A stretch of DNA of 64,000 bases from Mobula hypostoma. Lineage: Eukaryota. A program made the translations under genes and the position numbers. A model generated the notes under the pieces. That model saw only the letters and a program-made list of their open reading frames with translations. It was not told the origin of the DNA and searched no databases. Location: NCBI RefSeq assembly GCF_963921235.1, contig NC_086120.1, positions 8,494,001 through 8,558,000 of the forward strand, given 5' to 3'. Positions 1-64,000 of the stretch are shown here, piece by piece (positions within the stretch are counted from its first letter, which is position 1; the number at the start of each line of letters is the position of its first letter).

Positions 1-329
1 CAGTTGATCAAATCTCTTGTTATACCTGAACATTCAATCAATTATTCAGACATGCTTTCCTACAAATATCACCATGCTGACTATGTACCAGTCAGAACAA
101 TCTTAACAAGATTAAACAGAAAGCACCAACAATTAAAGTTTCAAGTTGAGACAACAATTAACAAACACATGTGCTCTAGAAAGCTCCGAGCCCAATGCTC
201 CCTGGATCACTGCACAGGCCCCAAAGAGCTCAAAACAAATATGCTCCTTAATATCACTGTCCCTTGCCCTAAACTCTCCATTTACTATGGATTTATCCCT
301 TTCTGAATAGAGTTGAGATGTATCCATTG

Positions 330-720
330 AAGATCTCTCTCACATCCCCTGACTCCAAGCAGAGTTTCCACTTTGCCCCAACAGGAAACTATGCTTTCCC
401 TATTTACTGCTTTTCACCTAACATACTTGTAAAATGCCTTGGGATTCTTGTTTACCTGTGTGTTAAGTGTGTTTAATGGCTTAATGGCTCCTCTTTGCTC
501 TTCTAAGATCTCATCTATGTCCTCATATGCAAGAATCTGTTCTATTTCCAATCATATAAACCAGCTATGTGCTTCTTTCATTGCTTCATTAAGCCCTTCA
601 TATACCTTGATATTGATGATTTCTTAATCTAGCCATCTATTCCATTCACCTTTATAGGAGCATGTTAGCCCTGAGCACTCACTCTCCCACTTTTCAGACA
701 CCCTGACTAGTTAGATGTTG
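330..720 (-). mobile_element. Degenerate CR1 LINE ORF2 remnant
   Basis: Reverse complement of ~430-460 encodes KNPKAFYK, a typical CR1 ORF2 motif; no open frame; boundaries approximate. Confidence 0.45.
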
Positions 721-1599
721 TTTGTACCCAAAGCAGCTTCTTCCACTCAGCTTTACCTTTTACTGAAATGGCTTTCCCTGAGAAGTGTGAACACTTCACA
801 AATCGGCATTGAAACGTACAGAACTCTTTCCACTATCACCAAAATGCTGCTTATTGACATTTCTACCACTTCTTGAGACTCACTCCTAAGATAAGGTGGT
901 GTACGGACCATTCCCAGTAGGACTACCAAGTTATGGCAGAAAAGAATCATCAATGCGCTTTACAACATTCACCCATCTAATCCCCTCACATTGAGGCATC
1001 CCAGTGCACTCTGCGGCAGTTAAAAACACCACTACATAAATCCCTTGCTAATATGCACATTCTATAATATGAATTCCCTTTATTTATTGGTTCTTCTATC
1101 TCCTACTGACTTGTCTGAATATCTAAAGCCAAATAATTCTGTGAAAATCCACGTGTGGTTCATTTATCAAATTATTGCCGTGTAAGTGATGTTTAATACC
1201 ATTGTCCATGAAATGTTCCACGTTTGCTGATGAGTGAGAACCAACTAAAAATACAGAAATTAGCTGGATTTGATCTGTGCGACATTTGATGAACAGAACA
1301 AATTTGACTATTATTCCCCATTGACAAGTAGAGAAAAATCTTGTATCTGTTCAGAAAGCTGGGATGCCAAGTCCCAAGTAATTTCACTCACTACCCAGAC
1401 CCAATACGGCAGATACATAATTTAGTACAAAGTCAGTTTGTAGTGGTGGGACTCCAAGCCAGATCCAGTGATGGACAATGAGGTTCCGAAACAGAGTATA
1501 TTTTGTGTCCTTGTTACATTCAGTATTTCTCTATGAAAGAAGAACTTGTTGGGAAGGCCAATATTCACTAAAGTAAAGAGGAACGAGAGGATTTTACAG

Positions 1600-1860
1600 T
1601 AATTTTTAAAATTTCAGTAAGACTGGACAGAACCATTCTGAGGGAGATATCATCAATCACTGAAGAGGCAAAAACGAGAGGTGGAGTCCAAGTTATTAAC
1701 ATATTCAAGAAGAAGGTGGGTACATTTCTCAGTGCTGAATAAATGAAGAAATTTGGGGATTAAGGAACGGGTTCGGAAGAAGATAATCAGCCATGGTCAT
1801 GTCAGATGAGACAGTAGGTCCAGGGGACTGAATGGCCTACTACTGTTCCTAGTTGCACTG
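1600..1860 (+). mobile_element. Degenerate CR1 LINE 3' end
   Basis: Resembles the CR1 3' ends at 11740-12065 and 17880-18310 (atcagccatg...gaatggcctact). Confidence 0.45.
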
Positions 1861-2169
1861 TGTCCATGTCCCTCTCTGCAGCCTGTTCCACCACATCACC
1901 AGCCTGCCACTGCCACCTTAATTTATATTGCTATCATCTTCAGACTGCACTGGCCCGAAAAGTTTTGTTTCACCTGCAAATCAGGAGGTTGTGTCCACTG
2001 AACCCAAGTGCAGCACAATAAAAGAAATAGACAAACGGATGGTGGTCATCATAATTATCACTGGGGTACTCACTCACACCTACCTCCAGTCTGATAAATA
2101 ACTTGTTACTGCTACTCTCTATTATTATTGCTGTATCCTTTTTAGGTTCAGATACACATTGTCAGACCT

Positions 2170-2760
2170 GTTGTTATTATACCTGCCTATGACATCTCTT
2201 TCGATATACACACTGCACTCTGCATGAAATTACTCCTCAGGTCCCTTTTAATTCTTTCCGCTTTCACTTTCAACTTAGGCCCCCTAGTGTTTATTTCCCC
2301 ATCACTTGGAAAAGGGCCTTCTGGATTTGCACTATCTATACTCCCACTTCATTTTTTATAACTTTGTAAGTCCACACTTCATTCTCCCCACTTTAAGGAA
2401 AAGGTCCTCACCTACCCAACCTCCTCCTAAAACCCTCAGATATTACCAACATTCTCAGAGACTGTCTTTGCTCTCTTTGCAGCTTAATGATGTTGTTCCT
2501 ATAACAGTGCAATGAACACTGTACACAATACTCCAGGTACCACCTCACCCATGACTTTTAACTGTAATATAGTGTCCTGAAACCTATATTTGATGGTGTG
2601 ACTGATTTGGCTAGTGTGGCAACTGACTTCTTTTCAATCCTTTATAGCTGTGCCAATATTCTGGACACTATATAATATTGCGTATTGGTCTTTCTATTCC
2701 ACAACTTTCAACAGAGGCCGACCATTTTCTGTGATTGTCCTATCCTAGTATTATTTCTCA
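2170..2760 (-). mobile_element. Degenerate CR1 LINE 3' portion
   Basis: Similar to the minus-strand CR1 at 15750-16980 (ccccctagt, tactccag, aactgtaatatag). Confidence 0.4.
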
Positions 2761-2789
2761 AAACATGGTACCCTGGTGGCAAGGTGGAA

Positions 2790-3160
2790 ATACCTCTCTA
2801 ACAAAGCAGATGTATGCCACTTGTACCCTCTGTTAGCCTACAAGTCATCCTTGGGCAAGGTGTAACCGTTACCTAACACCCCCCGCCCTGATCATGGTCA
2901 AGAGAAGCCATGAGAGCAGCTGATTGATGCTAGTATGAGTAGCAGGTAAATATCACAACTCCAGGATACGGTACCACTGACCCCAGGCAGACAATCTCTG
3001 AAAAGTTTTGATCATGGCTGGGGTCACACAGCTTGGAAAAACACTGTCTAGAAGAAGGCAATGGCAAACCACTTCTGGAGAAATATTTGCCAGGAACAAT
3101 CTTGGTCACGGAAAGGCCATGATTGATCACATCATTCATGGCGCAAAACAAAGAACGTAA
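2790..3160 (+). mobile_element. Short RTE-related non-autonomous element
   Basis: Shares ccttg(g)gcaaggtgta and gaagaaggcaa(t/c)gg(c/g)aaaccactt with the 5' part of the RTE at 19420-19700, and a catgat-containing end resembling the RTE 3' end at ~22620. Confidence 0.55.
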
Positions 3161-6029
3161 AAATCAAAAACCTTATAGCTATCTGGATTGAACACCATTT
3201 GCCATTCTTTTCACCACTTATCCAACGGACCAATGACCCCTGTGTGTTTTGACAAGCTTTTGTTTCAGTCATCGATGGCCCAGCAAATCTTCACCACCAT
3301 TACAATTATATTGATCTCATTAGTCAATATTTCAGGATGTTCACAGGCATAGATTGTTATAGAAACAAATCCAACTGTGGTAAATACAGAGCAGTCACCT
3401 GACTCACCACCACATGGGGGATAAATGACAGAATTCTCCTCAATCACCTTCATCAGTGACCGTAGAGCTGCTCCCTGAATCACAGTGTGAAATTCATTCA
3501 CCCACAGAACAGGGGACATGATCTTCACTGTATGACTATTCCACTGACTCCATCAATCAAGAGGGTCTATAGAACATACTTCTCAAATTTGGTTCACAAT
3601 CAAATTCAGTTCTATCTTAGATTTACTCTACAAATGTTTAACAACAGATTCATTATTTGTGAAGACCAGTATCAATCTTGCAGACTTTCCTGAACATTTT
3701 TCTCAAACTGTCTTGCTCCTATGTTGCACCTCAACTCCAACAACATTTCTGCAGGAGTGCAGATAATCCCCAGAACTAACAGGAAACACTTAACCAACAT
3801 GACTGCACTTTTGGACCAAAGTTTCCCAAACTCACTAGCCAGCCTGCTTTGTACAGGTGATTCCAGCATTTATACATACACAAAGAAATGCTCACCCTTT
3901 TATTGAGGAATACTACATAATTAACCTTCTGCTCAACTGTCACATAACTCACAATTCACTAGGGGACACAGGTCACTATCTTTTCAGATACACCTGAGCT
4001 GTAGCTCAATTACAGAAGATATCTTAAGGGACTGTAAACAACCACCAACAGTACCTCCACAAAATTATCTGCAGGGACAGTTGAACTAATGCCAATCTTC
4101 TCAGTCAAACACTTGCAGTTCTAAGTCCATAGTTACATGAAGTTCTGTATGCTGGACAGGGAAGGTTGTTCATATACCTGAGTCCATTGTGTTGAATTAA
4201 TATCACGTATTCCAAGCTCTGCCATGGGAAAAGTTTGCCTGGTAGACAGAAAATAAGATTCAAATGTGTGTTCAAAACCTCTTTGAAGAATGGCAACATC
4301 CTCAATGACTTCTGGAGAGTCTCCTGCCTATGACCAATGTAGGTGAAAATGAGCATTTGGATTTGAGAAGGAAGAAACTCAAGCCCATGAATCAGGAGTA
4401 CATTGTGGTCCTGTATCAGTGGTGAAGAGAGCAGAAATTCTCACAGATTGCACACTCCCCACCTGTCAACCTCCTCCTGCCTCATCCCCAAAAGTGTATG
4501 TGGTTCTCACATTAACCTCCTTAGCTGCTTCAGATCCCACAAAAGCTGAATAGATGTAACTTATCACAATACCATCAGCACACAGTTCATCAGTTTGTTC
4601 ATTAACATCTTGGATTTGCCCATTCCATAAATCTTGTGTGAAGCTTCTTGTATTTTATCATTATTTCTCCTTTCTATAACAATGTTTATTTCTGCTCTGG
4701 AGATATTTATCTCACATTATTCCTTTTTCGACCTTTCATCTTTCATCTGCATTAAACAACACCGGTCACAATTCTGGCCGCTCGGTCCGGCCGGAACTGT
4801 TTACACCAACACACCTCTCCCTCCCATACACACACACACACAAACCCATGAACAGATCCTAATCACCCATGGTCTTCAGACATCCTTCTGCACTATTAAT
4901 TCAGACAAACATTGATCTGTACATTACTACACCCACAAAGTGAAGCAGGGGAATTAATCACCATTCTTGTTCTGCTCCCTAATATTCCTACTACCTCCTT
5001 AAATTCTGGCTGTTTACAGTATTCTGCTTCACATTCACAATGTACTATGTGACATTCATACGGAATGTAACCAGGCCCTTCAGCCCAAACTGTCAATAGT
5101 AACCATCAAGCCTGTATTTAGTCGAACTATGCACTAATCCCATTCCATTTCCTTAACTTAACATTCTATTCAAGTTCCCTTAGATTGTACCAGTGCCGAC
5201 AAATAAATGGGGCAATTTACAGCAGCAGTTAATCTACCAAACTACACTTCTTTAACATGTGGAAGGAAACTGCAGCATACAAAGGAATACAGTAGGGATA
5301 TAGTCCTGGTGGAAGTAAATTGGTTTAGTTTAAGTTGACACTATTTTTGGCACATGGGGAAGAGGCCTATTACTTTCAGGAACAGTTTGATATTCTGCTC
5401 TACAAATGACGACTTATTCTTTTTCCTGATCCTCTGCCTGCACAATGAATTCATTTGCCTGGCCAAGCCTCTGTACCTCGAGGAATGTATCCCCAAACAG
5501 TACTCGGAATATAATACAGTTAGAGGGCAAGTTGTCTTCAGGGGTCTCCTGACTCATTTACCTGCTTCTCTGTCTGTCTGGTGATATCCCAGTCTCCCCA
5601 CTGCATGCAATAACTTTAGCTACAGGATGACCATCGTCATCTGGGTGTCCATTCCTATAGAACTGAGATTCTCCTTCAGACTATTTGAGGACATATTGCC
5701 CTTCTTACTCAACAGACTTATTTATTTACTTGGGTATTCAAAGAAGATCAATGCATGTATAAACTGACTGGGACATTACCTCCTGTTCTGCATTTCCTAC
5801 TGCAGCATTGCTCCAGATCCTGGTACTATGGTCAACCTCAGATATTCCACATTCTTGCTTATGTTTATATTTATTACCCATCCAATGGTACCCAGAGGAG
5901 CTTTTGGTGAAGGCCTGCTATAAGTGGCTGTATCAATGAGTTGGGTTGGCAGGCCACTGCAGAGGGCATAGTGTGGCACTGGAGATGGATGCAGTCACTT
6001 CAAATGATACTGTAAAGGTTATTTTCACC

Positions 6030-6840
6030 AAAATAAACTTTATTCATAATAAAAAAAAGTTTAGAAGAGTAAACCGTGTAATACCTTTTCATTCTGAGGA
6101 AATCCATTAAGTATTTTTCAACTTATGTGGTCCCATTGGATCCTATACTTGCCGCAAAAATTGAGGATTTTCCTCGTCAAACCAGCCCCCTCCGGAACCC
6201 TACACTGTGCCCCTTCCCCACCGATCCCCTGCGGTGGCTGCACCAAGCTTCAGTGCATCCTCAGCATGTAATCCTGCAGCCTGAAATGTTCCTATTGGCA
6301 CCATTCCTCCAGCAACATCTTGATGACCGGCCCAACTACTTCTGTGCAGACCAAAGGGCGTATTTCACCGAGGTGATAATCTTTCAGCGGCACTTGATAA
6401 TCAGTCTCACGATGTGACGCCGGGAACGGTCCGCAGGTCAGACACTTTTCCGGCACGCTGCTGCTCGGAATGAACCGTGAAGCAGGCCCTCGCACTTTTC
6501 TTAATACCTTCTTCGCAACCCCGCAGTCCGCAAAGAGGCGAGTGACTGTCTCATCCCAACAAGAGTCCTCTCACGGGGAACGCACAGCGGCAGTGATGTT
6601 CCGGGCATACAATAGGGATCCGACTGTGAGAGCCCCTCACTCCGCTTGCCAAGCAAAGCCTTGCTGCCCAGTGGTGAGTTCTGGCGATGAGAGTCCTGCT
6701 GATGAGAGTTCTGCTGGATGATCTGACAAGCCTGCTCAGGGAACAACCCCACTGTAAAACATCGAGTCCTTCTGCTGTAGTGTCTGTAGGACGTTCTGCT
6801 TTGACCACTGACTTGTGGGCCTATGGTCAAAAGTGTTGAT
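6030..6840 (-). mobile_element. Tx1/L1-clade LINE 3' fragment
   Basis: Minus-strand translation gives ETVTHLFADCGVAKKV and SVKYALWSAQKLL (C-terminal Zn-knuckle region of Tx1-like ORF2), frameshifted; tttatt (minus-strand AATAAA) at ~6040. Confidence 0.7.
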
Positions 6841-7748
6841 CCGGTAGAATTTTTTTTTCCACAAAGGACACGTCGTATGGCACCGTTTAGCTGATTGAGA
6901 AATTACGAGGTGACGGAGCCAGACTCATTTTTCACAAAACCGGGAACAGAAAGAACCTCGACAAGGATACTTGGTAGCCACGTACTCAGGTGCCACGCAC
7001 ATTCTGAGGCAACCACGCATAAGGATGCTGTCCAACGTGAGGACGGCATTTCGTACTTTTAAACTAATTCAAAGTAAGACACTGCAGTCCGAAACATCAG
7101 TCTAATGTCGTGTTTAACTTTAAGCCAGCAGCGCATCTATTACGCGCAGCTTGTTGACCAATGCAGTTCACGTATCTATACATATATCTCGTAATTATGT
7201 ATTTAAACGAATAAGAATGCTCAGTTAAACTATGTATGTACTGAAATAAGTAAAATATTACGCAAATAATACTGAATATTAACAGTACAACAGGTATGAT
7301 TTTGCCTTGATTCTCCAAGGACTGTGCATTGTGAACCGTCTTCCTGGCTCCATCTTGGATTCCCAGAAGCTCCCGGAAGATGGCCCGGGTGTTTTCCAAA
7401 CTAGAGAAACAAGAGATGGGCCACACCCTGCGCCAACAGCAGCAACCCTGAGAGGGTGCCAGGGAGGGTGTGAACGCAATATTGAATGACCGAAGTGGGA
7501 GCGGGTATTCTGCACCTTCTACCCTGTTGTAACTGGAAGTGTGAGAGGCATCTCTGTTCCGAGAGATGGAATCAAGGAAATGAAGGGAGAGTATGGGAAA
7601 TGTCAGACAATGAACGACCTGCTCATCTGCACGTTGTCTTGAACAGATATGTCAGTTACTGATGGTATCATCGCCTCGATCCGGTGGCGTGTGACGGTGA
7701 ATGGGAGGGCTTCCAATCCTTCCTCTGGTTGGTCAGTGGGAGTCGCCC

Positions 7749-7789
7749 TGATTTGCATGGATTTCCTCCTAGAACGAATGGCTCTATAA
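7749..7789 (+). promoter_or_regulatory. Ig light-chain promoter: decamer/octamer TGATTTGCAT plus TATAA
   Basis: ATTTGCAT at 7751-7758 in light-chain orientation; TATAA at 7785-7789; 114 nt from octamer end to the leader ATG. Confidence 0.85.
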
Positions 7790-7871
7790 CTGGGATCCAT
7801 TGGCAGCGGCGGCCACAGTCCATCACAGATCCACCGGCAGAACGGAAGTAAGAAGCTGAGGGGCAACAACA

Positions 7872-7917
7872 ATGCGGACGCTGTGTTTTTTCTGGTCTCT
7901 GTCAGTGTGGCTGGGCT
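7872..7917 (+). CDS. IGL: Ig light chain exon 1 (leader MRTLCFFWSLSVWLG)
   Basis: ATG at 7872, hydrophobic signal peptide, phase-1 donor T|GTAAGT at 7918; 103-nt intron ending tctttcacag at 8020. Confidence 0.9.
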
Positions 7918-8020
7918 GTAAGTACAGGCAGCAAGTCTGCACCGCCTGTGTTTGCTGGGGTGGGTTTTGGAGTCGCGTTGAAGAGTCAATCCTTAAAGTT
8001 GAATTCCTGTTCTTTCACAG

Positions 8021-8377
8021 GTGGGGAGTCTCAGACTCTGACTCAGCCTCCAACCGTGTCGGTGAATCCAGGAGCCACGGCCACGCTGAATTGTAACATC
8101 GGAACAAAGGATAGCTATGGAGTTGACTGGTACAAGCAGACACCGGGAACAGTTCCACAGTGGATCCTGCACCACTATCATTCCTGGAGTAATCCAAGCT
8201 ACGGGCCTGGGTTTAGCAGCGACCGTTTCACGTCGACAACCAACAGCGCCGGCACCGAGTACCAGTTGAGCATAAAGAACACGGAGAAGAGTGACGCCGC
8301 CGTCTATTACTGCGGAAAGTGGTTTTCATCGACCAATACTGTCGGGTTCGGCCGAGGGACCAAGCTCTTTATTGCAG
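8021..8377 (+). CDS. IGL: Ig light chain exon 2: germline-joined V-J, sigma type
   Basis: QTLTQPP..LNCNIG..DWYKQTPG..HHYHSWSNPSYGPGFSSDRFTS..DAAVYYC-GKWFSSTNTVG-FGRGTKLFIA; both Cys, the Trp and FGxG are intact; long CDR2 and YGxGFSSxxF match sigma/teleost L2 from memory; no RSS between V and J; ends at CAG|GCAAGT. Confidence 0.9.
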
Positions 8378-8526
8378 GCAAGTGACGGGAATAAAATACT
8401 GAATAACCAAGCCTTAAGTACGGTCACTGGCATTTAATAATTGTAACGTTATTATTATTACCTGCGAATTTTACAGTGAAAATGTTGATTTACAATCCGT
8501 GTCCAGTGTCAGTTTTACTCGAAAGT

Positions 8527-8626
8527 TAGTCCTGACGAAGGGTCTCGGCCTGAAACGTCGACTGCGCCTCTTCCTATAGATGCTGCTTGGCCTGCTGCGT
8601 TCACCAGCAACTTTGATGTATGTTAC
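8527..8626 (+). mobile_element. Short Penelope-type repeat fragment in the J-C intron
   Basis: cctgacgaagggtctcggcctgaaacgtcgac...gctgcgttcaccagcaactttgatg; near-identical inverted copy at 55643-55740. Confidence 0.7.
8528..8563 (+). ncRNA. Minimal type I hammerhead ribozyme motif
   Basis: Stem I AGTC/GACT, core CTGACGA, stem II AGG/CCT, GAAA, palindromic ACGT stem III, GTC cleavage triplet ending at 8559. Confidence 0.75.
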
Positions 8627-9505
8627 TCGATAGAGTTGTGTTCGGTGAATCGTTTCCGTCTTTTAATGAAGCATTTCTCTTTTCGGTTGTCTTTTCGGAC
8701 AAACTCTCCTTCAGCACCCATCCATTGAATGCCGCTCTCCCACTGCCCAGTCCTTGCCTCTTCTCCTGCCACGAGTTCCCCTCTGCGAGCTGTTTTTTCA
8801 GGGGCCGCTGTTCCGTGATCCAGGCCACTACACCGACTATGACCAGAGCTCCCATTCTGCGGAGAATCCAACCTCCGCATCACCACAGAGAGTGGGAGCA
8901 AAATCCCTCGACATCATCCCAGATCACAGAGCGGCCTACCCTACCTCATGCTATGGAGCTCGGTACCGCGCTATTTGGGGTTCTCGCCCATTTGGGGGAA
9001 GACAGATTGTGGCTTGTGTTTAATCTCCCGACAGCAGCGGGGCCATTTCTGATGGTGGGTAGGGCCGAGGGTGGAGGAGGAACTTGGAATACAGCGTTCA
9101 GCAATTATCAGTGGCCTCTCCTATCTTGTGTCAAGAACTGACAATGGACTCAACTAAATAAACACGGCCCTACTGCCCACTGCCATACTGGGCTGAGACA
9201 CCTCTATCGAGAATGATAAAGGGGCTGATGGCACAGAGAGTGGGCACTGCCCTGGGGCATTTTGATGCCAGTGTGTCTCTCAAGTCCGTGAATGACCAGG
9301 AACCTAGCAGCATCACCGGGTGGAATAGATTTCTAGTTGGCAAACATGAAGTGTCCTTCTCCGCACTTCTAACTCCCTCTGATGCCCGTCCCTCCGTGAG
9401 ATACTTGGCCAAAGTCTACGAAGCTGGGATGTTTAACTTGAGCTTCCGTTGAAGTGTGAAATCTTCTGTTATTTTGAAACACGTCTTCTCTTGTTCATTT
9501 TGCAG

Positions 9506-9828
9506 ATCCGCAGCTCCCGGACCCTTCAGTGAAACTGCTTGGGCCGTCGGCCGAAGAGATCTCCGCTAAAGGATCGGGCACCTTAGTTTGCCTGGTCAGT
9601 AAATTGTCGATCGGCTTCCCTGTCGTCAGCTGGACAGTGAACGACAGGCCGACGAGCAGTGAGGTGCAAACCAGCGGGGTGACTCAGAACGCGGACAAAA
9701 CCTTCAGTCTCAGCAGCTACCTGACGGTGCCCGGCGCAGACTGGAGCAGTGGGAAGAGGTACTCCTGCTCAATTCAACAAGGAGCAGCCTCGACAATATC
9801 CGCAACAGTCACACAATCCAGCTGCTAA
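9506..9828 (+). CDS. IGL: Ig light chain exon 3 (C1 constant domain)
   Basis: Acceptor ttttgcag|AT; DPQLPDPSVKLLGPS..TLVCLV..VSWTVN..TFSLSSYL..YSCSI..QSSC*; terminal Cys; the three exons total 726 nt = 241 aa plus stop. Confidence 0.92.
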
Positions 9829-10116
9829 ACAGAGCGCGGCTTTGGCCTTGTTTGTCCCCGGTTAACGGGAGATCATGTCCTTGTATCTTTCACCTCTACC
9901 ACTCTTACTCGCTCTTCACTGTACTTCCCTTCTGTTCCGCTCCCTGTAGTTTCCACTGTGATGTTGGAATATTTGTGCTCTGATTTGAGGCTGATTTTGT
10001 CATTTTTCCTACGGAGAAGCCACGCGGTGTTAAAGTTGATAGTTCCATGGCTTTTGGAAATTTCAGGCGGTGAATGGTTTTCTCTGGCACCGGGGTTTGG
10101 ATTAATCAGAATAATT

Positions 10117-10122
10117 AATAAA
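10117..10122 (+). terminator. Polyadenylation signal of the Ig light-chain gene
   Basis: AATAAA 288 nt after the stop, followed by a GT-rich stretch. Confidence 0.6.
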
Positions 10123-11380
10123 TGTTTTTGACATTCGCTCTCAGTTTCAAACTAACAGAAGGTAACTGTGACTAACTACCAATAAATATGATCAATGCAG
10201 GAATGATTTCCATGTGTGTGTTTTGTCATCTTTCGTGTTTATTATATTTTGACACCGAGTGGGAGGATCTCAGTGAAAGGAGATTTGTTTCTCTGCTTAG
10301 GTTAGTGTCCTGGTTTCCTGAAGTTTCTCTTCAGCAGCTTTGAACACCGAACTTCAGCAAAGAAGGACGGCAAGTACCATTGAGGACAGTGTGGTGTGTT
10401 GTCTGTAAGACTGCGATGTCAGCAGTTGGTTTTGGGAAGTTTACTGAAGGAAATGAAGTGAACATGGCTGCAAATATTCAGGTTTTGGTGTAGCTTTGGT
10501 AGAGAGAGGGATAAATTGTAGCTATGTTCTGTGCTAGTGAAGTTTCGGCAGTAATCACCGACACTGACAAATGGGAAAATCTGATTGTCTGAAATAATTG
10601 GATTGCAAGGGATGAAAATTGCCCATTCAGAAGTTTAAAAGCTGTAACTCAGCTATCATTTAGACGATGTCGTTGGGGTGACAGAGTCCAGAAGCAGAAT
10701 AGTTAAGCATTTGTTTCACATCAGTTCCCGATCCCCCTTCCCCTACTGTCTCAGCCGCACTCTCACTCTCTCTGCCCTTTCTTTGCAACCGAACACTCTT
10801 CCGATCAATGCATCCTAGGCTGACCCCTCAGACTTTCTCCATTGGCAGCGCCATTACATTTATTTCCCGAACACTGTTCCTACTTTGATACTTCACCCCC
10901 CTCCCCACCAGCTCGCTTCCATTCTGCGAGCCCACCTCCACTCACCTACTTCCGGTTACCTCGATGAAGGGCCAGTCAACTCTTGGTGATTAAGGGCGGG
11001 GATTTCAAGTAATGACGACAGTCCTGCTGTTCATCATTTGAGAAGCAGAACATTTGGTGGCAGGGAGAGGAACATTATGTGGGTAAGAGAAAGAGAGATA
11101 TAGAAAGAAGGAGTGAGAGATGGATAGAGAGAGGGAAACAGCTGATAGAGAAGGTGAGGTGAGGGGAAATGCCCAGGAGACAGAAAGGCAATAAGGAAAG
11201 CAGGTGAGAGGTGGGGGCAGAATTTCTTATAGAGGAGAGGTAGAGTGAGAACCTGGCCATGCTGGTACAACTGGAATTGTTCCTTAATGTCCTGCCCCTC
11301 ATTTCACACAACCTTCCCCTCCTTCCCCTTGCTGTTCTCTCCTCCCTTTTAATCTTCCCGTGTTACACCGCTCCCTGCTT

Positions 11381-11421
11381 TCTCTCTCTCTCTCGACACA
11401 CACACACACACACACACACAC
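11381..11421. repeat. (TC)n(CA)n microsatellite
   Basis: Directly visible. Confidence 0.95.
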
Positions 11422-11489
11422 TCAAATGGACTTTAGAAAGATCTGTGCAGTTTGCACGTACATGGGATTTTGTAGGGATTGGGGACATC

Positions 11490-12110
11490 CCACAGCACAG
11501 GAACTGCAGCGCTGGGTTTCTAATAGAGAAAACACACTCACTAAAACCCCACACTTCAATGAGCAAGACCCACTTTTCCCATCAAGCAGAGAAATCTCAC
11601 ACCGACCTTTTCCCAAGTTGCCCTTCGTTATTTGTGATATCTTTCTGCTTCCTGCAGAGGTAAAAGAATATTCAAGTAGTAATTTTATACCGAAAAAAGC
11701 CTTTAATCAAATATTACAGCATGAACTTCACTGTTCAATTGTTATTGGGTGATTTAGGGTCAGACGCAATCTCAGAATACAAGACTGTCCGTTTAGAACT
11801 GAGATGAAAAGGATTTTCTTCAGCCAGACGGGAGTGGATCTGTGGAACTCATTGCCACAGGCAGCGCTGGGGTCCAAGTCGTTACGATAATGACTTGGGA
11901 AATATGCCTTTTTAACAGCCGTTGACAGTTTCTTATTTAGTAAAGGCGTTATGGGGAGACGTCGGAAGAATGGGGTTGAGAGGAATAATAAATCAGCCAT
12001 GATGGAGCCGACTCGATGAGCTGAATAGCTTGTTTCTGCTCCAATATCCTGTGGCCTTACGGTAGAATTTACCAAAACACATCATGAGGCCATTCAGCCC
12101 AATTCAGTTT
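11490..12110. repeat. Partial paralog of the duplicated block, split by a CR1
   Basis: ggaactgcagc, gcagagaaatctcacacc, gtgatatct and aaaacacat..tgaggccattcagccc are shared with 15370-15625 and 34380-34600. Confidence 0.7.
11740..12065 (+). mobile_element. CR1 LINE 3' end
   Basis: Encodes PFRTEMKRIFFSQTGVDLWNSLP, followed by a CR1-type 3' UTR. Confidence 0.75.
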
Positions 12111-12339
12111 CGAGCAAAGCAACCCGATTGGCGCTCTATTTGTTTTCAAACATTCCATCAAGACGTAATATTACGAAGAAATTATATCAGTCAAGGGAAT
12201 CATATCTCACCAAACGTAAGATGTTATAGTTGTTTGACATCAAATATCCCAGTCCAAGGATATCACTGAGCAGTTCCTCATGCAACACATTCATCCTTCT
12301 TCTTCATCAATAACCTTCCTTCCACTGAAAGATCTCCAG

Positions 12340-13300
12340 AAGATGATACGGCATAGGAGCAGAACTAAGCCATTTGGCCCAGAGAATCTGCTCTGCCATG
12401 ATTGATAAATGTTCCTTCTCAATCCCATGTATACATGGTTGATTTATTACCCTCCTCATCGCCATTCTCCTGCCTATTCCCCTTAGCTTTGCTGTCCTTA
12501 CTAATCTATAACTTATCAATCTCTGCTGTAAATATACCCATTAATGTGGCCTCCACAGCTATCAGTGGCAATGAATTGCATATATTCACCAGTCTCTGGC
12601 TGAAGTTATCCCTCCACTTTACTGTCTAATCGATAGAATTTTTGTTCAGAGGCTCTAGTCCCTGGTCCTAGATTCTTCCACTCTTGGAAACATTCTCTCC
12701 GTGTCCACTCCACTAGTCCATTCAGTATTTGACAGCTTTCAATGAAATCCAACCTGTTCTTCTAAACTTCAGTGAGTACAAGTCCCGAACCATCAATCAT
12801 TCCTCATATGTTAATCCTTTCATTCCAGAGATCTTTCCCATGACAGCATTTCCAATTCCAGATAAGACCGCTCACAATACTCCTTGTGCAGTCTGACGAA
12901 ATGCGGTATGAAGCCTCAGCATTACATCTTGTTTTTGTATCGTAGTCTGCTCAATTTACTTTCAATAGTACTGACTCAACCTTTAAGTTAACCATTATGG
13001 AATCCTGCACGAGGACTCCCAAGTCTCTTTGCATGCCTGATTTCTGGATTAGTTCCTTGTTAAGAAAATTGTCTAAAAGCATGCATGACCTTACATTTCC
13101 TTTCACTGTCTTCTATCTGCTACTTCTATGCCCATTTTCCGAATCTTTTCAATTCCTTCTGCATACTCTCTACTTCCTCAGCACTTCATGCCTCTCCACC
13201 TATCCACAAACTTGGCCATAAAGCTATAAATTTCATCATCTACATCATTGACATAAAACATGAAAAGAAGTGGTCATAACATTAACCTCTTGTCAGAGCT
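12340..13300 (-). mobile_element. Degenerate CR1 LINE 3' part
   Basis: cataggagcagaactaagccatt end; similar to 49126-50000. Confidence 0.7.
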
Positions 13301-13864
13301 TCTGAATATCTAATTTAAAACAACTTACACTTACCCTCCTTTGTTTATCCTGCCTGGTATTTCCTCAAAGAATTCAAACAGAAATTTCTGCACGATTTCT
13401 CTTTTAGGAAACTATACTGACTTAACTCTCTTTTGTCATGAGTCTCCAGGTACTGCAAATTGTAACTTGTAAAAACGAAATTTAACATCTTGCAAGCTAC
13501 TCACGCAGACTTACTGGCATGTACGTTCCTGCCTTCTTGTTAGGGCATATTCTGAAGGTAAGGTATATTGCAAATATAGCAGTCTAAGTTGGTGAACATT
13601 TTTAAACTTAGCACACACTTGAATCTACATGAGTCAGTGGCCTCGGGATCACAAGGTATCACCAACACCGCAGAGAGATGAACTGTTAAATACAAAAGTA
13701 GTGTGGTGTGTATACGTGCATGTGTGCTTGTGTAAGAAACTAAACATTTCCGTGTTAATTTTGTGAGACAGGACAACCAGTTGTGACGGGTGGTTACTGG
13801 CAGTTCGAGATGACAATCAGATACATGTATACTTGTTTTGAAAACTGTATTTTGGAAAAGGCAT

Positions 13865-13868
<4 letters not shown>

Positions 13869-13913
<45 letters not shown>
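13869..13913. repeat. (GT)n microsatellite
   Basis: Directly visible. Confidence 0.95.
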
Positions 13914-13914
<1 letters not shown>

Positions 13915-15200
13915 TTTAATGATGCATCCATAACGTTGGTGTAACAGTTAGATGCAAAGGAATATAACAGGCATTTGTGCAGTACATAAGTTGCAGATTG
14001 CAGAATATGTACTCTGTGTGTAGTATGGAGTGTTTAATTTTTATCCACCATTTATATTGTATGTAGTGTGGGAATTAATGTGGAGATATTTGATGGAGAC
14101 ATTACACCCAGTTATATCTGTCAGGATGGCAGTGATTGAGGTCAGTGAATGTCAGGTTGAGATCCCTGAGAGTCAAGCCAGTCATAAACCTTGATTATGA
14201 CCATCCCTAAGTCAATCACCCTTGGAGAGAAGCAGAGGATTTTCTCAGATTTGTCCTCACCAACTTTTCCTGTACATCCATGAGAGTGTCCCAGAGACTA
14301 GTCATCAAGATTCTGACAATCCTTTGTAATGACATGAAATGTGAACTTTTGCCTGTGATGCTGATACACTTATGACCCTGATACATTCTCCTTCTGCTGG
14401 TGACCTGACCGAAGAGTAAGCAATAATAGCCACTGCTCAGTTTTACCCATCACAACACAAATTGGTGAAAGTAAAGAATGTGATTAGACTGCAATTAGCC
14501 AGCATGGAAGAAGGCAACAGGCACACAAACGATGAAGCTGCAGTTGAAAGACAGTTGGTCAAATTTCTGGAACAACCTCCTTTTAGTCTTGCAGGTAGTT
14601 ATTAGGGATGATAGTGTAAAAGTGGATGCATATAGGTACATGGGAAATGGGTTTGAAAATACAGAATACTTTTTTGTTGCCATATCTGATTAGATTCTCC
14701 TTCAGGCTTGGCCTTTGCTGGAACATTTTTTTTTGTGCAGGAGGACCAAGAGGAGAGTCTGTTAGGGCATATTCTAGAGTTAGGATAAATAGCAAGTATT
14801 GACTTTAACAACCAATCTTGACCTGAACATGGACTGGAGATTAAATTTTAAATGTAGACTTGGACAGTAGTTATCTGGAGCTATGGACACCAGTTAATTG
14901 AAAACCTGTCAATTCTGATTAACATTCATTTTGTGTGTGTGGAGTGTTGGTGCAAAGAAAGAGGTGTGAAAATTATATGTAATTCAAAGGAGGCATTGTA
15001 GATACATTGCAACTATAGAATTTTCTTGCTGCCGGATTCAATCCTTAAAATGTAAAAGGTCGTGTAATATCGAGCCAAACAGGCATCTTCCTCCACGCGT
15101 GCCTCATTTTATTCAATAGAACACTTCAGTAAACACAAACTTCAATATCTCTCTGATGACTTTGTTTGTAAAGCAACCATTCCTGACAGACAGTAAAAAC

Positions 15201-15255
15201 TCAGACTACCCCATCTTTAGCGATGTTGTCAGGAATTGGGTGTGTATTTAAATAC
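15201..15255 (-). other. Candidate terminal exon of an unidentified gene (YLNTHPIPDNIAKDGVV*)
   Basis: tgttgtag|G acceptor, 55 nt to TGA, minus-strand AATAAA at 15108-15113; same-length paralog at 34211-34265 (YSNIHRDTDNSTEHRVI*). Confidence 0.35.
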
Positions 15256-15749
15256 CTACAACAGCAGCAGCAAATTCAGCAGCATGCTCGCATGCAGGAT
15301 ACATTTTCTTTACTGAGTGCTCCCTCATTCACTGTGTTAATTTGGAGCTCAGGTTCAGTTTCCGACAACACTGGAACTGCAGCCCAGGATTCCTGGGAAG
15401 GAAAACACATTCAACAAATATGACAATGGCCAAGACCTACCAATCGCACAGAGAAATCTCACACCAATTTCTTCCCAATTAGTGATATCTCAGTACTCAC
15501 AGCAGGTGGAAAATAAACATAATTTGAGGTAATATTACTGAAAAAAAAATCAGTAAATCAAATAATACAGCAGAAGCTGTGTAGTCATTATTTAGTAAAA
15601 CACATACTGAGGCCATTCAGCCCACTGGGTCTATATAAGCTCCCAACAGAGTAGCTACATTAATGTCACGTCCATTCCCTCACATTCCCTAAAGCACCCT
15701 TTGATTCTTTTCCTGCTTCATTACATAGAGAGGCAGGTTACAGTACCTC

Positions 15750-16980
15750 AGAAACATAGAAATATAGAAAACCTACAGCACAATACAGGCCCTTCGGCCC
15801 ACAAAGCCGTACCAAACATGTTCTTACCTTAAAACAACATAGGCTTACCTATAGCACTCTGTTTTCCTAAGCTCCATGTACCTATGCAGGAGTCTCTTAA
15901 AAGACCCTATCGTTTCCACCTCCACCATCACTGCTGGCAGCCTATTCCACGCACTCACCACTTTTTTGCGTAAAAAAACATACCCCTGAAATCTTTATCA
16001 GGTCACGTCTCATCCTCCGTTGCTCCAAGGAGTAAAAGTCGAATTCACTCAACCTATTCTCATAAGGCATGCTCCCCAATCCAGGCAATATCCTGATAAA
16101 TCTCCTCTACACCCTTTCCATGGTTTCCACGGCTTTCCTGTAGTGAGGTGACCAGAATAGAGCACAGTACTCCAAGTGCGATCTGACCAGGGTCCTATAT
16201 AGCTGCAACATTATCTCTCGGCTCTTAAACTCAATTCCATGATTGATCAAAGCCAATGCATCGTATGCCTTCTTATCCACAGAGTCAACCTGCATAGCAG
16301 CTTTGAAAGTCATATGGACTTGGACCCCAAGAACTCTCTGATCCTTCACACTGCCAAGAGTCTTGCCATCATATTTGACCTACCAAAATGAACCACCTCA
16401 CACTTATCTGGGTTGAACTCCATCTGCCACTTCTCAGCCCAGTTTTGCATTCTATCGATGTCCCACTGTAACCTTTGACAGTTCTCCAAACTATCCTCAA
16501 AACCCCAACCTTTTTGTCACCAGCAAATTTACAAACCCATCCCTCCACTTCCTCATCCAGGTCACTTATAAAAATCACAAAGAGTACGGGTCCCAGAACA
16601 GACCCCTGAGGCACACCACTGGTCGTCAACATCCATGCAGAATATGACTGGTCCACTATCACACTTGGTCTTCTGTTGGCAACACAGTTCCAGATCCACA
16701 ACGCAATGTCCACTTGGATCTCATGCCTCCGTACTTTCTCAATATTTCTTAATAAGACTTGAATGGGGTACCTTATCAAATGCCTTGCTAAAATCCATAT
16801 ACACTAAATCTATGGCTCTAGCTTCATCAATGTGCTCAGTCACATCCTCAAAAAAATCATTCAGGCTCGTAAGACACGACCTGACTTTGACAAACCAGGC
16901 TAACTATTCCTAATCATATAATGCCTCTCCAAATGTTCATAATCCTGCCTCTCAGGATCTTCGCCATCAACTGACCAATC
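15750..16980 (-). mobile_element. CR1 LINE (RT 3' half), 5'-truncated
   Basis: agaaacatagaaa tail; SGVPQGSVLGPVLFVIFISDLD, KFAGD, LVRSHLEYCALFWSPHYRK. Confidence 0.9.
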
Positions 16981-17247
16981 AACCTTGTCAATATTGAGCA
17001 AGCAAAATTGAGCATCACTGGAAAATTCAAGTGCTCAGAAAGAATACAGACAAATTTCACATGGACAAGCTCAGGATCAATTCCAGGTCACTGAATCCAT
17101 GAGGTATCTCATTGCATTGCATACCTCATGTACTACCTAATCATGTGTGTGCCTATCCTCCCAATGCATGGCCCACTTCTCCTGTTGGAAGTAAATGGGG
17201 ATGATCAGGAACTTGGGAGGCCCTCGGATTGGAAAGTTCTCATTTAC

Positions 17248-17378
17248 TCTGCGCCATTTTGCATTAAACAGGTACATTCCAAACTCGTGGGCTGGTCAAT
17301 TGTGGGATAACAATTGAAGTGACAATGGGGATAGAGGAATGACAGCAAATTTATTGCACACCACTCTCCAGCCAAATA
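17248..17378 (-). other. Candidate penultimate exon of the same gene (..NCYPTIDQPTSLECTCLMQNGA-E)
   Basis: ttcttcag| acceptor (alternative gaccag| at 17291) and CAGA|GTAAAT donor; paralogs at 34969-35091 and 56937-57067 keep the outer acceptor and the donor; phase fits 15201-15255. Confidence 0.4.
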
Positions 17379-17879
17379 CTGAAGAACAAAATTTCCCAGC
17401 GGATTGTAACAAAGAGGATTGTGCAGGTGGTGAAATTCAGCATGGTTATGGTGTCTCAGCATAGCTGGTACCATTATAGATTAGAGGGGACTGAGTTTCA
17501 CTGCAAGGCTTCTTCATCAGCATCATTGCAAAAATACCTACACCATCTGAAAGGTTGAGAGAGATCAACACATGTTCAGTGAGGTTTATGACTAAGTCCA
17601 ATGATATTAGCAAACAAATGTGGACACTAAAATTGCTCTCATACAGACTGTGTCCTTATAACCTCAGTCTAATCATCAGTCTCTCTGACTATTAGAACAC
17701 TGGAGATGGGAACAGGACCAGTTCATACGGTCTCTCCATCCTGCTCCATATTTTAGTCAGGTCATGGTTACATAATCTCGGTCTCGACTGCACCTTATCA
17801 CAGACTTGGGTTTGTACTATAGTTCGGTTTACACACAGCCATGAATCTCTTCAATGGCTCAGCTTCTAATGGAAGAAAA

Positions 17880-19100
17880 TTGCAAAGATCCATTTTGTCT
17901 CTGGATTTTTAAAAAATGTGCGGAGGTTGACAGTTCCCCTGAGTCTGGGCAGGTATATCCAAGAACAGCATGGCTGGGTAGAGAAGAAATTAGGAGCCTT
18001 GGTTGAGATACTATTTCCACTGATAGGCAAGCCTAGAACTAGGGGGCATAGGATGAAGATGAGGAACTGCTTTCCCAAAAAGTGTTGAATCAGTGGAGTT
18101 CTCTGCCCAATGAGGTAGTGGGGTTTACCTCACTAAATACATTTAATACAAGGTTGGATAGATTTTTACTTAGTAGAGTAATTAAGAGTTATGGAGAAAA
18201 GGCAGGTGGAGATTAGTTCAAGGTCAGATCAGCCATGATTTTAGTGAATGGCAGAGCAGGCTCGACAGGCCAGATGCCCTACTGCTGCTCCTATTTCTTA
18301 TGTTCTTGTTTGATTCATCATTATCAACAGTGAAGTGCCAGTAAGTTGACTGTATGGTAGCCAACAAAGTGGAGGATTGTCTCTCGACCTGGTAGCCTAT
18401 GATTAAGAGTGTGCCTCGGGGGATGGTGCTAGGCCCATTGATGTTTGGCATCTCTATCAAACAATTTGAACAAGACCAGACAAGGCATGATTAACAAGTT
18501 TGCAGTTGACAGTAAAATAGGTGGTATAGTAGGCAATGAAGAAGATCAATCAGATATACAGGGGCAGCTTGATCAGCTGGGGAAGTGAGATGGAGGATGT
18601 GAAATGGAGTTTAATTTGGCTAAGTACAAGGTATTCCATTTTTCAAGAGAAAATATGGATAGGTCTTTCACATAAATGTGATTATTGTTGAACAGAGCTC
18701 CCGTGGAGTGCAAGTACAAGGTTAATTGAAAGGATAGTCACCGTTAGACTAGGTGGCAAAGACGATTTTTGGCACTATGGATTTCATTTGACATGACTTT
18801 CAGTATATAAGTTGGAAGGCCACGGTGCAGTTTTACAGGATATTCCTGTCATTATACTTGAGTACAAATTTGATTGCCCTGCTAAAAGAAAATATGATGA
18901 AACTGAAAAAAGTGCAGACAGGATTTACATGTTGCCAGGACTTGAGTAACTGTGTTATCGGGAGAAGTTAGTCAGGTTAGAACTGAAAGGTAATCAGATG
19001 GAGATAAAGATACAGATCATGAAAGACATAGATAGGGTGAATGCACTCAGCCATTTTTTTACAAATTTTGTGAATTAAGAACAAGAGGACATGAGTTTAA
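17880..19100 (+). mobile_element. Two degenerate CR1 fragments
   Basis: CR1 3' UTR ending cctatttcttatgttctt at ~18307; older RT fragment 18340-19100. Confidence 0.7.
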
Positions 19101-22100
19101 TGTCAGAGGGAACACCTGTCACAACAGTGCTGGAGCTCATCACCAGCAATACTGGAAAAATGAGCCTTGAGAACACAGGTTCAATTTTGGAAAGTGTAAC
19201 TCAATTCACAATGCTCAACACTTTCACAGCAGCCAAACATTTCAGTAAACCAATAATCCACTTTTCAATATTACTGGCTAATAACCATGCCAGCCAATCA
19301 ATTATATTGGTCAAAACCATTATCAAGTCTGCATTCATGATATAGTCATCAGTCATCGAGATTTGACCCCATCTATAATTTATAGATTTGCCGGTTTCAG
19401 TGCTGTGCAATTGCTCAGCAAAAGGAGGTGTATGACGCTCCTTCCATCTGATAGCCTGCAGGTCACCCTTGGCAAGGTGTAGCTCCTGTTTAGCCTCCCA
19501 ATCAAGGTCAACGTGAAGCCATGGTTTTCAGGTGGTGGATGGCTTTGCAAGCAGATTCTACAAATGGAATTTACGGTAGTAAAATTAAAAACGCTGGGCA
19601 GATGAATCTGCTGATCAATGGTCAGGGTTACCCGTCCAGGATGGACACTGCAACTGAAGAAGGCAACGGGAAACCACTTCAGTACACCTCCCTTGTACAA
19701 TCATCAACTCAAATCAACTGTGTTCTCAGCTCAAAGATGTGAATGGACCCTTCACCGAATGAGCCTCATCCAGTAGAGGATCTCATGAGCCATAGGTGAA
19801 CCTCACAGTTATCCAGCAACTGTCGGCAGATCAAAAGCAAAAACGATCAGACTAGCAACCTGGAATGTAAGAACTCTTAACAAACCTGATAAACTAGACA
19901 ACATCAAACAGGAAATGGAAAGATTAAAAATCAACATCTTGGGAGTGAGCGAGATGAGGTGGAAAGGAGCTGGTAAAACAAGCTCAGAGGGATATACCAT
20001 CAGTTATTCAGGAGGAGAAATACATGAAAAAGGTGCTGGAATTATGTTAGGTGAAGAACATGCAAATCAATACAAGGTTATTGGACTATTCCAGATGAAA
20101 TGTTGCTATGGAAAATACATGCAAAATATTTTGACATTAAGATCATTGAAGTTTACGCCCCAACAGCAGACAGCAGTGAAGAGAGCATCGATCAATCTTA
20201 TGACGCACTCGAAACAGCATTAAGACAATGTAAATCTCAGAAAACACCATTATTCAAGTTGACTTCAACGCAAAAGTAGTCAAGACCAGGGACGACGACA
20301 ATATTGGGCATTTCGGCAATGGTGAGGGAAATGAGCGAAGTGAACGACTAGCGACATGGGTGACAGAAAATGATGATATAATTGGTAATACCGTCTTCAA
20401 GCAACACCCGAGAAAACTATACACATGGAAGAGCACAGGGGATAATACCAGAAACCAAATTGATTTCGTGCTTATAAGGAGAAGATAGAAAAATGCTCTG
20501 AAATCATGCAAACATATCCGGGTGCAGACTGCTACAGTGATCATGTACCAATAATCAGCGTGATGTACCTGAGACTCAGAAAGCTTAATAGACCAAAAGT
20601 AGAACCGAAACTGAATTTGGGACCTTTGAGAAAAAAAACAGTGACATCAAAAATGAATTCCAAATAACTGTGAAGAACAAATTCAAGGCTATACAAAACG
20701 TCACTATTGCAGAACAGCAATGGAAAAACCTCAGAGACAGCATAACACAAGCAGCACAAGAGGTGATTCGCAAACAACAGAAAAAAGCTAAAAAGAAATG
20801 GATGACAGAAGAAATTCTGAATCTTATGGAACAAAGAAAATGTAAGGAAAACGGAAAAGCATGCATGCACAGATAACAACTAAGTGCAAGGAAGCAAAAG
20901 AAAAGTGGCTTAAGGACAAATATGAGTTAATAGAACAATTGCAGAAGACCAACAACAGCAAATGTATGCGCAACAGGATCAAAGAGGTCACATATTGGAA
21001 GAAAAGTGGGACAAAAACAAAATGTACAAAAGCAAAAGACGGCTCTACAATTATGGAAAAAGGAAAAATAATGCAAAGATGGTCAGAATACATCAAAGAC
21101 CTATACAACAAAAAAAACCGTGAGGACAACTTTGAGACTGGCAACAACAACGAGGGCCCAGCAATACTGAAAGAAGAAGTGGAGCATGCTCTGAAGAAAA
21201 TGCGAAAGGGAAAATCATCAGGACCAGATAAAATTCCGGTTAAACTGCATGAAGTGCCAGGAGATTTTGGTGGAGAGAAATTAACTCTTATTAAATAGAA
21301 TACACAACAGTGACAAAGTACCAGATGATATTTAACAGACAGTATTCATTGCACTGCCAAAGAAACCAGATGTAACAGCGTGTGGACAACACAGAACAGT
21401 AAGCTTAATTAGCCACCTCACAAAAATTCTACTTAGAATTGTCATGCTCAGAATAAGAAACAAAATTAAACCAGAGATCAGTGAAGAACAGTGCGGCTTT
21501 GTAGAAGACAAGGGAATGTAAAACACCAATTATATTCTCAGGAACATTGTCGAAAGGTCAATAGAAGTACTACAAGATCTATACTTCTGTTTCATTGACT
21601 ACACAAAAGCCTTTGGCACGGTGAAATACCAAGTCATCATGAAAATACTTAAAGATATTAATATCGACGGAAAAGATCTGAGAATAATCAGGAATCTCTA
21701 CCGGCAAAAAAGTGCAGCCATACGGATAAAGAACGAGATTGGTGAATACCAGCCAATAAAGCGAGGAGGTAGACAGTGTTCTGTTCTATCACCAGATCTG
21801 TTCTCCCTGTATAGTGAAAACATCATGAGAACCATACAAGACCTACTTGGAATAAGTACAGGAGGATACAATATCAACAGCCTCCGCTATGTGGATGATA
21901 CAGTACTAATAGCAAATAGTGAAGTGACTTTACAGAAACTAGTATCTACCATCAACACAGAGAGCGAAAATCTTGACCTAACCTTAAACAAAAAGAAAAC
22001 TGAAGTAATGGTAATATCAAAGAAACCCGATATCCCAAACTGTAGGATCGCTTTGGGAAATGATATACTGAAATATGTTCAGAACTTCAATTACCTTGGA

Positions 22101-22769
22101 TTATGGGTAACATCTGATGGCAAAGGCGAAACAGAAAAGAATAGCAATGAGAAGAACAGCATTTACAGAAATGAGAAACATCCTAACGAACAACAAAAGA
22201 GCAATTGAAATCCGCCTTGGAACTCTCAGCTGCTACATTCTTCCTATAATGATATATGGCTGCGAAGTCATGGACCATCACAAATGTAATGGAAAAAACG
22301 ATCAAGGCAGCAGAGATGTGGTTCCTCAGAAGAATGCTATGCATATCATATACGGACAGGATAACCAACAAAGAAGTTCTACAGAGAATGAAAGCAAAAC
22401 ATATATTACTTTAAAAAAATCAGAAGAAAGCAATCAAAATTCTTTGGACACATCATGCGAAGAGGGGTATGAGAACATTGAGTTGCAACTGGAAAGCTGG
22501 AAGGAAAAAGAAGCAGAGGCAGGCAGAGAAGGAAAATGATAGATGGAATAACATCATGGTTAGAATCAGTAGAGGCAACAACTACAATTCGGAAATCAGG
22601 AACAGTGATAGATGGAGAGACATGATCGCCCACGTCGAACGGCAAGGCACCTGAATGCTGATGATTATTTCTGGAGTTATTTTGCAGTTTCTGAAATACG
22701 TCTTGTAAGTACATGCTTTACCAAAGCTAGATGGGAAGACAACATCATAACTTCAAAAATCTCATCCAT
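19100..22769 (-). pseudogene. USP35: USP35-like processed pseudogene, copy 1 (split by an RTE LINE)
   Basis: 22769-22677 encodes MDEIFEVMMLSSHLALVKHVLTRRISETAK* (USP35 MDKILEAVVTSSYPVSVKQGLVRRVLEAAR); 19410-19100 encodes IIDWLAWLLASNIEKWIIGLLKCLAAVKVLSIVN*VTLSKIEPVFSRL (USP35 MIDWVSWPLGKNIDKWIIALLKGLAAVKKFSILIEVSLTKIEKVFSKL, from memory). Confidence 0.75.
19420..22668 (+). mobile_element. RTE (BovB-like) LINE, near full length, disrupted
   Basis: Endonuclease ATWNVRTL..LGVSEMRWKGAG; RT HRTVSLISHLTKILL, IDYTKAF, RYVDDTVL; tgatgat tail; many stops and frameshifts. Confidence 0.9.
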
Positions 22770-22909
22770 GTCTTTTCAATTCTGTTTTCTACAATAAATT
22801 AAAGCTTTCAAGCTTCATTTACATCAAGGTTTCTAATCAACAAACATTCAATTTTCTGTATGATTTCCATGAAAACGTACAAGCTGAGATCATTTCAAAC
22901 AATTATCAT

Positions 22910-24067
22910 TGTCATGGTCTAGTCCGTGAAGTCTGCATTCCAGTCCACGGTCCGATCCGTTGACCCTTGTTCAGGGTTTTCCTGTTTTCTCCCTTGTTCT
23001 GTTGAGTGCATCAACTGCGGCACCAGTTTCTCATTTTGGGCTGGCAACATTAATAGCTCCTTGGTTGAGCTTCATTTGCTGAACTGTTCCCTTCCCTTCT
23101 CCTTCCGACTGAACCCTCACCTGCAACCTTCACCTGAAGCCGTGCTGCAACCTCGCCTGCGTCCTCGCCTGTAACACTGTCAAGTTCAACCACCGGAGCA
23201 AGACCAGGGTCTTGCTGTGTCAAGATGAGGTCCAGTCTGTCGTTGTTTGGAATTGTCCCTTTGTGACCTCGCCTTCGCTAGGTAGGTCTGGCCGTTTGCC
23301 ACTACATTGTGTTGTGAACCGTCTTTTTGTGTCTTCGCCTCCGCTGGGTAGGTCTGGCTGATTACCGCTACCCTGAGTGGAGAACTGTCTGTTTGTGTTC
23401 CGTGTACCGTATATAGAAAGAGCCCCGGCCCTTGGCCCTGTTCCCAAGGAGGGGGTCCTGGCTCTGTGTGCTGCGTATGAGTCCTGTCCCTACGTCCTGC
23501 TCCCAAGGAGGGGTCCCGCCTCTTTGTTCCATGTTGTTGTCTCCCAAGTCCAAGACAAGGCTTCATGCTCTCATCCTGTCCATGAGCCTCACCCAGCCCA
23601 GGAGTACCTCGCCCAGCCCTGTGCTGGTGATCCCTCGTCCATTGCTGGAGTTCCCTCGTCCTGTCCAGGAATCTCTTGTCCTGTCCAAGCCATGTCCAAG
23701 CACCTCGTCCTGTGCTGGTGTACCTTGTACTGTACTTAAGCCACGTCCAGTCCTGTAGCCACGTCTCCTCCTCGCCTAGATCTGGGGTCCGAGCCCGAGT
23801 CAAGATCCAGGTTCCGGGTCCCTGTCCAGTCATGGCTCGGAGCCCTAGATCAGGCTCCTTGTTCCTAGTTCTTTGTCCGGGTTCTGTGTTTTTTTTCCAT
23901 ATCATAGCCCAGGCCCTGCAGCCAAGTCTCGTCCAGGGCCTGCATCAATGTCCAGCAGCCTTTCTTCACCACTTTCCCTGCTTTCTTGTCAAACCTGGAC
24001 CTGTTCCTAGTACTTTAGTGTCTGTGTCTTGCATTTGGATTCACGACCAATGCCCCCCCTTATGACA
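22910..24067. mobile_element. Solo-LTR-like element with 5-bp TSD
   Basis: TGTCAT..ATGACA termini; ATCAT at 22905-22909 and 24068-24072; internal short tandem repeats. Confidence 0.7.
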
Positions 24068-24299
24068 ATCATACAGACACAGAGAGGGAAGACAGTGCCA
24101 CCACCATAAGTTAGTAACTCCACAACTACTGGAATAATCCTCCATAGGTTGCCTCTCAGAAGCAGACAATACCGGGCATTCCCAGGGAAGGATATCTGCT
24201 CGACAGTAAATTGACATTCCAATCATAGTCCCAATGTGGAAATTCGTAGTGGATCCCCTCTTGCTTATGAGAAGTAAAATGAAAATATCATTACACTGC

Positions 24300-24525
24300 A
24301 AAGAGTGCAGAAAGGATTTCCCATGTGCTAGACTTGAGGGACTGAGTTATGGGCAGATATCAGTCAGGTTAGAACTATGATGTGATCAGATAGAGGTTTA
24401 TAAGGTCATGAAGGGCATACATAGGGTGAAGGAAATCAGAGCATTCTTGTCAACAACTGCAAACATTTTTTTTTACAAGTTTTGTGAATTAAGAACAAAA
24501 AGGCAGAAGTTTAACGGGGGAGGAA
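24300..24525 (+). repeat. CR1 fragment duplicated together with the USP35-like piece
   Basis: Matches 18905-19110 (gtcaggttagaact, gatagggtgaa, ttttgtgaattaagaacaa). Confidence 0.7.
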
Positions 24526-25025
24526 ACACCTTTCAAAACAGTGCTGGAGCTCATCACCAGCAATGCTGCGAAAAACAGCCTTGAGAACACAGATTCAATT
24601 TTAGAAAGCGTAACTTCATTCAAAATGCTGAACATTTTCACAGCAGCTAAACATTTCTGTAAACCAATAATCTACTCATCTATGTTCCTGGCTAACAACC
24701 ATGCAAGCCAAACAATCATATTGGTCAAAGCAGTTATCAGCTCTGCATTCATGATATATTCATCATTCATCAAGTTTTGAAGCCATCCATTCATTCCAAT
24801 GGTACATACAGGACCACAGTGGTCAATGCATTTGATGTCCCATCAACATACATCCACATACTTTTGGAAGAGTGTATCACTCGAAAGAATGAACTTTGAA
24901 CACAATTCAGACATGGCTGTGCACATTTTACTCTAGAAAGTTATTTTGCAACTTTTAAAATATGTCTTACGAGAACATGCTTTAATCTGAAGGCACTGCA
25001 GACAGCTCAGCTGAGTTCACATCCG
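24525..25025 (-). pseudogene. USP35: USP35-like processed pseudogene, copy 2
   Basis: LKHVLVRHILKVAK*LSRVKC..GTSNALTTVVLYVPLE*MDG / LQNLMNDEYIMNAELITALTNMIVWLAWLLARNIDE*IIGLQKCLAAVKMFSILNEVTLSKIESVFSRL. Confidence 0.8.
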
Positions 25026-25232
25026 GTCTTGAGGAATCAGGAGCCAACGATACTGGCGACTGGAGATTGTTCATAGCAGGTCACTTATTAAATCGGGCAT
25101 TCTTCCTGGAAACTCGGGTAGGCGTCTCAGAAACTCAGGAAGGCAACCCGGTATCTCACGGTCATTTATCTCGGCACAGGTTTGACCAACCTTGAATGCT
25201 GCCAGGGGACCAGTTAATCCAAGGATTATGAG

Positions 25233-25803
25233 TGTGAGGGGTTTCTTCTTTTATGTTACTGCGTAGGCTGATAAAAATGGCTTCTCTGTTATGTTAACTG
25301 CTTGGAAAGTTCTCTCGCTAGCAGATTGTTTGGGTTATAGAGAGTTGTATTCAGTTGCTAACCAATTGGTTATTCTTTTTTTTGTATGTCGATGAGCTAA
25401 TGTACGCGTGGGTTTTTGTGGAGAAAGCGGGACGCGGGATGGGGGAGAGAGGGAGTGGACGCGATGCTGTGAGCTGGCCGACGGGGCGGACTTCGAGCTG
25501 GAGTCCGAGGTCCAGGGTCTTCGGTGAGTAGAGGAGATGAAGACAGACTCGTGTGGAGCGTCTGGTCGACTACCGTGGTTGGTCTCAGTCAGCGGGTCTA
25601 GGAGTTCGGAGGGGATCGAATGGTGGAAGGTCGACCGCGTTACTAGAGCTTCAAACTGCTTGTGCACGAAGAGGTTGAACTTTGATAAGTTTGGCGCCTT
25701 TTACTTTCCTTTTGTATTGTATCTCTATTAATTACATAGTTCCAGTAATATCTATAAAGTGTAATTATTTAATCGTATATGGTGTATTGTCTGTTCGTGC
25801 ACA
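25233..25803 (+). mobile_element. Gypsy-type LTR, 3'-truncated
   Basis: Starts TGTGAGGGG; related to 25815-26235 (inverted) and to the LTRs at 58768 and 62481. Confidence 0.6.
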
Positions 25804-25814
25804 AACAGTTGGAG

Positions 25815-26235
25815 CTCAGGACCCTTCTTCTTCACCCTCCGACCCCACGGACCACCTCGACCGACCGCCTGGGACCAACAACGGTGGTCGACCAGACGCT
25901 CCACGCAAGTCCGTCTCCGCCTCCTCGCCGAACGCCCTCCTCGGGGTCCGATCCCGTTAGCGGACATCACAGCACCTGGTCCATCCTATGTCTCTCTCTC
26001 CCGCCTTCTGCCACAAAACCCCGCGCATACATTATCTTCAAATACACCAAAAGCGTATCCACTATCCCAATTGATTCGTAGCATATTCTTATCACACTGT
26101 AAACCAAAACAAGCTGCGAGCGCAAAAAAGTTTCTCAGCGTTTAACATAACAAAGAAGCATTCTCAAGTATAACATAATAAAGAAGCCATTATAATGAGC
26201 CTAAGCAGTAACATAAGAGACGAAACCCCCTTACA
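25815..26235 (-). mobile_element. Gypsy-type LTR fragment, inverted relative to its neighbour
   Basis: Reverse complement starts TGTAAGGGGG and shares ttatgttactgc, atggcttct and gtggagcgtctggtcgac with 25233-25803. Confidence 0.6.
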
Positions 26236-26239
26236 TAAG

Positions 26240-27060
26240 CAACGTATCTAACTCATATATTCCTTTCCTTCTCCTGGAGAGACAGGGTTCTTCCAAGCTG
26301 CATGGGTTGTTCCGCACATATAGCAAAATGTATGTTGGTTATTGGATTGAATGGTTCTGAGAACCGGCCTTCCGGGTGAAATCGGAATTATGGCTGTCAA
26401 ATCTTATGGTCAAGTCCATAACTTCCTCAATCCTCCACCTGTTTCCTTGTTGCAGGAAAGTCTTTGAAGTGGTCCTTTAATCACCCTGTGAACAGAGCAA
26501 TCAAAACATTTTTGTCCCACCTGCACTCTCCCACTAGACGAACGAAATGAATGCAATAGTCAGCCATTGATCACACTCCCTGATGCAGCTGTCGGAGTCT
26601 GCTAGCTGGCTGTGGGCCCCCAGCAGGAAGAAGGAATACTCTCCACCTCATTCTTAGAAATAGCTTAATATCACCCAACACAGGAGCGTCATTCTCCCAC
26701 AAAGTCGTTGCCCATGAAACAGTCCAGCCCGAGATGAGGGAAATTATAAAGGCTACTTTACTTCTCTGAGGAGAACATTGCGGTTTGCAGTTCAAAGACT
26801 TGGGACCGCTCACTTAAGAATCCGCCTTGAGACACAAGTTTCCATTGTACCCCTCCAGGTTCGGTAGGTTAATTGACTTTCCAGGATAGTTCTGGGAACA
26901 CGTTGCTGGATACATTGACGAATGTTCGAAACCAGAGACCTTCCGCAATGACGCAAGTGTTTACTGAACAAGCCGCTCGTGCAGTCCAGCTGCCTATCCG
27001 AGGCAGGCCAGTGCCGTGCGAAGTTAATCAATGTCCGCTATCCGGCGTTCCTCGCTAGCC
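26240..27060 (-). mobile_element. Degenerate sushi-type Gypsy gag fragment
   Basis: Similar to 36250-36800 (cggaattatgg(c/t)tgtcaa, gagtctgct(a/g)gctg). Confidence 0.55.
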
Positions 27061-27089
27061 GGCAGAATTCATCACAAAGACACGGGGAT

Positions 27090-27132
27090 ACACACACACA
27101 AACACACACACACACACACGCGCACACACACA

Positions 27133-27163
<31 letters not shown>
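27090..27163. repeat. (CA)n microsatellite
   Basis: Directly visible. Confidence 0.95.
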
Positions 27164-27166
<3 letters not shown>

Positions 27167-27299
27167 TACCTATTTCATTTGCATGTATTTAGAGAGACAG
27201 CGCAGAAAAAGCCCTTCCAGCTCCTCGAGCCGCACAGCCCAGCAGCCTTTGAATTAACCCTGATTTAGTCATGGGATAATTTACTCTGACCAATTAAGC

Positions 27300-28330
27300 T
27301 AAAAGCGGAATCAGAATTAGGTTTAATATCACCGGCATATGTCGGGAAAATTATTGGTTTTGTAGCAACAGTGCATTACACTATATTGACATAAAAGCTA
27401 CCAATTACAATGAGCTGAATAAATAAAAAGGAAATAAATTAAAAGTACTTCAAAAAGTAGGGGAGAGAGAAAGATACTGAGGAAGTGTTTATGGATTCGT
27501 TGTCCGTTTAGCAAGCTGGTAGCAAAGGGCTTTCAAAATTGAGGGTTTCTTCAGACTGTTGCCACCTCTTTAATAGTAACGTTGAGAAGGGGACATATAT
27601 TGAGTGACAGGGTTCCTTAATCACCGATGCCACCTTCTTGAGGCACTGTCTTTTGAAGCTGTTGTGATGCCGGGGAGTCTTGTGCCTATGATGAAGTTAG
27701 CAGTGTTTACAAATTTCTGTAGCTTTTTTCTGATCTTGTGCAAAGGCCCCTCCAAACCATACAGTAATGCAACCAGACGGAAAGCTCTCATCATTACATC
27801 TCTAGAAATTTGTGAGTGTGTTTGATGACATGCGAATTCTTCTCAAACTTCGGATGAATTATAGCCACTATCGTGCCTTCTTTAAAATTCCATCAATGTG
27901 ATGAGCCAAGGATAGATCCTCAGCGATGCTGACACACAGGAACTTCAAATTGCTCCAAACTTTCCACTTTTGATCTCCCGATGACGACTGGTTTGTGATC
28001 CCTCGACTTCCCCTCCGTGAAGTCCGCAATCAATTCCTTGATCCTACTGATACCGAATACAAGGTTGTTGATGCAATCCCACTCAACCAGCCAATCTCGC
28101 TCTGGTATGCTTTATCATAACGGTCTGAAATTCTGCCAACAATAGATGTGTCATCCACAAATTTATACCTGGCATTCAAGCTGTGCCTAGCCATACAGTA
28201 ATGGGTTTAGAGACAGTAGGGCAGTGGCTAAGAACTCATCCTTTAGGTGGACAAGTGTTGATTGTCAGTGAGGAGAAGATCCTATTTCTACTCTGCACAG
28301 ACAGTGGTCTCCTATTGAGAAAGCCAAGAA
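27300..28330 (-). mobile_element. L2-like LINE 3' fragment shared by blocks A and B
   Basis: gaatcagaatt tail then aggtttaatatcacc; homologous to 53400-54860. Confidence 0.55.
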
Positions 28331-30610
28331 GCTTACAACTTGATCTGGCATTGGGAAATGAACCTGGTTAGCTGTCAGATCTCTCAGTGGAAGAACATTT
28401 TGGAGATAGTGATCACAATTCTATCTCCTTTACCAGAGCATTGGAGCGGGATAAGAACAAACAAGTTTGGAAAGCATTTAATTGGAGTAAGAGGAAATAT
28501 GCAGCTATTAGACAGGAACTTGGAAGCATAAAATGAGAACGGATGTTCTCAGGAAAATGTACTGCAGAAATGTGGCAAATGCTTAGGGGATACTTGCGTG
28601 GAGTTTTGCCTAGGTACATTCCAATGAGAGGCGGAAAGAATGGTAGGGTACAGGAATCATGGTGTACAAAGGTTGTTGTAAAACTAGTCAAGAGGAAAAG
28701 AAAAGCTTATGAATGGTTAAAATAACTAGGTAATGATAGAGATCTTGACCATTATAAGGCTAGCAGGAAGGAGCTTAAGAATGAAATTAGGAGAACCACA
28801 AGGGGACATGAGAAGGCTTTGGTGGACAGAACTAAGGAAAACCCCATTGCATTCTACAATTATGTGAGAGCAAGAGGATTAACTGTGAGGGAATAGGTCC
28901 AATCAATTATGACAATGGAGAAGTGTGTATGGAACCGGATGAGATAGCAGAGGTACTCTATGAATACTTTGCTTCAGTATTCACTACAGAAAAGGATCTT
29001 GGCCATTGTAGAGATGACTTACAGCGAACTGAAAAGCTTGAGCATGTAGATATTGAGGAAGAGGATGTCCTGGAGATTTGGAAAGCATCCAGTTGGATAA
29101 GTAACCGAGACTGGACGAGATGCACCCCAGCCTACTGTGGGAGGCGAGGGAAGATATTGTTAAGCCTCTGCCGATGATCTTTGCATCATCAATTGGGACG
29201 GGACATCTTCCTGATGACTGAAGAGTTATGGATTTTTTTCTCTTATTCAAGAAACGGAGTCGGGATTGCCAAGGAAATTACAGACCTGTGAATGTTGTTT
29301 CAGTATGTTGGTCAGTTGATGGAAAATATCGTGAGAGGATGGATTTATGAACATTTGGAGAGGCATAATATGATTAGCAATAGTCACCATGGCTTTGCCA
29401 AAGGCAGGTCGTGCCTTACAAGCCTGAATGATTTTTTTGAAGATGTGACTAAACACATTGATGAAGATAGAGCAGTAGATATAGTGTATATGTATTTCAG
29501 CAAGGCATTTGGTAAGGTATCCCATGCAACACTTATTAAGAAAGTATGGAGGCATGGGTTCCAAGGCGACGTTGATTTGTGGATCCAGAATTGGCTTGCC
29601 CACAGAAGGCAAAGTTTGGTTGTAGACGGGTCATATTCTCCATGCAGGTCGTTGAACTGTGGTGTGCGTCAGGGACCTATTCTGGGACCCTTACTCTTCG
29701 TGACTTTTATAAATGACCTGGGTCTGTAAATGCAGGGATGGGTTAGTGAATTTGCTGATTACACAAAGTTTGATGGTGTTTTGGATAGTGTGGAGGGCTG
29801 TAGAGGTTACAGCGGGACATCGATAGGATACAAAGCTGGGATGAGAAGTGGCAGATGGAGTTCATCCCAAATAACTGTCAGGTGGTTCATCATGGGAGAT
29901 CAAATATGATGACACAATATAGTATTGATTGTAAGCTCTTGCCAGTGTGGAGGATCAGAGGGATCTTGGGGTCCAAGTCCATAAGACCCTCAAAGCTGCT
30001 ACGCAGGTTGACTTTGTGGTTAAGAAGGCATTCACTTTAATCAATCATAGAATTGAGATTAGGAGATAAGAGGAAATGTTGCAGCTATAGAGGATTCTGG
30101 TCGGACCCCACTTAGAGTACTGTGCTGACTTCTGGTCGCCTCACTACAGGAAGACTGTGGAAACCATAGAGAAGCTGCAATGGAAATTTACAATGCGATT
30201 GCCTGGATTGGGGAGCATGCCTTATAAGAACAGGGTGAGTGAACTCCGGCTTTTCTCCTTGGATCGATGGAAGATGAGAGGTGACCTGATAGGGGTGTAT
30301 AAGATGATGAGAGGCATTGATTGTGTGGCTAACACAACAGGACACAGTTTTAACGTGTTTGGAAGTAAGTACAGCGGAGATGTTGGGGGTAAGTTTTTTT
30401 GTGCAGAGAGTGTTGAGTGCGTGGAATGGTCTGCTGGTGATGGTGGTGGAGGCAGCTACGAAAAGGTCTTCTAAGAGACTCCTGCATAGGTACATGGAGC
30501 CTGGAAAAAATAGCGGGCTATGGGTGACCCAAGGTAATTTCTCAAGTAAGGACATGTTCGGCATTGCTTTGTGCGCCAAAGGAGCTTTATTGTTCTGTCG
30601 ACATTCTACT
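28330..30610 (+). mobile_element. CR1 LINE, disrupted, present only in block A
   Basis: HHGFAKGRSCLTSLNDFFEDVT, VYMYFSKAFGKVSH, GVRQGPILGPLLFVTFINDL. Confidence 0.9.
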
Positions 30611-31687
30611 TTCTAATCTAGTTGCAGAGTGAAGTGAGGAGGCCCAGGATGTGGAGCTGATTTATTAGAACCTGTACACCTTTAGACTGGATGGAAATTG
30701 GAGGAACCTGAAGGCGATTGAATGTTCAGTGATATCTAGCAGCTTTTTGCTCGCTGTTGCTAGAGAGGGTGTCTGCATGTGACGGTCTCTCATCGCTGCT
30801 CCCAAGGGAAGGACGATGTGTTCGAATGGACTCTCTCCTCTGAACTGTGGGAGGATAATATCGATGTTCTGGGTGGGTGATTAATGGATTATGCTGTAGT
30901 TCAACTGGACTCTTCCACTTTTGTGTGTTATATTCTGTGTTTTTGTCTATTCTTTTTGTTGCAGTTTACACTATTTCTTTTGGTTTAATTTGCATGTGGT
31001 AACGCTGGTGTAGTGGGGAGTTGTTGTTCTTGCTGCCAAATGCCTAATTTACATTTGCACATTTTACATGATTTGTTTCTCTTTTGGGGAGGTTTGTTGT
31101 TCTTGGTGCTCTTTGGGCAATTGGCTGCCTGATGTTTGCATGATTTGTTTATTTTTTGTACATGGGGAGGGGAGCTGTTCTTCTCTGAATGGCCTGTATG
31201 GTTTTCTTTGTTTCATGGCTGTCTGGAGAAGATGAGTCACAAAGTAGTATATTGCATACATACTTCGATAATAAATGTACCATGATCCTTGAAACGAATT
31301 CCATTGGGAGGAAGACAGACTCTTTCCAGATGACATCGCAATGGAACTCTGACATTCAATGCCACAAGCTGTAATAGCTTTCAAATCACCACTACACTAA
31401 TTTACCTCTCCGTTTGTCCACATTCCCTTCCCACTACTGCTGTACACGGGTAATATATCCTCCTCCTTCTCAGTTATGATATTTCTTCTCTGTACAACAG
31501 AAAAACTATATACAAATTTTGCCTCCACGTGTGCTGTCTGCATTGCTTTGTTCATCCAGTATTGCTTTTTTTCACTACCATTGAATAATGATTTTTTTGT
31601 GTGTGTTCACGCTGACAAATGGCAAACACACCATTGTTTTCACAAATCTATATTTTGCAACTCCATTATTCATTTTCTCTTTCTTAC

Positions 31688-32510
31688 CTTTAATGGGCTT
31701 AAACCCTGTGTTCAGATCCATAGATTTTGGCATGCTGGTTAACTTTATGCGTCTCAACTGCTAGATGTACACAGACCGGTCACCTCAGGATTCCAGGAAT
31801 TTTTTAGATATGACAAGTCCTGCTCATATACTCTTCTATATTTCAAATTGAATCAGGGTCAGCAGCTTTGTTTTGATTGTACTGCTGGAGTGATGGTACG
31901 CTCTGTAACAAGGATACAAATTGAGGTTGAATTAAAAGGTGCTTCTATTGATATCCAATACTTCATGCGCTGTTTCTGAGATCTATTTTGCAACTATATA
32001 ATTTTGTATGCTCTTGCTGCAACAGAACAAACTAAAGGGAATCCTTGACGTTAATTTATGACTTTGTCCACATATGTTGCCACCCATTTACTCTCTTGAA
32101 GAAATGTATTTGTGGATTGGCTAATCTGAGGAGAGTTAAGATCTGATTCCATGTGTATTTCTAATGTCTTGCTTGGTAACTATGACGTTCAGGGCTCAGT
32201 CAACTGAGAAGTGTTGTTACTGATTCAATTCTGCTGATGGACTTTTAACACCCCACCTAAAGAACATTCTTTGCTCTTCCTCTGCTCTGTGCTGCTTTTA
32301 CCTTGCATTCAGTATGACAGAATTGTTTTTCATCTTTGAAACTGTACCTTAGATTGATAATTGAAGGTTTCCTTGTCTACATCCAACATCCCATGAAATT
32401 TCCTGAAAGCAAGGCTTTAAACATTTGACAGTTCCTATTAAACACACAACCCCATATTCTGCCTAAGCGGACCCAATTATTTAACCTGTATCTCAATCGA
32501 GGCTGCAGCA
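31688..32510 (-). pseudogene. Cluster of exon-like segments of an unidentified gene (block A)
   Basis: 25 nt (32486-32510), 101 nt (32302-32402) and 70 nt (31688-31757) segments bounded by AG..GT; same lengths in block B. Confidence 0.35.
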
Positions 32511-35500
32511 CTGATAGAAAAGACTATTCTTTCAAGTGGTAATGAAAGAATCTTGGATGTGATTATTTATGACAATGTTGGATGGTTAGTTCATTAATCT
32601 AAAAATCTCTGTAATACCAGAACAATGCACTAAAACAGGTCCTTTGTCACAGAAATCTGTGCTGAATATCATACCAAATGAAACTAAATCTTTCCTTCTT
32701 GTATGATCCATATCCTTTCACTCTTGCATAATATTTTCCATCTAAAAACTTCTTTCAAATCTACATCCTTCACTGCACTTGGCAGCTCATTCTGGTCACC
32801 TACTCCTGTAAAAAAAAAGTTTCCCCCTTTTATATCTATTAAACTTTATTCCTCTCACCTTCAATGCGTGTCCTCTAGTAGTTAATATTTCTACCCTGGG
32901 AAATGTACTGAATTTTGACCCTATTTGTTGTGTATTTAATATTTCACTGATATTTGAGTCATTCTGTAAATATGTTGTTGATTAGGCATTCTTTAAGCAT
33001 TAAACATTAAACATACCATCATGGTTCATCCTTAAGAATAGACTCTAGCATCTTGCCAACCACTGAAGTCAGACTAACTGGCTATAATTTCCCGTCTTTT
33101 ATATTCCACTCATCTTAAATTGTTGTCTGACATTTGCAATTTTCAGTACTGTACTCCATTACCATTACAGAATCTACTTAACCTGGAAAGATAACTACTA
33201 AATCATCCACAATCTTATCAGCTATCTCTTTCAGAACCCTGGGGTGTAGTCCATCCGCTCTGGTTGGCTTGTCTCAATCCAGGTAGCTTATCTAAATTCA
33301 GCATTTCGTGTTTCTGATGAAAGGAGCACCGGTTATATCATAATTCGTGTACCCCAAATACCACTTTGTATTCCTCTTACCATCTGCAAAGCTGCAAATC
33401 AGCCACTCTCTAGTTTTATTCAAGTCATTTTCTGTACATCATAAAAAGCAGAGTGCCCAGCACTGAATCACATGGATCGCCATCTGACGATTACAAACAA
33501 GCACATGCTTTCCCAAATCTGACAAAATCAAATCCCTGTTTCCTCTCCAATAGTTTTACCAGCTTGAAGGAGGAGCCCTACTTCTTCATTCCTTTTACTG
33601 AATTTAGTACTCTGATGTGTAGGTCATTTTGTAAGGGAAAGTAAAGTCTGAATACACTGCAGTTTTGAAGACTGAGAGTGAATTTATCGCACCTTTAGTT
33701 CTAAATAGTTCTCAGCAGTCTGGCTTTGTCAAGGTGTTGGTCTTTAAAAATCAGGAGCTGCCTACTTAGGACAGCTGTGAAACTAATTGCGTTTCTCTCT
33801 CAGAGAGCCATGAAGCTTTCGAACTCCTTTTCTCCAAGTGGATGTGGAAGTAGAATCAATTGATATTTTTATGTCAGGATGAAGGTGAAAGGTTACCTGA
33901 AACATGGAGTGATAAGACATGAAGATCATCCATATTGTTATTGAATGGTGGAGCAGATTCAAAGGACTGGGCGTTCTATTTATCTCCTAAATCAATGATC
34001 ATGAAGAAATCCACCTACTTCCATTCATGACACATCACTGACCAATAGATCTCACCTAACTAATCAATAGTGGACCTCACTTCAAAATAGGTCCACACAG
34101 CAAGCCTTTGGACCATTTTGTCCCAATTTGTTCAGTTGGCAGTTAAGTCCCAGCTCAGATCTGATTGGCTGGAGCCCGTAGAATCCATCTCCTCATCATA
34201 ACGAAGTGATTCAGATTACTCTATGTTCAGTGGAATTGTCAGTATCTCTGTGGATGTTTGAATACCTGCAAAACCGACTCCAGGTGAAGTAGCATCCTCG
34301 CCAGCAGAAAGAGTTTTCCTTTCTGAGTGCTCTGTTATTCACCATATTGAGTCATACCCACGTTCGATTTCTCACAGCATCCTGAGGTTCTTGGAAGAAA
34401 AAAAAATCACCAAAATACCACAATGCAATCAGAAAAGTCTTACACCTTCCTCTTCTCAGTCAGTGACATCTCAGTGCCCTCTTCAGGACGAAATATTTAT
34501 CATTTGTAGTAGTTTTACACTGAAAACTGTAACCATATATTACAGCATAGATTGTGGAAATGCTATTTTGCAAAACACATAATGAGGCTATTCAGCCCAG
34601 TAGGTCCATGTAAGTTCCCGCCAGTTCCAGTCTCCTGACACATGCCACCCAGCACACTTTGATTCTCTTCTTTCTTTATCGCACGAAGGGGAAACGTACA
34701 GTCGGGTATATGCACATTGCATGGAAAATAGACATCACTGAGAAACTCAAGTAGTCACAGAGATAGCATTCAAATTTCACATGGACAAGATCAGGATCAA
34801 ATCCAGGTCAATGTAGCTGTGAGATATCAGCACTGCTAGACATGCCTCACATGCTACCTGACCATCCTTTTGCTTATCCACCCAATGCATGGCCCACTGC
34901 TTCTGTAGAAAGTAGATGGGCATAAGGAGGGACCTAGGCAGTCCTGGGATGGGTGAGTTCTGATTTACTCTGCTCCATTTAGCCAAAAGCAGCTGCGTTC
35001 CAAACCAGCGGAATTGTGGGATAACAACTGGAGAGTCAGTGGGGGAGACAAACGACAGCCAATTATTTCTACCACATTCTTTAGCAAAATGCTGAAAGAT
35101 AGACTTCACAGCTGATTACAATATTGAAAATTGCAGGTACTGAAATCAAGCATGGTTACTGCTTTGAGCCTGGCTGGCATCATCATGGCTGAGAAGTATC
35201 TATGTGAAATGAGGTGCCAGAGGAAGTGGTTGAGATATGTACAATGGTAAGTTTTAAAAGATATCTTTTACAGGTACATTTATTGAAAATGTTTAGAATG
35301 TTACGGGCCAAACAATGACAAATAGGACTCAATGGAGAATTGGATGGAGATCTTGATTGATATGGATCAGTTCAGACAAAGTGGCTCCTACTGTGTAAAC
35401 TAACTCTATGAACTTTATGAAATCAGGATACGCCGCCTCCTATATTTTGATATTTCTAATTGCCTCGATAAATGCAATTTTTCTATTATTGGTCTTACCA

Positions 35501-35619
35501 CGTACACAGCATGGCTACAAAAGCAGATCGGAGTTTGAAATCTCTGTAACGAGTAACTCACTTCCCAGCTCACCAAATCCTGTCCACCGCCTACAAAGTT
35601 CGAGTCAGTAGTGCTGGAT

Positions 35620-35750
35620 GAGTATGTCTTTGATGGGACATCAAATGTATGGGCCTCTGTGGTTCAGTATATTCAATTGAAAAACATGGATGGGGTCAAG
35701 ATTTGCTGAATGATGATTGTATTTTGAATATACAGGTGACAACTGTTGCC
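35620..35750 (+). pseudogene. USP35: USP35-like fragment, copy 3 (opposite strand)
   Basis: GTSNVWASVVQYIQLKNMDGV / QDLLNDDCILNIQVTTV versus USP35 PSSALASVVQHLPLELMDGVVRNLSNDDSV; DNA matches the reverse complement of 24730-24860. Confidence 0.7.
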
Positions 35751-35759
35751 TTTCAATGT

Positions 35760-36830
35760 GCAACTTGAGTGAAACGGAAAGATAAAGGAATTGTCCAGGT
35801 TCCAACGAAACTCCATCACACAGCTGTAGCAGAGATCGGCTGGTATTACCGTACCTTAAGAATTTGGATTTATCTCTGACAGTCCTATGTCCAAAAACAT
35901 TCCCGCCGTACCAGAGGTTGTCAAGGCTCTCACAGGATATTGATGTCTCCCCCAAAATTATAGCAATGATAAACCACTCTGGGACTCGACGAAACAGGAA
36001 ACGGACTTGAGAGTGTCGCATTCACTGGTCCGACCCGGACGTTTACCAGACAACTCTGGGCAGGTAGCTCAGACGTGGACAGCCTTACCACAGTATAAGC
36101 AGCATCTCTACGTCGTACATCCCGCTCGCTCTGCTGAGGAAAACCGGGTTTTTTCTAAGTTGCATCTGTTTTTTTTTCCGGACGGGACTGCGAGGATCTG
36201 CTTTGGATATCGGATTGATGCGATAGATAAGTAGGCGATAGTCTGAGAACCGGTCTTCCCGGTGACATCGGAATTATGGTTGTCAATTCTAATGGCGATA
36301 TCCATAAATTCCTCCAAATCATCCACCTGGTCTCCCGTTGCCAAAACGTCTTCAAATTGGCCACGCAATCCCTGTCAAAACTGATCCATGAAATTTTCAT
36401 TTTCCCACCGGCTCTCTGCCACTAGGGTACGGAAAGCAATGGAATAGTCGGCCATAGATCGCACTGCCTGATGCATCTGGAGGAGTCTGCTGGCTGACTC
36501 TGCACCCCAGGAAGGATGAAATTATACCCTCATCGTTCTCGGAAACAGCGTTATATCAGAATACCCGGGAGCGTACTTGTCGTATGAAGCCGCTGCCCAT
36601 AAAAGGGCCCAGCCCAGGAACAGGGAAATTATATGGGCCACCTTACTCCTCTCCGAGGAGAACCTTGCGGTTGTAATTCAAAGATTCGGGAGCATTGACA
36701 TAAAAGTCATCGACAAGACTCCGCGGGCTGTTCCGTGAATGGTAGATTAATTGACTCTGCCCGGTAGTTCGGCGAACTCCGTGATCGGAGGCCCGATCAT
36801 TGAGTATGTTTAAGGAGGAGATTGATAGGT
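35760..36830 (-). mobile_element. Sushi-type Gypsy gag-protease fragment
   Basis: SMADYSIAFRTLVAESRWENE..GLRGQFEDVLAT..LEEFMDIAIRIDN; degenerate protease VRALTTSGTAGMFLD. Confidence 0.8.
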
Positions 36831-36988
36831 ATCTAATTAGTCAGGGTATCGAGGGATATGGGGAAAAGCTGGAAATAAGAACTAGATGGGAGAACAGTTT
36901 AGCTCATGGTGGAGTGCCGGAGTAGACTCGTTGGGCGAATGTCTTGTGATATTGTGAACACCTAGCAGGACACATTGGCGAATGCTGG

Positions 36989-38257
36989 TGTGACGAGAAT
37001 ACACATAAATTAAGATGTTTGCTGGCCTGGGCTAGCACCACTGGCATCAGCAGTTGTTCTGTCATCTGTCCTCAGGGGAGCGAGAGATAAGGAACAATGA
37101 AGCAGCATTTGGAGATGTTAATGAAGGAGCCATCAGTCTGGGTACTGTCTAGAGCGGCTCCCCCTTTGAACCCTGAACTGTTTGAAGTGATGGACAGGCG
37201 ATACCCCAGCAGGGGGATAAAAAGGGACAGGTTCGCTAAGGAAGGACACACGACGACACCCGAGGTAACGAGACCCTGGAAGCGGTGCGCCTCTCTCAAG
37301 TCGGTGGGAGGTACCGCGCCATAAACGCACAGGGTGGAAAGGTACGATCAGCGGGAACCCGGTGTGTGTCCACCCTCGCTTGGGTGCCGGGTTCACTGCA
37401 GAGGATCGACTGCATCTGGAGGAGGGGTCACAGTCGGTGACCTCAGGTGACATCACAAAGGACCCGCCCGAAAGCTGCTTGTGAGCAATATCGCCGGTCT
37501 GTGAGTGGAAGCCGTTCTGAATGATCAGTCGGTCTCGGTCTCCCTCTCCCTCCCCCCACGTTGTCCATCGCCATGGCAACGATTACTGCGAACTGAACTA
37601 AACTGGACTGAACTTTGTGTCACTTTGAAATTGGTCCTTTACCCCGAGACAACGATAGAGCTTGATTGATGCTGTTATCTTAATTCTGTGCACGTGTGTT
37701 TATCATTGCTGAACTGTTGCATTTATTATCCTTTCGATTACTGTGTTGCTTGTTTCTTTAATAAAACTTTCTTAGTTCTAGTAATCCTGACTCCAACTGA
37801 GTGATCCATTTCTGCTGGTTTGGCAACCCAGTTACGGGGTACGTAACATAAGTGGGGTTCTCGTCCGCGATTTTGAACGCTAAATTTGGGACGGAGTAAA
37901 TTGATTGGGTTAAAATGCCCGAAAGAAAGAAAAGACAAACAGCAGAAATGGAGGCTGAGGAATTTATAAAGGCGCCGATCTTGGAGGCATTAGAGGATGC
38001 CAGGAAATCGGAATTGTTGGCTGTGGCCAAACGGTTGAATCTTGCTAAGGGGAAGTCGACAATGAGGAGAGAGGAGATACACAGAGCTATCGTAGAGCAC
38101 TATTTATCTCAGGGTGTGTTTCCCCAAGGCGAGCTGGGGGTGGTTTCTATTGAAAAACCTGCTGGAGACGCGGTACAGGTACAGCTTGAAAAACTGAGAC
38201 TCGAGCACGAGTTCCGGGTACGACAGTTTGAACACGAAGAGAAGCAGTTAGAAAGGC

Positions 38258-38298
<41 letters not shown>

Positions 38299-40390
38299 TT
38301 GGAAAGAGAAGAGAAAGAGAGAGAAAGACAGTTGGAGAGAGAAGAGAAAGAGAGAGACAGACAGTTGCAGCAGTTGGAGAGAGAAGAGAAAGAGAGAGAC
38401 AGACAGTTGCAGCAGTTGGAGAAACAGAGGGAAAGGGAATTCGAGCTGGAGAAGTTAAGGTTAAGGGCAGAGCAGGGGCTCGTGCCGAACCAAGGTGGAG
38501 GGTTCCGGCTGACCCAGGAGGTTAGGCTGGTTCCCCCATTTGACGATACCGACGTGGATCGGTACTTCCTCCATTTCGAAAACGTGGCTATAAGTCAGGA
38601 CTGGCCGAGGGATAAGTGGGCTGTTTTACTTCAGAGTGTACTGAAAGGGAAAGCCCAAGAAGCTTACTCCGCTTTGTCCGCGGAAGATGCCCAGAGGTAT
38701 GAGGTGGTGAAAGAGGCCATCCTCAGGATTTATGAGTTGGTCCCGGAGGCATACCGGCAGAGGTTCCGGAATGCGAGGAAGCAGTGGGACCGCACGTATT
38801 TAGAGTTTGCCCGTGAGATGCAGACATATTGTGAGCGTTGGTGCGCCTCGAAGGAGGTAGAGGGGGATTATGACAGACTGCTACAGCTGATCCTGATTGA
38901 GCAGTTTAAAGGTTGTGTCCCTGAGGGTATGAGACCCTACCTCGATGAGAAAGAGGCAGCCACGTTAGCCGCAACTGCTAAGTTAGCGGATGAGTATGTG
39001 TTGACGCATAAAATGAAGTTTGCCCCGAGTAAAGGCTACCAGAATGGTAGTCAGGACGGCGGGGAGAGTCCGCCGGAAAAGTCAGAAAGTAAGCCGGGGA
39101 CTATTTAGAAGGACAAGGTAGACGGGAGCAGTCTGGCAGGAAGTCTCCTGGGGTCGTCTGTTATAATTGCGGGAAAGTCGGACACTTTGCGTCCAGGTGC
39201 TTTGCCCCAAAGAAGGAGACGGGAAAGGGAAAAACGGTGACTTTGAATGGCTGTATCGAGTTGTTAAGCGAACCGCTAGGGAAGGACAGGTCTGCCAAAG
39301 TTCAGGAAGGGCTCGAAAGGTTTATCTCGGCCGGATTGGTGTCAGTGAAGGAGGGGTTAAAACCAGTTCCAGTGCGGATCTGGAGAGACACGGGAGCCTG
39401 TCAGTCACTAATACTGAAGAGTGTATTAGGGTTTAGCTCAGAGACCCAGACTGGGGAGGTAGAGGTCAAAGGTGTTGGGGAAGGGACATAGTCAGTCCCT
39501 TTGCACCAGATACACTAACAAAGCAACCTGGTCTCTGGACTAGTCACGATCGGGGTGAGGTCCGAATTACCAATGAAAGGCGTGGAAGTCTTGCTCAGTA
39601 ATGACATCGCCGGGGAAATCGTGTTCCCAGTCGTGAGATTGGCAGGTCAGCCTGCCAGCATTGAGGCCCCGCCCATGGACTCACAGGTTCATCAGGGGCC
39701 CGCGGCAGTGAATTTAGCTGAAACGTTTCTGCCAGTCTTGTACGAGACGGGGGTAGAACATGAAAAGAAGGACTGTAATGAGACAAGAGGTAGTGAGGGA
39801 GCTGGGACAGACGTAGCAGGAGCCAGGAAAGAATTTGTGCAGACGCAGGAGCGAGACGAGGGGCTGATGGTTTTGGCAGAGACAGCTCTCTCTGACACAG
39901 CTTTAACAAGGGAACTACTAGGCTATTGTGTGGAGGAGGAAGTGCTAAGGAAGGAAGGGAATCCAAGTACCGTACCCGCAGATGAGGAATGGGGGGTGGT
40001 GCAAAAGAGTTATGAGGATGAGATTTTTAACATGGCCCCCGAGGTACCCCCCGGTGGACATTTTGCGGTGCTGGAGGAAACAGTTGGTGGAATCATGAAA
40101 GAGGTTTACCGGCTGGCTGCCCAGCGGGAAGGATGTTATTGATCATGACCGACGCGAACTGAGACGGTCACAGGCTTTTGATATGCTAACAAACCTCGTC
40201 GGTGTTAGCGTGGAAATCAATGAAGCTAGGGGCCCCCTGATAAGAGAGAAAAAAAAAACATTTTGAAAAGATGAGTATGGGATCGATCAGATGGAAGAAG
40301 GCTATTGTTTTGGCCAGGTCTACTGATAAGGTCTCTCCCTTAATCCCAGAACAAAGCGGCTCTTTAGAAGAAGTAATTAAACGACTCGCA
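36989..40390 (+). mobile_element. Gmr1-like Gypsy LTR retrotransposon, 3'-truncated
   Basis: LTR TGTGACG(36989)..CGTAACA(37848); tRNA-Pro-like PBS TGGGGTTCTCGTCCGCGAT at 37853-37871; gag, CCHC knuckle (CYNCGKVGHFASRC), protease RDTGA, then an integrase N-terminal-like segment directly after the protease. Confidence 0.85.
37915..39108 (+). CDS. Gag/capsid with SCAN-like domain (397 aa, premature stop before the Zn knuckle)
   Basis: LVPPFDDTDVDRYFLHFE..WAVLLQSVLKGKAQEAY..YELVPEAYRQRFR..LILIEQFK. Confidence 0.8.
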
Positions 40391-42232
40391 CCCGTGTGTT
40401 TGATGGTAGGCGCTTCGTAGGTCCAACTTCAAGAAGGTGGTAGCTCCGTGAAGGGGTTCTAACGCAGAACTGAGAAGAGGCAGTGGGTACTTGTTCTTTA
40501 CAGTAATATGATTTATGCCTCGGTAGTCGATGCAAGGACGGAGAGAACCATCCTTCTTACCTACAAAGAAGAACCCTGCTCCTACCGGGGAGGAAGAGGA
40601 TCGGATAATGCCCGCCGCGTGAGATTCACTGATGTAACCTTCCATTGCCTCCCTCTCTGGCCGGGACAAGTTATACAATCGACTGGTGGGTAGAGGAGCT
40701 CTGGCGAGAAGGTCGATAGCACAATCGTACGGTCGGTGTGGAGGCAGGGAAAGGGCGCATTGTTTACTAAACAATTGCCCCAGATCCTGGTACTCCGCTG
40801 GAGGCCTGGATAAGTCAGGGGTTTTAGCGGCAGATGAGGTCGCGGTAGCTGTTACAGAGGAAAGCGCCGACTGTAGACAAGTGGCGTGACAAAACGGACT
40901 CCAGCTGGCTATCTTCCCGGTGGATGAATCAATGTAAGGATTATGGCGGCTTAACCAGGGGTACCCAAGTACCATTGGAGCTTGAGGACAGGAGATCAAG
41001 TTAAATTGTACCTGTTCCCGATGGTTCCCAGAGAGAATCAAAGACAATGGTGGGGTACAGTGAGTGACTCGGCCAGAAGTCTGCAGTCCAGTGCTCGGGC
41101 TTCGAGAGGGGTAGTCAACGGCTCACGGGGAATTCCGGCCTAAGAAGCTATGTTTTCATCCAACAGATTCACCTCAGCACCAGAGTCTATCAAGGCAGAC
41201 AAGGACAGGGACTGTTGGTTGTGGCTAGGATCTCCATCCGGAATTGGGGGACAGAAGGGAATGTAGTCTGACTCACCAGAGTCCCCTTTTCTACTGGTGA
41301 GCCCTCCCTTTTGGCCGATGGGAGCAGGAAGTACGAAAACGTCCAGACTGACAGCAATAGAAACAATCCCCTGCTCTGAATCTCCAGATTCGCTCTGAGG
41401 GAGATAGACGGCTCTGTCCCAGCTGCATTGGTTCTTCTCCCGGGCTGGTGGAAACGGCCGGGCCGGATGCTATTCGAGGAGGAGGAGGAGCAGAGAGGTT
41501 AGGGCTGGGAGTAGATGGTAAAGCGTGCCGTGGAGTGGCCAAAGGAGTAGGACGATCGGTTCTCTCTCTGACGTTCTGGGAGTCGGTTGTCCAGCCTTGT
41601 GGCTAGGGTGATCAATGAATCCAGGCTGTTAGTGTCATCCCCTAGCTGGCAACTCGTCCATTACCTTGTCACAGAGGCCTTGCCGGAATACCTCCTGGAG
41701 TACCTCATTATTCCAGCCCGCGTCGGCCGCTCGGGGCCGGAACTCCACGGAGTATTCGGCAATACTACGGGAGCCCTGATGGAGGGTGAGTAGCCGCTTA
41801 GCGGCATCTTTACCGCAGACGGGATGGTCAAAAATCTTCCTTATTTCTGAGATGAAGGTGAGGAAGGAAGAGCAGGTCTCTGGCTGATTATCCCAAATGG
41901 TGGTGGCCGACGCTAAGGTATTTCCTCTCAACTACCATATAATGTTAACTATTTTAAACCTGTCTGCGGCGTATGTGGATGGCTGCTGCTCGAACACAAA
42001 GGAGCATTGCAGCAGAAAAGCCCGGCACTTCCCCAGATCTCCGCCGGAGGGTTCTGGTTCAGGTACGTGCGCCTCTCTTAGCGGACGTGTTGTTGACGCA
42101 TCGGGCGTCGCCAATACAGGCTGTCTGGGCTGGTCAGACAGAGTTCCCGGAGTCGACGTGGTAAGATGGGTGGATACTCTGTCGACCTGTTCACTGACCT
42201 TTCTTACGTCTACTGACAGGGAACGGAGGTTT
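40390..42232 (-). mobile_element. Sushi-type Gypsy gag-protease-RT fragment
   Basis: [54 protein letters not shown]; stops and frameshifts. Confidence 0.9.
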
Positions 42233-42912
42233 TTAGATTAGATTAGATTAGATTAGATTATGAGGACGCGCGGTCCTCTTTTATTTTCTTTTAGTAATGC
42301 AAGCATTAAGAAATAATACAATGTTTTTTTTTCCAGAAACACATGAGAAACCGACTTAAAAACTGAACTGACAAAAACCACATAATTATAACATATAGTC
42401 ACAACAGTGCAAAGAAATGCGGTTAATTTGTTAAGAACAGACCACGGCACGGTAGAAGTCTCAAAGGCTCTCGAAAGTCCCATCATCTACTCCTGCACCT
42501 ATTTTCTATGTTTCCATGTATCTCACACAGACGGCAAACCTCCAGCGCCGCAAACTTGCCGATGCAGCATCCTGGAAGCATCTGAGCACAGTCCGACTCC
42601 GAGTCCGTCCGAAAACTCCGAGCCTCCGACCAGCTCTCCGACACCGAGCACCGAGCACCGCCGCTGCCGAGCGCTTCGACCCGGTCCTGGCAACAAGTAA
42701 TAGACAGAGCCGAGGATTTGGGGCCTTCCGCTCCGGAGATTCGCACAGCAGCAGCGGCAGCGAAGCGGGCATTTCAGTAGTTTTTCCAGGTGTTCAGCCG
42801 TGCTTCTCACTGCTGTCTCCATCAAATCCGGATTGTGCACAGCCCACTAGTTAACACAAACGATATCATTCGGAACGGCCGCGTGCGCTGCGTCGCGCCG
42901 CCATCTTTCCCT
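42233..42912 (-). mobile_element. Non-autonomous LINE-derived element with (TCTAA)n tail
   Basis: (ttaga)n at 42236-42260, minus-strand AATAAA, CpG-rich 5' end aagatggcggcgcgac. Confidence 0.55.
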
Positions 42913-42914
42913 CC

Positions 42915-45900
42915 CTGAATGACTTCCTGGAGCAGCCGATCGTGCAAGCCCGGTAGGAAGCCCTGGCTGGCGAGGTCTCGCTGCAGAGGATTCCTGTCCG
43001 CTGGGTTCAAGTAGGCCAGTTTGTTCTGTTGCAGGGGGCGACTGAGGAGAACCCAAGAGCAGGACACCGGCACATCGACTGAGTTTAGGATGCTGGCGCA
43101 GACGTGAACGTAGAATAGTAAACCGGAGGACTCTTGACAAGGAGACGGGATCTACCGGGATATCTTGAAACTAGAGCAGAACTTGGAACTAAACATAGGA
43201 GGACCGCCCCTGTCTGCAAATGGAGTAGCAGTAATTTTGTGCTGCCCTTAGTTTTCTTTCTCTCCCCCTAGTTTAAACTTTGAATTTAAAATTTTTATTT
43301 ACTGATTCTTGAGGGGGAACAATATGCCTATGTCTACGGGAAATTGGAAGAATTTAACTGAACCTAGTGATCAAAGTAATGGGACAGGAAAGGTGCAAAT
43401 GGAAAGGTCTGATGAAATGCCATCGTGGGCTGAAGATATCGTTCCGACACTGAATTCAATTAAGGATCAGAATGGATCAATTGAAGACCAACTGGAAAAG
43501 AATAGTAATGAAATTAACTCAGTTCTGGGAAAACTTAAAGACCTGGAAACTCAAGTTATTACAAATGAAGAGGAATTGAAGATAACTAAGCAGAAGTCGT
43601 CTGAAGATACAACTCGTTTGGAAAGATATCAAAATCAGATTAAAGACCTGGAAACTAGGTGTCACAGAAAGAATATAGGAATTGTTGGGCTGCGAGAAGG
43701 AGCTGAAGATGGAGGTTTAACTGCTTACTTCGGTACGCTTTTCCACGCTTTATTTCCTACCATTCTGTCAAAGCTGCCTGCTATCGAAAGGGCACACAGG
43801 GCGTTTATTTCGAAATTGAAGGATTCTAGTAAACCAAGATCTGTTCTGGTTTGCTTTTATCCCTTTAAAATTAAAGATCAAATGATGCGACAGGCAAGAA
43901 AACAAAGTTTTTAGATTTATGGAATCTGAGCTCCGCTTTTACGAAGATTATCCAAGGGAGATTATGGAACAAAGATCAAAATTTGCCCTGGTAATGAAAC
44001 AGGCATATGATAAAAAAAAATCTCTTTCCCTCTTTGAGGTATCCGACAAGAGTTAAAGTTTTTCCTGCTAATTCTCCTCCTCGGACTTTTTTTTTGATCC
44101 GAAAGCTGCACTGGTCTTTGTTCAGGCTATACCAGCCGTTGTTACCGACGTCGCTGCTGAAGGAACTATGTGAAAGGTTGTTTGGCTATCTGTATATTAT
44201 TCGCATTTTAGAAAGAAGATTTATGCAGGTCATTTGCATATTTCATTGAGAGACTAATTAAAGAAGACAAGGAGAGTTGTTCATTTTTGCATATTGTTGG
44301 TATTACTTTGGAAAGAAGATTTACGGCTCAAGTATGACTGTGTAAATAATCATGTGAACATTCGACTGAGAGAAGAAGATAAGGGGATTTGTTCCTTTAA
44401 TTTAATACTTTGTATATTTCTTTTTTTAATCAGCTAATTGGTAGTTTTTCCTAGTAATGGGGCTATATATATTTGGGAGGGTTTAATTACTTATGACTTA
44501 TTAATCAGTCTTTTATCAGTCTTTTTGAAAATTCAGCTGGGTCAAATATACTATTTTTTTTCTTTTATTGTAACATTTTATAATTGAATTTAATGTTTTT
44601 CAGGGGATTAATCTTTAACTTAAAGATGACGCTGCTTTTCTCTCTAAGAGATAACATTATTTTCGTTCTTTCTTGTTTGTTAATTGATGGAATGTAAATA
44701 CCTTTCTTTGCTGAGACTTTATTGTCTTTTTTACAAGGTCACTTTACTTCTTTACTAACTGGGGGGAGGAAAAGAAAACACAGACAGAGCGGCAGTGGCT
44801 TTGAACTCCATAGCAGGTCGCTTGCCTTTTTTTGGGCTTCCAGGTGTGGGTGGGTGGGTGGGTGGGTTTCGAGTTAGGAGTTTTTTTTTCCCTTTGAGTG
44901 GTTCCGGAGCATGCGCGTTTTTTATGTGTTTGTATTCTTCATCACCGCCATCTTTGATCATCCCGTATTGGTATGTGCTCTGCGCATGTATAAAGTAAAA
45001 TAAAATTATAGTATGGTATTCAAACGGATTAATATAACAAGTTGGAATGTAATTGTTTGGAATCATCCTATTAAACGAAAAAAGACTTTTAAAATTATTA
45101 ACCGATTCCAACCTTTTATAATTTATGCTCAAGAGACACATATCGGGCGAGAGATCTAAATAGATTTTTAGGATGGTGGAATGGTTTGCAATTCCACTCT
45201 ACTTCTCAGAGTAAAACAAAAGGCGTGTCTATTTTAATTTAACCTAATCTATTTATTCAAGAGGATATTGAATCAGATTCTAATAGTAGATTTTTAATTG
45301 TTAGAGGAGCGATCTGTAATAGAAAAGTTGCTTTGGTTAATTTGTATGCTCCCAACTTGGATGATCCTTTTTTTATTTTAAAGAGGTATTTGCTTTACTA
45401 CCTAATTAAAATGAATATATGCTGACAATGGGTGGGGATTTTAACTGCTGCTTAAATCCTATGATTGATAAGAGCTCAACCAATGAGCGACTTCCAAATC
45501 GATGTACGTCATTCATTAATTCATTTTTGATTGATTTTGGGTTGATTGATTTGTGGAGGTATCTCCATCACAATAATAAAGAATATTCTTTCTCCTCACA
45601 TGTTTATAAAAATAATCAAGGATTGCTTACATTATAATCGATCCCCGCTTCTTGCCTCGTGTTAAAATTTGCAAATATGACGCTGTTGCTATATCTGATC
45701 ATGCGCCTCTGAGTTTGTCTCTTGAATTTGATTATGTCATTTTTGTCCACCCACCTTGGCGCATTTCTCAGACATTATTGCAAAACTTTGACTTCGTCAG
45801 TTTCACTGCAACCCAGATAAGTTTTTTTTTTCTTTTTCATGATATAGGTGGTATGTCTAAATTAATTATATGGGATACCTTTAAAGCAGTTTTACGTGGT

Positions 45901-48900
45901 CAGATTATTTCTTATTCAGCTAAATTTAAAAAAAAGGCTAAAGTGGAATTAGATAGAATTTCAAAACATTGTTAAAGATTTAGATTATATCTATGCAATT
46001 TCCCCCAATATTGGTTTATTTAAACAACGGGTGGAACTTCAATCACAATATAACCTGTTATTAACGCATCCCATTGAAGGATATTTGTTTGTTAAAGAAC
46101 CAATTTTATATGTTTGGAGATAAAAATAATAAACTGCTCATATCTCAATTAAAAATGGCTGCAGTCAAAAGGCAAATCATGAAAATTGGCTCAGGAATAT
46201 GAAGGAATTAATAGGATTTTTCAAGATTTTTATGCTGAGCTTTATAAATCTCAGTGTCCGTTAGATTCCACTGAACGAATGTTTTTTTTTTACGAAATAT
46301 TGTTTTTCCTAGAATCTCAGCTGAGGATCAAAAAACGCGATGCTGAAATCACTGAATCCGAAATTCATAAAGCTATGTTTTTCAATGCAAGCTGGTAAGT
46401 CCCCGGGACTTGATGGCTATCCTGTAGAATTTTATTTTAAAATTTGGAAAGTTGCTTTTTCTATATATGTTGGAAATGTTTAAGGATTCTTTTGTGAAAG
46501 GTGACATACCCTCTACTTTTTAATGAGTCTTCTATTTCTTTAATTCTTAAAAAAGATAAAGATCCCACTGACTGTGCTTCATATAGACCTATTTCATTAC
46601 TGAATGTCGATGCTAAGATTCTGTCAAACATCATGACCAATCGGTTGGAGAATATTTTGGGTAAAATTATTTTTAAAGATCAAACAGGCTTTATAAAGGG
46701 TCGCTCTTATGTTTCAAATGTTCGGAGACTATTTAATATTATCTTTTCGTCCTCTTTTAAAACTCCACGCTGTGTTGTATCTTTGGATGCTGAAAAAGCG
46801 TTCAATCGATTCAAATGGAAATATTTATTTGATGCTTTATAGAAATTTGGCTTTGGTGCCGATTTTAATAATTGGATTAAAATGATATATAAAGCCCCTA
46901 TTGCTAGCGTTGTCACTAACAGTTGCATGTCTCCTTTTTTTTCACCTGTAACGGGGGGCAAGGCAAGGCTCTCCATTAAGTCCTTTGTTGTTTAATTTAA
47001 TATTAGAACCCCTTGCTATTGCTCTTCGTGAGGCTAAAAATACCCATGGGATTTTTGTGAATGAGACCATGCATAAGATCTCTCTTTACGCTGATGATTT
47101 ATTGGTTTATATACATAATCCTGACGAATCTATTCCTACCTTGCTAAAATTATTTAATGAATTTGGAGGTTTTTCAGGATATAAAATAAATTTTACTGAA
47201 AGTGAATTGTTTCCTTTAAATGATTCTGTCTCTATATATGATAATACTCTTTTTAAAGTCACAGATTCTTTTAGATATTTGGGTATCATAATTTCTAAAA
47301 AATATAAGGATCGTTATAAAGCCAATTTTGTTCCTTTATTAGACTCTAAGTCTTTATTTAGTAGATGGAGTCCACTTACATTTTCACTTGTTGGTCGTAT
47401 TCATATAGTTAAAATTATGATATTACCAAAATGTTTATATTTATTTCATAATATTCCTGTTTTCTGACTGGGAGGTTTTTTGATTGGATTAATTAAATTA
47501 TTTGATCTTTTATTTGGAATAATAAAAGACCAAGAATAATTAAATGTCACTTACAAAAATAGAAAAAAGGATGGAGCTCTTGCTTTGCCTAATCTAAGAA
47601 TGTATTATTGGGTTGTTAATGTGCGATACATGTCATTTTTGGTTATATTGGGTTGATAACAGTGATCGGACAATTTGGGTAGACCTGGAACTGAAAGTTG
47701 TAAAACAGTTCTATTTAATCTTGTTTCTGGGAGCTGCTTTACCTATGCAATTAGCTAAAGTTGTTAATGTAAACCTATATCCTGTGATTATGTATTTTTT
47801 TACAAATTTGGCTACAGTTCTGCAATTTTTTAACCTTAAAAATTTAAGCTTTGCATTTTAAGTTATCGAAATTACTTTTTAAAGCCTTCTTTGAGTGATC
47901 CAATTATTTTACTTTGGAAAAATAAATGTATTAATTCTTTTTTTGGATTTATTTAAGAAGATAGATTGATGTCTTTTGAACAATGAATTGACAAAATTTC
48001 TTTTTCGTACTCACACTTTCTGCAATACCTTCAAGTTAGACATTTTTTACAAAAAAATTTAAGTAATTTTCCTCACATATTGGAGGCTGACCTGTTAGAT
48101 ACTATTATGAGTATGAATTCTTATTTCAACGGTTCTATTGGAAAAATTTTTAATTTATTATTAGAATGAGATAAGTGTCCTTTATCCAAGATTAAACTGG
48201 ATTGAGAAAAGGACCTCAATTTGACTTCTATGACGGAGGATTGGATGCGGGTTTTGAAGTTGGTTAACTCGTCTTCAATTTGTGCTAGTCATTCAATGAT
48301 TCAATTTAAAATTGTACATCGTTATAAATTGACGAATGAGAGACTTTCTGAAAAGTTTTCCAATGTTTATAGTCGTTGTGATAGATGTAAAACGGAGATA
48401 GCCACACTGACCCATGTGTTTTGGTCTTGTTTAATATTGAAACAGTTCTGGAAGTCGTTTTTTTCAACAATTTCTCAAGCACTTAAAATTACTCTACAAC
48501 CTAATAAATTAACTGTGCTTTTTGGAATAATTCCTCAAAATAGTCATGGTGTTCCTGTGTCTGACCAATATGTTATTGCATTTGTTACATTGATAGGTAG
48601 GAGGTTCATTTGGTTGAAGTGGAAAGATAGATCAGCTCCCAGTTTGTCACAAAGGTTCTCTCAAGTGATGCTATGTCTTAGTTTGGAGAAAATTAGAAGT
48701 CGAACCTTTGAACCTTTATTTGATTTTGAGAAAAGATGGGGCTCATTCGCTCGTTATTATCACTTGAACTTATTGATAGAGTTTTTTCTTCCACGATCTA
48801 ATTGTAATTTTTTTTAGTACATTTTCTTTTCTTGCTGGCGGTTTGATGTTTATTTTTGGATGCTTTGTGTATGACGCATGACTGCAGGGTTGTACACCTG

Positions 48901-49075
48901 ATGGGTTCTTTTCTTTTTTTCTCACTTTCTCTGCTTAGTAGGTTTTTTTGTTATCACAAAAATGTTTTTCAATCTTTAAGATAATGTATTTTTGAGACAT
49001 TTTAAGTGTTATACTTTAATGTACTCATGTTATTTCTTTCGTATAATATAACAATACAAAGATTTGAAAAGGAAT
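42915..49075 (+). mobile_element. L1 LINE, near full length, heavily disrupted
   Basis: ORF1 RKNIGIVGLREGAE..IERAHR; ORF2 YRPISLLNVDAKIL, SLYADDLL, CDRCKTEIATLTHVFWSC; A-rich end. Confidence 0.92.
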
Positions 49076-49125
49076 GGAACTAAACTTAGAACTAGCTGTT
49101 CTAAGCGGACAAGAGAATGAGGTAT

Positions 49126-51412
49126 CATAGAAACATAGAAACATAGAAAATAGGTTCAGGAGTAGGCCATTCGGATCTTCGAGCCTGCACCGCCATTTAT
49201 TATGATCATGGCTGATCATCCAACTCAGAACCCCGCCCCAGCATTCCCTCCATACCCCCTGACCCCCGTAGCCACAAGGGCCATATGTAACTCCCTCTTA
49301 AATACAGCCAATGAACTGGCCTCAACTGTTTCCTGTGGCAGAGAATTCCACAGATTCACCACTCTCTGTGTGAAGAAGCTTTTCCTAATCTCGGTCCTAA
49401 AAGGCTTCCTCTCTATCCTCAAACCGTGGCCCCTCGTTCTGGACTTCCCCAACATCGGGAATAATCTTCCTGCATCCAGCCTGTCCAATCCCTTTAGGAT
49501 TTTATACGTTTCAATCAGATCCCCCCTCAATCTTCTAAATTCCAACGAGTACAAGCCCATCTTCAGTCTTTCATCCAGTCTTTCTTCATATGAAATTCCG
49601 GCCATCCCAGGAATCAATCTGGTGAACCTTCTTTGTACTCCCTCTATGGCAAGGATGCCTTTTCTCAGATTAGGGGACCAAAACCACACACAATACTCCA
49701 GGTGTGGTCTCTCCAAGGCCTTGTACATCTGCAGTAGTACCTCCCTGCTCCTGTATTCGAATCCTCTTGCTATAAATGCCAGCATACCATTCGCCTTTTT
49801 CACCGCCTGCTGTACCTGCATGCCCACTTTCAATGACTGGTGTATAATGACACCCAGGTCTCGTTGCACCGCCCCTTTTCCTAATCGGCCACCATTCAGA
49901 TAATAATCTGTTTTCCTATTTTTGCCACCAAAGTGGATAACTTCACATTTATCCACATTAAATTGCATCTGCCATGAATTTGCCCACTCACCCAACCTAT
50001 CCAAGTCACCCTGCATCCTATTAGCATCCTCCTCACAGCTAACACTGCCACCCAGCTTCGTGTCATCCGCAAACTTGGAGATGCTGCATTGAATTCCCTC
50101 ATCCAAGTCATTAATATATATTGTAAACAACTGGGGTCCCAACACTGAGCCTTGCGGTACCCCAATAGTCACCGCCTGCCATTCTGAAAAGGTCCCGTTT
50201 ATTCCCACTCTTTGCTTCCTGTCTGCTAACCAATTCTCCACCCACACCAATAAATTACCCCCAATACCGTGTGCTTTAAGTTTGCACACTAATCTCCTGT
50301 GTGGGACCTTGTCAAAAGCCTTTTGAAAATCCAAATATACCACATCCACTGGTTCTCCCCTATCCACTCTACTAGTTACATCCTCAAAAAATTCTATGAG
50401 ATTTGTCAGACATGATTTTCCTTTCACAAATCCATGCTGACTTTGTCCGATGATTTCACCGCTTTCCAAATGTGCTGTTATCACATCATTGATAACTGAC
50501 TCCAGCAGTTTTCCCACCACTGACATTAGGCTAACCGGTCTATAATTCCCCGGTTTCTCTCTCCCTCCTTTTTTAAAAAGTGGGGTTACATTAGCCACCC
50601 TCGAATCCTCAGGAACTAGTCCAGAATCTAACGAGTTTTGAAAAATATCACTGATGCATCCACTATTTCTTGGGCTACTTCGTTAAGCACTCTAGGATGC
50701 AGACCATCTGGCCCTGGGGATTTATCTGCCTTCAATCCCTACAATTTACCTAACACCACTTCTCTACTAACATGTATTTCGCTCAGTTCCTCCATCTCAC
50801 TGGACCCTCTGTCCCCTACTATTTCTGGAAGATTATTTATGTCCTCCTTAGTGAAGACAGAACCAAAGTAATTATTCAATTGGTCTGCCATGTCCTTGCT
50901 CCCCATAATCAATTTACCTGTTTCTGTCTGCAGGGGACCTACATTTGTCTTTACCAGTCTTTTCCTTTTTACATATCTATAAAAGCTTTTACAGTCCATT
51001 TTTATGTTCCCTGCCAGTTTGCTCTCATAATCTTTTTTCCCCTTCCTGATTAAGCCCTTTGTCCTCCTCTGCTGAACTCTGAATTTCTCCCAGTCCTCAG
51101 GTGAGCCACTTTCTCTGGCTAATTTGTATGCATCTTCTTTGGAATTGATACTGTCCCTAATTTCTCTTGTCAGCCACGGGTGCACTACCTTCCTTGATTT
51201 ATTCTTTTGCCAAACTGGGATGAGCAATTGTTGTAGTTCATCCATACAACCTTTAAATGCTTGCCATTGCATATCCACCGTCAATCCTTTAAGTGTCATT
51301 TGCCAGTCTATCTTAGCCAATTCACGTCTCATACCTTCAAAGTTACCCCTCTTTAAGTTCAGAACCTTTGTTTCTCAATTAACTATGTCACTCTCCATCT
51401 TAATGAAGAATC
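49126..51412 (-). mobile_element. Young CR1 LINE, 5'-truncated
   Basis: (catagaaa)n tail; uninterrupted 457-aa RT/C-terminal ORF at 49225-50598 (YRPVSLMS, DFQKAFD, GVPQGSVLGP, FADDTKL). Confidence 0.95.
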
Positions 51413-51611
51413 TCACGACAAGATCACAAGAGACTAAACCAACAAACTGGCAACCTGAGAAAGAGAAACCATCGTACTTATTTCACAGATTGTGATGAAA
51501 ACCAGGTGTACTGTAATTAGGTAAACTAGCAGCAATTGGAAATCTAATGATTGAAATTAGGGCACAATCAGGGGGAAAGGAAAGTTAAAGGGAAACAGGC
51601 AAACGGAACCA

Positions 51612-51657
<46 letters not shown>

Positions 51658-51658
51658 A
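51612..51658. repeat. (TC)n(CA)n microsatellite
   Basis: Directly visible. Confidence 0.95.
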
Positions 51659-51701
51659 TGGTAGACTGGAGTGTATTTCGTTCGAGATACTGCATGAAAT
51701 A

Positions 51702-53306
51702 CAGTTGCATGCGAAGATTTCGGCGCCCTTTGTCAAAATTTCTGTTACTGTGAATAGTTAAGTGAGTAGAAGATAAACTAATCTCCAAAAGTCATAAAGT
51801 TAAAGATGAAACATCATTTTCAACATGTTAAGCAAGATTAATGTCTTATTTTTGTTTTGTATAAGTTTAGAGTGGAAAAAAGGAAAGGAGAACAATGCAA
51901 ATGTTTGGGCACCCTGAAAAATTGAACGCTCAGATAACTTTTGCAAAGTTCTCAGACATTAATTAGCTTGTTATGGCTATGGCTTGTTCACAGTCATCGT
52001 TAGGAAAGGCCAGATGATGCAAATTTCAAAGCTTTATATAAACACTGACTCCTCAGACCTTGTCCCAAAAATCAGCAGGCATGGGCTCCTATAAGCAGCT
52101 GCCTAACACTCTGAAAATTAAAATAAATGATGCCCACAAAGCAGGAGGAGGCTGTAAGTAGATAGCAAAACGTTTTCACGTAGCCGTTTCCTCAGTTCGT
52201 AATATTAAGAAATGTCGGTTAACAGGAACGGTGGAGCTCAAGTTGAGGTCTGGAAGACCAAGAGAACTTTCCGAGAAAGCTGCTCGTAGGATTGCTAGAA
52301 AGGCAAAGAAAAAACCCCATTTGACTGCAAAAGACCTTCAGAAAGATTTAGCAGACTCTGGAGTGGTGGTGCACTGATCTTCTGTGCAGCGACACCTGCA
52401 CAAATATGACCTTCATGGAAGAGTCATCAGAAGAAAACCTTTCCTGCATCCTCACCACAATATTCAGCATCAGAAGTTTGCAAAGGAACCACTAAACAAG
52501 GCTGGTGCATTTTGGAAACAAGTCATGTTGACTAGTGAATTTAAAATGGAAATTTTTGGCCACAGTAAGCAAAGGTATGTTTGAGAAAAAAGAGTGCAGA
52601 ATTTCATGAAATGAACACCTCTCCAACTGTTAAGCACGAGAGTGGATCGATCATGCTTTGGGCTTGTTTTACAGCCTGTGGCACTGCGATCATTTCACTC
52701 GTAGAGGGAAGAATGAATTCAGTTAAATACCAGCAAATTCTGGAAACGAACATTACACCCTCTGTAAAAAAGCTGAAGATGAAAAGAGGATGGTTTCTAC
52801 AACAGGATAATGATCCTAAACACACATCAAAATCCATAATGGATTACTTCAAGAGGGGCAAGCTGGAGGTATTGCCATGGCCCTCACAGACCCCTGACGT
52901 AAACATCATTGAAAATCTGTGGATAGACCTCAAAAGAGCAGTGCATGCAAGACGGCCCAAGAATCTCACAGAACTAGAAACCTTTTGCAAGGAAGAACTA
53001 GCGATGATAACTCAAACCAACATTGAAATACTCTTAGCTGGCTACAGAAAGCACTTACAAGCTGTGATACTTACCAAAACGGGGGTAACTAAATATCGAC
53101 CGTGCAGGTTGTGCAAACCTTTGCTTCGGGCCCTTTTCCATTTTGTTATTTTGAAACTGTAAAAGATGGAAATAAAAAAGTAATCTTGCTTAAAATATTA
53201 AAGAAATGTGTCATCTTTAACTTTATGCCTTTTGGAAATCAGGTCATCTTTCACTTGCAGTAACAGAAATTTTGACCAGGTGTGCCCAAACATTTGCATG
53301 TCACTG
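51702..53306 (+). mobile_element. Tc1/mariner DNA transposon with defective transposase
   Basis: TA|CAGTTG..CACTG|TA; 1605 bp; transposase from 52081 with FLQQDNDPKH and WPSQTPDVNIIENLW; stops and frameshifts. Confidence 0.92.
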
Positions 53307-53799
53307 TAGGCCCTTCCAGCTTTTAATCCGCATAGCCAAGGACCCCTGATTTTGCTGTAACCTAATAATTTGCAATGACCAATTAACCTGTTACCAGAAT
53401 TAGAATCAGAATCAGAGTCAGGTTTAATATCACCTGCATACGTCGTGAAAGTTCTTGTGTTTGTAACGGTAATACATTGCAAAACATTGTCTTACACGCT
53501 ATAATTATGATGAGGTGCATATGGAAAAATAAATTAATGAGTACTGCAAAAAGAGAAGAATAAAAATGCTGATGAGTTCATTGTACATTCAGAAATCTGA
53601 CGGCGGATTGGAAAAAGCTTCCAAAATGGTTTGTGAGTCATCAGGCTCCCGACCTCCTCCTGATGGTAGCAGTGCGAAGAAGACATGGCCTGGTTGATAA
53701 AGGTCATTAATAAGAGATACCACCTTTTTGAAGCATCACCTTTTGAAGCTGTTCTAATGCATGCTAATGATGAGGCTGGCTGAGTTACCAACAGAATCA

Positions 53800-54212
53800 A
53801 GAAACTCATTCATAATGCCAGTGATGTTGTGGGGATGGAACTGAACTCTCTGACGGTGGTGTCTGAAAAGAGCATGCTGTCCAAGTTGCATGCCATTTTG
53901 GACAATGTCTCCCATCCACTACATAATGTACTGGTTGGGCACAGCAGTACACTTAGCCAGAGACTCATTCCTCCGAGATGCAACACAGAGCGTCATAGGA
54001 AGTCATTCCTGCCTGAGGCCATCAAAATTTAGAACTCCTCCCTTGGAGGATCAGACACCCTGAGCCAATAGGCTGGTCCTGGACTTATTTCCTGGCAAAA
54101 TTTACATAATAATATTTAACTATTTATGGTTTTATTACTAATATTTATGGCGCAACTGTAAAGAAAACCAATTTCCGCCGGGATCAATACAGTATGACTA
54201 TGACTATGACTA
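53800..54212 (+). mobile_element. L2/Rex-Babar-type LINE 3' end
   Basis: KLHAILDNVSHPLH..RCNTERHRKSFLP; (atgact)n tail. Confidence 0.7.
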
Positions 54213-55701
54213 ACTTTCTGCAGTTTTTCTCCGATATTGTGCAGTGGCCCCTCCAAACTAGATAGTAATGCAATCAATCAGAATGCTCCAAATGGTCAAT
54301 CTGTAGAAATTTGCAAGTGTGTTTGGTACAATATGAATTCTTCTCAAACTCCCAATGAGATATAGCTGCAGTCGTGCCTACTTTATAGTTGAATCAATAT
54401 GATGGGCCCAGGATAGATTTTCGGAGATGCTCACACTTCTGATCCGCAATTGACGACTCTTGCATGTTCCCCCGACATCCCCTTCCTGAAGGCCACAATC
54501 AATTCACTGGTCTTACTGACACTGAGTGCAAGGTTGTTGCTGCAGGACCACTCAACGAGCCGATCCATCTCCCTCGTGTTCCCCTTACCGTCACTCTCTG
54601 AAATTCTGCAAACAGTAGTTATGTAATCAACAAATATATACATGGCATTTGAGCTGTGCCTAACCATATAGTCATGGGTGTAGAGAGAGAGTAGATCACT
54701 GGGCTAAGCCCTAATCTTCCAGGAGCACCTATGTTGATTGTTAGTGAGGAGGAGATGTTATCTGCGATCTGCGCAGTCTGTGGTCTTCCGGTGAGGAAGT
54801 CAATTTCAAGATCAAGTTTGCGGTTGCCGAGAGAGATACAGAGTTCAAGATTTAGTGATTAGAACCTGTTCATCTTTAGACTTGGAGGAAATTGGAGCAC
54901 CCTGGAGGCGAGCAAATGTTCAGTGCCATCTAGCAGCTTCTCACTCGCTGATTCAGGAGAAGGTGTTTGCATGTGACGGTCTCTTCGTCACTGCTCCCGA
55001 AGGAAGGCCCATGCGTTCCAATGGACTCTCTGTTCGATGCTGCCGGAGGATGGTAGCGAAGTCCTGGGCCAGAGATTTATGAATTGGACTGTAGTTCAAT
55101 TTGACATCTTTCTCTTCTTTGAACAGATTCCGTGATTTTATTTGTTTCATAGCTGTCTGGAAAAGACAAAATCAGAGTTCGACACTGCATACATACTTTG
55201 ATAATAAATGTACCTTCAGCCATGAAACGAATTCAATGGGGAGGGCATTCAAACACCTTGCAAATGACATTCCAATTGAACTTTGAACTATAATAACATT
55301 CAGATAACCATAACACTGGTTTTCCTCTCATTTTGTCCGCATCTCCTTCCCGCTTTCTCACTTACTTCTGTCTGTCCGTTATCTGATCATCCATATATCT
55401 CCACTTATCACCTGATAGCCTTTGTCCCACCTTCCCTTTTACTGCTATACACTGGTAGCATTTCCTGATCCTTCTCCGTTATGATATTTGTTCTCTGCTC
55501 AAAACATCAACATAGACCTTTTGCCTTCACAGGTGCTGTTTGACCTGCTGTATTCTTCCAGGATTGCGTTTTTTGTACCCTTGAATAGTGATGTTTTATG
55601 TGTTCACAGGGACAACTGACAAAAACCTCATTGTTTTAACAACACACATCAAAGTTGCTGGTGAACGCAGCAGGGCAGGCAGCATTTCTAGGAAAAGGTA
55701 C

Positions 55702-55737
55702 AGTCGACGTTTCAGGCCGAGACCCTTCGTCAGGATT
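55702..55737 (-). ncRNA. Second hammerhead motif copy (weaker stem I)
   Basis: Reverse complement aatc-CTGACGA-AGG..CCT-GAAA-CGTC-gact; one mismatch in stem I. Confidence 0.55.
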
Positions 55738-55817
55738 AACTGAAGGAAGAGCTAGTAACAGATTTGTTTTAACAAGTCTGTTGTTTGCATATCCTCCACT
55801 AATTTTCTCTTCCTTGC

Positions 55818-56430
55818 CTTTAAGGGGCAGAAGCTCTTTGTTCAGATCTATTGGTTCAGTGATGCCAATTAACTATAGGCAGCTCAACTGGTGAATGCAC
55901 ACTGTCTGGTCACTTCAGGCATTTTTTAGGCATCATTTGTTCCCCTCATGTACTCATCTATATTTCACACTGAACCTGGGTCAGCAGCTTTGCTTAATTG
56001 TAATGGTGGAGTGACGATATGCTGTATAAATAGATTCAAATTGTGGTGGAAATATAAATTTTTACTGCTGCGGATTCCCAATGCATCATGGGCTAATTCT
56101 GAGAAGCCAAATCTATTTTAAAACCATCTGATTCAGTATATTTGTGCTGCTACAGAACACCAACTTTTAAGACACCAACCAGAGTACATACTTTACTTTT
56201 TCTACACAGTGTGCTACTTTCACCTTGCATTCACTATAATGGATAATTTATTTATCTTTGACACTGAATCCTAGATTGATAATTAATGCTTCCCTTGTCC
56301 ACAACCAGTATCCCACGAAATTCCCTGAAACCTGGACCTGAAACAGTTGACCATTCTGAGTAAACACACCACATTCTCTGCTCTAAGCTGACTCTGCAAT
56401 TGAACCTGTATCTTAATTGAGGCTGCAGTG
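55818..56430 (-). pseudogene. Cluster of exon-like segments (block B paralogs)
   Basis: 25 nt (56406-56430), 101 nt (56224-56324) and 70 nt (55818-55887, GC donor, internal TAG). Confidence 0.35.
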
Positions 56431-58615
56431 CTGAGAGTAAAGACAATTTATTCAAGTGGTAATAGAATAAATTCTTATAATCAAATATTACAATGAAAAC
56501 TGAGGGATTGTTATTTAGCAAAGCACATAATCAGGTTATTCAGCCCATTGGATTTATCTAAGATCCCGATAAAACAACCCCTTTGATGCCAGTTCCATTC
56601 CCCTCACACATGCATTCAAGCTCCCTTTGATTCTTTTCTTTCTTCATTGCTCCGAGGGAAAAATTTCAGTACCATAACTGTGCTGTGCAACGAACATAGA
56701 GCATCAGTGGGAAAGTCAAGCAGTCACAGACAGAACATACAGATATCACATTGACAAGCTCAGGATCAAATCCAGGTCAATGAAGCTGTGAGTTATCAGA
56801 CCAAGAGACAAGCCTCACGTGTAACCAAAGCATTTTTGACCCTACCCTCCCAATGAATGGCCCACTGTTTCTTTAGGAACTAGATGGGAATAAGGGGGAA
56901 CTTGTGCAGCCCTGGGACTGTTAAGTTCAGCTTTACTCTGCACTGTTTTGCCAAAAGCAGCTGCATTCCAAACCAGTGGTCTGATCAATTGTAGGATAAC
57001 AATTGGACGATCGGGGGTGGGGAAGGTTATGCAAACAGATTTATTCCACCCATTCTGTAGCAAACTACTGAATGACAGATTTCACAGCTGATCATAATCT
57101 TGAAAATTGTGCAGGTTCCGAAATCCAGCACAGCTCCTGTGGTCTGAGATGGATGAGAAGGGATTGAGTTGGAAGAGTGTGAGGCCTGGTGTCATGCAAA
57201 TAACTTTTTTACAGAAACAGCGTGGTATCTATGTAAAATGTGGAGCCAGACCCAGAGGAAGATGCTGAAATATACCCAGTAGCAAATCTTAAAAGAGAAT
57301 TGGGCAGGAAAATGGATTAGAAATGTTGAGAATGTTATGGGCAAATAGGACCCAATGGAGATGTAGGTAAAGATCTTATTTGGTATAGGCCAGTTGGTGT
57401 AAGGAGGCTGTTACTCTGTAGTCTGACTCTGTGAACTTTATGCATTCAGAATATGTCAGCTCTCATACTTTGATATTTTCCAAGCACCTGGATGTAAATG
57501 CAATTTTCTACCATTGGTCTGACCAACTGCACAACATGTCTACAAAAGCAGATGAGAGGTTGCAATCTTGCAGCGAGTAAGTCAGCTCCGAACTCACCAA
57601 ATCCAATCTACCAACTGCAAAGCTCAAGGCAGTCATGCGATGGAATGCTCTCCAGTTGTCTGGATGAGAACAGCTTCAACAATACTCAAGAAGATCAAGA
57701 CCATAAGTACTCATATGTGCCTGGCTAAGCCTGTCTTGTTGTTGGCTATGTGGAACAGTCTTCAACCCAAACTTACTCCAGCATCGCTGCCAACTTCTTG
57801 CATTGCACTGATAAACACATCAATAATGTATTCTGATTTCATGCAGAACTTGCCAATTTCACGATTGTTGCCACACACTTTTACACTCCCCTTTAACGAT
57901 GATCATATCTGTTAACACCTTTCTGGTGAAAAAGAAGTAGTTAATGAGCTCAGACACAGATCCACATTTTGATGAGTCACACATTAAACCCGTTGAAAAC
58001 TACTGCGAAATCATTTTATGGCAAGCAACTAGTTCCAATTGCTGCGGTCTCCGTTTTAGCTTTTCCATTGGAAGCGATTATTTCAAATGGTACCACGTGC
58101 ACTGTATTTTCTTTATATTTTGTTTGTATCTTTATTTGGAGTCTTGGCAATCCTGTGTTTTTGCTCAGCTTGTGACGTCAAACTAACTGCAGTAGTAATC
58201 ATTGAAATACACGGATCACTTGAATAATCACACATTTTTTGAACGTTGTTAGGCGGTGACAGGCCAGTGAAAGCTATTTTTTTTAAAGAAACCTCAGAAC
58301 AACTACGACAAATAACCCTAGTCACAATTGTCCCACCAAACATTATCTCTATTAATGTTTTCTCTGCATCTCGATCTTCTCTATGAAGTTCACTGCCTGA
58401 ATGTCTCAGTGTATGAGAATTCCTTTACTCGTCTTCTCTTCTTCATGTAGCTTTCCAATAGATTTCTAAAATACTTTGAGCAGTCATTGTGTACGCTTTG
58501 ATTAAACCGTGGAGGGATGAAGCTTTTAAGAATTTGCTGGAAGATGTTGTAGGTCTCTAACTATGTTCCAGGAAAGCAAATAACCATGGATGTTTCCTCA
58601 TTAGTGACTTTCAAT

Positions 58616-58767
58616 CATTCTCCATGAATGGCTGTGGAAGTAAATTAAGAGAAAAAATGACAGTTAAATTAGATGTTGTTGTCCAGCTCGACTCGCTCAG
58701 TATTTCTCAAGATTTGGATGATGAGCGTGACAGGATGATAAGTAGATGCCTCCTTGTTTGTGCTCAC
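58616..58767 (+). repeat. Left copy of the ~150-bp direct repeat flanking the LTR element
   Basis: Matches 63092-63245 with about 16 substitutions and one 2-nt indel (manual count). Confidence 0.85.
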
Positions 58768-59861
58768 TGTAGCCTCCTGGTAAGCCTCAGGCTCACTCAG
58801 CTCACTTCCGTCTAGGGGGAGCAGCTTTTGGTCCCGCCAAACTGGGTAATCAAGTTTGTGTGGATGCTGCGTGTTGTATCCCCTGTGTAACACCAGTACC
58901 CCAAAATAACATTCAGTCCACAATGAGCCGTTAAACGATTAAGATTTTATATTTAAGTATGGGGGCCTAGTAGAGAAACAAAAGAAAAGGAAAACAAATA
59001 AAAGGTGCCAATAATCTCATAAACATGACCAGTGCACAAACGTTGGAGCCCACGGATTCCCTTTTGCTGATCCTCCTTCGGTCGTCGTTGACTCTTGCAC
59101 TCCCTTCCTTAGCCCAGGTCCAGCAGTTCCTGTAACTGTCTTCTCAAGCTATGTCTTCTCTCTTCATCCTCTTCGTACCTTTTCCCCCCGAAGCCCGTGC
59201 AAACTAACAGCTTTCACACAGACAGAAAGAATAACGTCTATCCCAATTGGTTAATAACTGAATACAAGTTCCATTATCACTAATTATAATCCAAACATAC
59301 TGCTATAGAGAATCAATGTCTCAGCAGTTAACAGTACACATAAGCCATTTTATTCATGTCAGCAGTGACATAAAAAAATGTACCCCTACACTCTCCTACC
59401 ACCAAATTTAGTCATGTCCTTATGACTTCGAAATAACTCGCCAACACTTCCTGCAGACACAAAAACCCAAACAGTAGACCTTACGCCCTGTTCCACAGGC
59501 GCTACATGGGCCAACATATCTGAGAGTTTCCTAATCCTCCTAGACATCCATAACCCCTCATCTAAACCCTTCCGGCTCGGATTCAACTGGAGATACCTCG
59601 GGTCTGCTTGGCAACTCCTCTCTCAATCCCTCACTCATGCCCCGAATGCAACTAGGAACCACCTGTCCCGTGTCCGGGTCACCACTTCTTTTCCTTCAGG
59701 GTCCTATAGTAACCCAGACTGCCCACAGCTAGCCCTCCCCACTACACCTGACTCAGTGGGAGAAGGGCCAAAAGTCTCTTCATCAATCAAGGGGAAGTTA
59801 GCGAAAGGCAGCATGTACACACATCCCGCACGTCATCCGTCGAATCCGTATTTTTCGTCAT

Positions 59862-60224
59862 TTCCTCGATCGGTAGCTGCTGTTTAATTTTCTCCAAACT
59901 GAAGCACTTAGACTGGGCGGCCTCTGCAGCCTCTTCAACCTCCTGTAATCGAGTCGTCAGCTTCATCTCTGACTCCTCCAACTCTCGCCGCAGTCTCAGC
60001 AGTTCTGACCCACGCTTCGTGTCCATCTCCATCTGGGATGCAGTTATCCCACCAACTTCTTCCAATCTGTCTGGATCGATTTTTTTGAGTTTCTGCTGAT
60101 CCTTTCAAAGTCTGGTCATTGTTTCGTTTCTCCGGATTAATTCATCGGTAAATAACCGCTATTTCTGCTTGGATTTCTGTTTCCCGGTCTCCACTTTGCC
60201 GAGCGTGAACTCCAGTTCTTCAGT
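59862..60224 (-). pseudogene. MYH: Captured sarcomeric myosin heavy chain rod fragment
   Basis: ELEFTLGKVETGKQKSKQK*RLFTDEL..ETMTRL*KDQQKL, then [33 protein letters not shown], then [30 protein letters not shown]; three separate rod segments of myosin II. Confidence 0.85.
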
Positions 60225-61239
60225 GGTTGTCCCATGCTGCGGCACTCGCCTCACATCATAGTCTTCCAAGGTGAATCCAAACCCTATGCGATCATCCACA
60301 TACATCAAAGCTCCAAACACCTCCACATCCCCCATGGTCTTCCTCATTCCCCGCAGAAAGGTTGCAGGGGCTCTAGATATGTCCTGGGGCATCTTTTCGG
60401 ACCAGAAGAATCCTAGGGGACCTATAACGGCCGGGTTTCTCATTGTTGGCCTCACTCATCGGGATCTGGCAACATCCACTCCTCAGATCCAGCACATTAA
60501 ACCACGTCGCACCACACAAACAGACAATAGCTTCCTCGGCCCTCAGGGCTGTATTCTGGTCAACGACAATGCGCCTGTTCAGAGTCCTATAATCCACACA
60601 CACGCTGACGACGTCTTCCACAGCTACAGGGCCCAGTCGCCGCAACCTCTCTCTCACCGAGGTGTCTTCAGCGGTCAACTCCCCCACCCCCCCCCCACCC
60701 CCGCGTGGTAGGTCGGAGCATCCCCTAAAAGGGTTTCACCCTCAGATACTTCCCCCAGGCTGTACCACCATCGGCTCTCGTTTAAATTCTGTACCGGCCC
60801 AATGATGCTACACACGTCCTCACAAGCAGCTCAAAACACTGGGTGCACAGACAACGCCCCGGAACAGATCTCACCCGCCTCTTCCTGGCAGGCCCCCTTG
60901 CGCCTCCTCATCAGCGGGTTGTTGGTCCTGTCCAGAATCGAAACGCTGTCCGACTCAACAGTGTTCCGGACACATCAGCACTAACGATTCATGAACATGT
61001 CACACCTCCACCTTAGCTTCCGAAAACTCCAGTTTCACTGACCCATAATCGTCTTCTGAATAATCCCTAGCATTGATATTCCGAATTTCCAGAGCCTTGA
61101 ATGGTGTCGAGAGCAAATGCTTCAAATACCGGTTGCAAAACGAACTGTGCAGCAAATTAACATGCACCACGGTGTCAAGGATGGCTTTAGCATAGCTTCC
61201 ATCTATCCGTAACGACACACACGGGCGTAGGCCCTTTAA

Positions 61240-61580
61240 AAGGCTGATTTATACTGCTGCGTCAACTCAATGCGGTAGTTTCGACGTAACCGCGAACCCT
61301 ACGCAGTGTAACGTGGTTCCCTACGCCGTAGCCTGACGTGCACCCATTCCAAAATGCAATTTCGCGTCGCAGCAACGCAAACCGCAACAACTGTGATTGG
61401 TCCGCTTGGTAGCATTGCATTTCCTCTTGCACCGCAATGGCTTCGCATTGGCCGACTGAAGGGCAGGGAAAGACCTCTGGCTGCAATGCTTTCCATAAAG
61501 ATTTACAGACCTCTGAAATTATGGAGGATACATTTCACTTTTACAAAAAGAGACGCTCGCATTAAACTTGTTGACCCGGA
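61240..61580 (+). mobile_element. Possible PIF/Harbinger-type MITE fragment inserted in the LTR element
   Basis: Starts aaggctgatttatactgctgcg after ttaa, resembling fish Harbinger TIRs from memory; no matching right end found. Confidence 0.4.
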
Positions 61581-63091
61581 GTTCCTTGGTATATTGCTGG
61601 GAACGTGTTCCCCCAGAGACCCCAAGCCGTTCCCCCACTGGGCCTACACTAAGTTTCCCGACACTTCTCTGATCAGCTGAACAACTGAGGGAGGGGCTGA
61701 ACCCTTTAAATGATCCCCCTGGCAGTGCAAACAATTTAGCTGCCCTCCTAGCCACAGAAGATACACTGAAAGCTTTTCCCCAATCTCTGGACACAGGTAT
61801 GGAAAGACCCCCAGATGCTGCATTTTACTTCCAGTCGAACCAAATGTATTTTCCTCCGCTAACATATAACTGGTAGCTGTCGCTACGGAGTAATTGAACC
61901 TGACAGTTCTGACATTGTCAACAGCCCACCTATCCAAACTTCCAACAGAACCCTGTCACTTTCCCTCTGCCAAACACTGCCACTCATCTAACAACTGTGA
62001 AGTCCGCTCCGCCCACGCCTCCACCCCTTTAGGGGTGAATGTTATTCCAAAGACCAGGCCATAGATGGACCATTCAGACCACTCTTTCCCCTCCCTCCTG
62101 ACAGTATTGACAGCCCCTGGCCCCGCCCCATCGGGGCACCAACAGACACTGGCGATCCCACCTCCGTGATGTCAGCGCAAGCCCGCCTGAAGCAAGGTCT
62201 GAGACCGCCAATTTATCAAACTTTTGCGCTACGGTTTCAACTTCACCATCTGCTTTAACCGCACTGAAAAATCGAATTCACAATTCATCCAAGGTACGAA
62301 TATCCACCCCACTCAATCTGTTACTAACCGTAATCCCACAGAGGTACACAATACTAACTGTAATCCTACAGGGAGACACGTTACTGACAGCAATCCCACA
62401 AAGACACAGCAGCACTAATTTAAAAATGGCAATCACACAGCACCCTACAAAAATCCACATCCTGGACGATAGCCGCCACAATGTAGCCCCCTGGTAAACC
62501 TCAGTCTCGCTCAGCTCCCTTCCGTCTAGGGAGAGCAGCCTTCGGCCCTGCCAAACTGGGTATTCAAGTTTGTGTGGATGCTGTGTGTTGTGTCCCCTGT
62601 CTAACATAAGTACCGAAAAATAACACTCAGTCCACACTGTGCTGTTAAATGATTAAGCTTTTATATTTAAGTATAGGAGTTAGTAGAGAAACAAATGAAA
62701 AGGAAAACAAATCAAAGGTGCCAACAATCTCATAATCATGTCCAGTGCACAAACGTTGGAGCTCACAGATTCCCTTTCGTTGATCTTCCTTTGCTCGTCG
62801 TCGACCCCTGGGCCCCGTCCCCTCAGGCCCCCCAATGGGTCCGGCAACTGTCTCCTCAAGCTACGTCTTCTCTCTTCATCCTCTTTACACCGTCTTCCCT
62901 CGAAGCCCTCGCAAATTAACAGCTTTCACACAGACAGAAAGAATAACATCTATCACAATTGGTTAACTATTGAATACAAGTCCTGTTATCACTAATTATA
63001 ACCCAAACATACTGCTATAGAGAACCACTGTCTCAGCAGTTAACAGTACAGAGAAGCCATTTTATTCACCTTAGTGGTAATATAAAAGAAA

Positions 63092-63245
63092 CATTCTCCA
63101 TTCATGGCTGTGGAAGTAACTTAAGAGAAAAAAAATAAAAGTTAAATTAAATGTTGTTGTCCAGCTTGACTAGCTCAGTATTGCTCAAGATTTGGATGAT
63201 GAAGGTGACAGGATGATATGCAGATGCCTCCCTGCCTGTGCTCAC
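63092..63245 (+). repeat. Right copy of the ~150-bp direct repeat
   Basis: See 58616-58767. Confidence 0.85.
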
Positions 63246-63627
63246 TAACAAGAGCTGGAAATAGATCATGACAGTGGTGAGGTTTTGTTGACCTTTGTTC
63301 TGGACTGTCTAGCTAATAGAGGAACTGATTGCACACGTACACTACCAATTTTATGTATCGTGCAGGAATATTTGTAAACTGGCTGATACCTAAAAAGAGC
63401 TTCTCGAAGTCGCTGACTAATTATCTTTAACTGTTGGCTGTTGCCGAAAATTTACTGAATAATTTTAAGATGTAACCTGACATTGGCGGAGTTGTGATCT
63501 CGCAAAAGAGAGTTAAACATACACCAAAGTCTGTGTCTTTAATTCTGTTTCATAATAGGGTAAATTTTCTTACAGTAAAATAGGGTAAAACAGGGCAATC
63601 TGGTGACAAAATTCTTTGACAGTACTT

Positions 63628-63647
63628 TGGGGACGAGGATGGGATCC
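63628..63647 (+). mobile_element. Primer-binding site (tRNA-Ser GCT-like) of another LTR element running off the window
   Basis: TGGGGACGAGGATGGGATCC matches TGGCGACGAGGATGGGATTC at 18/20 positions; it follows ..tttgaca. Confidence 0.5.
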
Positions 63648-64000
63648 CTACGATATGGGATTCCGAAGGAACCCATCCATGATACTTGCTTGAAAAGATA
63701 GAAGTTCGCTCGAGGAAGAGGGGTGAAGACCGGACACGGATGCCTGAGCTGTCCCACACCAGCTTGTGACCACCCCTGAGTTCGAGTAGAGGAACAAGAT
63801 GATGACTGGAAGAAGGGACATTGAAGGCTCCGGGAGAATACATTTAGATTAAAAGATAAGAGAAGAAACTACGGTGTGTGGTAGATGATTGGCTAACCAT
63901 TGGGGCGAAGGGATTGTAAATAATATCTGTAAAGAATATTGGATCTTATATAGTTGTTAAAAGATGGTTTTAATAGTAACTGGAGTAGGAAATAGGTAAA

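What the first reader, a model, noticed from the sequence alone, without database searches (positions are those of the whole stretch)
59862..60224. LTR retrotransposon has captured spliced myosin heavy chain mRNA
Seen: 363 nt between the RT fragment and the 3' region encode three myosin rod segments (about residues 957-1002, 1138-1172 and 1388-1425 in MYH7 numbering from memory), in the element's sense and in frame with the RT piece. One junction falls at a shared LEE(A/S) microhomology. Established from memory: MYH genes have introns at ENK|VKN and EAK|KKL, both crossed here without a gap. Inference: template switching onto co-packaged muscle mRNA, i.e. retrovirus-style gene capture, possibly spread as a non-autonomous family.
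Basis: partly seen in the sequence, partly recalled or inferred. Interest (0 to 1): 0.75.

Follow-up and report, generated by a model that had tools for sequence, protein, structure and literature searches.

The report
Ray retrotransposon carrying spliced myosin fragment
This is one dead copy of an abundant, crippled jumping-gene family in a ray genome that carries an intron-free piece of a host myosin-tail gene in place of its integrase, likely picked up once from messenger RNA and then whittled down by deletions that mostly keep the reading frame open, which hints that being translatable, not the myosin protein, would help it spread.

Summary
Confirmed, with corrections. Window 59862-60224 (minus strand) is myosin-rod sequence inside a decayed Ty3/gypsy LTR element, in frame with its RT remnant. 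The parent is not MYH7 or MYH16 itself but an MYH16-type paralog at G000:C68:14.48-14.74 Mb (81-90% DNA identity), with no motor exon found. The copy crosses four of its introns (39, 19, 2.7, 24 kb), so the cargo came from spliced mRNA. I read 89 chimeric copies; there are likely several hundred. Sister copies keep exons this copy lacks, so the three 'segments' are mostly later microhomology deletions from one capture of about 1.6 kb. The 5' switch shares 10 of 11 nt with myosin-free relatives. Of 12 shared cargo deletions, 12 keep the frame, against 2 of 8 inherited LTR indels. Amino acids are unconstrained (N/S 2.6 shared, 2.5 private). One frameshift is shared by 4 copies, so the bias is not absolute. 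The mechanism is known (LTR-mediated retroposition; maize Bs1); the scale and frame bias are unusual. The scan found this family before on other DNA of this genome.

The parts
62482..63090 (-). 5' LTR; outer end lacks about 12 nt, inner end is ...CA
   Evidence: K2P distance to the 3' LTR 0.16
62459..62478 (-). Decayed primer-binding site; the family's PBS matches the 3' end of tRNA-Pro
   Evidence: the family PBS stretch is identical to tRNA-Pro genes in 7 of 30 pattern loci (L264 and L265 overlap)
61734..62024 (-). gag remnant (PNMA domain), broken
   Evidence: Pfam PF14893 26.6 bits, cut-off 25
61240..61579 (.). Insertion private to this copy, unrelated repeat
   Evidence: absent from sister copies; partial matches in only 2 other loci
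60778..61234 (-). Protease-region remnant of pol (domain name recalled, no Pfam hit)
   Evidence: 75% identical to myosin-free relative L214
60249..60605 (-). RT remnant, N-terminal part deleted
   Evidence: 72-79% identical to relatives, two of which (L208, L214) have RVT_1 hits; no Pfam hit for the window piece itself
60177..60248 (-). Cargo: 3' part of host exon A (C68:14524969-14525196)
   Evidence: 63/72 identical
60071..60176 (-). Cargo: host exon B, joined to A across a 38,885-nt intron
   Evidence: 85/105 identical
60033..60070 (-). Cargo: start of exon C (across a 19,393-nt intron), then a 429-nt skip at an 11-nt microhomology into exon G
59968..60032 (-). Cargo: exon H 1-60 (across a 2,681-nt intron), then a skip at a 6-nt microhomology to the last bases of exon K
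59853..59967 (-). Cargo: exon L (across a 24,248-nt intron) up to the 3' switch back to the element
   Evidence: 89/104 identical; junction
59404..59851 (-). Post-integrase tail of pol
   Evidence: 69-74% identical to myosin-free relatives
59391..59403 (-). Polypurine tract
58768..59390 (-). 3' LTR, TG...CA
58613..58767 (.). 155-bp flank, repeated at 63089-63246 (88% identical), in place of the family's 4-bp target-site duplication
   Evidence: no other match in 1.78 Mb of fetched loci

Best explanation
This is a dead copy of a non-autonomous Ty3/gypsy family whose integrase region is replaced by intron-free sequence of a host MYH16-type rod gene, likely by one template switch onto that gene's mRNA, and which was likely copied afterwards by enzymes of intact relatives. 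Shown: the cargo is spliced, it comes from the C68 gene, the joints carry microhomology, and subfamilies differ by nested deletions of one piece about 1.6 kb long. Inferred: reverse transcriptase left the element RNA just after RNase H at an 11-nt similarity to exon A and returned in the post-integrase tail. Later rounds of reverse transcription likely deleted further pieces at short repeats. Shown: shared deletions in cargo, pol and gag are nearly all multiples of three, while the cargo's amino acids drift freely. Inferred: spreading lineages were favoured for a translatable gag-to-tail frame (RNA stability or packaging), and the myosin sequence is a passenger.
For: Splicing: 30 of 30 copies score better against spliced than unspliced host sequence at all four junctions; the K|L joint reads exactly as spliced in 8 of 8 other-subfamily copies. 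Parent: 86-92% for sister copies, against 76-78% over short stretches for MYH16 on C36 and 69-78% for other paralogs. Family: 40 of 40 scored hits are near full length, from 826 candidates; 89 exact matches to a pattern over the G|H splice, reversed control 0; exact 4-bp TSD in 9 of 16 full-length copies. One capture: L215 keeps RNase H up to exon A base 1, where 5 of 8 myosin-free relatives share 10 of 11 nt with the host; deletion types cluster on a tree (6 changes against 23 shuffled). Non-autonomy: relatives hold RT, RNase H and integrase domains; the window copy holds only PNMA. Frame: 9 of 9 recurrent cargo deletions in 69 copies and 3 of 3 new ones in 20 further copies, against 2 of 8 inherited LTR indels (Fisher p 0.002 for 9/9 vs 2/8) and 3 of 22 private small cargo indels. 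No amino-acid constraint: N/S 2.61 shared, 2.50 private, p 0.9.
Against: A +1 insertion in exon A is shared by 4 copies (L155, L157, L179, L188) and is not in a homopolymer; four other small out-of-frame indels are shared by 2 copies each. A 35-nt deletion in the 3' tail is shared by 3 copies, and some pol deletions have out-of-frame variants in pairs of copies. Repeats in coiled-coil DNA are in frame 52-77% of the time anyway, so the 12-of-12 result has P about 0.002 with a length-matched null but only 0.04 with a flat 0.77; two 27-nt events may be one. Private small indels and shared large deletions arise differently, so that control is imperfect. The deficit of shared stops is not significant (p 0.09-0.22). 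The myosin-free relatives are only 65-79% identical and are themselves decayed, so the true helper is not identified. Samples were the best hits of four searches, not a random draw.
Confidence: 0.8

Rival explanations
1. Same capture and spread, but the open frame is a by-product: deletions happen at short repeats, and repeats in coding DNA are mostly in frame. Nothing about translation is selected.
For: In-frame share of exact repeats in the host mRNA is 0.52-0.77. One frameshift spread to 4 loci. No significant stop deficit. Ty1 is reported to mobilise defective elements as well as competent ones (PMC3945221, passages).
Against: 12 of 12 cargo events. Pol deletions 357, 99, 87, 42, 150, 159, 177 and joints 270, 387, 990 are multiples of three against relative L206; gag deletions 87, 96, 78, 102, 108, 18 against L214. 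No small frameshift is shared by 3 or more copies in the RT or gag pieces, apart from one shared by 52 that I read as the reference's own.
Confidence: 0.35
2. The gag-RT-myosin fusion protein has a function, for example the coiled coil helps it join particles or it was co-opted by the host.
For: Both capture joints and most deletions keep the frame. Family sequence, cargo included, is in contigs of 4 of 4 runs guessed to be RNA, from two organisms. Gag and RT pieces have lower shared N/S (ratios 0.64 and 0.66).
Against: Cargo N/S ratio is 1.05; gag and RT ratios are not significant (p 0.22, 0.18). Subfamilies keep different, partly non-overlapping myosin pieces. The longest open stretch in the regions scanned is 496 codons in 69 copies and 591 in 20. 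The RNA status of the runs is a guess and no silent control was laid.
Confidence: 0.08
3. The myosin piece first became an L1-type processed pseudogene in DNA and entered the LTR element later, by recombination or read-through.
For: The 5' switch sits at the first base of exon A as defined here, and the 3' joint has only about 3 nt of shared sequence.
Against: No free retrocopy was found: exon H 66-246 has 1 match and exon K 2 matches in the genome (host gene, MYH16). The 5' joint has 10 of 11 nt similarity, the pattern described for LTR-mediated retrocopies (PMC5131818, sections 6 and 9).
Confidence: 0.07
4. The stretch is a transposon's own coiled coil or a chance likeness.
For: No Pfam myosin hit for the 121 residues.
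Against: 81-90% DNA identity to five separate host exons, in order, with breaks at GT-AG introns.
Confidence: 0.01

Closest known systems
LTR-mediated retrocopies of animals (Tan et al. 2016, PMC5131818; abstract and sections 6 and 9 read; supplements not seen)
   Same: Partial spliced mRNA flanked by discontinuous LTR element; microsimilarity at switch points; sense orientation and in-frame fusion; secondary retroposition as a non-autonomous element.
   Different: Their cases are young and few per genome; here hundreds of old copies in several subfamilies with nested deletions. [quoted passage not shown]
Maize Bs1 (as described in PMC5131818 section 9)
   Same: LTR element carrying captured exonic sequence, with shared switch points among copies.
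   Different: Bs1 has 1-5 copies and three parent genes; this family has one parent gene and far more copies.
[quoted passage not shown]
   Same: Works like it: helper-dependent genome, open frame kept, protein sequence free to drift.
   Different: RNA virus without integration; shown by experiment there (per the title), inferred from indel statistics here.
Transducing retroviruses carrying oncogenes (recalled, no call)
   Same: Spliced host mRNA replaces viral genes; helper needed.
   Different: There the captured protein drives spread; here no amino-acid constraint is seen, and no env domain was found in two relatives scanned.
MYH16, masticatory myosin (PMC11050549, passages)
   Same: The parent shares MYH16's rod exon borders and is closest to MYH16-like proteins: 58% over 349 aa, against 52-54% for other heavy chains.
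   Different: True MYH16 with a full motor lies on C36. The parent is a separate, long-intron paralog whose matches begin at the start of the rod.

Membership tests
Ty3/gypsy LTR retrotransposon | Two LTRs with TG...CA ends | tested here: met
   3' LTR complete; 5' LTR lacks about 12 outer nt in this copy; both ends intact in sisters
Ty3/gypsy LTR retrotransposon | tRNA primer-binding site and polypurine tract | tested here: met
   Family PBS identical to tRNA-Pro 3' ends; decayed in the window copy; PPT at 59391-59403
Ty3/gypsy LTR retrotransposon | Domain order gag, RT, RNase H, integrase | tested here: met
   Met in myosin-free relatives L208 and L214; in the chimera integrase is replaced
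Ty3/gypsy LTR retrotransposon | Short target-site duplication | tested here: met
   Exact 4 bp in 9 of 16 copies; the window copy itself has a 155-bp duplication instead
Ty3/gypsy LTR retrotransposon | RT phylogeny placing it in a named clade | not tested
   No reference RT set was fetched
Autonomous LTR element | Intact RT, RNase H and integrase | tested here: not met
   Only PNMA hits in the window copy; large pol deletions in all chimeric copies viewed
LTR-mediated retrocopy (Tan et al. 2016) | Intron loss relative to a parent gene | tested here: met
   Four introns crossed, 30 of 30 copies; K|L rests on 5 nt of K, exact in 8 of 8 others
LTR-mediated retrocopy (Tan et al. 2016) | Element sequence on both sides, no poly(A) or L1-type duplication at the cargo | tested here: met
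   pol sequence directly on both sides
LTR-mediated retrocopy (Tan et al. 2016) | Microsimilarity at switch points | tested here: met
   5' switch 10 of 11 nt; 3' switch only about 3 nt, weak
LTR-mediated retrocopy (Tan et al. 2016) | Co-transcription from the LTR | tested here: inconclusive
   Contigs of 4 runs guessed to be RNA cover RT and cargo, one bridges the joint; no strand, no silent control
MYH16 (masticatory myosin heavy chain), for the parent gene | MYH16-type rod sequence and exon borders | tested here: met
MYH16 (masticatory myosin heavy chain), for the parent gene | N-terminal motor domain | tested here: not met
   No motor exon in 160 kb upstream; 54 of 54 genome-wide candidates for a conserved motor exon scored, none at C68:14.x Mb
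MYH16 (masticatory myosin heavy chain), for the parent gene | Expression in jaw muscle | not testable with these tools
   No tissue-labelled RNA available

The most novel reading that the evidence does not exclude
A vertebrate LTR family behaves like a defective interfering virus: having swapped its integrase for a slice of a motor-less MYH16-like gene, it spread to hundreds of sites under selection to stay translatable from gag to tail whatever the protein says, leaving a fossil series of frame-keeping deletions. The donor is itself an undescribed headless vertebrate myosin rod, in effect a paramyosin-like gene, that must have been transcribed in the germ line.
Probability: 0.4. Interest if true: 0.72.

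Novelty: new variant of a known kind. Interest (0 to 1): 0.5.

Why it matters
It shows that an LTR-captured host fragment can ride to hundreds of copies in a vertebrate, far beyond the handful reported for Bs1 or the animal retrocopies in the paper read. The nested subfamilies give a natural test of whether helper-dependent retroelement RNA must stay translatable. The copies already produce false gene models, one named 'myosin heavy chain, skeletal muscle-like' (P0003). The donor points to a possible headless myosin in rays.

Tried and rejected
MYH16 on C36 as parent: rejected, 76-78% over short stretches only. Non-muscle, smooth and fast-cluster genes: rejected. A second capture or helper recombination to explain different 5' joints (my note 4): dropped once L215 showed all can be deletions. 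Raw gap lists were split by the aligner; net deletions were used, and its A>A 99 row was dropped as a misaligned RT-myosin joint. The middle's output was cut, so pol deletions were seen for about 21 of 27 copies. A 'stop shared by 9 copies' proved to be a double change, not a stop. Dating with the epaulette shark rate of 7e-10 per generation (PMC10587355, passages) gives about 60 million generations, which is implausible; no calibrated age is offered. Run search with a host intron stretch: no RNA holder listed on record. Presence in other ray or shark species was not examined by reads. Protein searches found no orthologue of the parent: exon H returned conventional myosins at 55-67% among the 120 listed of 2007, exon A nothing; weak evidence. 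PMC189091 is not held. Literature searches found no report of this family or of a headless MYH16 (by listings; zero hits); subscription journals are not covered. No structure prediction was run: it would not separate the explanations.

Full report
Observation. The minus strand of 59862-60224 translates to 121 codons with two stops. Ten of 11 PDB hits are myosin heavy chains, best E 3.7e-7, in three separate rod stretches. Upstream the same frame reads into an RT-like remnant. The whole lies between direct repeats of about 620 bp, 84% identical, with a TG...CA 3' LTR at 58768-59390, a polypurine tract at 59391-59403 and a decayed primer site after the 5' LTR.

Host. The genome has 3.48 Gb in 200 contigs. 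Four database proteins labelled Mobula hold the same chimera, and P0002 is identical over 120 residues to the translation of copy L012, so this is very likely a devil ray.

Parent gene. MYH16 with a full motor lies on C36 but matches the cargo at only 76-78% over short stretches; fast-type genes match at 69-78%. A second MYH16-type gene at C68:14.48-14.74 Mb matches sister copies at 86-92% and the window copy at 81-90%. Its exons A-H have GT-AG borders and an open frame, and its rod exons continue to the tail end. No motor exon was found in 160 kb upstream, and none of 54 scored genome-wide candidates for a conserved motor exon lies there. It looks headless; a transcript is needed to prove it.

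Splicing. The window copy crosses introns of 38,885, 19,393, 2,681 and 24,248 nt. All 30 copies of the first sample score better against the spliced than the unspliced junction at all four. The last test is confounded, because only 5 nt of exon K remain, but 8 of 8 copies of other subfamilies show that joint exactly as spliced.

Family. All 40 scored hits of 826 candidates cover nearly the whole query at 87-89% (self 100%). A pattern over the G|H splice has 89 exact matches and its reversed control none. Only 15 of 64 sampled copies match that pattern exactly, which suggests 380 or more copies. I read 89 distinct chimeric copies: 69 from three searches, after removing duplicates, 3 loci interrupted by other insertions and 11 myosin-free relatives, plus 20 from the pattern. 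Exact 4-bp target duplications flank 9 of 16 full-length copies. The family's primer site equals the 3' end of this genome's tRNA-Pro genes. LTR pairs of 19 copies differ by a median K2P of 0.086 (0.058-0.139); the window copy is the most diverged at 0.16. Two myosin-free relatives give 0.089 and 0.105, so they were active in the same period. Relatives L208 and L214 hold PNMA, RT, RNase H and integrase domains; the window copy only PNMA.

One capture, then deletions. In the protease-piece search 27 of 30 loci carry myosin, in at least five layouts; several keep whole exons C, D and most of E. L215 keeps RNase H up to the first base of exon A. There 5 of 8 myosin-free relatives share 10 of 11 nt with the host exon, the expected trace of a template switch. 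The 3' switch lies near base 104-112 of exon L with only about 3 shared nt. The captured span is about 1.6 kb and replaces about 1.55 kb of pol. The window's first internal joint is a 429-nt skip at an 11-nt repeat, seen in 38 of 69 copies; its second is a skip at a 6-nt repeat, seen in 64 of 69. No copy keeps the sequence inside the second skip, so it is early or dates from the capture. Deletion types cluster on a tree of 63 copies (6 changes against 23.4 shuffled; bootstrap not settled).

Frame. Nine recurrent deletions in the cargo are all multiples of three (60, 72, 429, 27, 93, 21, 105, 630, 378; the 93 and 21 are parts of compound 219 and 126). A subfamily found by a separate search added three more (120 in 6, 27 in 18, 9 in 19 of 20 copies). 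Deletions in pol (against L206) and gag (against L214) behave alike; other relatives give values off by 1-2, which I ascribe to their own indels. In LTRs only 2 of 8 inherited indels are multiples of three with L217 as reference, 1 of 7 and 2 of 7 with two others; Fisher p 0.002. Against this: repeats in this coiled-coil DNA are in frame 52-77% of the time, so 12 of 12 has P between 0.002 and 0.04. A +1 insertion is shared by 4 copies, four small out-of-frame indels by 2 copies each, and a 35-nt tail deletion by 3. The bias is strong, not absolute.

Protein constraint. At non-CpG sites of the cargo, N/S is 81/31 for variants shared by 4 or more copies and 267/107 for private ones (p 0.9). Gag and RT pieces give ratios of 0.64 and 0.66, not significant. 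Stops shared by 5 or more copies sit at CGA codons or one TGG codon, with carriers from different subfamilies. The myosin sequence behaves as a passenger.

Expression. Contigs of 4 of 4 runs guessed to be RNA (two organisms, two studies) cover RT remnant and cargo, and one contig bridges the joint. Without a control this only shows that transcription is possible.

Mechanism and comparison. The anatomy is that of LTR-mediated retroposition with secondary amplification (PMC5131818, abstract and sections 6 and 9). Template switching and copying in trans are inferred from that model. Selection for translatability is inferred from the indel statistics; I put it at about 55-60%. Precedents are a coronavirus defective RNA study seen only as a title and a remark that minimal translation may stabilise Ty1 RNA (PMC3945221, passages). 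My searches found no paper on this family. The scan's own notes describe it from at least 9 other pieces of this genome, including the headless parent and the open frame. Those are unchecked notes; I had noted both ideas before looking and tested them here.

Verdict. Real, a new variant of a known kind. Interest 0.5.

Noticed in passing
window 58613-58767 and 63089-63246: A 155-bp direct repeat (88%, K2P 0.12) flanks the element in place of a 4-bp target duplication, and the 5' LTR lacks its outer 12 nt or so. It is unique among 1.78 Mb of fetched loci. This suggests an aberrant one-ended integration.
   Followed up: partly
G000:C68:14480496-14737192 (L083-L094, L076-L079, L103-L112): MYH16-type gene with open rod exons, introns up to 39 kb and no motor exon found; about 0.6 Mb from the fast myosin cluster. 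Possible headless myosin; no orthologue in two protein searches.
   Followed up: partly
window 61240-61579: 340-bp insertion private to this copy, partly matched (81%) in L217 and L092; an unclassified repeat.
   Followed up: partly
L101, L157, L162 and window 62300-62460, just after the primer site: The frame leading into gag starts with a hydrophobic, cysteine-rich stretch and a 30-nt tandem unit (about 6 copies in L101) that keeps the frame. It could be a signal-like leader.
   Followed up: no
L206, L211-L214 versus host exons A-L: The captured span (about 1.6 kb) nearly equals the pol span it replaced (about 1.55 kb). Chance or a size constraint.
   Followed up: no
P0002-P0005: Database gene models in two Mobula species are copies of this element; one is named as a skeletal myosin heavy chain.
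   Followed up: yes
G000:C18:48745314-48746731, C50:30689110-30689772, C21:138691427-138692201: Long intron-free matches to the myosin-tail profile with several stops that did not match sarcomeric queries at 38% or more; unidentified coiled-coil genes or retrocopies.
   Followed up: no
L158 (G000:C21:133.65 Mb): A copy is interrupted at the myosin joint by a retrovirus-like RT fragment of another kind.
   Followed up: no
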